A stretch of 64,000 nt of DNA, taken from NCBI GenBank assembly GCA_028534125.1, contig CM052816.1:61692001-61756000 (forward strand), written 5' to 3'. The DNA is from Lama glama (Eukaryota). Under the pieces are notes generated by a model, which was given only the letters and a program-made list of their open reading frames with translations, searched no databases and was not told where the DNA came from. Below, in pieces: positions 1 to 64,000 of this stretch. The stretch's first letter is position 1, and every line of letters begins with the position of its first letter. A program made the translations under genes and the position numbers.

Positions 1-1128
1 CCAAGGACACTGACCCACGGAAAGCCAGAGAGAGCGCCTTGTCATTCATCATGGAAGTGCATCCGTCACAGAGAGCCACCCAGAGGAAGAGGATTGATGT
101 CCTTGCAAATGCATTACCCTGTGGAAAACGTAACCACTGGTCAGCCCGAGCTGACAGGATTTCAATATTATTTTAACTTCTGTGAAGTGGGATTTATTGA
201 TCCAAAGTGCTGGACACAGAATTAGGAGGGAATGCCAGATTGGAGAGATCCAAACAACACAGGGAGACTTGCTTACTGTGGAACGTTTGTGTTCTTTCGA
301 GTAAATCCAATAGCCTGTTTACCTCCTTGGACCATTAAGATAATTTTTATTATGGACTTAGCAATGACACTGAATCCATTTGTATTTAAAACTGTTTAAA
401 ATGTAGCTGTTATGACTTGGTCAACTATGGAAGTAAAGAAGATTCAGAAATCTTAAGTCATAGCTTAAAAATATTTACTATACTTTATCTCACTACAACT
501 GCACCACAATTTAAATTCTAAAATGGGCTTTGAACTGTAATTTAAGGAGCAATTATAAATCAAAAGTAATGCAAGTTTGTATTATTCTTCTTCATTCCAC
601 TTAATTTCCTTAGGAGTCAATCCCCCTGTTCTGAACACTGCTGTGAGCCATGTAGAAACTACATTAAGCCGAACAACAATGAAGGACTTAGTTGAAAGCA
701 GTGCATCAGTTACTGCAGCTGTGCAAGTCTGTAAATTCACTGCTAAAGGACTGGCCAACTTGCCATTGTGCAAGTGAAGCTGAGATTTCCATTAAAACTT
801 TAAGAGAAAAACATTTCAATTTCATGCAGAAGCCAGACCTGGGGTATGGTAGAGACTGAAGTGCCAGCCCTCTGGTGCCATCACACAGGATGCCTCAATT
901 CTTACTTGAGTCACCCCAACTCACTTGTGTTTACATCCTCTCCAGCCACAGAACGGCTTCTGCCCTGTTGGATTGTTGCATATGCATGTTGAGCTTACCG
1001 AGATGATACCATGCAAAAGATAGACTGGCTCAGTGACAACCAGGCAGACCCTTTTGCTGACAATTACGATGGGTTCCAGATGTCCCTTCTTTGATATGGC
1101 AGAGGGGCACTTATTTATATGAGAGCAA

Positions 1129-1151
1129 GTGTGTGTGTGTGTGTGTGTGTG
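1129..1151. repeat. (GT)n microsatellite in the UTR
   Basis: Directly visible run of about 11 GT units. Confidence 0.95.
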
Positions 1152-3070
1152 CGGGCGCTTTTGGGTGTGTGGGTAGATGAGTGTGCTTGCACATGAATGT
1201 GCTATTTCTGTGAGTTTTAAAGTAGGCAAGGGATAACAACCAAAGAAGAAAAACTCATGAAGACTAGAGATCATAAAGCATAATTTTAACAGTCACTCAA
1301 CCAAGTATTTTGTATTTTTTATGGATACTCTGAATGGCAACTAAATGTGAAACCCAGTTTCTTGGGCGAGTCAAATTGTAGAATCAAATCCACCTAAATT
1401 AAGTTGACTGGCTTATATTCTCCCTGTCCACCAGTATCACATCATGCTCATCAAAAGATCTGACACAGAGAATTTAAGAAGAGAGAGAAAAAGAAGAGGG
1501 TACTTGCTTATATGAATATTTTGTACTTGAACACTTGCAGCAGGTTCTTGATGAATGTGTTTTGTGTCCTACACGTGTGTGCGCCATGTGACAACACCTC
1601 AGACTCAAACCAAACAGCTACTTTTAAAGATACTACCTGCAGTAAAAGAGTATGTCTGACTTAAAGCCATCACTGTGCTCTGAAACGGCATGTCAGGCGT
1701 GTCACATATGCTATGACCTAAAGTGGTTGATTAGGTTTTTCAGAAAGAAAGAGAGACTCACAAACATCAGAAACCAACCTAAACATCAGGTATGCTGTGG
1801 ACAGTCGGCACGGAACGTTCCTCTGCATGCTCAGTCTGTCACCCGGCGTCCTCGCCTGCTTTCTCAGCACCACAGCTCACGGCCCTGAGTTTCCAGAGAG
1901 AGCTCCTGATGATAGACGAGTGGCCAGGGCCCCCATCAGTGCTGCCCTAGAAGGCAGCCCAAGTGCCTCCTCAGCCATTCAGGGAAGGGCAGGCAGCCCA
2001 CACTTGGGCAGCACGGCCCCAGCACTGGCTTCCCTTGGCCCCTTGCAAAGAGCAGTTAACTTGGTGCTAATGTGCCCTGGTGACGTACAATACACGAACA
2101 AAGGATGAGTGGTTTCTGTGGCATTTTAGGCTTACGTTTGCTATCAGAATCTGCTTTTCTCCAACACAAATATCAGCTCATGTTTTTATTTCCAAAAGAT
2201 TTCTTACATTACTAACCAAAGGCAACTTTTCACCTCACCTGGGAGCTAACGCTGTGAGGGCCACCCCCTGTGCCCTGTGCAGCACCCCGACTGGTGCTAG
2301 AAGAGGAGGACAGCCAGTGTCCCTCTGGGGTGTGCAGGCGCACCAAGGCCAGGAGGCAGAGGGCTCCTGGGGGCAGCGTCAGATCACCTTTCTAGAAAGC
2401 GCCAGGCACGGGATGGAACATGACCAAACACTTTCAGTAGGCCTTGAATTTAAACCTGAGTGGGGAGAAATCATACCCCACAGCGCACCACGGCACTGCT
2501 GCTACCCTGTAGTCACCACGTGGCACATGGTGCTCTGGCCCTGAACAATCACAGTAGGACAGTCGCCGGACACTGAGCCGCCCGGCAGGCCCTCCAGGAG
2601 CGGTGAGCTATGTAGGCTACTTAGGGAGCCCTAAGGAAACCGGTGCCCGAGGCCAAGAGCAGTAGCTGCCACTGGCACGAAGGCCCACCAAAAAAGGCAA
2701 GGCAAACACACCCAGCGGATTAAACCCCTTGACATACATATGACTCCCCAAACAGTCCATTTCATTAGGAATTTTATTATCTGAGTGAATGTCACATAGG
2801 TATCCTTAATAATACAGAATGAAATTACCTTTGTATTATTGTGATTAGTTGTTGCTTATTATTTTATACTCAGTATTAATGTGGTACACTGTTGCTTTTT
2901 TTTTTTTTTGCTTTTGTAAATTATATTCTAATTTATTGCCATGTTTCCTAACACTTGTCCTACATTCAATCTCCTGCTTGTAATGAAAATGAAAAAAGTC
3001 ATTGTAACACTTGATGGAGTGAAATTCCACACCAGGCACAGATTTTTTTTAACATAGATAATTTAGTGAA

Positions 3071-3076
3071 AATAAA
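3071..3076 (+). terminator. Polyadenylation signal AATAAA (cleavage expected ~3090-3097)
   Basis: AATAAA preceded by TGTA (CFIm-type) and U-rich elements, followed by a modest GT-rich stretch. Confidence 0.7.
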
Positions 3077-5319
3077 ATTTCAGCTTGTAAGAATGATTCA
3101 GATGGAAGTTGTCTATTCCCTGAAAAGCTGGTGTTAACTCACAGTAGGAGGAATGTATCCCTTGGAACACCACAGTACATTATCCAGATTTTCCAGGTAG
3201 CATCCAGGATTGAGATACTTTGTTGCATCATTGTTACCCTCCTCAGAGGATGCATCTATTTGTGGTATTTCAGTAACATGTAAATGCAAGGCCTCAGTTA
3301 TTTCGGGGGGGGGGGGTCTATCCCCAGATGCCACTAGCCAACTATTCTGAGGCTAGAAAGGAAGTCCCAATTGGCCACTGCCAGATACCTTCAGTCACAT
3401 GGCCCACAATTTTCTTGCCCTCTCCTCCTTTTGCCTCCCATGTGAATTCTTTAGACTAGAAGAAGATGCAAAATACTTCACTGTGGAAAGGGTGTTGAAC
3501 AAAGGGTTCGTGCTTGAGGGATTTTTCTACTCAGACTCAGTTGGGAGCATAGAAACCTGATGGGCATACCTTTCCACCTTCAGGCCTTCCACCTTCCTCT
3601 TAGGCTGAATCACTTGGCTGAACTGGGGGACATTATGATATGCAAAGGCAGCTCACTATGTGGTTAGAATGAAGCTCAGCAGCTAATATGAAGGTGGCTC
3701 TCCTGCATGATTAGCTCTTTGAGTACTTTCATAGTGACAGCTTCATCAGTTACATAAGATGTGCAATGTCCAAGCATGGTTGTGCTTTAATCCACCTACC
3801 CCATGCCCTTCCTCTACACATTCGATCTTATACATTAGAAGAAATCAGGTAAGCCGGTTAGATAGTCCCCAAGTCATCCTAGGAGCCAAAAGTCCTGGGA
3901 CCAGCTATTTTAACCTACTGCATTTGCAAAGAGTGGTTCTGCCAGGAGTCAGGGAGAAGGGAATAGCAAGAAACGAGGCTCGCCTTAGCTTGGATTCCTC
4001 GGATTCAAGCCTATCTTCTCAACTACATTTGTTCTCAAGCTTCCAGTTAAATGTTTCTCTCCCTGTGAAATGTCTAAAGGGCACTTGCCTGCTTCACTGA
4101 CAGCGAGGACAGTCTGCCTGCATAGAGAGTGTGCCGCTCTCCAAGGAGCTCTAGGGTCATCCTTAAGGCCAGGCAATGTTTTTTCGAGTAAATTAGGAAG
4201 AATGTTGGGTATTGATCCTGGTAACAAAAATGTGTGAATTTGTGTGGTAGGGTAAGAGTCGTTACTTTTAAAAGAAGGGAAAAGAAATGTAATTCAGGAA
4301 GAAAAAAAAAAGCATAACCCAGGAGGACTGGAAAATTCTAAACAAGTGATGACAGAAAAAAGATCAGTCACTGAATAAAAAAGTGACAGATAAACTGATT
4401 TGCAATTCTGTCTCATTCATATCATCAGAATGTTTGGGATAAGCTAACATATGTTTTTAAAAAGAACAGCTGTTCATGATGGTTTTGTGCTTCAGACTTC
4501 AAAACCTCAGGCTGGAACTTAAAAGGAAATGATCTTCTCCCATCTCCTTCTCAGAGTGTTATTTCTAGCATTCCTTGTCCCTCATTTCATCCACAGACAA
4601 CGTCTGAGGCCAGAAATGAAACAGTGGTTTGAGGGCTGGCTCCACTCTCGGGGGAACCCAAGGTTATGCCCATATTGTCTCTTGGTGACGGCTTTCCTTA
4701 GGCCACTGAAAGCCTTTAGCTGCGTAGGTGATGAAAGCTAATTTCCATGATAATGTCCTGTCTTCTCCTAAACAGCACCCTGTGATTACAAGAGGACCTA
4801 CTAGCACCTGATGTCCCCAGGTCCAGGGATTATGGAGCCTGAATATTCTCGTTCACCTGAAGACGTGGAACACCATTCCTGACTAGTCAGGTTCCATTGT
4901 CCCAGACCTTAAGGCTTGTGACATGCAATCAAGAGGCCTCTTCTTGGATCTTGGCTTGGATACCTTTCCTTACAGAGAGGTTTCACACAGGAGAAGGCAA
5001 GTTGTCCCACCAGCTCCAGGCTTCCCAGAAGTCAGAGTGCTTCTTCAGGTCAGTGGCTCAAGAGTGAGTGGCATCAGCCAGCCCAAGGCTGATGTATGTT
5101 GGGGGGGAGGGCCTGGTCGGTGCCTTCAGCAAGGGCAGTTGTGGATAGCAAGCGACCTCATGGGCCCATAGAGCAGTAATGGTGAGATGAGGACCCTGAA
5201 ATCCCAAGCAAAGGTAGCAGCAGGAAGCTCCAGTCCAGGGCTAGAGGTGCGGCCTGTTTCTAGAGGGTAGCATCAGCCAGGGTCAGTTACTTACACAGTC
5301 TCCCATGTCCCTGTTGTGC

Positions 5320-5480
5320 CCAGGTGCTGTGCTAGGCACTTAACACATGCACTCTCGTGGAATGGCCTCTCAACAAAACCAGGACAGTACTGTCAGTCCC
5401 CACTTACAGGTGCCAAAACTGAGGCTCAGAGAGGTTAAGTAAGTTGCAAATGGTCACAGGCCAGTGACAGAGTGTCACCT
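5320..5480 (-). mobile_element. MIR SINE fragment
   Basis: Core aaactgaggctcagagaggttaagtaagttgc...ggtcacag matches the reverse complement of the MIR core. Confidence 0.85.
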
Positions 5481-7084
5481 CTTTGGCACATGTCAGGGAG
5501 CTGCCTGGTCTGCCTCTGGGACAGGGGAAGGATGCTTCTGTACCAGAGAGAAAATGACTCAGGCCAGAGGAAGTGGGGTCCTCCTTCCTGGGAGGCAGTG
5601 GGCCTGAGGCCTTGGAAGGGACCTCGGGGGTCAGGGAACGGTGAACTTTGGGCTCCTGTCTGGTAGGTGGTAGTGTTCACTATGAAAATTCCAGTGTGTG
5701 GTGACAAAATTACAAGTGGGGACCAAAAGTGGTTTCTGAGCATGTAGTTAGGGTACGTGGGAAGAGGAGGAAAAGGAAGGTCAGAGACACTGGAGGATGG
5801 ACAGTGTCTGTGATGGCCGCAGCCAGACAACGCGAAGGCTCTTCCTGCCCCTGAAACGTCCTGTTTTGAATCGCGGAGCCTATTCCTGCCTGACAGCTCC
5901 CACACCGTTTCCAGACTTGCCAGATGGCCTTGCTGACCTGTTTCCACACAACTGGAGCAGAATAATTCCCATGTTGGCTTTGGGGTAAGTTTTGAAGAAG
6001 AAAGGTGGGTTTTTCTCTGTTTAAGTCAGAGCAGGACCATCGGGGCTTGAAAGCTCAGGCCATCGGGTTGCTGCCAACAAGCACATTCTTTGACCTTCTG
6101 CGGTGGGTCCACAGAGTGGAACCAGGTGCTCTTTCAGCCCATGCCAGAATGGACTGACCGCCCAACTGGCCACCTGCCTCCACCCCACCGACAGGGCTTT
6201 GGCTGGCCCTCTACCAAACAGCTGTGCTGGGAGCCACAGGTGGCCACCCACACTTGTGCCCAGGCCAGCAGCTGCATTGGCCTGACTCAGCCTGGCAAGA
6301 TGGACCTCGTGTGCCTTTGCCCTCCGCCCCAGCCCCTCCCCAAGCCAGGTCACTCAAGGGGCTGGGGAGAAGGAAAAGCAAAGCTCACAGACACTAAGGA
6401 ATTGCTTTTGTGGTCCAAGGGCAAGCAAAAGCATACTGTTTTCTTCCCCTTCCTTCGGTAGCATCAATTTTGGTATTTTATTCTTAATCATTCCAATTAA
6501 TCTGATACAAATGAATACTCATTTAGTTCCTGTGTGTTGGGTGTATTATTCTTAGAATAAAAATATCCTTGTGCTATGTATCTGTATAAACGAAAAGGCA
6601 AAGGAAGATGACATCCCAAGTTCAAAAACATAGTATGTAGTTATTATCGGGATAATAATAAGCATTACTTGATATCCTGAAAAAAACAACCAGAGAAGTG
6701 GCTAAAATATAATATGAGTTTGAATTAAAGTGAATAGCAAAAAAAAAAAAAATTATCACAGCTGAATGAATTGCAATAAAAAATAATTTAATTCAAAGTT
6801 TTAAACTTTCAAACAGAAAAAAAGTAAAATTGAGAAATGAGATATATTTTAATTTGAGATTAAAAAGAGAAAATGTAAGTTGGAATTATGAAAGAAGATA
6901 ATAACCTGGAGCCACTTTTAGCTTTGAGGATCTTCCAAGTGTAGGCTGGGCTAGGAAGATGTCATTCTCCACTGAGCTCAGGGGCCAAGCCCCCACCAAG
7001 GTGGAGAGCTCCTGCTGATGGGAGGGAAGAGGGGCTCACTGTTTCATTTCATCTCATATTTAATCTCAATTACAGAAACTACAT

Positions 7085-7500
7085 GTAACAACTCTCTTTT
7101 ATGTCTGGCTTTTTAAATCAATGCATTAGAACTTAACTCTCCAAATGAGCACTGTTCCCTTCCATGTAATCACCCGAGATCACTCTGTACTCATTCTTAG
7201 AGCAAAATCATCACTCAAAACTGTTTTCGAATTGCTTGTTTAGACTATCTCCCAGGGTAAGATGGATTTAATTTTCACAAAAGTCCAAAACCAAATGTGG
7301 TGAGTAATTTGCATATAATCATTCTGGCTACAAATATCTTCTTACAGATTGACCCCAGGTGATACTACAAAGCAACTCCAAATATGCTTTAAGTGACTTC
7401 TTTGAAGAATTTCACTCATTTGGATACAAGGGTGCTAGTGTTTTGTCTAAAAATTATTGGCATTGCTCTATAATCCAATTTAAGATTACTATAACACATT
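7085..7500. mobile_element. Ancient mariner-type MITE remnants (MARNA-like), two pieces in opposite orientation
   Basis: 7140-7250 (-) reads ...gttttgagtgatg...gggtgattacatggaagggaacagtgctcatttgg; 7390-7450 (+) reads gtgacttctttgaagaatttcactcatttggatac; both resemble the recalled MARNA 3' end. Confidence 0.5.
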
Positions 7501-8689
7501 TCACTCTTTCCAATTCTAAAATTAGCTAGAATCTGGACCACCTAAACTGCTGTGTTATCTGTTAGGGAAAAGAAAGATCTCTGACCTCTCAGGGTTGAGT
7601 AAACCCTTCAGTCCAGGAAGCCAAACCACTTCTCAGACCCTGGAGATTAGCAAACAGCTGTCCTTCCAGGATTCTCCTTCCAGTGGGCTAATTAAGCAAG
7701 GTCTGCCAGCAACATTAGGGAAGCAGCCACCGCCAAGTGAGCAAGACTCAGTGCTCTGCTTCCTCCCCACTGGGGCAGGGTGACCACACGGATGTGCAGC
7801 AACTGACACAATTGTAGATGCTGTTCCATTTCTGAAGCGCGATTCATTTCCCATTTGCTTAAATGATCATTCCAAGATGAGCCTGTGCTTGGGTCCTTAA
7901 CTGGCCGTGTGTGGGGCTGATAACCCAGCACTGAGTGTCCTCTCCCTTGGTCTGAAGGTGTTAATGATGTGTAAACAGATACAGATACTCAAACATGTGG
8001 GGGAGACTACTGTCGTAAGGAATTCCAAGAGTGGTCTTTTGAAGAGGATAGTTACTCCCTTATTTGTTTAATTTCAGAGTGCATTTTCACCGTGCTTTTT
8101 TCTTTTTAATGAAACAGATACCCATGTATCTATCAAGACAGAAACCAAAGTTTCCCCCCCCAAATTTTTGCTGAAACTGCCTTAAAATCCACAATTTTTA
8201 TGTCTTTTTTCCCCCTGAAAGAACTGAATGATTTTAAATTCACACCCTCTCTTTCTCAAGAGCCTCAAAAAGTCTCCTTGGGTGGCCTGGAATTCTTGTT
8301 CCTCAAAATTAGCAATAACAGCCATAGTCAGGGACACTTTTGGAGTCCATTGTCACTCCAAATTAAGAAGAAAACTTAACGTTAAATGTATTTACAGTTT
8401 CCCCTTCAAAGAGGCTAACCAGATCAATCTTTTCCATCAACTTCATAATAATCTAATTGCTGGTTATTGCCTAGGAGAAAAGCCCTGATGAGGCAGACAG
8501 ATGGGGTCCCTTCAAAGAGTTCTAATGAAGAAAATGATGAATGAATATGTATTTACTTAATGCAATGTCCTTTATAAGAGTGAGAGGTGCTGAGAAATTA
8601 GAGGTGTTTCCTGCATCGCTGAAGATGTTTAATTCAAAATTTTTTGCTTTTGGTAAGAAATCATTACCTTTGTTTCTTTACTTTGTTTT

Positions 8690-8930
8690 TATTTATTTTG
8701 GAAATTTTCAAACATAAGCAAAAGCAGAGTAACTTGTTTGACGACTCTGTCTTCTCACCCAGGTTCTGGCAACTATGAACATGTGACCAGCCTTCTTTCC
8801 ATCTCTACTCCTCTACTATGATTTATTTAAGAAACATTATATGACTTCATCATTAAATATTTTGGAATGTGTCCCTAAAAGATAAAGACTCTTAAAAATG
8901 ACTACATTACCATTAAAAAATATTTGCATT
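8690..8930 (-). mobile_element. Old L1 (L1MC/L1ME type) 3' UTR fragment
   Basis: ttattttggaaattttcaaacataagcaaaagcagag... is typical of the antisense L1MC4/L1ME 3' end. Confidence 0.55.
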
Positions 8931-8999
8931 TACAATGTAAAATTTCCATTTGCTCTTTTTAGAACTACTGTCCCCACACTCAAAGAAAGTAATAAAAAT

Positions 9000-9175
9000 T
9001 GTGTGTACTACTTAATGGGCATCTATTGTGCACTCTATTCCAGGCAGTATAGTAGGTGCTTTCTGTCCATTATCTTATCATCATTGTTATTGATTTTATA
9101 AAAGAGGAAACTGAGGCTAAGAGAGGTTGAGAGACTCACCCACTGACAAGTTGAGCTCAGCAAGACTGTGGAAAA
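9000..9175 (-). mobile_element. MIR SINE fragment
   Basis: gaggaaactgaggctaagagaggttgagagactcaccc core. Confidence 0.8.
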
Positions 9176-9759
9176 CCAGGATTTATGAGAAAACAGCTCT
9201 TCCACCGCCAGTACCTATCCTGTTTCTCTGTTGCGAATCACATTTAGGAAGAGGAACATCCAGCACCCCTCTCTGCTTGCTGGTCCCAGAAGAGTGTTCC
9301 AAAAACAAGTAACTCGTGGAGAAAACAATCCTCCTTCTCTGGCCCTTCTGGACCATTGCTGCTTCCAACCTTAGTTGCATAAGATATTGCTGCCTTCGCG
9401 TAACTACCTTGTTGCTACAAATGATTTCAGCCATATTTTCCTTTATAACCAGCTATAAAAAGCTGCCCTAGTTAATAAAACTTCTCTCAAGTTTCCCCTT
9501 CAATCTCCAACTCCATTGTGAAATTTCCAACTGTGACCATAATTAATAACTAACTGTAACAAGCTCAACTGTGGAATAAAATGTGTAAATAAAAGTTGTC
9601 TGTAGAGAAGTGTCATGATGTCTGCAAATAGCTTTCAAAGAACTGATTTTTTTTTTTGAATGAGGGGAGGTGTAGAGAGAGAGCAGAAAAACAAATATGG
9701 CAAATGTTAGTAATTGGGAAATAGAGATAAGAAGCAAATAGGAAGAAAACAGGGCATAG

Positions 9760-9890
9760 AGTATGCGTGTGTGCGCATGTGCATGGGTGTATGTGTGTAT
9801 TCATATGCATGCGTATGTATGCATGTGTGCTCATGGGCCCCGCGTGTATGCACATGCTTGTGCACATGCGTGTGCGTGTGTGTGTGTATG
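9760..9890. repeat. Degenerate alternating purine-pyrimidine (TG/CA/CG) tract
   Basis: ~130 bp of tgtgtgcgcatgtgcatg-like sequence; source of the His/Thr- and Val/Cys-rich spurious ORFs. Confidence 0.9.
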
Positions 9891-10122
9891 GAGAGAGGAC
9901 GGGAGGAAATGAGCAATGGTGTATTGATATCTCAGTCAAAAAAGTTAAAGCTTAGTGAAATACTGTTTCCTATCCTTTTTCATCTTTCTAAGCAGGAAAC
10001 CAAGTCAAGGGCAGGACTTGAAGTCACAAGTCTTTCATGGGAAGACTGGCCAGAAAGGAGAGCAGCTGGGCTAAGACCCAATTCTGAGTCCTAGTCTAAC
10101 AATGAGTTTTTCTCAAGTTGGA

Positions 10123-10370
10123 GCAGTGGTTCCTAGACTTTCAGATTTCATGGACCAGTAAAATTTCAAACTACTTTGCAGACAGATGTCGAGTGGCTAC
10201 CTTTTATTTTGCCAAGCAAAGACATTTTTTTAAAAATCTATTATTTACTATTGCCATAAAAGGTACCTTCCTAAAAGAAAGGACATTTTAACAAAATACA
10301 CAAATAACGTTACTCTTCAGAAGTTTCTACGTTGTTCTTATTTTTCCATTTAATGTCTTTTTCAAATAAG
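10123..10370. mobile_element. hAT-Charlie-type DNA transposon remnant
   Basis: Starts with cagtggttcctagactttcag, a Charlie-type terminal repeat; subfamily not determined. Confidence 0.4.
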
Positions 10371-11806
10371 AAGGCTTTTAGCTCCAAGTATACACAACTA
10401 CACGACAAGTGACCTGACCACTAACGGCAGGGCGGTTCCAGTTCCAGATGCAAGTCCACTGTCCACACGATCCTGGAGGGCCGGGGACACCTTCTCCCCT
10501 CTGCTTATCTCCGTGTGCCCATGGCTTCCCTCATCTGCAAGACGATGGCAGCAGCTCCGAGGGTGCGTGCAGAAGAGACAGCAGCTAGCACAGAGAGGCA
10601 GCCCCTGCTGCTGTGTCACTATCACGGAGGAAGAATGTTCGCAGAAGCCCCCAGCAAAGGCACCCTCAGAACCCAGCGGCCAGGATTGAGCCACACTCCA
10701 TGCCCCAGTGCCAGGGAGGCTGGGACGAGCTGCAGTATCTTTGCCTCTCTACTGAAGCTGCCTCTGCTAACCCGGAGCAGGGATCAGCTGTTTATAGGGA
10801 CCAAGGGACAAAATCAAATTTCTGAAAGCCCCAGCTGGGGCTCACGTGAGTCTGAAGCCTGATACTTGGGAGCTATTCACTTACAGCTTCCCATGCTGAG
10901 GCCTGCAGCGCCTGCTGAGCATATATCCACGGTCTAAGAAATGCTTTATTTGGTTTCATCCAAGTTGAGAGCAGAGATTTATGTCAATACCTCTCAAAGT
11001 CTTCCTGCATTGCAAGGGAGCCCGAAGCAGCCTGGCCAAATGATATCATAGCTCTGCTGAGAAAAGCGTGAATAATCTCCCATCATTTCACCCCCAATTG
11101 CACGTGAATAATTCCTCATCTTTGTTAACTGCCTTACCGAATTATTCATGAAAGCAAAGGTATTCAGACCCTCGGAACTGGCCTTCCCTTGCTATATAAA
11201 GGAAATTGTAACAGCTCCTAGTGAGAGTTGTTAGTGTTACTAAAATGAACCTTTTACTCTCTTGACAAGCTATGGAAAAAGTGATAACCTACAGATAATT
11301 TTAAAACAACATTTTAGCCTGGAGCTGCACTCTCTTTCGAGATGCGTACCATCACTGAAATTGTATAAAAGAGAAATTACAACTGTAAGCAAAAACTGAG
11401 GAAACAGATTTCTAGGGTAAAATGACAGAATGAAGCAATAATATAGAATCTCTCATCCCCTAGTTTAATAAAATAAACAAGGGAATTTTTAAAAGGACAC
11501 ACACACAAAAAATCACCAGCAACAAACAGGCAGAATCATATTCTGCTGTCAGTATTGAAAAATGGTAGCTGGAGGAAAGTCTGGTGCGGCCCACGGTTAA
11601 CATGGCTTCTAACACTGCCTCCACCCATCATAACTCGTGCTTAGAAAAGAAAATGAGTCAACAAGATCTTGAAAACTCTCACAAATATCCTCAAACATAG
11701 GAAGAAGCAGACTAGGGGGCTGATTAAGTGGCTCTGGGAAAAGCAGAGGAAAATCATCGAGAGTTGAAGTCCGTGCCTACCGTGACCTCAGAGATAAGGA
11801 AGGCCA

Positions 11807-12405
11807 CAATCTATGAAAAACAGTACGGCCGTTCCTCAAAAAAATTAAACAGAGAATTACCATGTTTTCCAGCAGTTTCACGTCTGGGTATATACCCCAA
11901 AGAATTGAAAGCAGAGACTTGAGACGTTTGTACCTCCATGCTCGTGGTGGCATTGTTCACAGCAGTCAAAGGTGGAAACGACCTAAGTGTCCATCGACAG
12001 ATGAGTAGGTAAACAAAATATGATGCATACATACAGCAGAATATTATCAGCCTTAAAAAGGAAGGAAATCCTGACACCTGCTACAACACAGGTGAGACTG
12101 GAGGACATTATGCGAAGTGAAAAACTAGTCACAAAAAGACAAAACTCTATAATTTGACGTGAATGAGGTAGCCAGAGTCAAATTCATACAGACAGAAAGT
12201 GGAATGGTGGTTGTCAGGGGCTGTGGGGAGGAGGAGTGCGGAGTTAGGGTTTGGTGGGAGCTTGAGTCGAAGAGAATGGAAAAGTTAGGGAGACAAATGG
12301 TGGTGGTGGTTGTACACCAGTGTGAACGTACTTATGCTACTGAACTGTGTGTATTAAAATGGTGGTTGTAAATTCTGTGTTAGGCATATTGTACCACAAT
12401 TTTAA
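11807..12405 (+). mobile_element. 5'-truncated L1MB-type LINE (ORF2 C-terminus plus 3' UTR)
   Basis: Translation KKLNRELP...LGIYPKELKA matches the L1 ORF2 C-terminus; L1MB 3' UTR motifs (ggaatggtggttgtcaggggctg; gcatattgtaccacaatttt). Confidence 0.92.
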
Positions 12406-12524
12406 GGAAAGAAAGTCTACGAGGACTAGCCATCTCCTAAAACACTGTGGAGATTTTGGGAGAAGATCCCAAGCCCGCAGGGTAGGGATATACTAGCTAC
12501 ATAAGGGGGTACATACAGGGCAGT

Positions 12525-12800
12525 GGTGGACTGTATTGTCCTTCCCAGCTGCTCCCCCTCTTCCCTATCCTTGCCCTTTGCCATGGGACTTGAAGTGGCC
12601 CCTGCTACAGAACAGAGTCTGTGTCCCTGCCTGTTGACTTTGAGCTTGGCCATATGACTCTCTGTGTTTAGCCAATGGGATGTGAGCAAATGTGATATTC
12701 TCTGTATCCTGGCCTTTGGTGGTTGGCTCTGTCCTTTTTCCCTTCTGCCATGAGATTGGCTTGTCCAAAACAGGCATTGTTTGGATGGTTTCTATTTTGG
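12525..12800 (+). mobile_element. MaLR LTR (old MLT1 subfamily) fragment
   Basis: gactttgagcttggccatatgact...tttagccaatgggatgtgagcaaatgtga is characteristic of old MLT1 LTRs. Confidence 0.7.
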
Positions 12801-15800
12801 ATGTTCATTTGAGTGTGTTGGAAGCACACATCCACACAATGAGCAAGAAGAAAATGTTGACGTGTTAGCACAAGGTACCCTCTTTCCCTACCTTCTCTTC
12901 TCTCTGTCACCCTCTCCCTCTCTTCCCCCAGTAGAGGGGACACTTACTGAAAACATTGCCCTAGATAGAAGGTTCTTTTCTGTCACATGCCTGGCTTCCC
13001 CATCTTGTGAGCCAGGTCCTAGCTGAGGGTGACTATTCCGAGATTCCGTTGTGAAATCTGTCTTCCTCCAGATTTATCTAGAGAAATGAAAACAGCCCAT
13101 CCTTATGAGCTCATGGGAAAATCCTGGCACTCTTGCCAGAGCATCGTAAGGGAAAGGCCATTGCTTCAGACAGACAGGGGCGTTGGAACCTGGAGTGGAG
13201 CGATCTCTCTTCACCAGAGCCCCACGTCTCAACTTTCCTCCTCAGCTCGTATAAATATACGTTGTGCTTGGTTTGCTGCTTATTCTAATATTCACAATTT
13301 GCCTACTCCTACTTGAGATGTGTAAGTTGCTAAATCCAGGGCAGGTCCAAGATCTTTCCCGATCTAACTCAACAGGAATTCTTGCCTATTCCCTCAGTGT
13401 CTGCCCAAAATAGGTACAGTTATGAGAGCAGCTGCCGCCCACAAAGTGCAGGCTGCCGTCCCCTGGGCTGTGGATCAGACAGAGGGAATGAGAGAGGGTT
13501 CTTGCTAAGAGGGCCTGTGGCAGAAGCCTGGAGGCACACACTTGCCAGACAGAAAATAGCCCAAGATGATGATCTCAGCTTATTCCTGATTACTGCTAAT
13601 TTCTAGTTGCTGTACTGAACACAGAGTTAGAAACAGTCTGTGCTTGGAGGGTTTGCAGTCTAGGCTGCCAGTGGCATGCCCCGTGCACGAGGCTGGTCAA
13701 TAAATATCACTTGATGAGCCGGGGGTCTGGCAGGGGCATGGTGGGGGGGTGACGGGGGTGGAGGGGGGACAAACTGGCTCCCTGAAGAGTTCAAGCACTC
13801 AGTACAAGAGGAGAGAAATGGGGATTCTGCCAGCAGTCAAAGTCTGGCCTGGTTGAGAAGGAGTAACAAAATGATAAATAATCATTCCTGTTTATGAGCA
13901 AGGAGATTTTAGGCCACAGGACTCAGGTACTTCTGAACTCCTGCCCCTGCCCAGCAGCCTCAGGAAGCATTGGAGAACAGAATCTTCCCAATTTTTGAGA
14001 AGGAGTTGAGCATTATGGAGACCTGAGCCAGCTTTCCCATGGCTGGATTGTTACAAATTGCCCTCAAGGTAGGTTTCGTGGCTCCCAGCCAAGGGATGCA
14101 GTTTTCAGACCTCATGTCTCCTTCTCGGGACTTTTCTGATACAGTGTCACCTGTCAAACATTCAAAAAGCTCTACGGCCCAACCCGGTTTGGCTTTGAAT
14201 TCAATTTGGCAACAGTTGGCGGTGTGAAACGGAGACCTTTCCCCAAGAGGCAAGAGTAAGCGTGGCCCTGGAGGGGTGTCCCCTGCGGGAGAGAAGCAGG
14301 CAACACCAGACACCTCTGCTTCCCTGAAGTGTGGCCTCCACAAGTGACAGACATGACAGACTCACTCCCTAGTACTCAGATCATCTTCTGAGACACTGGA
14401 TGACAGTTGGCCAAGAAGAGGCTCCACACCTGGCTGGCCCAGCTCAGACCTCTCTCTGAAAATAGTATGTGACTCCAAAACCTCCATTCAGCTAGTCTGG
14501 GACAGTTTGAAATGTCTAGAACCTGCTTAAAACAACAAGAAAACTAAACGGCTTCCCTACAGACATGGCTGCCAACTTGATCATCAGCAAAGGGAAAAAA
14601 TCAATATGCTGAATTACCCTGAAAAAATGAAATGGAAGCCAACTAGATTAACCAAAAAGGCAAGATCCATAGCTCTTAAAAAAATAATCACCAGACACCA
14701 CCAAAAAGGCTAAAATATAAAGTCAGGAGTTGCCAGTCAGTAGAGACTTGGCATGTTGAACGTGACGGACCAGCCGTCCAAGATGACGGGACTGTTGTTG
14801 ACGGGTACAGGCCTCCAGGGAGATGGGCTTTGGATGATGTTGTCATGGCCCAATCATAGTTGTTTACATCTGTTCCTTGGAATATTAAAGCAGCTTTGTC
14901 CTCCAAGCCTCAAGCCCCCTTGGAAGCGCAGACAGCCCTGTCTTGAGAAGATTCCTCCAGGCACAGGTCAGCTAGAGGGCACAAGGGGACACTGTGGCAG
15001 AAGAAGCATTAGATGAGGGGTCAGAAAGGCTGTTTTCCACTTCTGCCTCTGTCAGCAGAGTTTCCTGCTGACACTGCTTCAGTTTCCTCTGGGCAAGGTG
15101 GGGCTCAGACTTCCCTACCCTCTGTGTGGATGTGAAGCTCCAGTGACATCTCACATGTAAATTGCCAGGTCCCGAGGCTTTCGGTGTCCCAGGGCAATTC
15201 CACCATCACCTTGGTTTGCAGTAGATCTTGAGTTGATCCAGTGTCGCCATGTCAGTCACAGAGACGGGCTTCGCCTGCCACCTCCCCCCACCAATTCTTG
15301 GAGTGTGAGTATATCTTTAGATGTTCCTGTGAATTATTGCTCCTGTTGGATGATTGCCAACTAGAGACGGAAGCGTTACCCCAGTCTATGCCCTGTTCCT
15401 GGATGTGTTTGCTAGAATCTAGTGTTCACTCTACTCCAGGCCAAGATACTGAAGATTCTGGCAAGGCTTAGGGTGTCTCCTAAACCTACCCCCAAGAATC
15501 AATCCCACAGAAGAGCATTTGACAAGTCCTCAGAATCAGCATGATTATCTCCGTGGTAGAGGGGGAAACTGAGAAGACAGGACTGAAAACAGAGATGCAG
15601 CTCTTCATGAGAGGAAAAGTTTGAGGTGATCACAGGGAATGCATGAAAACAAATCAACACATGGAAACCGTGAGTTGAAATCAGATTGGGATAGACTAGA
15701 CTCGATGCACTTTGGGGTGCCCGCCCAGCCCCTCTTCTCTGAGAAGGGCCCCCTCACCCGTCAGGTGGGGGCCTCGCAGCCATATTTGTGTAGTGTGGCT

Positions 15801-16579
15801 CAGCTTCCGTGGCTTCAGCTGATCAGGTGGGGCCTCAGTGTGGATGGGCTGATGGAATTTCCCTGGGAATGTGGAGCTGGGATTTAAGAATGCAGCCAGG
15901 CTCTGGGCATGGCCGGACCTGCAGGTCATATAAACTTGTTCTCTGCGGAGCAGACATCTACTGCCATGTGCATGGTGGTGCAGGAATGCTGACCTAAATA
16001 GAGAAGAGAAAAAACAGACACATAAGGACAGCCAGAGGGGAGAGCCCCCACAGCCTCAAGGAGAGAGTGGCTGCCTTAGTTCCTGGCAGCCACCCAGGGG
16101 CTGATTCCAGTCCCTTGGGAAAGCAGCTCCTTCCCTGCTATTCCATGAGACACTTCTCAGTCCTTACACCACATCCTCCTTTCATCACTCACACTAGATT
16201 GAGTTCATTTCTCTTCTATGCAATTCTATAATATAATTCGGCAATATAATAATCCAAAGGAACTCAAGACCCTTGCTGATCAAATAAAGTTTAGACTTCA
16301 TTCTACAAGCGATAGGGACAGTGCACAGCCAGTAAAGTGGTAGCTCCTCAAACCACCACTTAGAGAAAATGTTGAAATGTATCTGACACAACATCTTCAC
16401 ATAACAGCCACTCAGTGAATGGTTCCTGAGTGGTACAAAGTCAGGATAGGACTTAAGTCATGTGTAGGATGCTATATTTAGTATAAGAAAGGAAGATGAT
16501 GAGAAAATACTGCTGGTATGTCTGACTAATCATCATGATAATTGAATGATCTGTTACTTATGGCACAATACCTGGGGAC

Positions 16580-17150
16580 CTCCATCTCCTCTAGGTAGTG
16601 TATTTGTAGAGTATGTCCATATATTCTGGCACCTAGTGGTGTTCAGACGGTACAAGAAAGGCAATATTTATGGAATCTTCTTTTATATATGGTAATTACA
16701 AACAGATGGATGTACATTTCAAAATACTTCCAAGGAAAGATGTTTCCCCAATAGATATAAATATTAGACAGATGCTAGACAGGGGAAACCTAGACATTTC
16801 CTCCCCAGTGACACAGGACTTCTCAACCCTCCTCCCATTACGCTATGCTCGAGACCGTGCTAGGGACCAAAGAGGAAGAGACATGGGCAAACTAGAGATT
16901 GACCACATAAATCACCATATGAGGGGACTTTACATTAAGGCGTGAGGTCTTGGACCAAAGAATGCTTGGCATGGAGATTAATTCTTAGTCTTTACTCCTG
17001 TCTTTAAATATTTAAAAAATTTTCAAATTGGAGAGGAATTAGACTTTGCCATAGGCTGATCCAGAGGAGGCAACTGCAGGGGCACATTTCCCATCCAAAA
17101 AAAAGGCAATATTATCCCAATATTATATATTTAGGATGGTTTTTCTACTC
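16580..17150 (+). mobile_element. CR1/L3 LINE 3' fragments (interrupted)
   Basis: ctgtctttaaatattt...ggagaggaattagacttt...gatccagagg and gacatgggcaaactagag resemble the L3 RT C-terminal region. Confidence 0.5.
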
Positions 17151-17253
17151 CTTCAGATAGCAGCTGCCATGCTTGGCCTCTCGGCGGGCCAGTCACGGAC
17201 CCCCTGCCTTGGCCTTTCCCGCTGTTTGGTACAGGAATTCCCCTTTCCATCAG

Positions 17254-17614
17254 TGTCTCTGCCTGTTCAGGCTGCTGTAATAAAACACCACAGACTGGTG
17301 GCCTATAAACCGCAGAGATTTATTTCTCACAGTTCTGGAGGCTGAGAGGTCTGAGAGCAAGGTGTCAACACGTTCACATTCTGGTGAGCACGGTCTTCTG
17401 GGTTCAGGGCCAGTGCCTCTCCCTGTGTCACGTGGTGGAAGGGGCCAGGGAGCTCTGTGGGACCCTTTTTTATAAGGGCACTAATCCCATTCACGAGGCT
17501 CCACCCTTAGGACCAAAGCGCCTCCCAAAGGCCGCACCCCCTCAATACCATCGTCTCTGAGGTAAGAAGCTCAACATATGAATCTGAGGGGACACCAACA
17601 TCCAGACTATAGCA
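17254..17614 (-). mobile_element. MLT1A-type MaLR solo LTR, full length
   Basis: TG...CA termini; atttatttctcacagttctggaggctg and ataagggcactaatcccattcacgagg motifs. Confidence 0.9.
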
Positions 17615-18197
17615 ACTGGGTTCTTGTTACAAGCAACTGAGAGAGTACTGCACAGGAACTAACTAAAAGAGCTGCCTAACCAGACGCAGGCTGTCCCTCA
17701 GCAGTCAGGTCCCGCGACGGGGCATGTCCACAGAAGGGCTGGAGGCAGCTTAAAGGGGGCGTTGGGGGAAGGGAAAGACCAAGACGCCCTCTGCACGAAC
17801 CGTGGTCCTTCCAGCTTCTTGAGCACTCAGTAATAGGAAAACTCTTCTTTCACAAATCAGCCATTGGCAACTAGGAAATAATACATGTCACATGCCACAC
17901 ACACATGCACACAAGTCAGCGAAATGCTGTAAATATGTTAATATTGTACTCAATTACAATTTAAATTTATTACTCAACTCCCCTTGATTAATTACCTCTC
18001 TTCCTAACCTCTAAATTCCTTGAGGACAGGGTCTGTGTCTTTCTGTGGTTATTTGGGTTTGGGGTTTTTGTTTTTCTCTATCCAGCACCTGGCTTAAACA
18101 TTTTGTATAGAATTGAATATAGGTGGATCTTTGTTTTTAATAGTTTTCAGCTTTTAAAGGAAATGACTTACTTGGATTCAGGAATTTAACTGGTAAG

Positions 18198-18575
18198 TGT
18201 ACTATCCTGGTTGGCATGGGCTACTAAAGCAAGGTATCATGGACGGGAGGCTTGAATACCAGGTATCTGTCACAGTTCTGGAGGCTGGAAAGTCCAAGAA
18301 CGAGGTGCTGACAGATTCAGGTCCTGCTGAGGACCCTCCTCTTGGCTTGTAGATGGCCACCTTCTCTCTGGGTACTCACGTGGCAGAGGCGGGGGGAGAG
18401 AGTACTCTAGTGTCTCTTCTTCTTCTTACGATGACACTAATCCCATCATGGGGGCCCCACCCTCATGACCTCATGTAACCCTATTACCCCTCAAGGTCCC
18501 CAGCACCAAATACCATCACACTGGGCTTAGGGCTTCAGCATACACATCTGGGGGGCAAATATTCTGTCCATAACA
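18198..18575 (-). mobile_element. MLT1A/B-type MaLR solo LTR, full length
   Basis: TG...CA termini; cacagttctggaggctggaaagtccaag and ccaaataccatcacactggg motifs. Confidence 0.9.
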
Positions 18576-19171
18576 GGCACTTATTAAGAAAAGAAACTCT
18601 CACTAGTCTCACCCAAGAACCAGACTTCCTCTTGGAGGAAGAAGAAAATGCTTATTAAAACTGTGCACTGGGTTGAGTTCTGCCTTCCCACCTCCCCGAG
18701 GGCAGCCTGCCATCTGGGGGTGTTAGGAGCAGACTCCTTCCTACCCCAGGGTGGGGCTGGCCCTCGTGGCATGTTGTCCCACTGCTATGAGATGACATCA
18801 GTGTCAGATTTCTTACCTTAGCCCTAGACATGACAGGACATGGAGCTTCCTTCCAGAAATCAATCATTATAAAGTGAGCCCCACCAAACCCCCAACAGAA
18901 AGCACCACATGACTGCGGGCTGAACCTCACAGGCCGACACAGGGCAGCAGAAGCTGTGAGAACGCAGAAGCAAGAATTCTTGAGGATTTGGCCCCTTTGG
19001 AAGCCCTCTTTGCTCCCCAAATGGCTATCCACGAGTCCTCACAGATCACCATAGGGAAAAGGCCTCAGATGACCTTTCCACAAACAACTGTCAATCACCA
19101 TCCAACAGCGCCCACTGGGCCCTGGAATTACGGAGCATGGGGAAGCACTGGGGGAACTTGAGGGGTCGTAA

Positions 19172-19235
19172 TCTTTTTCTTTCTTTTCTTTTCTTTTTCT
19201 TTCTTCTTCTTCTTCTTCTTTTTTTTTTTTTTTTT
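19172..19235. repeat. Pyrimidine tract (TTTTC)n-(TTC)n-(T)n
   Basis: Directly visible. Confidence 0.95.
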
Positions 19236-20499
19236 AATAGAGTACAGGCCTTTACAGGGTGAGGGTGACCAGACATAACTGTGATCTCCGTTCCTGGAGA
19301 GAGAGAAAACTTAAAAATCACTTAATTATGACATGTGGGCTTAATATTAACAAGCTCAGAAGTTTTCCAACACCCTTCCACAAAGCTGCTCAGCCTCCAA
19401 ATGACTTCAGCTGCTCCGAGACAATTCACTCTGTGTCTGGAGCATCAATTTGATTTACAAAGCATTTCAAAATATTTATATATTTTTTAGGGTTTCCATC
19501 ACAGCCTTAGCCAGTAACCTGCTGTGTTTGAAAATGTCTGGGCAGTAATTGTCATTGTTTGCAACAGCTATTTTGGACTCCAGCGAGTGCCATGGTATTT
19601 TGTAGAATCTAGGAATGCAATTACCAAAATTGTATACATAATCCAAGTGACCTCCTGGCTTCAGAAGCTCAACCCCTAGGAAAAAAAGGATAACAACAGC
19701 AAAACGTTTGTTTAATTTTTCTTCTGTAGTTGGTCAGTGGTAGGTGGATTATATTATGGCCAATTTGGCAAAAAGATGATTAGTGCAACAATTCCTTATA
19801 AGTACAAAACAATGTTGAATTAAACATACAAGAAAGAATATGGCTGGGATGACGGGCTCTTCTGACCCACTTTCTTACCTAAGTGTTTGTGGAGGAAATT
19901 GGATACAGAGGGGACGTCTGGGTCTTGTAATGACTCATCCTTCATGATGCAAGAGATTGTTTTTTACCAATAAAGAGAGGGCTCTCTAACGTCATTTAAA
20001 AACAAGTGGCTAACAGTCAAGATGCCTTCATAAAACAACAACAGTAACCAAAAAGCCAAAAAAACCCCAAACACTTATTCGGTAAGAAAGAGGTCATTCT
20101 GAAGGCAGTAAATGAATTTGCAAGTTGCCACGACTGTCATTAGGGATTTAGGTTTCTTGGATCTTATCAGTTTCTGACAGGCTCGAGTTACTCCCAAATT
20201 ATTTTTCCCTCTCCTGTGTTTTTCTGCTTTCAGATACTATCTGGAAACCGTGAAAGCCCTCCCTTAGTGTGAAACAGAGTCGCTGGACCTAAGTAAGGAA
20301 TCGGTGAACACAACTTCTTGATTTCCAGCAGATCAGTGGCTTGGGTAACTCGGTTGCTAGAAGTACAGGATGGCCAAGAACAATTTCAAAACTTCCAGGC
20401 TTCCTTTAAGAAAAAAGCCAATAATTTGTCAACTAGAAATGACCAGGATCGTTTTGCTAGTCCTTTTCAGGCCTAAGCAGCAGCTCCCCTCTCCTGTCT

Positions 20500-21230
20500 G
20501 TCTGCAGGCGTGACAGTGCCCGTTGTCTGGACCCGGCGAAGGTCAAACCTTTCCCTCCGATCTAGCGCTAGGTGGGTGACATGCCCCGCCTGCTGCCCTG
20601 GGCCTTCGCTTGGTGGCGGTCCTTGCTTTCCGGCTTGTTCCGGAAGTGTCAGGAAACTAAAATGAAACCAGCCCTAAGCAGGTCCTCTGAAGCCCTCTGG
20701 GAGCCCGAACCTCCCTGAAGTGACTCAAGACCAAAGAAATGGGACCCGGCAGACCCAGGGTCCTCTCGCAGTTTGGGGTTCATTTTTATTTAATCTCCTT
20801 TACCAAACCCTTCCCTTCCTCTCCGGTTTCCTCACTCCCGCGTGGAGTTATACCAAGTGTGGACAAACACCCTCCAGCCTCCACACCGCCTGAAACGCCG
20901 CTCTCAGCCCGGCCTGGCTCCCAGACATCTCCGGGGACAGCAAACGCATCGCGCCAGGAGCGCACACAGGGCCTGTCTCCGAAGGGAAGCTCTGCCAGCG
21001 AGTTTCTGTTGGGGAAGGGCTCCGTCAAGACGGGCTAATCACTCCCAGGCGAGCTGGGTGCCGCAGGATGGTGTGTAGACAGCTGTCGGCCCAGAGAGCC
21101 GAGGGAGGGGACCTGAGCCCAGACTCGGGAGGTGCTCAGATAGTGGTAATAATAATTATATCTAAAGTGCCCGCCACCTCGAGAGGTGACCTCATGCGCA
21201 GTCTCTTGATAAATCATCCCCCAGAGCTCC
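20500..21230. promoter_or_regulatory. CpG-enriched promoter/enhancer-like segment (GC box, ETS, IRF-like, AP-1)
   Basis: GCCCCGCC 20583-20590, CCGGAAGTG 20640-20648, GAAACTAAAATGAAACC 20653-20669, TGACTCA 20721-20727; local CpG retention. Confidence 0.6.
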
Positions 21231-21663
21231 AGCGGGAAGTTCTCTTCCAGGAGGCTCTCCAGTTTTCTCTTTTCAGATTATGCACAAGACCAAGATAAAA
21301 TATCTTCGTGGCTACTGTTCACATAAATTATATGGCTCCGAAATGCCAATTTTGCATCCAGACAGGCAAATCTTTCAGCCAAAGGAGCTTTTATAATGTA
21401 AGCTTTACTAGGTACTTCCTCCCGCTTTCATGTCTACTCAGTTCCCCCGGTTTGTCTTTTATTACTGTAAGCATGGCTTTTGATGAAAGGAAATGAAAGC
21501 ATTGACATTTTTGTTCATTCATTCATTCATTTTAAAAGGAGACTGATGCTTTTGTGATGTAAAGATGTTCCCTGGGAAGCAATGACAGCCCTGCTGGAAG
21601 AGTGGATTTAACAACAAATAGATTACTCTTGCAGAATTTTTCCTTGTGCCAGGAAAGCAAAGT

Positions 21664-21763
21664 NNNNNNNNNNNNNNNNNNNNNNNNNNNNNNNNNNNNN
21701 NNNNNNNNNNNNNNNNNNNNNNNNNNNNNNNNNNNNNNNNNNNNNNNNNNNNNNNNNNNNNNN
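21664..21763. other. Assembly gap (100 N)
   Basis: Exactly 100 n; true length unknown. Confidence 1.
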
Positions 21764-21769
21764 GTTCTG

Positions 21770-22700
21770 GTAATGCCAGCCAGTCTATGGGACAGGTTTG
21801 TGGGAGAGTTGTTCTTTAGAATTCTATCACCAGGTGATACTGGTCCTAATTCTGTTGTTTGGAGCAAAATACAAGACATTCTGTTTTCTACCTAAGGGCC
21901 TTCAAATATTTGAGGATAACCAGTGTTCCCACTCCGTCTTCTGTTCTCTCGGTTTCTGTCCCTTTGATCTCTCTTCATATGGTATGGTTTCCAGATCCCT
22001 CAGGTCCTACCTCATCCACTAAACCTACTCCAGAGATCAGTGTTTCTAAACTGCGATGCCTCGACCTGAACGCGGTATTCCGGGTGCTCTGTGGATCACA
22101 TTCTCTGCTCCACACAGTACAATTCTCTTCCCAGAGCTGGCTCACTTGTTGACCTCAAAGCCAACTTTCTTCCTCAATGAACTGGTATCACGCCATGTTA
22201 CCCCTATCCTGTACTTACTTTTAATGTAAAATTTATATTTATCCATAATTTTAAAAATCCGCTTGATGCTTCTGGTCTTGGTTGTGTCTCAGTTCTGACA
22301 TTTTTGTGTACTTGCTGACTTTCTCTTACTAACATTTATCAGAATCCTGGGTAACAATGTTGCACAGGATATGGACAATGCCTGAGATGTGTGGCATGCT
22401 GCTGGCCCTCCCTCCAGATAGAAACTGATCCACTGGATGGCATTTCGGATTCTGCTCTTACTCACTTCCTACCATTCAATTTGTCCTTCTATGTCCCATA
22501 CTTAGCCCAGGGCCGGGCCCGTGTAACTCCACCGTTTACTGAATGAATGCCATCCACTGTATTTCTCCACTCAGTGCACAAGAGTAGACACTTTACATAA
22601 ATCTTGCTAAGTGGAAGATAAACTGTCTGCATTGCCTTCCCTAATCTGTTGACGTGGCAGCCCATGTAAGAGGAAACAAGTTTGTTTAGAATAACTAACT
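21770..22700 (-). mobile_element. CR1/L3 LINE reverse-transcriptase remnant
   Basis: Minus-strand peptide NKLVSS...GKAMQTVYLPLSKI resembles CR1 RT TNLISF...GKAVDVVYLDFSKAF; ccttcaaatatttga and (rc) gctccaaacaacagaattaggacc match the L3 3' region. Confidence 0.65.
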
Positions 22701-23265
22701 CAGGGTCGCATTCTTTCCCAACCACGACCTGTGCTTTGGCACAGTGTACTGGCTGTGGCTGGGAGCTCAACCTTCTCTGGAGTTTGCCTAATCTTCTGAT
22801 TAAGTCCTGGTCCTCGGTTTTCTCTGCCATCCTGCAGGAGCTGGGAGCCTTTCTGTATGATACCTGGAAGGCCCTTTGCTTTCACACTTCATTTTCTATT
22901 GCCTTTATTTGCTTTCAGCCTTTTATTGCCTCTTCCTAAGGTCCATGGAGCTGAGCAATAGCCATTCAGTTTCACTGGCTTTACAGTTACTATTTGCCTC
23001 ATAGACCTCAGAAGCCTGATACTTTGCCCCAACCTGTGTATTCCCTTCTACCAGTATAACATCCCAGTGGAGTTTTTAACAATCAGACTTCCACCTGTGC
23101 TAGGTGTTATTTTGTGCTCGACCCACCACCAGACAGGCTATAAAATGATCCAGCTCCAAAACCCAATCTTATCATCTGTGCTCCCAGACCCGTCCTGGTA
23201 CCAACCAGGAAGCAGACTGAGACAGAACACATCATGCAGGATGTTTATGAGGGAGTACTCTTACC
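22700..23265 (-). mobile_element. Ancient ERVL 5' segment: LTR U5 fragment, PBS, leader and gag N-terminal remnant
   Basis: Peptide AEKTEDQDLIRRLGKLQRRLSSQPQPVHCAKAQVVVGKECDPE resembles ERVL/MaLR gag (AENQTQ-LI-RVAELQRKLNSQP...ALIGKEWDPE); PBS-like TGGTACCAGGA at 23203-23193; adjacent LTR33/LTR41-like sequence. Confidence 0.75.
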
Positions 23266-23689
23266 ATAAACCCCTGAATGACCCCCAAATGCAAGTCAGC
23301 TGTGTTATCAAGGTTCAATCAAGAAATAGTAATGTATTGGAACTCTGGAGGGAGAACTGGCTGTGTTAAACTTCCTAACAGACGATGACTTTTGGTCCTG
23401 AGATAGCATCTTCTTGAGGAAATGTCAAGGGGGATTTGACTTCATATGAACCTCATATTGTACCGAGGAAAGGAACCCCCATGTGAGCCTGTGCCACTGC
23501 CCTCCACTGTTTCCCTGGGACCTTTGGCTCACTCGCCTTCACCTGTTCTCTCTAGTCTCACGTCATTCCCGAGGGTGGAAAGCAAACATGAGTGCACTGA
23601 CACAGGACTGAGGGGAAACCTGCCCACATCACAATTGTGTCCACATTCAGAGGTAAATAAGCCAAAAAGTATTCTCACTGCTCACCATA

Positions 23690-26350
23690 CATTCACTGAT
23701 CTACTCAGTCATTCAACAAGTATTTACTACCGTTCGCTATATGCCACGCACCGGGAGTCAAATGTAAAAAGCCACAGGCCCTGCTCTTAAGTTACTCCCT
23801 CATGGACAGACAGAAATATAACCAAATAATGTATTAGTGATCAAATAAAACATGTCTGTGCAATATATGTACAGAGGTACAGAAAGAAACATGGCATAAT
23901 GAACTTGAGCCCAGATCTTGGAGCTGTGAGACCTGGGTTTGAATCCTGGCCCTGGAAACTAACCATGAAGACCTGGGCAGGTCACTTAATTTATCTAAAC
24001 CTCAATTCCCAAGTTCTTTTTTGGACATAACAATCCATATAGACTAATGGTTAGTGGCAGAGAAACTAGTATATAACATATATGTGATACATTATTATCA
24101 TTATCATTATTATTCACATTGGCCACCAAAGGAAGACAAAGGAAGATTACTCTAAATCTGCTTAAGAAAGTTATGGCAAGCATCCCAGATCTCAGTTGTC
24201 TTGAGCTGGCCAAGTTGACATAGGAAAAAGCACATTCTAAGCAGAGGGAAATACTCATGCAAAGGCGCAGAAGCCTGAAAGATAATGACAAGCATCAGGA
24301 ACAACACTGAGATAATCAGGGTGATGCACGTCCAGAAGGGGCATGAAATGAAATGGGAAATGTCCGCTTCTGCCAGATCATAAAAGAGAGGGACACTATG
24401 CTATCTTGGGTACCTCACATATGAACTTTAAGAAGAGGAGGAACACAACTGGCTTTGCGTTTTTATAAAGATAACTCTGGCTACAATGGAGAGAATAGAC
24501 TGAGTAAATGAGCCAGTTAATCAATGAGACCAGTTAGGAGGCTACCACCTCTACTGGGCAGGGTTGGCAGAGACAGAGAGTAGAAAGGATAAGAGATAAG
24601 CTATGTTGACTGAATGGATACTGGATGAGAGAGAGGGAAGAGTCAGAAAGTGACTCCCTGTCCTCTAGATTGTGCTTCTGGGGGAATATGGACCACAAGG
24701 AGTGGACTAGATTGGGATGTAGTTGGAAATATGCATCTGGAACCCAAGGAAGAGATTCTACAAATGGACATTTGAGAGCCGTCAATGACTAGGTGGTAGC
24801 TGGTGTAATTAATTCACCAAGTCCAGCGCTGAACTAGGTTCTGGAGATGCTATGACACGGACCTTATGGACAAGTAGGGAAAGGTAATACATTTAATAAG
24901 TCATTTTCATAAGAATTGTGATGAGCAGTGCTGGGATCAAGGAAATATGGAACACCTAACCTCGTTTAGGGTTCAGAGTCTCTCTGACAAAGTGGTATTT
25001 TACACTTTGACTTTAAGGACAAGTTGCGACTAGCTGAAGAAGAGTGATGCAGCAGAATACGTGCCATGTACAAAGGCCCAGAAGTGAGAGAGAGTGCACA
25101 GCACAGTGGGGCGCACCAAACACGACAGCAGGAACGTAAGAGACCAGACAGGAGAAGCAAGCAGGAGCGAGGGTGTGCAGGGCCTGGTCAGCCTTGGGCA
25201 GGAACTTGGACTTTTAAATCAGGAGGGTCTTGATAAGGCTTGAGTTCTAGGAAAGTCATGGCAGCTGCACTAGGGGAACGACACAGAAGGGAGGGAGACT
25301 CTTCGCAGAAATCAACCAGAAGGATTTCAGTGGACTGATGAGACTGATGGCAGGAGGTACACACAGAATTAGCAGAGAACAGGACAGATTTGATTTATTA
25401 TATTAATCAGGACTCTCAAAGAAACAGATACGACCTCCAAGAAGTCCTGCTAAAGATAGGAAACATTTTGGCTCCTGCAAGCAAATCACAGGAAGGCAAG
25501 GGAGCTGGTGGCCCTGCAGGGCTGGAGAGGGGAATGGAATCCTGCCGTTTCTTTCTATTTCTGTTCTCATCTCTGCTTATCTCTGGAAGTCAGCTGTTCA
25601 CTCTTTCAGGCCTCGGTACATGACTTGGTGGTGGCTCTGAAATCATGTCTTCACAGATTCTGATGAAAGGAGGAGTCCTGCTCACTATGATTCAGAATAG
25701 ATTCAGAATATAGGGTCCCCCCTGTTATTGGCTGGGCTTGGATCATGTGCTTACACGTGGGCTCATCTCTGGATCCAAGGGTTCTTTGTCTAAGGACATG
25801 CTCTCATCAGTGCAGTGGTCAAGGAGGTAAGTGCTTTACCAGATGAATGGAGGAGAAATTCGGGCGGCCCCGGGCAGACAAAAAGGCACCGCAGAATTAA
25901 CTGAACTTGGTGGTTGATTGAAATTGATTGATTGATTGACTGTGGAGGAGGGGCAGGAGTGAGCCAAGGATGACACTTAGATTTCAAGCTGGGGTGCCTG
26001 GGAGGAGGCTGGAGCCATTCTCTTAGGAGACAGGGCAGAAGCAGGTTTGAAGGGGAAGACCGGAGTTCAGATTTGTACCTGGGGACTGCTAAGGAGCACA
26101 CAGAATCTCCAATATGAGAAGCCTAATAATAAGCTTGGTGCTCAGGAGAAACAGCTAAGCTGGACAGAGATTTGGGATTTGTCAGTGGTGAGAGGGTGCT
26201 GGCAGCCCCAGGATTGGAAGTGACCTTTCAGGGAGAATGTGGAGTAAGGAGTGCTTGAGGAGTTATTCTAGGAAGATGCAACATCCAAAGGGAAGACAAA
26301 AAACTAAGGAGCAGTAGGGAGGGGGAAACCAGGAGAGAACCCTACTGTTA
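23690..26350 (-). mobile_element. Cluster of L2 LINE fragments with a nested MIR (~23890-24030, +) and an old MLT1 (~25400-25800)
   Basis: cattcaacaagtatttact L2 tail; aaagataactctggctacaatggagagaatagact and similar L2 body motifs. Confidence 0.7.
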
Positions 26351-28069
26351 CATGAATTCTGGTTCACGATGGTTGAAAGATCTGGCAAAGAAGAATCAAA
26401 AAGCTAGTGGCAAAGTGAAAGTGAGAAGACACACTCCCCAATCTCTAAGAAGTTCACCATGTCTCTAACAAGATGAAAACCATCAACAAGTAGTGTGTCA
26501 TAGGTGCCAAAATGAGTTCCAGGAGGGAGGGAGAGAGAAGGAGCTCTATGACTGGGGTGGCCAGAGGATGCAGGACATGAGTAGGTCCAAAGTATTGAGT
26601 AAGATTTGAATAACTGAACACTTGGAGTGGGGGAAGGAATTCCAAGTTGGAGGATTTCATAAACAAGGGAGGAACCACACCAGGAACATTCAGGAGACAT
26701 ATTTATATTGAGGAGTGATGAGGGAGAATTTGGGGAGGGCAAGCTCAGACCAGAAGGAAAGAGCCTTGAACACGAAGCTGAGACATCTGATAATCAATTC
26801 TAGTTAGTAAGGAGCCTTCAAAGATTTTGGATACGCCCTAAAAGAAATTGTCTTCTGTTGCCATTATTTTTTCTTTCACAGCATCTCTGTCAGCCCAGTC
26901 CCTGTTATGTAAATGTATTTCTCTCCTATCTCCCTCTGTTGACTTTGCATTAAAGAACATGAGGTGTGACTCTGACACTCCTTGAGTGTCCAAGTTGATC
27001 TGGGACTGCTCAGAAGCTTTCTCCAACAGGTAGTTAAGTTTTCTTTCCTTCCATCCTATTACTTCCAGTTACATCCCTGAGGGACCGTGTGAAACAATTC
27101 TGTGCTCTCCTCGTGTTTATGTTCTGGGGATGCTTATAGAGTTTCCACATTCCCTCTGCTTTGCGCTTAGCCAAGGTATACATGTTTAATTCCTTTCATC
27201 TCTCCCCCGAAGTCACTCCCTCTGGCCTCTTAATCATCCTAATTGCTCTTCTCTGAACCGCAGCCAACTCAGTGTGTGCATCTTCCTCGGGAGGAACATA
27301 GTATTCCACGTGTGGTCTCACGAGACCCATCTGTTACCTCCCAGTTTCATCATCTGATGGCTGGACCTGTGGGGCTGCACCTCTCCTGCTCTGCCCCACC
27401 CCAGTGTGCACCCTGGGCCTTGGTAAAACCCTTATCACAACAGGTTGTCTTTCCATTTCCAGGTGGCCTGTTCCAGAGCTGGGAACCTGTGTTCACCGCA
27501 TGTTCTCCCCCAAACTCCCATCCCCGGAGGTTTCTTCCTGGGAAAGGTGGCCCGGAACCAGGCAGAGTATCTGTGGAAAATTGCAGCTAAGCTTGCATAA
27601 ATTAGCCTTGGAAGAGGGGAGGCTGAGGAGTGCCCAGGATTGAAGGATGCTGCGGCCTGCTATGAGCTGTGAGCCTATGAGAAGGTGCAACTTGGAGGCT
27701 GCTTCTCTGTTTCCAATTATCCTTTTTATCTCTGCTCTGGCCCCTCTCCTTACCTAAGTGTTTTCATAGCTCTCAGCCATTACTGTTTAGCTTTGGGGAA
27801 TAAACGTGAAACCAAACAAATTATAAATATCCTGTTTCAAGATGTGTTATCACGCTGTGAATAGAAACCCCCAGAAGCCCGAGTCTTTTGAAAGCTCTAG
27901 CCTTTTTTTTTTTTTTTTTTTAAGCCTTGGGGGTAAAAAATCCTCCGCCACTCTAAGGATGTGGTGGCAGAGGTTAAACTGCCTTTGAGAAAGTCAAATG
28001 TTTGGATTTCAGTGAAGGTTGACATGGAAACCCACCTGAGGCTTCCTGAGGCGTCTCGGGAGGAAATAA

Positions 28070-28600
28070 AACCCGAGATGGACGTTCCTGCAGCAAGAGC
28101 AAGAGCGGCTTGGTGGGGCTGCAGGTACGGCCCGCCGCGGGTGAGGGAGGCCCGCCCCGGCGAGGCGACGGAAGTCGGGGGACAGGAAATGTAAAGGCAG
28201 AGAGGGCACCCGTCGCGCCTGTGCCGCAGCCGGGGCAGAGGTGGCCGGCCCGGGACTCGCCAGGGTGGCCGCTGGGAAGCCGATGTTTTTTATTCAAAGC
28301 CTTTTCTGGGAGCAGTTTAACAAACAGCAGCCACCGCAGCCCCAGGGATGGCGCCCACCCGGGGCACCATCCTCCCGCAGAGTCCGGGGCCGCCCCGCCC
28401 GCCTCACCGACGAGGGTGGGGACACGGGGAGAGGGGGTTGCACATCCTGATCAGGCTTCACGCACACCATAGGGTTAATTCAGCCATGGCTACACATAGG
28501 CACAAGGGAACCACAGTGAACATTTGTTTGTTTGTTTGGCTTTTGGGGGTCCTGGGGCGGGTAGAGGAGAAGACGGAGCCGGGCAGACGGAGGAGAAGGG
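28070..28600 (+). promoter_or_regulatory. Small orphan CpG island, candidate promoter/first exon
   Basis: Highest CpG density in the window, several GC boxes, donor-like CAG|GTACGG (28125) and CGG|GTGAGG (28141). Confidence 0.6.
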
Positions 28601-30747
28601 GAGCAAGAGAGAGGAACCCTTAGGAAGAGGAAGGGGCGTCCATCTGCTCGCTTCCCCCCTTTCTTGGATTCCTTGCCCACCGTGGGCCAGGTGGACCAGG
28701 CTTCTGGGATGGACTAACCCTTGCCCTCCAGGCCCTCTGGGACTCTCCGCTTTTACTGCGGGTACTTAAGGATGCCCTTGAAAAGAAATCTTGAGAACCT
28801 CCAAAGAAAAAGTTCTTTGGAGTTTTGAGGGCCTCATACTTCTACAGCCCCTGTTTCTTCCAAATGTGGGTGATCCATTCCATAGAAGGATTGTGAGGAC
28901 GCCCGGTGCCATTTGAACATCAGAGAAATAGGGACGACGTTTTAGTATAAGTACGTCCCACACAATATTTTTCGTTTGTTTGTTTTGCCAAACCTGGCAA
29001 CCCTAGTTCAGTTTGTGTTTATAATTCTTCTAGTTCAGTTCCTGTCCAGACAGCAACTCTTTAAAGCAGGAAGGGGGCATGCTCTCATGCCAACCACCAG
29101 GCACAATCTCCTGTCTTCTCCTTTGTCCCCTCTAAAACTGGTGCAAGTTCACCTTTACTCTAAACCCTCAGGTGTCTTCTGGGGCAGTCGAATGGAGAGA
29201 ACTGAGGTGGGAGTAGAGATTTAGGGGGCAGTAATTTGGGTCACCTAAACCAGCAATTGGAATTTCCAGCGTGAGGTAACATTGCTGGTAAGTGCTGTGT
29301 TCTGGTTTATTGGAGACATTTGCAAGATGTGCTGTGAACATAAGAGTTAAATAGTAATCGCCTTTTGTAAGCGGCAACTCTAACTGGGGTTTACATTTGG
29401 GATTAATAGTAAACACCCCAGGCCTTGCTGACCGAAGAATGTGGTTGCCCGAATAAACAATGTTTTCGATCAGGACTCAGGACCAACGCTCAGAGTACGC
29501 AGCCTCTTCCTAGGAAGGAGTGTTTCCCAACTGAAGTAATCTGTAATGTGCTGGGAAAATATTTTTTAAAAATGGCTATCTTAGATACCATATAAGGGAA
29601 AACAGTTCTCTCTTTTGAAGTAATAAATACCATTTGGAGCAGAATTCCTTCAGTTTGCATTTTTCAATTATTTCCTGATAATGCTCGGCTTATAGTGCCT
29701 GAGCGGTGCGCACTGCCTAGTAAGGAAGAGCCTCATGGAACAGTGTGGGTCTGGGGTTTACTGTCCTCTGAATGCTACACATTCTTCTTGGGACGTAAAA
29801 CTCAGACTGCCTCCCACGTACTGGCTTCATGGGGCTGGCTGTTCAGATACGGAGTGGAAGGCCTCTCAGACTGTGGAATTCTGTTACGTAGTCCCCCAGC
29901 AGCCATTGTTCCTTCAGCCTCCCCACCAAAGGGGTAGAATGAATTATCAGTATTTCCCAAGGAATACCAACTTTCCAACTAACTAGCTGCCTTCCTCTCC
30001 TTCCCATCCTGGCCTGGACATCACACACTGGATTTCAGAGACACTGCACTTTGACTAGAAACATGAATGTGCCGAGAAGCACAGAAAATATGTTGTTGTT
30101 CTACTGGGAGGTCTCAAACGGCTCCAGGAGGACTCTCTTGAAAGGGCTCGGGCTCTCAGTCAGCTCCACAACTGCTGCTTGCTCTGCCCCCTGGTGCATG
30201 TGTGTGCGACTCAGCTGGTCCACTAAGGAATTCCTTCCTCCCCACTTCCAGGTGATGCTGTGAGCAGCTTTGGAGGATCCTGCTTCCCAGGGGCCCAGGG
30301 AATGTTTCCCACTCTTTGTGTCCTGTGCCTAAGGCTTGGAGGGGAAACCAAAGACTTGGATTCCTTTCCAATTCATTCCTTCAGCAAATATTTGTTGATT
30401 TCCTACTGAGTCCACATCACTCTTCACCACGCTGTCAAGGGAGGCAGGCTTGTGGATAAATGTAGGGTTCTGAGTCATGGGGGGGGGAGTGGTGAGGGGT
30501 TGGGGGTGGCAAGGAGGAAGCTTGGGAATGTGGGACTTCAGCAACAGTAAAGCTGCTGTATGCCCAGAGCCTTGCACTGCGCTTGGCACTAAGCGGAGGC
30601 TCAGAAAAATATCTGTTAAATATTTCTGAGGATGAAATATTCTGGGTGGTTTTTTGTTATCCCTAAACTAACTCTTTTTCATCTCATTAAATAACTCTTT
30701 ATTAATACTATCTTAGTAATATTATGTACTAAACAAAGTGAATTTTC

Positions 30748-31162
30748 TTTTTTTTTTTGAGTAAAAGTAGATTTATTTAGAGAGGTGTACACGCTGGGGT
30801 GGGTATACACTCCATCGACAGAGTGCGGGCTGTCTTCATGTAGTGTTGCTACTTTTATATGCTAACAAGTGAGAGGATTATTCTAACTACTTTAGGGAAT
30901 GGGCAGGGATTCCCAGAAATTGGGAATTGCTCTCTCTTTGACCTTTCATGCTTAGCTTGGAAACTGTCATGGCACTTGTGGGTGTGTCATTCACCATGCT
31001 AGTACATTATAATGGGTATAATGAAGTTTAAGGTCCACTGGAGGTCAAATCTCCCGCCATCTTGGGCCTCCAGGTCTGTTGGGAGTTGACTTTTCCATCT
31101 TGGTGCTAATTGCTGTGTCATTACTTTAATGGCTGTGTCCTGCCCCCTTCCTTCCTGTCTCA
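30748..31162 (-). mobile_element. MER41-like ERV1 LTR (U3-R only) with poly(A) tail
   Basis: Minus strand starts TGAGACAGGAAGGAAGGGGGCAGG; has CAAGATGGCGG, GAS TTCTGGGAA, TATAAAA (~30859-30853), AATAAA (30777-30772), then A11. Confidence 0.8.
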
Positions 31163-31276
31163 TTCCTTTTTTTTTTTTTTTTTAGGTGGTTAAAAACCTG
31201 GCAGCATGTCAGACTCGTTCTAATCTTGGATGGTGTCTGCCTGGTAGTGAGGGAGTCCTCAGTCAGAGGTGTTGTA

Positions 31277-31409
31277 TTTTATTATTTTTTTTTTTAAGAT
31301 TTTTTTGTGGGGGAGGTAATTAGGTTTATTTATTTTAATGGCAGAACTGGGGATTGAATCCAGGACCTCATGCTTGCTAAGCATTCTACCACTGAGCCAT
31401 ACCTTCCCC
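31277..31409 (-). mobile_element. Vic-1-type camelid tRNA-derived SINE with 13-bp TSD
   Basis: rc GGGGAAGGTATGGCTCAGTGGTAGA...GGATTCAATCCCCAG...AAATAAACCTAATTACCTCCCCC plus A-rich tail; TSD CAGAGGTGTTGTA at 31264-31276 and 31412-31424. Confidence 0.92.
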
Positions 31410-32089
31410 GCCAGAGGTGTTGTAGAAGGCTGGGTGAGTGTGCACTGACCCAGGGACAGGTGTGGCTCTTCTGAAGGAATCCCTTTCTTGGTCGAGATGC
31501 TGTGTCTCACTGAATCCAGCATGTGAGGTTTGGGGTCAGGATGGGAAGGAGAGTAAAGTAGTGGGTAGAGAGCTGTTACTCCCTGGGAGCCCTGCTAATT
31601 CACACTGTCTAGCCCATGGCAACACACAGGTGGTTTAGGTTTGCTTGAGTAAAGTGGGCTGGCCTCTCTTCAGTCTTTGGCTGGCTCTTGAGAACATATC
31701 TGGGAGACACCTATCAAATCACATGGCTGGCTGCACCTTGCATGAAATTTTAAGAAAAAGTTTGCCCAAGAGCTAACGTGTGAAACAATGCTACTGACTT
31801 TTCAAACAATTAAATACTATTTGGCAAACAATTAGATATTTAAGTCTAGAACGTGAGTACATTCCACAGTGACCAGTGTGGTGGGAGAGGGAGACAGAGG
31901 AAAAGGCTCTGTCTCTACCCGCTGGGAGCTTGTAGTGTAGTTGAGGATTCACAGCAAAAACCCAAAAAACAACCAAGTACCATTTTGGGGAAGAGTAGAG
32001 AAGGCAGAGAAAGGCATGGGTCTAAACTTAAAAAAAAAAGATCTTTTGTGCTGAGTCTAGTTTCACTTGCTCGCAGGGCACCACGTTCA

Positions 32090-32345
32090 GAGGCCTCACA
32101 CCTGGCCCTTCGGACCAGCGTCCTTAGTGCAAACAGCTGCGCGGACACCACTTCTCCAGCCGAGTGCGCATGACACTGGCGATTCAAGGTGGCGGCAGCG
32201 GGGGGGTGGGGCACGCCTTTGCGTGACCCGCGAGAGCTCCGCCCCTTTCCCGCCCCCACGAGGCGAACCCTATATAAAGCAGCGCTGCGTGGCCCGCGCT
32301 TTGGCGTCGCCATTCTCTGACCGAGGTGCCATGCTTTTCTTTGCT
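32090..32345 (+). promoter_or_regulatory. CpG-rich TATA-box promoter candidate
   Basis: Two GC boxes (32239-32244, 32250-32255) directly upstream of TATATAAAG (32271-32279); Inr-like CCATTCT 32310-32316. Confidence 0.65.
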
Positions 32346-32969
32346 TCTGAACCCAACTCGGTTTCCTTGAACAACACTGGGCAGGAAAACCCTTACTGGG
32401 GTCCCACTGGTAGGGGCGATAACAATAGGATACTAATCACCGGCCAGGCCCTGTGCTAAAAGGACTGAGCAGACGGTTTCCACAGTCCTCATAAGAGCTC
32501 TGTTGTACCTGTGCTGCGGGGGCCCCATTTTCTACGTGAGAAAACTGAGCCATGTGAAAGTAACTGGCCCCACGTGGGGCGTGGAGGAGAAAACACGTGT
32601 GCTGAAGGTAAGGAAGGGGGGGGGATTGTGGCTTAGAGCGAAAAACACCGTTTCCTCTCCCCCTTCTCTTTACAGCGCAGATAATAATTCCGACCTTTCA
32701 GGATTGGTAGGCGGGATAAATGAGAGTGTTTGTGAACCTCCTGAGCTGCCTGGTGCTCAGTGGGAAGTCAGACCGCATTAGGAAAAGGGGGGCGAGGACC
32801 GGCAAGGCACAGAGGCGACTTTGACTTGGCTAATGGAGCAGTGGGAGGTAAACGTGGAAAGGAAGAGCAGCCTGGAAGAGCAGCCTGGTTCATAGAGAAC
32901 TTTGAAACCTGAAAGGGAGGGTGGGGATTGATGTGGCATTAGATCCTTTAACAAAAGTGATTGTTCTTT

Positions 32970-33610
32970 TTTTTATTTTAAAAGTAGTATCTACTCATGA
33001 ATATTTTGGGGGAAAAAAGTAGAAAGTATAAAGATAAAAATAAAATAGTTTTACCACCCGGAGATACCCACTTAGAACTTTTTTGTATCCTTAACTTTGA
33101 TCCTAACTTTATGAAGTGTGTTACAAAATACGAAATTATGGTATTAACTTTATGAAATAAAGTGTTTATAGGCATAGTGTATAAATACTTAAAATATTCT
33201 TTATGATTATACTGTAGAAGAAAGACCTTTTTTCACTTTGTTGTGAACATTTTTCTCATCACTCGATAATATTTTTTAAAGAGTTTTTAAGGCTATAGAA
33301 TATTAATAAAGTAGAAGAACCATAATATACTTAAAAGTTTCTGTTGGCTATTTATATTGTTTCCAGTCTTTCACTATTAGAAATAGCACTGTGATGAATA
33401 TCTTTATACATGAAAACTTTAACTGCATTAAAAATTATTTCTTTAGGCTGAATTCCTAGAAATAGAGACACTAGGTCAAAGAGTGTAAGTGTTTTTAGGT
33501 CTCTTGATTCCAGTTGTCACTTTCCAGTTACCACCCCTGAAGGTAACTACTCTTCTGACTCCTGTCACCATCTGTTAGTTTTGCCCGGTTTTAAACTTTA
33601 TATAAACAGA
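32970..33610 (-). mobile_element. L1ME-type LINE fragments
   Basis: atattgtttccagtctttcactattagaaatagcactgtgatgaatatcttt...attcctagaaatagag is antisense old L1. Confidence 0.7.
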
Positions 33611-33879
33611 TCCTGGAGATTATTTTGTTTCACTTGTTTAGTTATCCTGAAATAAGAGAGAGATCCAGATCTGGTGTTAGCCGAAGTGGTGATTCCCTTG
33701 TCTCTTTCACTGTATTCTTGAGTAGATAGGTTCTCCTTCTCCGAGTCCCAGCACTGGTGCAGTCAGCAAAGTATACACCCAAGTTTCCTAGAAGGTGGAA
33801 TTGTTACACTCTTCTCTCCCATCTCTCTGATTCCTTAATACTCTGAACCTATGGTGCATGAAAAACATAAGTTCCAGCA

Positions 33880-34345
33880 CATACAAACCCAAAACCATAG
33901 GATTTGGTTCAGGGTATGAAATAGAAAAATTACAGCCGCTTACAAGAGATAGAAATGTATTTCCTTCTCACACAGGAGACCAAAGACATGCAGCCCAAGA
34001 CTGACGTGAAAGTACTGTTCCACCGAGTCTTAAGACAACCCAGGTTCTTTTCAGCTTTCTGCCTCACCATACCTTGGGTGTGGTACTCATTCTTGGGGTC
34101 CAAAGCAGCCATTAGAATGCTGGGCAGAATGGAAAAAGGAATGAAGAAAAGGGGGCAAAGAGAATGCACTCTTAAAGAGACTTATGCATCTTTGACTTAA
34201 ATGCCACTGGTTCACGGGGACACCTAGGTGAAGGGGGAGCTTAGGTATGGAGTCTCCATTCTTGGAAGCCATTTTTTAACTATGCACTCTTTCCAGAGAA
34301 GGTCAGAATAAATATGGGGGAGGGCAACCAGAAGTCCCTGCCTCC
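33880..34345 (-). mobile_element. MLT1J-like MaLR LTR
   Basis: acaagagatagaaatgtatttccttctcac...acccaggttcttttcagctttctgcctcaccatacctt...gggcaaccagaagtccctgcc. Confidence 0.7.
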
Positions 34346-34829
34346 ATTTGGCCCATAGAACACAGTATCTTGGAAGGGGTGGTCTCAAACCCACTTCCCT
34401 GTATTTCCATCCCATTGTAGTCTGGTAGCCTCAGTCCTAAAAGGGTGTAGAAGGGGGCACACTTATGAGGACACAGAGGGACTGTAATGTGCTACTCCAA
34501 AAAGCAGTACCCACACAGTGCAGTGACAGCTGCCTGACTTTCTAAAGTACACACCAGAATGTCAGACAGGGAGCAGGAAGTGGGAAAGAAACGATGTCTT
34601 TGCCTTCTTTCAGGCTTTGGTTTGTTCAGTTTGAAGTGGCAAAAATAAGTCACCTTTTATAGAATTTCTCAATTCAGTTCCAAAGGTTTTGTAGTTAGGA
34701 CAGTGTCCTCCCATATTTTAGGAATAGATTGACTGTCAGTCTTGCCTTTGATTTTGCTCTGTTCATAGATATACAAGCATTAGGAATCGTTAATCAAATA
34801 CTACATGTTTTCCTCTGTGTTAATAATTA

Positions 34830-36230
34830 ATTTTTGACCAGAAGTTGAGATCATGAGAACTATGTTTTAGAAGGAGGCAGAACTATACAGAAGACGTTTT
34901 GGAAGAGTTTAAGCTTGGAGGCGTGGACACAAGTTAGGAGGCAATTGCAACAATCTTAGACCGAGGCAGTAAGACTCTTGACAGGATAGGGACACTAGGA
35001 ATGGAGCACAAAGCGTGTGCCCACAAACAATTCCTCTCAAAGGAAACACTGGGTCTTCGTAAAAAGTTGGACATAGCCAATGAAAGAGTTGACATAAATT
35101 TCTCTTATTTGGTGGATAGAACTTCTGTGCGGTATTGCCTCACCTAAAAAAAAAAAAGGGAGGACTGTAAATCTGACTTATGGGAAAATGTTATTTTAAT
35201 TTGGGATATACCAAGTTGGAGAGAAAGCAAACCACTTGAGGAAGAAACTGAAGATTAGCTCATTTAACATCCGTTCACTCTCCCTTCCAGCTTGTCCTCT
35301 ATCACAGGGACTAGAGAGCTAACCAAACACACCTGTTTTCTCTCAATCTCCTCAACAGATAGGCTGTAAGCATGTGACCTAGATCCCACATTAATTGCAC
35401 CTTGTGAAATTTAATTTCGGAATTGATCACACAGGCTTGTGGAAGAGGTAACGTTGGAGCTTAACCCAGTAGTTCTGTGCTGAGAGTAGTGGCATGGAAG
35501 GAGGTGCGCTACTCAGAAGAAGAAATATGTGTTGGTAGAAAGTGTGAGGACTGTCGAGGAGATGCTTTGCAAAGCATAAAAGGACTGATTAACTGCAGTT
35601 GTGTGGCTGGTTGAGGCTCAAGGGCATGAAATTGTAAGGGCCGTAGCAATTCAATTTTATATCTTTTTCCTTTGGGAGCCAAAGCAGTGCCATAGTGTGA
35701 TCTGTGTTTGCTAAGGCTTTATTATTACTTTCAGCGAGTTGCTTAGAGTCTCTGGATTTAGTCTTCCTCATGTAAAATGAAGATCATCTTACATATGTAA
35801 CGAGTTTTTGCCAGGATTAAAGCACCCTCCAAAGTGAATATTCAGTAGCAGTTCACTGCCCCTATGAATCAGGTAATGGGCTGGGCAGTCAAGATACAAA
35901 GATTATTGTGACAAATCCCTACCCTGAGGAGCTCACATTCTACTGGGGGAAACAGACAAGCAAACAATAACTACGGCACAAATAAAGTCTATGAAGAAGG
36001 CGCACGCGAGGTGCATCTCTGCTTGGGTGGGGCTGGGTAATTGCAGTGGAAACCAGAGGATTCTCAGAGGAGGGTGGATCTGCACTGGATCAGAAGGGTG
36101 AATATAAGTATGAGACAGAGAAAGCAGGTCCAGTCATTTCTAGCTGATAGAACAGTGTGAACAATGGCCTAGAGATGTGAACATTCGTGGCCCACCTTGG
36201 GGGAAGGGCTGGTAGTGTGTCAAGGTCTCC
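34830..36230 (-). mobile_element. L2 fragments (with MIR/LTR pieces)
   Basis: ccctaccctgaggagctcacattctactgggggaaacagac and gttaggaggcaattgcaacaatct are L2 motifs. Confidence 0.6.
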
Positions 36231-36279
36231 GGGAGGAGAGGTAGCCATCCCTTCTCTTGCTCCTGGGACTGGCTCTGTC

Positions 36280-37950
36280 AGTTGACTCCTCCCTTTCCAA
36301 TATCTTCATAATTCCTCTCCGTTGGCTGCTTCTCTTTGGCCAAAACCTATAAACTCAGATCTGAAATACTTTTCCTTGCTTGATCGTTTCTCAGGCTGCT
36401 GTCCTTTGTCTCTTTCATTTCTTTCCACCCTTAGCCTCCTTTTCCTCCCTTCTCATTTCTCAATGCCCTGTGTTCTGGGTTCTCTGTCCATTCCTGTCCT
36501 GAAGTGGTCCTGTAGGTCACCAGTAGCCAGAGTCCCTTACCATGTATTCTAGTCCCTTCTTATTTAGCCTTTTTCCACCACTTCCTGTGTTTTCTGTCTC
36601 ACTGTCCTCTCAGGTCTCCTGAGTCTTCTATCACCTTTGACAGTTCTTCTCTGCTGCCCAATCCTAAAGGCTGATGTTTCATGGCATTTTTTCTGGGCTC
36701 CTTTCTTGCAATCAACTACTCTCTCTGCGTAATGTCATTCACTCTTAAGGTTTCAGTTACTTCTCCTAATTACTCCAGTGATTTCCAAACCTTGATCTGT
36801 GGCCTCTGTCTCTTTCCTGGGATTCCAACTCTCATGTCCCATCTCCTCCTGAGGACTCCACTTCTTTGACCCTTATGCACCTCCAAGTGAACATATTCCA
36901 AACCAAACTTCCCATCTTCTCCAGCAGTCCTAGCTCCTAGGTATCCTATCTCCATCCCCTTTTCATAGTCCAAACCTGGGAGTGGTCCCTCCCCCCACCT
37001 CCTCTCTCCTCCACATCCAATCTGTCAACACATCCTCCTACTTTCTATGTACGTCCTGAGTTTATTCTCTCCCTGTCACTGTTAGAGGTCTTAGTCATTG
37101 TTCACCTTGACCAGCTTTCGAACTAAAGTCTTGCCTTCCCTTTCGCTCCACTCAGATCCGTCTTTGAATATCTTTTAGAGTGATCATTCTAAAATCCTCT
37201 CATTCCTACGGTGAATGATTTAAATCATGCTACAGTCCTGATTGAAAGTGTGTAACTGTTTTCTGTGACCTACAACAGTAGTTCCCAATCCTTTTTGCAT
37301 GGGGCTTTTTTCTGTCAGAAAACATTGTGGCTGCCCACATGGTAGCTGCACTCCTCTTCCCTGCTCGTGGAGCAATTCCATAAAACAAAAGCAACCATTT
37401 ACAATTTATTTTGTTTCTAATAAATCATTAGTATACATGGGACCAAGAGTAATAATATATACAGAAACGTAAGATGTGTTCGGTCTGTAGACAGCGAGTG
37501 GTAGATTCTTGGCTCCTCGCAGTACCTACTTAGCATTAGTCAAGAGCCCCGGCCTTCAAGAGGACATCCAGATTAATCAGTCACCCGGAGAAGCTGCTTT
37601 AAACTCTTGAAGCTAATGTTTCCAGTCTCATCTCCAGTCATGCTGCTCTCCTCGCCCTGCTTCTCCACGTCAGCCCCACACGCAGCTCCCATTCCTCCCT
37701 CTTCTCACTCATCGCTCTTCCCAGGAATGTCCTTCCCTCCTTTTCTTTGCCTCATCTGATCCCACAGAATATTTTCCTTTTTTTCCACGCAACTCACAAT
37801 TCATGCACCATCTCCAGTGAAGCATTTATTACGTTGTCCTGGGGTGGTTTTTACGTTTGTCTCCCTCACCAGATTCTGGGCTCCTAGGTGCAGAGCCTGG
37901 ATCCAATTCATCTGTGAATCCAGGGCTCCTAGAAATGTGTCTGTTACACA
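36280..37950 (+). mobile_element. L2 LINE, long degraded sense copy
   Basis: Pyrimidine-rich L2 body (cacctccaagtgaacatattccaaaccaaactt; aaacctgggagtggtcc; ccacatccaatctgtcaac). Confidence 0.7.
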
Positions 37951-40900
37951 AGAGGAGCTCCCGTGGTGGAGGCGGAGTCACGGTGACGGTCAGAATACCT
38001 TTCTTTCACAACCTCAGAAAGAGCAGTTTCCTGGCAGAAGAGAAGTAAAATCGCCCTGCCCCCGTGCCCAGGTCTCTCCCTTGGAATTAGCCCGCTCCAC
38101 AGGAACAAGTGATAATCACGCCCGCACTTGGCCACAGAGTGTAGAAGGTTAGAGCTGGGAGGGCCTGCAGCTCCCATTCAGCACGGCTTCCTCATGTTGC
38201 ACATCAGGGAGCAACACCGAGCCCTTCCTTTTCCATGTTCAGCAACACGCTTTTCAGCTTTCTCCATGTTCAGGTCTTGACTCATTTTCTTTGGCTCCTG
38301 ACTTTTCTACATTCCTCCTTGTTAGAGCAAGTTACTCATTTACAGAAGGTGTAAAATTTGTTTGAGGCCTTCACACGAATGCCTGCAACCCATAGATAAT
38401 TTATGTTTTAAAATGATTTAGACATGTCAGCCTTCTTCCTGGCCAAGTTCTTTACCCAGCAGTGTCCTGAGGAGGAATGAAATTGGCCGATTTGAATTCT
38501 AACTGCATTTACTTCTCTTGCCCAGGCCCTGGTAGAAGTGTGAATGGGCAGCAAAATGCCAAAGGCAAGGGGCCAGAGGAAGAGCAGTAACCTGGACATT
38601 CAGCCTCTGGAAAAATGAAAATTCTCTGGAGTCCACTCATTTCAGAGAGAAGAAGCTGCCTGGTTTCTACTTCTGCGTATTGAGCGTCAAATGCCAGGTA
38701 TCAAACAGGAGACGGGTATTTATGTGGTGACGTGGATGAATTTGTGTGGGGGATGATTTGTATGGAGCTGTGAAGTAAGTAGATTGGGGAGAATGTGGAG
38801 AGAATCTGTCTTTGGCAAGATGCTGAGTGGCTGAAGTATCTTCAGGGCACTGCGTACAACATGGAAAAAATGACACACTCTTCTGTTGCATCCAAGTGAC
38901 TGCACGGTCGCTTTGAGAACAACAAAGTGGTAGTTACTTCTGAAGTGTGTAGAAGAAAAATTAGCAAAAGGAAGTTATGACCTAGGATTTCTGAAGCGCT
39001 TGCCCAAGATCTAAGATACATTATCGCCTTTCCAAAGAGAGGAAGCCTGGGTGTCTCTCTGAATTTAAATGAGGTATTACTGCCAGCCGTTAAAAATAAA
39101 ACTCCTACATCCAGTAGCCTGTGGGTGTGCAGGCATCCTTACCAATCTGTGTTCCATCTTTTGGCAAGTAAACATGACCTGAATTCATTTGTCTATTTAT
39201 ACTTTATACAGAATTCCTGATTCCAAGGGCTTAAAAGTTGTCAGGCTCCCAGATTCAAGTCTAGAGAAGTTAGAATCGTGGATTGTTTACAAAGCTTCTC
39301 CATCAAATGGAGCTGGTGTTAATTAACTCTGGCTTCCCTAGGTTCATTTCATATATTCCATGGTTGCTATGAAAAAATGGATCTGAATAACAAATGTACA
39401 GGTGGCACCATGAAGCAGAGTGTAGGCATGACATATTTTTTCCTTGGGTTGCTTCTGTTACCAGTCAAACTTGCAGACGTGAGACTAGAGCATTTCTGAC
39501 AATAAGTCCCACAAAAAGATGCTGCTCATTTATTTTGGCAGTGGGTTGTACTGTTGTGAGACGGCAGCTGTGTGTGGCAGAGCCCAGCATTATAACGCAA
39601 AGTTTGTCCTTTCTTAACACTTGCAAGACATTGGGTTATGGCATTTTAGAGGGAGATGGAACAGACAGAAGGCTGTGTTGAGAAGCAGCAGTTAAAATGC
39701 TGTAACTTGTAAAAATCCCTTTTGTGCAGTGTAATGTTTTCAGTTATTAAATGAGCATAATTTAAAGGGCAATTTACTTTTCAACATTTGTCCTGTTGTA
39801 TATTCCTACCATGTTGGTCAGTTTTATTTCTTTGTAGACAATTTTCAACTTATGCAGGTCAATAGGAGTTCATGGGTAAATTTAAATCTTAAGCCAAGAG
39901 GTTTACGTTGGTATTTCAGCAATTATATAATGTGAGCACTTTCCAAGTTTATTAAGTTCTACAAATACTCTATTGAAATGGAATATTCTGGACATAAAAA
40001 AGCCAGCAATGCATTGGTGGAGAATTGGACCTTTCGTTTTTCGCCCGATACATTTCTAGACAACACAATTGCGAACTCATTCTAAGGGGATTCCAAGGCA
40101 AAAGGGGGAAATAACCGTGTGTACCCCCCAGAGCAGGCTGACCTGCTGTGACCAGCATGGCTTTGCCTGGGTTCATGTGGCAGAAAAACGCACGCACGCT
40201 CTGATGACAGACACATCTTTTTCCTTTTGGTTGTTGGCAGGATGCTCGCTGTAAACTGAAGCTGACTGAGTACTAAGCCGAGGCAGGGGGTGAGAAGGAA
40301 AGGAGAAGATAACCGAGTGCCCCAGCAGGAAAAGTGCACAATGTGTGTTTGTTTCCTCTATAAATCACCAGGCAAATGTCTAACTGTTTTTATATACACT
40401 CAAATCAAGTGTTTTGGGGGTCAGTGCTTCTGGAATAAAATGCTGCAAGCAGCCGGGGCCGTGGATGTACATCATATATTATTGTACTATTGTCTTGGTG
40501 TAGATGCTAGTGTCTGCTGACTCCGATTGATTCCGCTGCCTCAGTGTAAGTACGTAGTAGTGTCTGCGTCTTATGGAGCTGGAATTGAGATTTGGGTTTG
40601 GAACTGAGGTCACTTCACGTATTTTTTAAAAATTCTTCCTTCTGAGATTAGTCACTTGTATTCTCTTCTGCTTTAAGCCAGACTCTAAAATAGTCTGCAC
40701 TTTGAACAGACTGGGCATTGTTGGGTATTCATGCTGCAGTTCCTTGGAAACCACGTTCATGAGTCAGAAAGCAAACAGCAGGCCTGTTGTATTGATACTA
40801 TGATGTGTGTTCCTAACGTAGCACCTGACGTGTGTGTGTGAACTGGCCGAGTGTCACTCACCCACGAGTTGCTGTGCAGGATGCAGGGGAGGCTGGAGCT

Positions 40901-41271
40901 AATTGGAATATAACCCATGACTGTTTGGGTAAGGTGAAGGCATGCCATCTTAGAGGCAGGCCTTCCCTTCTGTTTCTCAGTGGGGCTCCTCTTTCCTTAA
41001 TAGCGCTCACAGGTTTATTGCAGTGAGTGGAAGACAAGAGGCCATTTGCTTCCTGCACATCAATCACTATGGACCTGAGACCTCAGAGTCTGTACGTCAG
41101 AAAGCAGGCCACACAAGCCTTGCTCCTGAATTCTCAGAAAGCCCTCAGATATGTCAGCCAACTCCAAGAGTCCAATTAATCAGGGTCTATGGTGGGAAGA
41201 GGTGAGAAGAAAAACTCAAATGTGTTCAAATGATTAAGCAAAACAGATTGCTTATCTGTTGCCGTCTAAGC

Positions 41272-41455
41272 CAGGGGTCGGCAAAATACAGTCTTCAGCC
41301 TGATTTTGTACAGCCCACAAAGTAAAAATGATTTCTTACATTTTTAAAGATTTGTTTAAAAAGAAACACTAAAAGCGAAAAATATGGGATAGAGACTATG
41401 TGGCCCTAGAAACCTAAAATATTGACTATATGGCCTTTTACAGAAAAAGTTTGAG
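41272..41455. mobile_element. MER58A-like hAT-Charlie MITE
   Basis: caggggtcggcaaa start; acctaaaatattgactatatggccttttacagaaaaagtttg end. Confidence 0.85.
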
Positions 41456-42727
41456 CTAGGAGGGTGCAATAATGAGAAATTTTTCATTTTTAGCTGCCAC
41501 CCATTTCACTTCTCTTTGTCCCTTGAGTCCATCTGTATTGTCTGTCAGCACAGGAGAGGACTTATGCTTTGACTCAAGGGACCCTGTGAGACCCATGTGG
41601 AGTCTAGGGGTTTCTGGCCCCCCTTTCAGGCAGGCCTCACCACAATCCGAGTCTTCTCTACCTTGCATCCAGTAGGTAAGTGAAGGGAGAACCAAGGGCT
41701 TGCAGAAAGTGAGATGGAACATGGATTAGAACAATCTGCTCTAACTTCCCAGGCGTCTCAGGGCTTCCAGAGCAGCCCAGCCTCTCCGCAAGCACACGTG
41801 TTTATCAGATCTCCTGAGCCATTTGATACCTGGGTGTTTTTCTTCCAATACCCTTCTTAAAGAGCTGGCTCACCTCCAAGCTTTGGGGAAGATAAGATTC
41901 TAAACTAATTCCTGAAGTTTCTGGATGGAGAGAGACTGCCTTTCACTCCAGGCTGCTCCTCTTTGTTCTTTGATCTGACTCCCAGGAGAGCCATGAGCGT
42001 TTCTCCTGCTGCAGCTCTGCCTGAATATCGCCAGTAAGCTCTGCTCATGTGCCCACAGGTTGGTGACTGGGGGCTGGGGTTGGAGAAGAGGAACACCCTT
42101 TGTCTTGCTTTCTTTTTGGGCCAGACTTTCTCTTCTTGAAGGAGCACACTCCCAGGGCTAACGTGCTCCCTGAGATAGATATTTCCCACGTAAGCAGACT
42201 GAACAGCAAACCTAGGGTTTAAACAAGCTCTGGGGCTGGCATCAGTCACCATTTCCTTGAGAATCTCGACTCCCCTACTCTTCTTCATCCTCTTTGAGGT
42301 TGCCCGAGCTTAGGCCCTCGTCATCTCTCACTGAGACCAAGGGAGTGGTCCCTGCACTGGCGGCTTGAACCTAGAGTCCAACTCAGGCTACTCTCCACAC
42401 TGCTCCCAGGGACCTGAAAACCTGGTCATGTCCCCGGAGGTTGGAACCTTTCTTCTGGTTCCCCACTGCCTACAGAGTAGAAGTGCAGCTCTGCTGCAAC
42501 CTTGTGAGATCTGTCTGCTTTTCTGATAAGTTGCCCACTCCCTTCCCTTCCCATCTGTTTGCACTTACCCTCCAGTGGTGGTTACTGAGAAGTTGCTAAA
42601 GCAGATTGCATCATATGCACATACCTTTACTCACACTGGTTCCACCACCCAAAATGCCCTTCCCTGCTCTTTCCCCAGTTTGTTTCACTAATCCCTAGTC
42701 ATGTTCAAGTTGAGGGGTCAAGGGTCA

Positions 42728-43128
42728 TGTTAAGGACTGAATTGGGTCCCCTGAAGTCCTAACCACCAGTCCCTGTGAATATGACCTTATTTGGAAATAG
42801 GGTTTTTGCAGATGATTAAGTGAAGATGGGGTCATTAGAGTGGGTCCTAATCCAAAATGACTGGTGTCCTTATGAAAAGAGTGTATTTGGACACAGATGG
42901 ACTTAGAGGAAAGACACTGTGAAGATTGTCTGCAAGCCAAGGAATGACGGAGGCTGTCACAGGTGAGGAGAGAGGCATGGAGCTGGTTCCCTTTCACGGC
43001 CCTCAGAAGGACCCAAGGCTGCTGACACCATGATGCTAGATTTTAACCTCCAGAACTGTGAGAAAGTAAGTTGTTTAAGCCGTCCAATTTGTAGTCTCTT
43101 GTCAGGGCAGCCTGAGAAAACTAATTCA
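42728..43128 (+). mobile_element. MLT1C-type MaLR solo LTR with perfect 5-bp TSD
   Basis: TG...CA termini, gaccttatttggaaataggg motif; TSD GGTCA at 42723-42727 and 43129-43133. Confidence 0.93.
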
Positions 43129-43245
43129 GGTCATTTTTAGTGGAGAGCCTTTCTCGGTCCACATATAGTTAACATGACTAGCCTCTCATGTGCCCCAGCT
43201 TGTTCCTGATGTATCCCACAACCCCAGCTGTCATAACACAATAAA

Positions 43246-43410
43246 GCAGTACTTTTCAAATTATAATGTGCATAGGAATCACCTGGTAACCGGTTTAAAT
43301 GCAGATTCTGGTTCATGAAGCCTGGGTCGGGCCTGAGACGCTGAATTTCCAGCAAGCTCCCCGGTGATGCTGATGCTGGTCCACAGGGCACATGCTGAGT
43401 GCCAAGACAT
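43246..43410. mobile_element. MER5A hAT-Charlie MITE
   Basis: gaatcacctgg...aaatgcagattctgg...gggcctgagacgctgaatttc...caagctccccggtgatgctgatgctggtcc. Confidence 0.88.
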
Positions 43411-46400
43411 AAGCACGCTTGTTTATGGGTCTGTCCATGGTACTGTAATGTGCCTGAGGGCAGGGACTCTGCCTTTGAATACCCAGTGCTTGGTGCAGTG
43501 CTGGGAACGTGACAGGCACATACTAAATGCTGGTTGAATGGTTGATGAATGAGTGAATGAATAAATGAATGAATCTGTGTTATTAGGTATGGAAGGGTTC
43601 ACGGTCATTCCCAAGGTATGTTGGGCATATAATAATTAGACTGCCAAATGTCCCCTAACTTTCCTGCCCTTCAACATTTTTATTCATGTAAAACTCATCT
43701 TGGAGAGGGAAAGAAGCTCTAATCGTACACTTGAGGGAAAACATTCTGGAATGCCACACAGATGGTAGGGAGGTGTATCACTAATCTTTCAGCTGGATTT
43801 GAGTCAACCTTTTAACACCAGTTGGCAAAAGCCACCCCTTCCACCATCCTTCCTCCACATCTGCCCTTTGGGTAACTGCCCAGAACCTGGTCACTGAGAG
43901 CAGAGGGCAGGCAAGGAATGTAGATGACTAGATTCGTAGTAGCGTAGGAATCTGGCCTTGTACACTTAAAACGGCTCCCTGGGGTAGGTATCTCTGTTTA
44001 TAGATAGAAAGTGGAGGCTTGAAGTAGTTTGTCCCAAGCTATCAAACTAATGAGTGACAGAACCAGGGGACAAACAGATTTAACAAAGCCTGTGTTTTTT
44101 CATCACACTGCAAAAAAGAGATCTAATGGTCTAACCGGCCACACTGTTGGGATATCTACGCTACGTTCCCTCCTCCCAGTGGGAAGCTGAAAGCAGTAGA
44201 TACTGCTCCGTAGCTCAGAGGCAGTTACTCAGTTGCTTTCCAGAGTATTCCAATTCTGATAGAGAGATGCCTCATTTTTCCGGTATCTTCAAAAACATGA
44301 TATTTCTTCCTTTAGATGATTTCTTCCTATAATTAAAAAAATTTTTTAACAATTTTGGATAGAATAATTCTAATATAGAGTACATTTGCTTTGTCTTTTT
44401 AAGTAAGATAAATCTTCTCTTAATGCTTCAGGGCCATTGTTAAGGATTGTCAGTCCCAGCACTATGCTGGAATTCATTCATATTGTTCATACAGATGTTA
44501 CTGTAATACAGTGAACTGTTTGCCAAACATTAAGTGGTCTCAGATTTAATCTGTTTTGAGACAATAGTTCTCCTCTCATAGCTTTTTTTTTTTGTCCCTC
44601 CCTCAATATAAAGACTATCAGTTGTTCCTTTCTGCTGCTGTCAATGAATCTGCTTCTAACATGGTCTTGTTTCTAATTTGTTAATTTGTTTCTCAAGGAT
44701 GAGAAACACTGATATGCAAGCTTATTAGAAATATAGGCGAAGTAAGAGTGAGGATATGAAGTGAGCATCTTAGAGGTTTCCTTCCAAGTTAGCACGTGAG
44801 ATTCAGCACCTTTAAAGAGTTGCTTTTGGTTCCCTAGAGGTTTCTGTTCATTTCTTGGTTCTGAACATTACATTTTCAGGTTAAGGTCTTCTGAAAAATA
44901 AGATCTATACATACGCAATGGTGCTATTCAGTATAGTGGCTTTAGATTCCCTGTTGCCTATACAAAAGCTAATGACAGAAAAACCTCACTAACTTGGGAC
45001 AACACTAAAGGGGAAGACATCCTGAATTAAACTTTTAAAACTTGATGTAATGTACTTTTCAAAATGTATGTCTCTTGCTTTCAAAATCAAAAAATGACTC
45101 ATATTTGCTGCTAAGAAAAGGTTACCAAGACTTCTTGTTGGATGCTTTCTGTTGAATAGACAATCTTCATCTAGTTTTAAACAGTATGTCCACACACTTT
45201 ATTGTCTTAAGTAATTTAATGCTATTATCTTTTACGTTTTTACTTCCATGTAAAATCTAAAGAGTAAAAAGATGAACTCTAGTCTCAACCAGGTTGAATT
45301 ACTGTAAATCCCTAATGAATAGGGTCTAGCTTTACTAGATATATGTATGTGTGTATATATCTACCTATATATTTTTTTAACTGCTAAAGAGTCACCTCAG
45401 TAACCTTTTGACATTTCACAATTAAATGTTTCCCTGTACCTTTGGGAAACAGTTTTAAAGCTGAAAGTTAATTTTATTTATATCTACTTACCAAGTTATA
45501 TGCTATAGCTTCTCATTTAGAAAAATGAGAAGAGAACCAAGGAAGAACAAGCAAAGATGAAGAGCGGAAACTGGCCAAAATTAGATGTGATATATGTAAG
45601 GCAGGCTGGGGGCCAGAGGACGGCCCTGCTTTGATTGACTGGAATGTTTGGGCAAGAATGGATGGAAGGCGCAGCCCCGGGAGGCAGCCAAGTCCTTATT
45701 GTTACAGACAAATGACCCTTAGTTTCTTTCAAAAAAATAGCATTTGGAAAGTCAGTGTGGTTTATCTAAAAAGAAATCTGTACTAGTAAATTAGTTCTTT
45801 TAAAAATACAAACAAACCGTAAGGGTTATTTTCTAGGCTGCGTTTTCATTCCAAATAGCTTTTGAATAAAGAGATCCACTACAGGCTAAAAGTACATTCA
45901 TCTCAGATAATGCAACAAGGTTGAGTTCTAACAGGATTTCCTGGTTTAACAGAAGCTTTCCATAACAAAATAACTGTAGTCTAGCAAAACAAGGAGACCA
46001 TACTTTAAATGTCTCTTTTCTTACCTTTTATTCTTTTGAAATAATAGCACAGTTTTTTTTTCTTGTTTCAAGAAGTTTTTATGATGAATGAAATAGGCTA
46101 ATACATTGGAATTTAGAACGAAACACTGGGCAAACATGCAGCTTAAGAAAATTTACAGCTTGCTAGCCAGAACCACATCTGTTGGGCAAGAAGTCTTCAT
46201 AAAATAATTATGAATATAAATAGTTAACTTTGGTTTCTGTTGATCATAAAAAAAGTTAAGGGCCATTACTTTGACAATAATAGTACTATCCAAAAAAGAA
46301 AGGAAAAATAATATAGAAAGGACACTTTTATAAGATGTATGTTCACACAATCTAAACAGGCTCTTAAAGAAATGCAGCCACTTAGGTGCAAATTAAATAG

Positions 46401-46858
46401 TCTCCTCAACTTCAGTTGTTTTTAACCACTATTTTACTGACCTTGTTTTTTATTATTCTGATTGAAGGAAAAAGCTGTTTGCACAGAGTGCTTCAAAGAG
46501 CAGGAAACTCTATCAATAATCTCCTCTAAGCTTGCTGCTCATCCACATCAAAAGGGCTTAACCATCTATTTACTTGTCCCCCGTCAGAGAGATGGCCTTT
46601 TACTGCTCCAAAAGGATCTAGACTCCTCCCCAACTGTGGGAGAGGAATCTGCATTCTACTAGGGAACATGTAAATTGTATTTGCCTACACCTACAACTCT
46701 TGTATCTTTCCTTTAGAAGCTGAAAATTGCTAAGTCATCAGAAACCCAGGGGGGAAAAAGGAAGAACAAGATGTCAGCGAGACTCCCCATAGCCTATGAA
46801 AACTCCGTGATAGTTTCTTACTAACTAGAAAAGATTTCGCAATAAAAGGCATTCATTT

Positions 46859-46900
<42 letters not shown>
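46859..46900. repeat. (TA)n(CA)n compound microsatellite
   Basis: Directly visible. Confidence 0.95.
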
Positions 46901-46902
<2 letters not shown>

Positions 46903-49434
46903 AAAGCTTCCTCTTCTTTCTGTATCATTGAAATTAAAGTTTGTATACAAATTAACTTGCATTGAATTACCACGCCCCTCGTTTTCAAAATTGCTTCTCA
47001 GAGAAGCATAGACCTTTTTCAGAACATTTAAAAATAGATTTAAACAGAAGTTCTAATTTTAAAAAAGCCATATAGAGAAAAGCAGTGTTATCACAGAGTC
47101 CATTTTGCAGGTGGACAACAAGGACAGTCTGTTAGAGACAAGAATTACTCGTGGCCCTATGATCTGACTACAGGAACGCTTCTAATACTCAGGTCACTCA
47201 TGTGATTACATTTGATGTAGTCTGTATCTCTATCTGCGTCCAGGATAAATTAATGGACATGGTTCATTGACATTGTATGCTTTGGTTATCTACTTTTCCA
47301 CCCACTTGAAAAAAAATTCCATACGTGTGCTAAACTCTTCCTTAGTCTTGTGTTTTATTATGAGGAATGAATTTTAATTGCTTTTTGGCCAAGAGAAAAT
47401 GTTTGGCTTCAATATCATGCCAGACATTTTTTTTTTTTAAGTTTGTAAGACCTTAGTGACTTGTCCTTGGAAACCAGGGTCGTGTGTGTGTATTGTTTTT
47501 AAGTAAATGCTGAGACATTTAAGTAAATGTTTTTAAGTAAATTTGATTCTTTATTTTAAACAATCTTAATCTCCCTGTTACAGTTGTGGTTATGGGTGAG
47601 AAACTCATGGCCTCAGTGTTCCAATGATCCAACTTTCTGATTACTCAGACTGCACCTCCAGAAAACCCCAATGTCTTCCCTCAGGAGAGGCTACGCCAAC
47701 CAACTCTAATGTCCTGATCTTCCTCCGTCAGCGAGTCGACAAATAGTTCACGTGCCAAAGGGGACGGCCTCTTTCCCATCCATCCTCAACTACCTCACCC
47801 ATGTGCACTGTAGAAATGGATTTTTTCTTTCTGTGAGAATCCAGGTCATCTGAATTGGGTGTTCTGTCGGCTTTTTGTGGTAGGGGAAAAGCACTCTGCC
47901 CTTCTGCTGGAAAGTGTGTCTCACCCTGGTCTGTTATCTTCCTTTTGTGTAGAGTGAGGTAAAGAAATGATTTATCCTCTCAACAGCATGCTCCGCCTTG
48001 TCTCGCTGACTTCCCTTCCAGCCTCTCCATGGGATTTGAGAATTTATATTTCCTTGCTTTTGTTTGCTGATTGTATAAAGGATTTTTATCTTCTTGTTTC
48101 AAGTAAAGTCTCACAAGATAGGATTTCCTTTCTTTAGTAACACTTTGTCCCCTAAGCATATTTTAAGGTTTTTTTCTTGAGTTTGTTCACACTCAGTTTC
48201 ACTCTTACTTTGTCTCTTTTCTCGTGTCTACTTTAAGAAGGCATGGCTTTTCAGCTCTATCTGTTGTCTTTTCCTTCCCCACCCCCCTCCCCTCCCAAGG
48301 GCAGACTCTTGGCTCTCCGTCCCCTGTCTTCCTTCACTGTTATTTAACGTGATCTAAAAGGGGAAGTGCAGCGTCCACCCCACAGGCTACTATTTTTTTG
48401 TTTCGAAAAGTACCGCCAGTCAGAACTTAAACCTGTACTGAATAGCTGTTCTCAAATTAGAATCACCTACTGTCATCCACCTAGTGTCACTGGTCCTTGG
48501 GGTGTAAGCTTAGCTCCACAGGTGAAATGGAATATGCACCAGAGGGAACAAAAGTACAAAGACTGTCATTCTCTGGGCTCCCACCTCCCTAATCACTAGC
48601 CGAGCAAGACTCAGCACAGCAAACACTTTAGGCCTGGGACGTACAGTGTTTCACACCAGACTGTGTGTGTGGAATAGATATTAATTTTTGTAAGAATGAA
48701 AATGTGATGAGTTTCATAGAAGACAAAAGAAATAAGATTGCAAGTTAAATTCAGTTTGTATAAAATAATTACGACAGAAGTAGTATTTGTAAGATACTTT
48801 CCAGGCTGCAGTTAATGGCTTACATTTTTTAAAGAAAATATTCTGTATAATAAAATTCCCAGTCAATGAAATTGGAAGGTGCCTAGAATTTGCTGTAGGC
48901 AAATTTGCTTTGTATTTAGTTAACTCACTGGTTTTGAAGTTTTTCTGTTAAATAATACTTTAAAAAAATTTAACTGATAGGTGGTAGCATTAGTTTGATT
49001 CAGGTTTATCACAAGGTATAAAGTAAAAGACACAATAAGTTGTATTTGAGGCAGCAATGAAAGGTTAAGTTTTAAGGCAGCAATGAAAAAGTCTGGCTCT
49101 AAACATTTCTCATGGTAGCAAAAGCAGCAAAAAGTTACCATCAGCATTTTCAAACATTAATTAACTCTACCATCTTAGAGAATCAGCAGGAGAAAAATCA
49201 TTGCCCTGAGCTGTATAGGACAGCATCTTATGAGATAATTCTTGGTATGCAGTAAGGAGAAAAGGCCAGAAAGGGCTAACTAAAAAGCAAGAGGTTTCAG
49301 AAGCACAGCAAAGGTTTATCTGACTTCCTCCATCCCACTTCAGAATCACCAGCTTTTATGATTGTGTCAGGTGTTTTTTATGTGTATGCCATCGAGGCCT
49401 TACATCACGGTCTAAAGATGCGTAAAAAAATGTG

Positions 49435-49730
49435 CAAGAGGATTTTTAGGGCAGTGAAACTATAAATGCTTCTGTATGAAGCTATAATGCTGGATACACG
49501 TCGCTCAGTATACATATGTCCAAACCCACAGGATGTACATCACCAAGAGTGGTCTTTCAGTGGTCATGTGTCAGCGTAGGCTCAGTTGTGACAAACATAC
49601 CACTCTGCTGGAGGATGTTGCTGGGAGGCTCTGCGCGTGTGAGGACAGAGGTATAAGGGCAATCTCTGTACCTTCCTCTCAATTTTGCTGTGAATCTAAA
49701 CTGCTCTAAAAAATAAATCAGTTTTTAAAA
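49435..49730 (+). mobile_element. L1MC-type 3' end
   Basis: tttttagggcagtgaaactat...aatctctgtaccttcctctcaattttgctgtgaatctaaactgctctaaaaaataaa. Confidence 0.85.
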
Positions 49731-49879
49731 ATGTACATAGCAGACACCTTCCCACCTCCCCTGCACCTTCTTTTCAGTTCAGCTTTTCAAATGCTTTGTA
49801 GTAAAAGAGAGCACGTAAGTAGCCTCCAGACATGTCCTATATCTATAGGACCATAGAATTTGTCAACTACATAAGGCAT

Positions 49880-50580
49880 TTTGGGGGAGAGGAGGGACCA
49901 CTATTAATAATTGTGTAGAGACAACAGGCACCTGGGACTATTCCAGCAAAACAGGATGTATGATTCTACTGTTTACCAGCATTTTTAGACTATGAAAGTA
50001 ATGTAGCAACATAATGGAAAGTTTGAAAACTAGGAGGAAAAACATAATCTCACCATCCTAAAACAACCACTCAGTTAATAATTTTGGAACATTCACTTCC
50101 AATGTTTTCCATATTTTTTTTTTACAGTGGCAGTCCTACTATGTATGTGATTTGGTGTCCTGTATTTTTTTTAATTTTATGTATACTTTTTCATATTTCT
50201 AGTTTTCAAAATCATTTTAATGTCAATTTTAGTATTCCAGGAAGTATATCTACCATTTATTTAGTCATGTGTTTGATTTATTTTAGATGCACATAAAGAA
50301 AGCTCTTGTTACTCAAAGTGTGGCCTACAGACCAGTAGCATGGGTATCACCTGAGAGCTTGTTAGAAACACACAGTCCCATTGCGAAAGCCCCAAGCAAA
50401 TCTGAATCTGCCAGTCAAGAAAACCTCCAAGGGGTGTACATCAGAGCACTGAATTCATCTACCTATAAATAATGCTGCTGTGAACATCTTCATGCACACG
50501 TATTGTGGATAGTTTAGTTGTATCCAATCCCGAGAAGAGAGATTATGAGTTGAAAGGACTTGCAGATTTTTATGATGGCC
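49880..50580. mobile_element. Nested remnants: hAT-Blackjack MITE (~49880-49970) and antisense L1ME with a MER5-type insert (~50300-50450)
   Basis: ctattaataattgtgtagagacaacaggc; ataatgctgctgtgaacatcttcatgca; ttactcaaagtgtggcctacagaccagtagcatgggtatcacctgagagcttgttagaaa. Confidence 0.6.
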
Positions 50581-51801
50581 AGAATTGCAGGGGAGTACTT
50601 AAAGGGCCAGAAGGGCAGGTGTGACTGAGTGCTGTAGCCTGAGGACTGGTCCAATTAGTACCATCTGTTGGCTGGTGGATTATGACTGACCCGTTGGGGC
50701 CCTCTGGTGCTAAAAGCTCTACCGTTTAAAGAACAAGCCTCATACTCCCATCTGGAGGCAGAGCTGGAGAGAAACTTTCTGTTCCATCTCCCTGCCCCAT
50801 AGACTCACAGAGCTCGTTGCAGTGCCCATCAGATTGCAAGGCTGACAACTCCTACATCTCCTAGACACAGGCCAGAAACCTCCTTAAGTTTCATGTGCAG
50901 GGAATTCATTCCTTACTTTCTCGGAGTCATGAAGAGAAATGCTTCTTCGGGGGGCCTTTAGATTCACCTTCCAAGCCACAGTAATTTTAGCTTGGCTCTG
51001 GCATCTGTACCCCAGAGGATCACTGTGCTGCCTCCCTGACGGCTCCTAAGTCTCTCTTCCTCCCCAGGAGCTGCAGATACTTTCCTTAACAGACAATCCC
51101 AGCCCTTTAGGGGGTCTGTGATTCCAGTGCTTGTGCCATCCTGCTGGATTCCGGCATATTATCTGGACTTTGCTCATCACTGCTTTCATGTCTGACCTGG
51201 TTTTCTGCTCCGGCGTCTCCAGTTTTTCATCTGGCCTGTGGGTTGCTGTTTTTCTTGGGACAATGTCACATGTGAGTTTTATGATACGCTCTCCTGATAG
51301 TGATATTGTCCAGACTCTCAGTTTGTTTCTTAGTGGTCTTAAGCCTGCCCATCAAAACTGCCACCCATCAGGCCGGCTTATCTGTGAAGATGTCTGGGGT
51401 AGAGTCTGGCAGCTTCATCCTGCTGCTTCACCTTCATTTAAGGATGATCTCAAATGAACATCTGGATTTGTCTTAAGATAACTACAATATCAGTGTCCAT
51501 CCTGACAGACTTGAGCAGGTCACTACCATGCCTCCGCTATTTCTTCTGAAAACGTTTTCCCTTTTCCATCAATGACAGAGCTTAGCATTATCTCAGAGAG
51601 AAATGGAAGAGTGTTTTCGGTGACCTGCGTTTCTTTATGGGATTCAACCTGTTCAGTCTCACATGCTGTTTATGTAATCACCTTTGGTGTTCAAGCATGA
51701 TGCTGTAACAAGCATCATTTGGAACTCTTTGTATGAGAGAGAGAGAGAGATTGAGAGTCTGAGCGTTACCTGGAGTTCATTTTGCTCTGAAATAGGCCAA
51801 G

Positions 51802-52328
51802 TGCAGTAACTTGTCCCCAAGATGATTTCCACCCATTCCTTCCTGTATGCACATTCTACTGCTCAACCATTCTCCCGTTGAGCAGTAGAATCTATGCCTC
51901 CACCACTTTGAATCCAAGCTGATCTGTGAGTGCTGTGACCAGTTGAATGCCGAATAAGTGAGACTAAAGCATAAGAATGCTGATAGCTTCTTTCAGTGCT
52001 CACGCTGGGTGGGGGAATTCGGCCATGATGTAAGAAATCTGACTACCCGAAGGCTGCCATGCTCTGAGCAACCCCAAGGTAGCCAAGCGGGAAAGCTATG
52101 TGGACAGAGGTACGACCGATAAGCCCACAGCCATTTCAGCCCATATGTGAGGCATGTGAGTGAAGAAACCTTTAGAAAACTCCAGTCTCCGTCTCCAGCC
52201 AGCTGAAATTATGAGGGAGCCCTGATGAGAAGTACCCAGCCGAGCCCTGAGAGCCTCAGAGCCATGAATAGCTGTATCAGCCCTGATTTGGGGGCGGTTG
52301 GTTAGGCAGTGGTGGGTAACTGGAATAC
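51802..52328 (+). mobile_element. MLT1F/G/H-type MaLR LTR
   Basis: ccatgatgtaagaaatctgactacccgaaggctgccatgct; catgtgagtgaagaaacc; gggtaactggaatac end. Confidence 0.8.
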
Positions 52329-52497
52329 CGAGTGTCTGTTCTTTATAAGGGAAAAATAGATCGCTGCCTCAGATCCAAAGTAGTAAAACAGTTGCGTCTG
52401 TAATTATGACCTAGGGTTTGAAGTTCGGCTTCAATTTGTCTTTAAAAGCTACAGCAGGCTAAATTACTCCAGAAGGGTCAAGTGTTACAGCTGCTTT

Positions 52498-52698
52498 ATT
52501 TTTTTATTAATTTTTTTCTTTTTTCTTTTTTTAAATGTATTTTTGTTGAAGTATAGTCAGTTTACAGTGTTCTGTCAATTTCTGGTGTACAGCACAATAC
52601 TTCGGTCATGTGGGAACATACATTCATTTTCATATTCATAAGTTACTACAAGATACTGAGTCTAGTCCCCTGTGCTATGCAGTGTGAACTTGTTTGTG
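52498..52698 (-). mobile_element. Short, relatively young artiodactyl/camelid L1 3' end with poly(A) and degenerate TSD
   Basis: T-rich tail then gttgaagtatagtcagtttacagtgtt...tttctggtgtacagc...gtcccctgtgctat; flanks gctgcttta / gctacttta. Confidence 0.8.
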
Positions 52699-52889
52699 GC
52701 TACTTTAGTTTGCTACTTGGTTGTGGCTTAGATGTGCTGGCTGATGGAAGACTTCAGTTCAGCGCTGATGGACTAGCAGTGTTCTAGGACTTCACTCTTG
52801 GCGCGTCTGAAATTACTAATGTTAACTACAGTGTGAAAATAAGCGATAGTCATAGAAAGTTAGAGGAAGAAGGAGTCATATATATAGAA

Positions 52890-55800
52890 GTCACCTAGTC
52901 CAGTCACCTATTTTTTTTAGATGAAGTAAACAGAAAGGCACAGAGGTGAAGTGTCTTGCCCAGATCACAGAGCTGGTTGGTATCAATGTCGAGACTAGAA
53001 TTCGGGTCTTCTGGCCTGAGATGAGCTCCTTTCACCATATCCCTCTGCCTCTTGAATGCTGAAGAAACACCCTGGAAATGAGCATGTCGTGCGGCTTTAT
53101 CGTCCCTTCCATTTATTGTGTATGTCCTTTGTGCTATTGATCTATATGATGATGCTAAAATACTGACCTTATAGGTTTATTATGAGGGTTAAAGACACAG
53201 CTTGTGGAAATTAACTGGCACTGTGTACTTCATAACTGGTAAATACTGTCTTCCAGAGCCTGGTAAGACAAATTCTTTGGATAACCATCTCAAGGGCCTT
53301 TAAATTGAAAGAATTTCCCCCACAAAGGGTACCCTAGGTGTGAGAAATTCACCACTGGGGAGGGCTGCGAAGGGCATTGAGTATCAGCCCAAGTTCTAAC
53401 CCAGACAAGCAGACATTTAAACGACCTGTGAGAAAAGAAAAGAGTGGGATGTGTATAATTAGCATGAGCGCATGGAACAACTCACCATCCTGCAAAGGGA
53501 AACGGGGCTGAGTCAGCTCTGGTCACGGGAACGAGAAGGGAGCGGGCTGGGGGTCTGGAGTTTTTTCTGTCCACTTTTTATAAAAAGAAGGACCTCTAGC
53601 TGTCTGTCTGTCTGCTGAGGAGGCGATCCATCACCCGGTCTGTGAAAGGAGCTTTCTTTGGGCCCATCTCTCCAGACTTGTGTTGTGGTTACTTGTCTCA
53701 CTGTGGTTATCCCCACGTCTGCCTCTCTGTCTCCCTTGTATCACATGTACTGTGTGTGTAAAACTCTTTAAGTGGAGTCTGGGAATGGTTTTGAATACAT
53801 TCAGAGCAATAAGCCAGAACCTCCACCTTTTAATACCTGCTTCTGCCATTTCTCATCAATGGGGCTGTGCGCACATGTGGGGAGCAGCCGCCCGTGACGG
53901 AGCGGGGCCTCACTGCGCAAAGAGAAGCAGATGGGGAGAAAAGGGAGCTTTTGTACCAACACCTGTCTGGCCGCTGGGACCAGGAAAGGGGTTCTAGCAG
54001 CCGCGAGGGACAGAGTCCAGGTTGTGGACACAGTCACCAAGGATGCCACAGGCTATCATGGCGATTCAAGTGATGCGCAGGAAAAATGATTCTCACTAGT
54101 TTTCTGCTCACTGCGTGGTACGGTGAAGTTGTTTCAAAGCTGTTGGCAGACACCTTTGGAGTTAGACTGATGGGTTCAGTTTCCAGGTCTGCTGCTGGTT
54201 GGCTTTATGATTTGCGGCAAGCTATTTGACTTCTTTGAGCTGCAATTTCCTCACCCCGAAAAATGGGGGTGATAAGAATGCCTGCTTTATAGGCAGGTTG
54301 TAAAGAAGATTATGTGAAAATAGTGGAAGGAAAGTGCCTATCACTGCCCTGGAATATTGCAGATGCTTCATAAAGTATAGCCATTAGTATGTCGGTAATG
54401 ATTTTCAAAATAAAAGCAGGGAAATGCTGTAAAGTGAATAAAATTAGCTTATTCAGTTAGGCTCAATCTTCAACCTAACACTTAAAACATCTCTTAACCT
54501 CCCTGGACCTATTTAATAAGGATCATTTTGTTTGACCCATTCACAGATTTGGTGAATCTTAATCTTAGGTCTACCTGGACTTTCTTTGCAACATCAAGAG
54601 GTCTAACTCCAGAAGATGTGAGGGACCACAGGATTTTAACCTGGGGGTCAGGATTGGTCTGAATTTGTTTATGAGACAAATTCAGGGATTTTTTTTTGGT
54701 GGGAAATTGTTTGAGCTCCTCCTCAAAAGGATGCATTATAAACATTTACTACTATTGTTTATGCTTCTAAAATGTTAATGTTCTGTATAAAGAGTGCAAA
54801 AGGAACTTCTAGTCCTACGTATTTTGCTAACAGTTTTGTAATAAGTATAGCAGTGAATTGTGTTTATAGCCTCAACTAATAATAAAAAAGAAAAACAACC
54901 ATTCAGTGAGTGCCTGCTATGTGCCAGGCATGTCACAATCCTCCTCTGAGGACTGTCGCAGTCCCATGTTACGTAGGAGAGATCTGAGGCTCTGAGAGCT
55001 TCAGTCCTTACTGAAATCCCTGTGGGCAATTGGTGGCGTAGGGGTTTGGATGCAGATCTGTCTGATTCCAAAGCTCTTGCTCTGTCCAGCCCATTTTATT
55101 CCCTCCCGGTTCAGCTGCATTTGCTTGACTTTTATGAGGACCCAATAGAAACAGCCTCACAGTTTTCTTAGGCTGTTGAGATTCTGTAAACCATCCTTGC
55201 TCTCATCTTTGGGATGGCTCTGCTGCTTCCCCTCAGTCCAGACAATAGAAACTCTCTGTGCATATGTCAGTTATTTCAGGATGCTGAGTGTGAAACTTTT
55301 AATCAAGTATTTCAGGGGAAGGCCACATCTGGAAACAGTTGTCCAGATGTTATAAACTACTTTAGCCAGCAGTTGCCAGACTGCTGTCCAGGTGATGAGT
55401 ATAGGACCCCTCTCCATATGTGGAAGATATTCTGGAGGGACTGAGAGCTGGGAAGTTTTTAACTACTAGTCTGTGTTCTTCCCTGGAAGGGACCACAGTG
55501 ACTTGTGTCCCCAAGACCAAGGGTGACCTGATGACTCAGAAGAATCTCTGAGCTAAAGAATAAATGGCCCCCTTTTTCTCACGATCCCTAACACCTTACC
55601 TACCCTGAAAGAGGGGTTGGGAAGTAATCTGTACAGCTGCAGTGCTGTGGGCACCTGCACCCCACACCTCGAATTCAGGACTTTGTTTATGGGTTGCTTT
55701 CTTTCCCCTCGATCTTCTGTAGAGAAAGCTCTGAGTCCCAGAGCTGCCTCAGAGAGAAGCACTGTGGAGTTAGAGAGTTACTGCTGCTGAGAGAGAGGGC

Positions 55801-56230
55801 ATGGGGCAGTGCTTCTGCCGTGAGGTCCAGAAGTTTTAAGAACTGGAATCACCATCTGCAGGTGGGAGGGCTCCCTGTGACTCACAAGCTGTGTTGTAGG
55901 ACAGAAATGACACAGGCAACTGAGTTCTAATCAAACTTTATGATTTGTTCTGTATCACACAGCCTTTTGGTTTTGATCTCCGTGTTCATTGCTACTATTG
56001 TCAGTTGAAGCCAGCCTACTCATTAAAGAAGCAATAGGGCATCAAGCAAAAAAGAATGAAAAAACATAGATTTGGAAGTTAAGCTATCTGCATTCAAATC
56101 TATTGTTTTCTACCTGTGTGCCCTAGGATGAGTTAACCTCAGTCTCTCTAAGCTTCAGTTTTCTTCCATGAAAAATTGGTAACATGACTAATATCAAGCT
56201 TCATAGGGTGGCTGTGAAGATTATTATTGG
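52890..56230. mobile_element. Several separate MIR copies (~52890-53040 -, ~54150-54390 +, ~54890-55090 -, ~56070-56230 +)
   Basis: MIR cores such as ggcacagaggtgaagtgtcttgcccagatcacagagctgg and ctttgagctgcaatttcctcaccccgaaaaatgggg. Confidence 0.75.
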
Positions 56231-58129
56231 TAGTAAATGTACAATAGAGGACTGATTAAACAAATGAGCCATGTGATAGAATGCCATATAGTCATAAAAA
56301 ACCATGCTGTAGGAGATGATGCATGTAGAGCAGTTAGCACTTGCAATACCCCCTGAACATCGTTATTGTGGAGGTGGCGGCTGGTGACCATTTGTTCCAA
56401 GAAAACTTGATGTCTTCCTGTCAGCTGGAAGGAGAATGGCAGGTGTTGGGGTCACTTGCATTTAAACTCGATTGGCTAGTGATTTGGGCCAGAGAAGGAA
56501 AGGCTGACGGGAAGGGACTGAGACCCAGTGATGCTGTTGACATTCACACTAGCAGACTCAGTTTGTAATCTGGTCCAGCCAGCTTGATTCAAAATCAGTC
56601 TCTCCACAGGAATTTCACACATGCAAATGAGAATTTCGATGGTCCTTGGAAAATAACCTCTAGTTTAGTCTACACAGCCCTGCCAGTTGAGAGCCAAAGT
56701 CCCCAGGGGGTCCAGGTACACTGCACAGTTGCTCTCGTCCAATCCCAGCCTCGGGAACCACAGGGCCTACCTTCCAGTCCTGGAGGACGCTCTCAGCATT
56801 GCTACTGAGTGAGCAAGCCCTGTGCTTATTTCTGAGCAGAGGGAGCCAGGTAGCACTTAGGCTAGGAAACAAAAGTGAACCCTCATTAGCCCCCAGTGTT
56901 AAGTGATATGTTCAAGCAAAAATGTCAGTTTAACCTTTAAGGATGAGAATCTTTGGTCTATAAAGCCAGCAGGACCCTTTCAAGGTCTACCCATTTACAA
57001 ACTTTTCATGATACAGTCAACATTTTGGATCAGGATTATATGCCTGTAATTATTCACTTACTCCTTGAGAACTTTTATAGATTTTTTTTAACTTTTTTTT
57101 CAGAAGAGTAAAATAGTTGAGCTCTTGGAAATATTTAAGTATAATTTTGCTTTGTTTTATCCAATACATCTGGATTAATTTAGCCCCAGACAAAGATCCA
57201 TTAGCATCAAACAAAACTGTTGCCTTCAAACCATATTTTTGACTAAAAATTTCCACCTTAAAACAAATGATTTTTATATAGTTTGATACAGAGGAGACTC
57301 ATGCATGCTCTTACTTCTTGGATAACCCCTTGACATTTACTTTTTTCCTTCTTTCCCTGAAATGTGGACTATCCTTGGTCTTCTCCCCTCATCTTGTGGT
57401 GTGACTGCAGGCATCTTAGTTACCTCTGTTGGTTTACCTGTCACCTCTATTCAGGTACCATCCAAATAGTGACACTAGGAGAAAAAACAGAATGAGCACT
57501 GCTCCACATGTATCAAGCCTCCGGGATGTTCAAATAGAAAAGTCTAGCAGATGCATGCAGAGACACTCTTAAGCAAAAGCTTTATTCAACTTTCTCTCGT
57601 CTATAATCATTCCTTGAAAAAGCTCCTGTTTGAATAAATCATGAGCCATATCGGTTTGCCAGAGAGACTGATGAAGCAGGTCTATTTTTCTAACTCCTTT
57701 TTTTCCCTAGCCTGTGGGGTCTCCCATTTCATGCTTCTGTTTATCCAAGTTTTATTTACAATATCCTAATAAATCTCTGTGCTCTAGGATCATGTGGACA
57801 TGAAGACAGTTTCAGGGGTTACCCATGAGTGTTGTAATGTTATGAACCATATGGCAATGCTTTACTGTCAAGGACACGGGGATCTCACTGTGTGAGACTG
57901 AAGTCAGGCTTCTTGCTCTGGACTTAAGGAAAGCGATTCAGACAGAGGACCAGATGGAGTCTTACACAGACCCTGTCCAAACCACCACTGGGCTAGGAAT
58001 AGTGAGAAATGCCCATGTTACCCCTTCGATGATGACACGTAGGAAGCAAATTACTTCCATAACAAAAGTGTAAGTAAAAATTCTTATTGTGCAAATGTCC
58101 CCAAGTCTCACCTGCCTGCAGGTATAAAT

Positions 58130-58520
58130 GAAGTCAGATCAGTGTCACTTCCTTAGCCTCCTTCCAAGGAGACTCCCCTCCATCATTTAGGGGAGTCTCC
58201 AGGACTGTCCTACATGGGTTAATATTGATATTATTCTATCTGGACATACATTTGGTATATATTGTTTTGTCATCTCCTTTTTCACTTAGTGTACTGTGAA
58301 CTTTCTCCTATGGGTAGATATTTTTTCTGTAGCATGATTTTTTACGACTATATGGTATTCCATCACATGGCTAATTTGTTTAATCAGTCCTCTATTATTG
58401 TACATTTACTACCAATAATAAGTAATTCTTTGGTGATTGTCTTTGCACACACCTCTAATTGTCCTGAAATAATTTCTGGACATAGAATTGCTTGGCCAAG
58501 GCTGTGCTCATCATAAAGTG
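58130..58520 (-). mobile_element. L1ME-type fragment
   Basis: atggtattccatcacatggctaatttgtttaatcagtcctctattattgtacattta; agaattgcttggccaagg. Confidence 0.6.
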
Positions 58521-60369
58521 TTAATTCTATTATTAATAAATCATGATAATGATATTAAGTACTACTAAACGTTGGGCCAATGGGGCAATTCCTCTGGAGA
58601 GAGCTCTTGAAAACCAAAAATACAACACTTACAGTCTTTTAAAAAATGCATTTTAAGAAACAAGAACCATTCCAAATTGATCAATACAAAGGAACGGTTT
58701 TGAATTTTTGAGACCCCTTTGTAATCTGACATTTTTGTTTCCTAAAATTTAATTTAGGTACAGTATTTTTAGGTAGGAGTGGTAAACATCCATTTAAAAT
58801 GAATAATGTATAAATTGTTGATTTGCGATATTTATCATCAATAAATCGGGCAAATCTGAACAAATATTTTCAAAAAAAGCTCAGCATCCGGAAGTTTGTT
58901 ACTTCTCTGCTAGAGAGATTTAAAGTTCCAGTGGTCCATAAGGAATTAAGTGGAATGTATGACTTGTATCCTTAACTAGATCTTAAGAGAAAGGAGTTGT
59001 CACCAATATGATTTGACCAAACGTCTTATAAAAGACACCACCAAGAACGGCGCTTGGAAGCACGGGCAGCCAGACACCCCTGGCAGCTCCATCCTTCTGT
59101 GCTTTAATAACTCACTGGCAACAGGATGAAGTAGTTTATGTTCCAGACTTTGCCTCCTGGTATCTAGATTTTTATAGGTGTTTTGACTGAGGTGTAGAGG
59201 AGGCATTTTTTTGGCTGCTGATTTCTATTCCAGATTGTGGGATGTGAATAATTTGGTAAATTAACATCAATGGGTTAGACTGTTCTTTGTTACCAAATGC
59301 CCCTAGGCTGCCTGTTCCACTGGATGGTCACGTTAATTTGCAACCACATGAGGATGGCTGCTGGGCACACACGCCCAAGTTAAATTTCCTTTTGCAGGCT
59401 TTCCCCCTATTTTGGATATTCAGGTAGCCACTGAAGTCTGAGGCAGCCCTCTCTTGTGCATTCATAATTCTGGCTAAACCTAGGGCTTCCAAAACTAATA
59501 TCAGGGAGGAAAGATCCAAACCTTAGTGCTTTTGTGGCTTTTTTTTCCCCCTCGGGGCCAGCTTTCAGCCGTGATCCCAATGATCAGTCTGTCCTCCTAG
59601 CTATATAAGAAATGCATAAACTGTGTGTGCTACAAATGATGTTTTTCTAGCCTGTCCGTATAGCCTATTAAACCGGAGTTGGCAGTTTTCCATCTCTTAG
59701 GAGAAGCATTTGGCATAAATAATATTGTCATTTGGGAAGGCTAGACGTGGTTTGAAGAAGTGACCTTGTATAAATATTGTCTGAGGTATGACTGAGGCTA
59801 AATTATATGACAGGGAGCTAGTATACTCTGGGCTCTGGGCCCTCCTGGTGATGAAGTTGCTTCTTGTAGGAATGGAATCATTTGAATTGAAAATGTAATC
59901 AAATACATCAGAGGCTATTAAAAAAACACACACACACACAGGAAACAGCCTATTTGTGAACCCCCAGGGTCCAGAGGATGGCAAAAGGGTGCTGAATTTC
60001 TTTGTTATTCAAATGGCTTTGTTTTTTTAAGGGACAAGATGTCCTAGAAAGTGCCTTTGTCCTTGCCATGGGACTTCCCTCAGTGTGGAGACTCCCGAGC
60101 ATGCCAGACGTTTGCTGACTCGCCACCCACGCTTGAGGGGAGCGGCTGGCACTGAACACAGGGTTGCTGGCTGTTTGCGGGTGACCTGGCATATCAGCAC
60201 AAGACAGTTACTTTCCATTCCCCTCTCTACATCCCACTTGAGGATTTCGTTCTTCTTTCCTGGCCTGTGTTGCTCTGATCGCCTCCTAATTATACAGAAC
60301 TTCTCTTCACTTTCTCTTCCTTCTGTTAGATGATTGGCCAGAGCTGTCTTTCAAAAGCATGATTTTGTT

Positions 60370-61900
60370 TTCATCAGTCCATCAATGTATCCATTCACTC
60401 AACAAATATTTATTGGGTGCCAACCGTGTGTCAAGCACTTTGTTCCCTGCTATAATAAGATTTCTGGTCTAGTGAGGGAGAGAGATAGTTGACAAAGAAT
60501 TCCAGTACTGGATATATGTCAGTATAAATTAGTGTGAGCATTCTGTAGGAAAGAAGGAGGGTTCTTTGATGGTACGTAGAAAACAAAGGAACCTCATCAG
60601 GACTGAGGAGTCAGGACGGCTCCTCTGAGGAAGTGAGTAGGTTGTAGTGTGAGCTTGCATGGTTGTGAGTCTCCACTCAGCAAAGGAGAGGCCTTGGGGA
60701 GTGGGGGCAGGATGGGGTGTGGAGTGTTTTCCAAACAGAGTAGCATGCAGGTCAGGGGAAGCACGGGGCCAGGGGAGAAATGGAGAGAAGGTTGCTGTGG
60801 CTGGAAGATGGAGAGTGAGGGCCACACAGGGAGGGATGTATAAGCTCTGTAGAGAATTGTGGTCTCTATCTAGAGCAGTGGGAGGCCATTAACGAGCCTT
60901 TGAGCCGGCTGTGACTTGATCAGACTTGTGTTTGGAAAAGACAATGTGGGCTGCAGTGGGGAGAATTAATTGGTGGTGGACAAAGAGCTCTGGAGCGAGA
61001 GGCCATAGTGAAGACAGGTGTTTAGCAGTGGAGATGAGAAACAGACAGGCTTGAGCTTTACTTACGTGGGGGAAAAAACCCACAGGGTTTGACAATGCAC
61101 TGGACATGAGGCAAAGGGAATCATCAAGGGTGACCCCGAGACTCCAATTTATGCAACTGGATTGGCTGAGGTGCGATTCACTGAGTGAGGGATCACTGAA
61201 AAAGAGGCTTAAAATCATGAGCAAAGGTGGCCTTGAACTGGGGAGAAAACTTGATGATGTTCAAGGAATAGCAAGGGGGAGAGCGGCAGATAAAGCCACA
61301 GAGGTGTGACTGGGGAAGGCAGCAGATGTAGGCCACCAGAAAAGGATGCCAGCTTTCACTTGAGTGGTAGGGGAAGCTATCGGAGGGTTCTGAGTAGAGG
61401 AATTACATGATCTGACTTTCATTTGTGAAAGATTACCGTGGCTTCCGTATGGAGAAAAGACTAGGAAGGTAAGACCAACATCAGGGAGGCCAGTTGGGTG
61501 ACAGTTACAGTAATCCCAGTGGAAGATGGTGGTGGTGACTGACTTCAGGGCAGTAGCCGAGAAGGTGGTGAGATGCGGTTAGGACCTGGACAGATGTTTT
61601 ATACAGAACCAGCAGCATTTCCCGACAGATTGGATATAGTGGGAAGGAAAGAGAGGAGTGAAGGATGATACCAGGATTTTTGGCTTGAGCTTTTTGCCAT
61701 TCACGAAGATGTATTAGACTACTGGAGATTAAGGAGTTTGGTTTTGAAAATTAGGTCTGAGATCCTTGTTGTATATTTAACTTAAAAGAGTAAGTAAGCT
61801 GTTGGACATACGAGTTAAAGTTTAAAGGCGATCCAAAATAAAATACTTCTCATTATGCTTGGGGTAGAAATAGATGACACTCAAACCATGAGAAAGGATG
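60370..61900 (-). mobile_element. L2 LINE fragments (at least two copies)
   Basis: cattcactcaacaaatatttattgggtgcc tail; repeated gatcagacttgtgtttggaaaagacaatgtggg / gatctgactttcatttgtgaaagattaccgtgg body motifs. Confidence 0.8.
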
Positions 61901-61989
61901 AGCTGACCAAAGGACTTAGGGTCGAGAAGAGGAACAATAAAGTTCAGAAGCTAAGCACGGAGAGGACAGTTCTAGTCAGCAATCAGGGT

Positions 61990-62500
61990 TGACAGCAGCA
62001 GCAGCAAGACATACTGACATCACACACCCCAAGATGCGAAGCCCTGAGAAGAGCGTGACGTCACTTCTGTGGAGGTTTTGCCAAAAACCCATACTCTCAA
62101 TCAAAGCACGAGAAAACATCAGACAAATCCACACTGAGAAACGTTCGACAACGTAAGTGACCAGCCCTCTTCAAAAACGAAAAAATGAATGACTGAGAAA
62201 CTGTCACGGATTAAATAACTAACTAACAAGGCATGAAAACTAAATATAATATGGGATCCCAGATCGGATCCTGGGCCAGAAAAGGGGTGTTAGTGGGAAA
62301 ACTGGTGAAATTCAAATATAGACTGCAGTTTAGTCAGTCGTGTTGCACCAATGTTGTTTTCCTGGTTTTTGATGGTTGTACTACGCTTATATAAGATGTT
62401 AACATTAAGGGGAGCTGGTTTAAAGAAACAGAGGAACTTTGTTTTATTTCTGCAACTTGTCTGTTAGTCTAAAGTTATTCCAAAAGAAAAAGTTAGAGAA
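61990..62500 (+). mobile_element. L1MC/L1MD-type 3' UTR
   Basis: gaaaacatcagacaaatcc; ggatcctgggccagaaaagggg...gaaaactggtgaaattcaaata; ctgttagtctaaagttattccaaaag. Confidence 0.85.
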
Positions 62501-63629
62501 AATTCAGTTTCTGGCTTTTCGCTGCTTAGGCGCCGAGGACATGGCTGTCCTCGAGCCCGGCTCAGAGATGCCGGAGCAGCAGGCAGGGCCATCCTGCAGG
62601 CCTTTAGGCTGTGCTAAAGACTTCGGACTTTCCTCTAAGAGCCAGTGAAGGATTAGGCAGGGAATGTGGAGGAAGATGAGAAACTAGACATGTTTGTTTT
62701 AGGCAAAAAGAGACAAGAAAACAGAATAAATACTGGGTTAGGCCCAGATTCAGGCAAACACCCAGTTACTCTCAATTATTCATCCTGTTCTCCAAACAGA
62801 ATTGACCATGAGTTAGTTCATGACTCACAGGGGTGTTAGCACATTGTAACGTCTGGCTGGGAAGATTGCTCAGATCCCAGAGGATTATCCTTGAGGGGCC
62901 TCGCAGTGTCCCATTTTCTCTGGGCGCTCCTACAGTTCAGGCGTGACTGTGGAGGGGGTTTGAAGCTTGTGGGCCTGAAAGCTAAATTGTGTGTTCATCA
63001 CATCTGACCCTCCCTGTCCGGAATGATTCCAGAACAGAGACTGCAGCTGGCTTGAGATGCCAACCTGCAGTGAGTAAGGAAATGACCCACTAGAAAGGAG
63101 AGGGCAGACTCCTCCTGGGCCTTCTCGGCCAAGTCTGCTGGGGGAGGGGTTGTGGCAAGGTGGGGTGGGGCGGGGCGTGTTCAGGGTTTCATCACGTCGG
63201 AGGTCCCAAGCGGGTTGTAGAGCAGTGGGAGATGGTGACTGGGACCTGCTAATTATAAAATTATATATTAAATGTTAGCCTAGGGAACAATGTAAAAGGG
63301 GCTCATATAGAAGACAGAGGGTTGGTTCCCTGAAGCTGGGGAGTCTGTGCCTCTGCCCAAAGAGGAGGTGAACCTTGGGAAAGGAACCTTGTGCCCTTTA
63401 ACTTCCCAGCTGTCCTATGCAGAATGGGCTAAGAATCAGGAGAAGCCATGGAGTCTAGGGTATGACCACTCCCCGCCCTCCCACCACCAACCCACCCTCA
63501 TCGCCTGGCCTGGCAGGAAACTGCCCGTCCACCTTGACGGCTAGCCCTGCTCGCAGAAACTCTCATGCAGTCCAGTATTGTGAGGCTCAAATACTACAAA
63601 TGTGATTATTGACCATTGCTGTCGACTTT

Positions 63630-63815
63630 TGAATACTTACTGCATGCTAGGCTCTTTATATAATGGCTTCTAATCTTTTCAACAATGCTTCAAAGCAGTA
63701 TCATCATCCCCATTTTACAGGGGATTTTCTCAGTGAGGAAATCGAGGCTTAGGTCGTGTGAGGTCACACAACAGTGAGGGGCTGAACCAGGATTTGAACC
63801 CAGGTCTGGCTTCCC
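63630..63815 (-). mobile_element. MIR SINE
   Basis: catccccattttacag...gaggaaatcgaggcttag...aggtcacacaacag...aggatttgaacccaggtctggc. Confidence 0.88.
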
Positions 63816-64000
63816 AGAATTGCATGAGTGCGTGGTGCCAGGAGTGAGGAATCCTCCGGGAAGGGCTGTGACTGGCACTGACCAGCACTCCCCAACTTCA
63901 GAGACACACACCGATGCGCTGGACTTGGGGAAATTTCTCTGGGGATGTGGCATCAGCAGCCTGTGACTCATCGGGTGAATCTGAGGGTGGCGGCCCGATG

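Follow-up and report, generated by a model that had tools for sequence, protein, structure and literature searches.

The window (the whole 64-kb stretch of DNA analysed here) has a mammalian-type base composition, with a GC content of 44% and a CpG observed/expected ratio of 0.28, and contains a 404 bp LTR-like element on its minus strand (Table 1). By its layout we take the element to be an ERV1/MER41-like LTR, and LTR anatomy would place the LTR edge at the TGAG start and leave U5 missing. The last non-A base is the C at 30759, 13 nt past the AATAAA (14 nt if one A of the tail is counted), and there is no sequence of U5 length downstream of the signal. This copy has no internal retroviral sequence attached to it, and there is no second copy elsewhere in the 64-kb window. 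Re-reading of the sequence confirms the minus-strand anatomy given in the original prediction, with its LTR edge, TATA box, AATAAA, 13 nt interval and A11 run.

Table 1. Coordinates of the LTR-like element and of the features within and beside it (window positions).
Feature	Position	Strand	Remarks
LTR-like element, 404 bp	30759..31162	-	putative U3-R part; starts TGAGACAGG at 31162, ends at the poly(A) site
A17 run of the 5' flank (T17 on +)	31167..31183	-	from the sequence
GGAA between A17 and element start	31163-31166	-	from the sequence
TATA box, TATAAAA	30853..30859	-	from the sequence
AATAAA polyadenylation signal	30772..30777	-	from the sequence
A11, then GAAAATTC	30748..30758	-	remnant of a poly(A), 3' copy of the duplication, or both
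Target-site duplication, 5' copy, A11-GGAA	31163..31177	-	14/15 match to 30744-30758
Target-site duplication, 3' copy, A11-GAAA	30744..30758	-	sequence match
L1 endonuclease-type nick site, TTTT/AG	31180..31185	+	reads CT/AAAA on the strand of the element
YY1-like word CAAGATGG, first copy	31095..31102	-	word found in the sequence
YY1-like word CAAGATGG, second copy	31057..31064	-	word found in the sequence
GAS-type word TTCCCAGAA	30910..30918	+	word found in the sequence

Two short words within the element resemble transcription factor sites. The label of YY1 on both copies of CAAGATGG is our assumption, and GAS-type words such as TTCCCAGAA occur in the window at chance frequency (29 seen versus 25.3 expected, with one in the element); no evidence of function is drawn from it.

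The best long duplication around the element spans 15 nt with 14 matches, and the nick-type site lies beside its 5' copy; the near-duplicated flanks and the TTTT/AG motif of the original prediction are thus both present. Because the duplication takes up all 11 A residues, a separate poly(A) tail is not provable from this copy alone. The long duplication, the nick-type site and the tailed relatives described below support insertion of a polyadenylated LTR RNA end by L1 machinery, as first proposed, and this copy was almost certainly inserted by L1.

Alternatively, the element could be a regular solo LTR whose U5 is extremely short (TGAG...CTCA) and which integrase put into an existing A tract, a reading that we consider very unlikely. 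The TG...CA ends do form an inverted repeat of 4 bp as had been noted, but only with one A of the tail counted, and CA is also the usual cleavage dinucleotide, so that 2 bp of coincidence remain. Such an LTR would end only 14 nt past the AATAAA, and the element differs from an integrase-made solo LTR in that 4-, 5- and 6-bp duplication tests at its ends give 2/4, 3/5 and 4/6 matches. The recurrence of the tail is a further argument against it, as a minimum of 38 relatives run out into T-runs and flanks unrelated to one another, where about one is expected (see below).

The locus in public sequence data

Between 61 and 74% of the sampled words are present in 20 public runs, which carry five organism labels and come from seven studies, with next to none in runs X21-X23. 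Four public DNA runs (X1, X2, X3 and X14), one for each of four organism labels, were compared by aligning their contigs at a likeness of at least 80%; the aligned pieces end just short of the 5' edge of the element, and the simple-repeat stretch at the 5' junction is skipped.

A single-copy contig from the left flank passes through the T11 run into the element in all four runs. On the right flank, single-copy depth extends up to the element edge in two of the four (X1 and X2) and is seen only further out in X3; right-flank cover is absent in X14, which is not counted as evidence. Given that single-copy contigs and depth span the edges between flank and element, the locus is no assembly artefact, and no empty allele is present among the joints listed (15 of 54). 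Position 30739, in single-copy flank, is a C in all four runs and a T in the window, reflecting either a private allele or an assembly error.

The element is multi-copy, with a depth of ~90-2800 times that of the flank in the tabulated bins, and 2162-2413 contigs per run align to its region at 80% likeness or more, ~80% of these contigs being less than 95% alike. In X1 this copy differs from the majority depth at 19 of the 39 element positions listed, and a hand count over the positions listed gives a divergence from the majority of at least 8% over 30884-31123. This divergence from its relatives, together with the recurrence in the runs, indicates that the copy is old and common to the organisms compared, and it is most likely inert.

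The relatives comprise several sequence types, which differ at 30785-30853 and ~30925-30960 as seen from joints and loose ends. Most carry a different stretch of similar length in the TATA-to-R segment (30785-30853), such that the copy in the window would be a minority subtype or a recombinant. One relative is represented by a contig over 30853-31145 at ~13 (X2) and 6 (X3) times flank depth, with indel entries also in X1 and zero in X14, which suggests a copy-variable or sex-linked amplified locus. This multi-copy contig runs 224 nt past 30853 in X2 and X3, which might have hinted at a U5, a reading that we dropped because the zero indel entries in X14 are the pattern of a copy-variable duplication. 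The 5' and 3' blocks of the element are equal in depth (2464-2807 and 2319-2813 flank units, respectively) without a fall-off from 3' to 5', which is compatible either with full-length tailed copies having a fixed 5' end, or with solo LTRs occurring alongside longer pseudogenes.

Recurrence of the tailed 3' end

Contigs depart from the window sequence as loose ends at 30748, the outer edge of the T-run, with 38 such contigs in X3 and 39 in X14. These have a median length of 255 nt and begin with the T-run, and their agreement with one another is 0.42 (X3) and 0.41 (X14), as compared to 0.55-0.83 for the other 22 loose-end rows listed, all of which lie inside the element. The rows listed are 24 of 964, six per run, and include the 30748 row in X3 and X14 and not in X1 and X2. 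The low agreement past 30748 and the longer T-runs point to insertions at separate sites, every one of them tailed and set in a different flank. The bin covering the outer T-run (30729-30752) has 154-196 times flank depth in all four runs, and the ratio of its depth to that of the next bin is 0.066-0.071 across the four.

Only 39 of the 127,880 cut points in the window directly precede 11 A residues, and among the ~3,700-4,200 MER41_Vpa-type copies listed for camelids ~1.1-1.3 chance LTR insertions before an A11 are expected. There is no U5-type loose end among the rows listed (24 of 964), an absence that is weakened in that U5-bearing copies may match too briefly to be aligned. The tailed 3' end is recurrent at many loci with unrelated flanks, a recurrence that the original prediction had raised as a condition; the feature is real, L1-made and recurrent.

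The number of tailed copies was estimated by simulation. In toy simulations of unitigs from random-letter families with the same geometry (8 settings, two replicates each), the observed depth ratio needs a tailed share of ~0.3-1.0. Copy counts and loose contigs were simulated in 24 single runs, in which the 736-937 flank units on 30748-30752 correspond to ~150-1000 tailed copies and the 38-39 loose contigs to ~60-110, estimates to be read with the provisos that contig depth does not equal copy number, that the assembler's repeat simplification is ignored, and that the ranking and minimum match of the alignment are not known. When 70% of the simulated copies bear U5, U5-type loose contigs are about equal to or above the tailed ones in 8/8 settings. 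Dozens of tailed copies are certain, and there are probably hundreds.

The family signal could in principle be inflated by unrelated poly(A)-tailed L1 and SINE ends that align to an AT-rich stretch at 80% likeness, leaving this copy as a one-off L1 retrocopy. Sequence complexity is indeed low in the T11 run and the 30 nt of the element next to it, the window contains a chance 36-nt look-alike of the left junction at 32954-32987, and we presume that some L1 3' ends are ~75-80% like this stretch. We nonetheless regard this explanation as improbable, as depth, worked out by hand from the X1 bins, is still ~2,000 flank units at 30777-30784, where an L1 tail would cease to match, and 33 contigs (X1 and X14) exit the window only at 30784. 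Joints also tie the 3' block to the LTR body at 30852-30873, there is no indel row at the 3' end among those listed (12 of 24), and the depth ratio given above is equal in the four runs.

Proposed origin of the element

On balance we lean towards interpreting the element as an L1-made processed pseudogene of a MER41-like ERV RNA, truncated and of U3-R-poly(A) structure, in the manner of HERV-W. A Pol II RNA that ends U3-R-poly(A) at the LTR AATAAA would arise from a MER41-like (ERV1) provirus or by upstream read-through into an LTR; L1 ORF2p would nick the target at TTTT/AG, prime on the poly(A) and copy the RNA. Copying would stop ~400 nt in, at the purine tract before U3, where the A/G tract of the RNA could pair with the A-run-plus-G end of the target, and the ~15-bp duplication would arise at insertion. 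The same route would have yielded dozens to hundreds of tailed copies in the lineage, many family members then being L1 processed pseudogenes and not solo LTRs. The parts of this scheme that we infer are the source of the RNA, the 5' joining by microhomology, the name of the family and the number of copies.

The spacing from the TATA box would put the LTR start site near 30825-30830, in which case LTR-driven RNA would lack U3 and include only ~70 nt of R. The template would therefore have begun upstream, with the copied part being either the 3' LTR of a provirus or a solo LTR entered by read-through.

The GGAA that precedes the TG may be read in three ways: as the end of a duplication with one substitution, as a remnant of the purine tract retained by microhomology, or as a duplication followed by a cap G and an RNA starting AATG. 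Truncated L1 insertions are described as joining by microhomology and full-length ones as typically having an extra G at the 5' junction (PMC11702581, in the portion of the text available). That microhomology joins truncated insertions weakens the initial argument against truncation as the cause of a 5' end at the PPT/U3 border; the putative purine tract would resemble an A-run-plus-G target, and truncation could accordingly be drawn to that border.

The HERV-W-like interpretation is favoured by the A-rich duplication with 14 of 15 matches, the lack of a 4-6 bp duplication and the end 13-14 nt past the AATAAA, and also by the 38 and 39 tailed contigs against ~1 expected, with no U5-type end among the rows listed. 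In an earlier HERV-W set, as far as it is presented in the available text (PMC5016936), the 0-0.5 kb class is the commonest. It is weakened by the variable 5' truncation of the relatives being an assumption, by the even depth from 3' to 5' and the lack of internal retroviral sequence in this copy, and by the 30748 row being among those listed in only two of the four runs.

A different course of events, to which we attach distinctly less weight, is that transcription started at U3 or just before it at one or a few source loci, from a flanking or internal promoter, and that L1 then turned these RNAs into many full-length copies of U3-R-poly(A) type sharing one 5' end, a SINE-like family made of LTR only. 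In that case the junction might consist of a duplication (An-G), then a G derived from the cap, then an RNA that starts AATG, an extra 5' G being typical of full-length L1-made copies according to the part available of PMC11702581. Several of the observations above are in keeping with such a family: this copy starts at the putative LTR edge, its 5' and 3' blocks are equal in depth, many copies have a tail and unrelated flanks, the tailed share reaches up to 1.0 in the toy model, and the simulated mix with 70% U5-bearing copies predicts U5-type loose contigs, of which there are none among the rows listed. SVA also provides a precedent for an ERV-derived poly(A) end serving a trans-mobilised family (PMC3287187, in part). 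However, U5-bearing copies are perhaps too short in their match to be aligned, the aligned pieces stop before the 5' flanks of the relatives, and the several sequence types would suit many proviral sources better than one master. The element also differs from a SINE in having no Pol III promoter head, with no match to two A- and B-box patterns; the A-box pattern matches a neighbouring SINE and the B-box pattern does not. That a large share of the annotated MER41-like LTRs in the lineage belong to an L1-dependent, LTR-only family, with hundreds of copies made without integrase and a fixed 5' end at the PPT/U3 border, is a tentative proposal that we think rather doubtful.

Relationship to other L1-mobilised and LTR elements

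The original prediction of retroposition in trans of a U3-R-poly(A) RNA is supported, although it passed over a direct precedent in the processed pseudogenes of HERV-W. As described in the available parts of PMC5016936, these end in U3-R followed by poly(A), are associated with a TT/AAAA motif and a duplication of 5-15 bp, and constitute 135 of 213 elements. The element in the window is similar in its 3' end, putatively without U5, its poly(A), its TT/AAAA-type site (here CT/AAAA), its duplication in the 5-15 bp range and its production in numbers. Two of four HERV-W-type features are found in it, the poly(A) tail (by way of its relatives) and the TT/AAAA-type site with the duplication, and its stop 13-14 nt past the AATAAA may correspond to the third, a HERV-W-type U3-R end. 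Of the fourth, colinearity with a proviral mRNA (internal sequence or an R-U5 5' end in longer copies, and 5' truncation that varies), this copy has no sign. It differs from HERV-W in belonging to another ERV group, presumably in its camelid host and, in this copy, in having the whole of U3 and no internal sequence. HERV-W is described as the sole human group mobilised by L1 at scale, with determinants that are unclear (PMC5537654, in part), and the available text of PMC6995185 reports no processed pseudogenes for the ERV-W of New World monkeys.

MER41-type LTRs are abundant in camelids. In alpaca, MER41_Vpa, MER41B_Vpa and MER41C_Vpa are present in 1715, 978 and 1537 copies (Kelly et al. 2022, PMC9435751), and copies of this group are almost never orthologous outside camelids according to the portions available of the same source. 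The element may resemble them in abundance (more than 2,100 contigs per run), in its GAS-type word and in layout; it differs in that the group is treated there as LTRs, with no mention of tails or of U5 loss in those portions. The bovine MER41_BT is described as having an interferon-responsive U3 (PMC9435751).

Other L1-made copies of ERV sequences share some of these features. The retrocopy of HERV-K(HML-2) at 2q32.1 is likewise derived by L1 from an ERV RNA and has a shortened 3' LTR as well as poly(A) and a duplication, but is a single spliced locus with coding sequence and not a class of tailed LTRs, and single cases of HERV-H retrocopies are cited in the same source (PMC3590776, in the text available). 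The SINE-R end of SVA is similarly ERV-derived, has AATAAA and poly(A) and is moved in trans by L1, whereas SVA as a whole is a composite with a hexamer, an Alu-like part and a VNTR (PMC3287187, in part) and the element here is LTR sequence only.

Searches for further copies

Pattern scans returned 0, 0, 0 and 1 matches in viral contigs, 3 in metagenome contigs and 0 and 1 in genome contigs. All 5 loci are chance matches: three (L001-L003) have no BLAST match, and the other two (L004-L005) matched only the 18-20-nt seed. No copy of the element was found by blastn of plasmids and phages. Open frames that cross the junctions, which are not thought to be genes, gave no match when used as protein probes for the flanks of relatives, and the one Rfam match on 28000-34000 (E 0.79) is of the kind expected by chance.

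In full-text literature, which takes in few subscription papers and neither Repbase Reports nor Dfam comments, MER41-like copies that have a tail and lack U5 are not described for camelids or any other cetartiodactyls. The word 'MER41' is absent from the available text of a camel TE survey (PMC8605555), as is 'processed' from that of a cattle ERV review (PMC13286661).

Implications for ERV mobilisation

Large-scale copying of ERV RNA by L1 is described so far, in the available parts of PMC5537654 and PMC6995185, as peculiar to catarrhine ERV-W. A second, independent case outside primates would offer a comparative test of which 3' sequence, expression or L1 wave suits an ERV RNA to L1. Counts of MER41-like 'solo LTRs' may overstate the number of germline infections in the lineage, and an interferon-responsive U3, such as that reported for bovine MER41_BT (PMC9435751, in part), could have been spread by L1. 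If the 5' ends prove to be fixed, the copies would form an LTR-only family of SINE-like character, consisting of nothing but a retroviral enhancer-promoter.

Neighbouring features of the window

At 31285-31412 on the minus strand, ~100 nt from the element, there is a tRNA-derived SINE that matches the A-box pattern and has an A-rich tail; it is presumably of camelid type, and ARAGORN calls no tRNA there. About 1.1 kb from the 5' end of the element there is a CpG-rich patch on the plus strand (32050-32350; GC 0.63, CpG observed/expected 0.87) that is promoter-like and contains a GC box as well as TATATAAA near 32271. A second CpG-rich patch at 28040-28440 (GC 0.68, observed/expected 0.78) includes an exon-like end near 28125 and a minus-strand AATAAA near 28290. 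The look-alike of the left junction at 32954-32987 is 83% similar over 36 nt, a chance product of low complexity, and stands at the start of an AT-rich stretch that we take to be an old L1 3' end.

Further from the element, the window has an assembly gap of 100 N at 21664-21763. Its sole interspersed self-match at E <1e-6 is an inverted pair of ~90 bp segments (56221-56308 and 58331-58421) that are 91% identical and 2 kb apart, and these may represent either the two termini of a DNA transposon or a small inversion.
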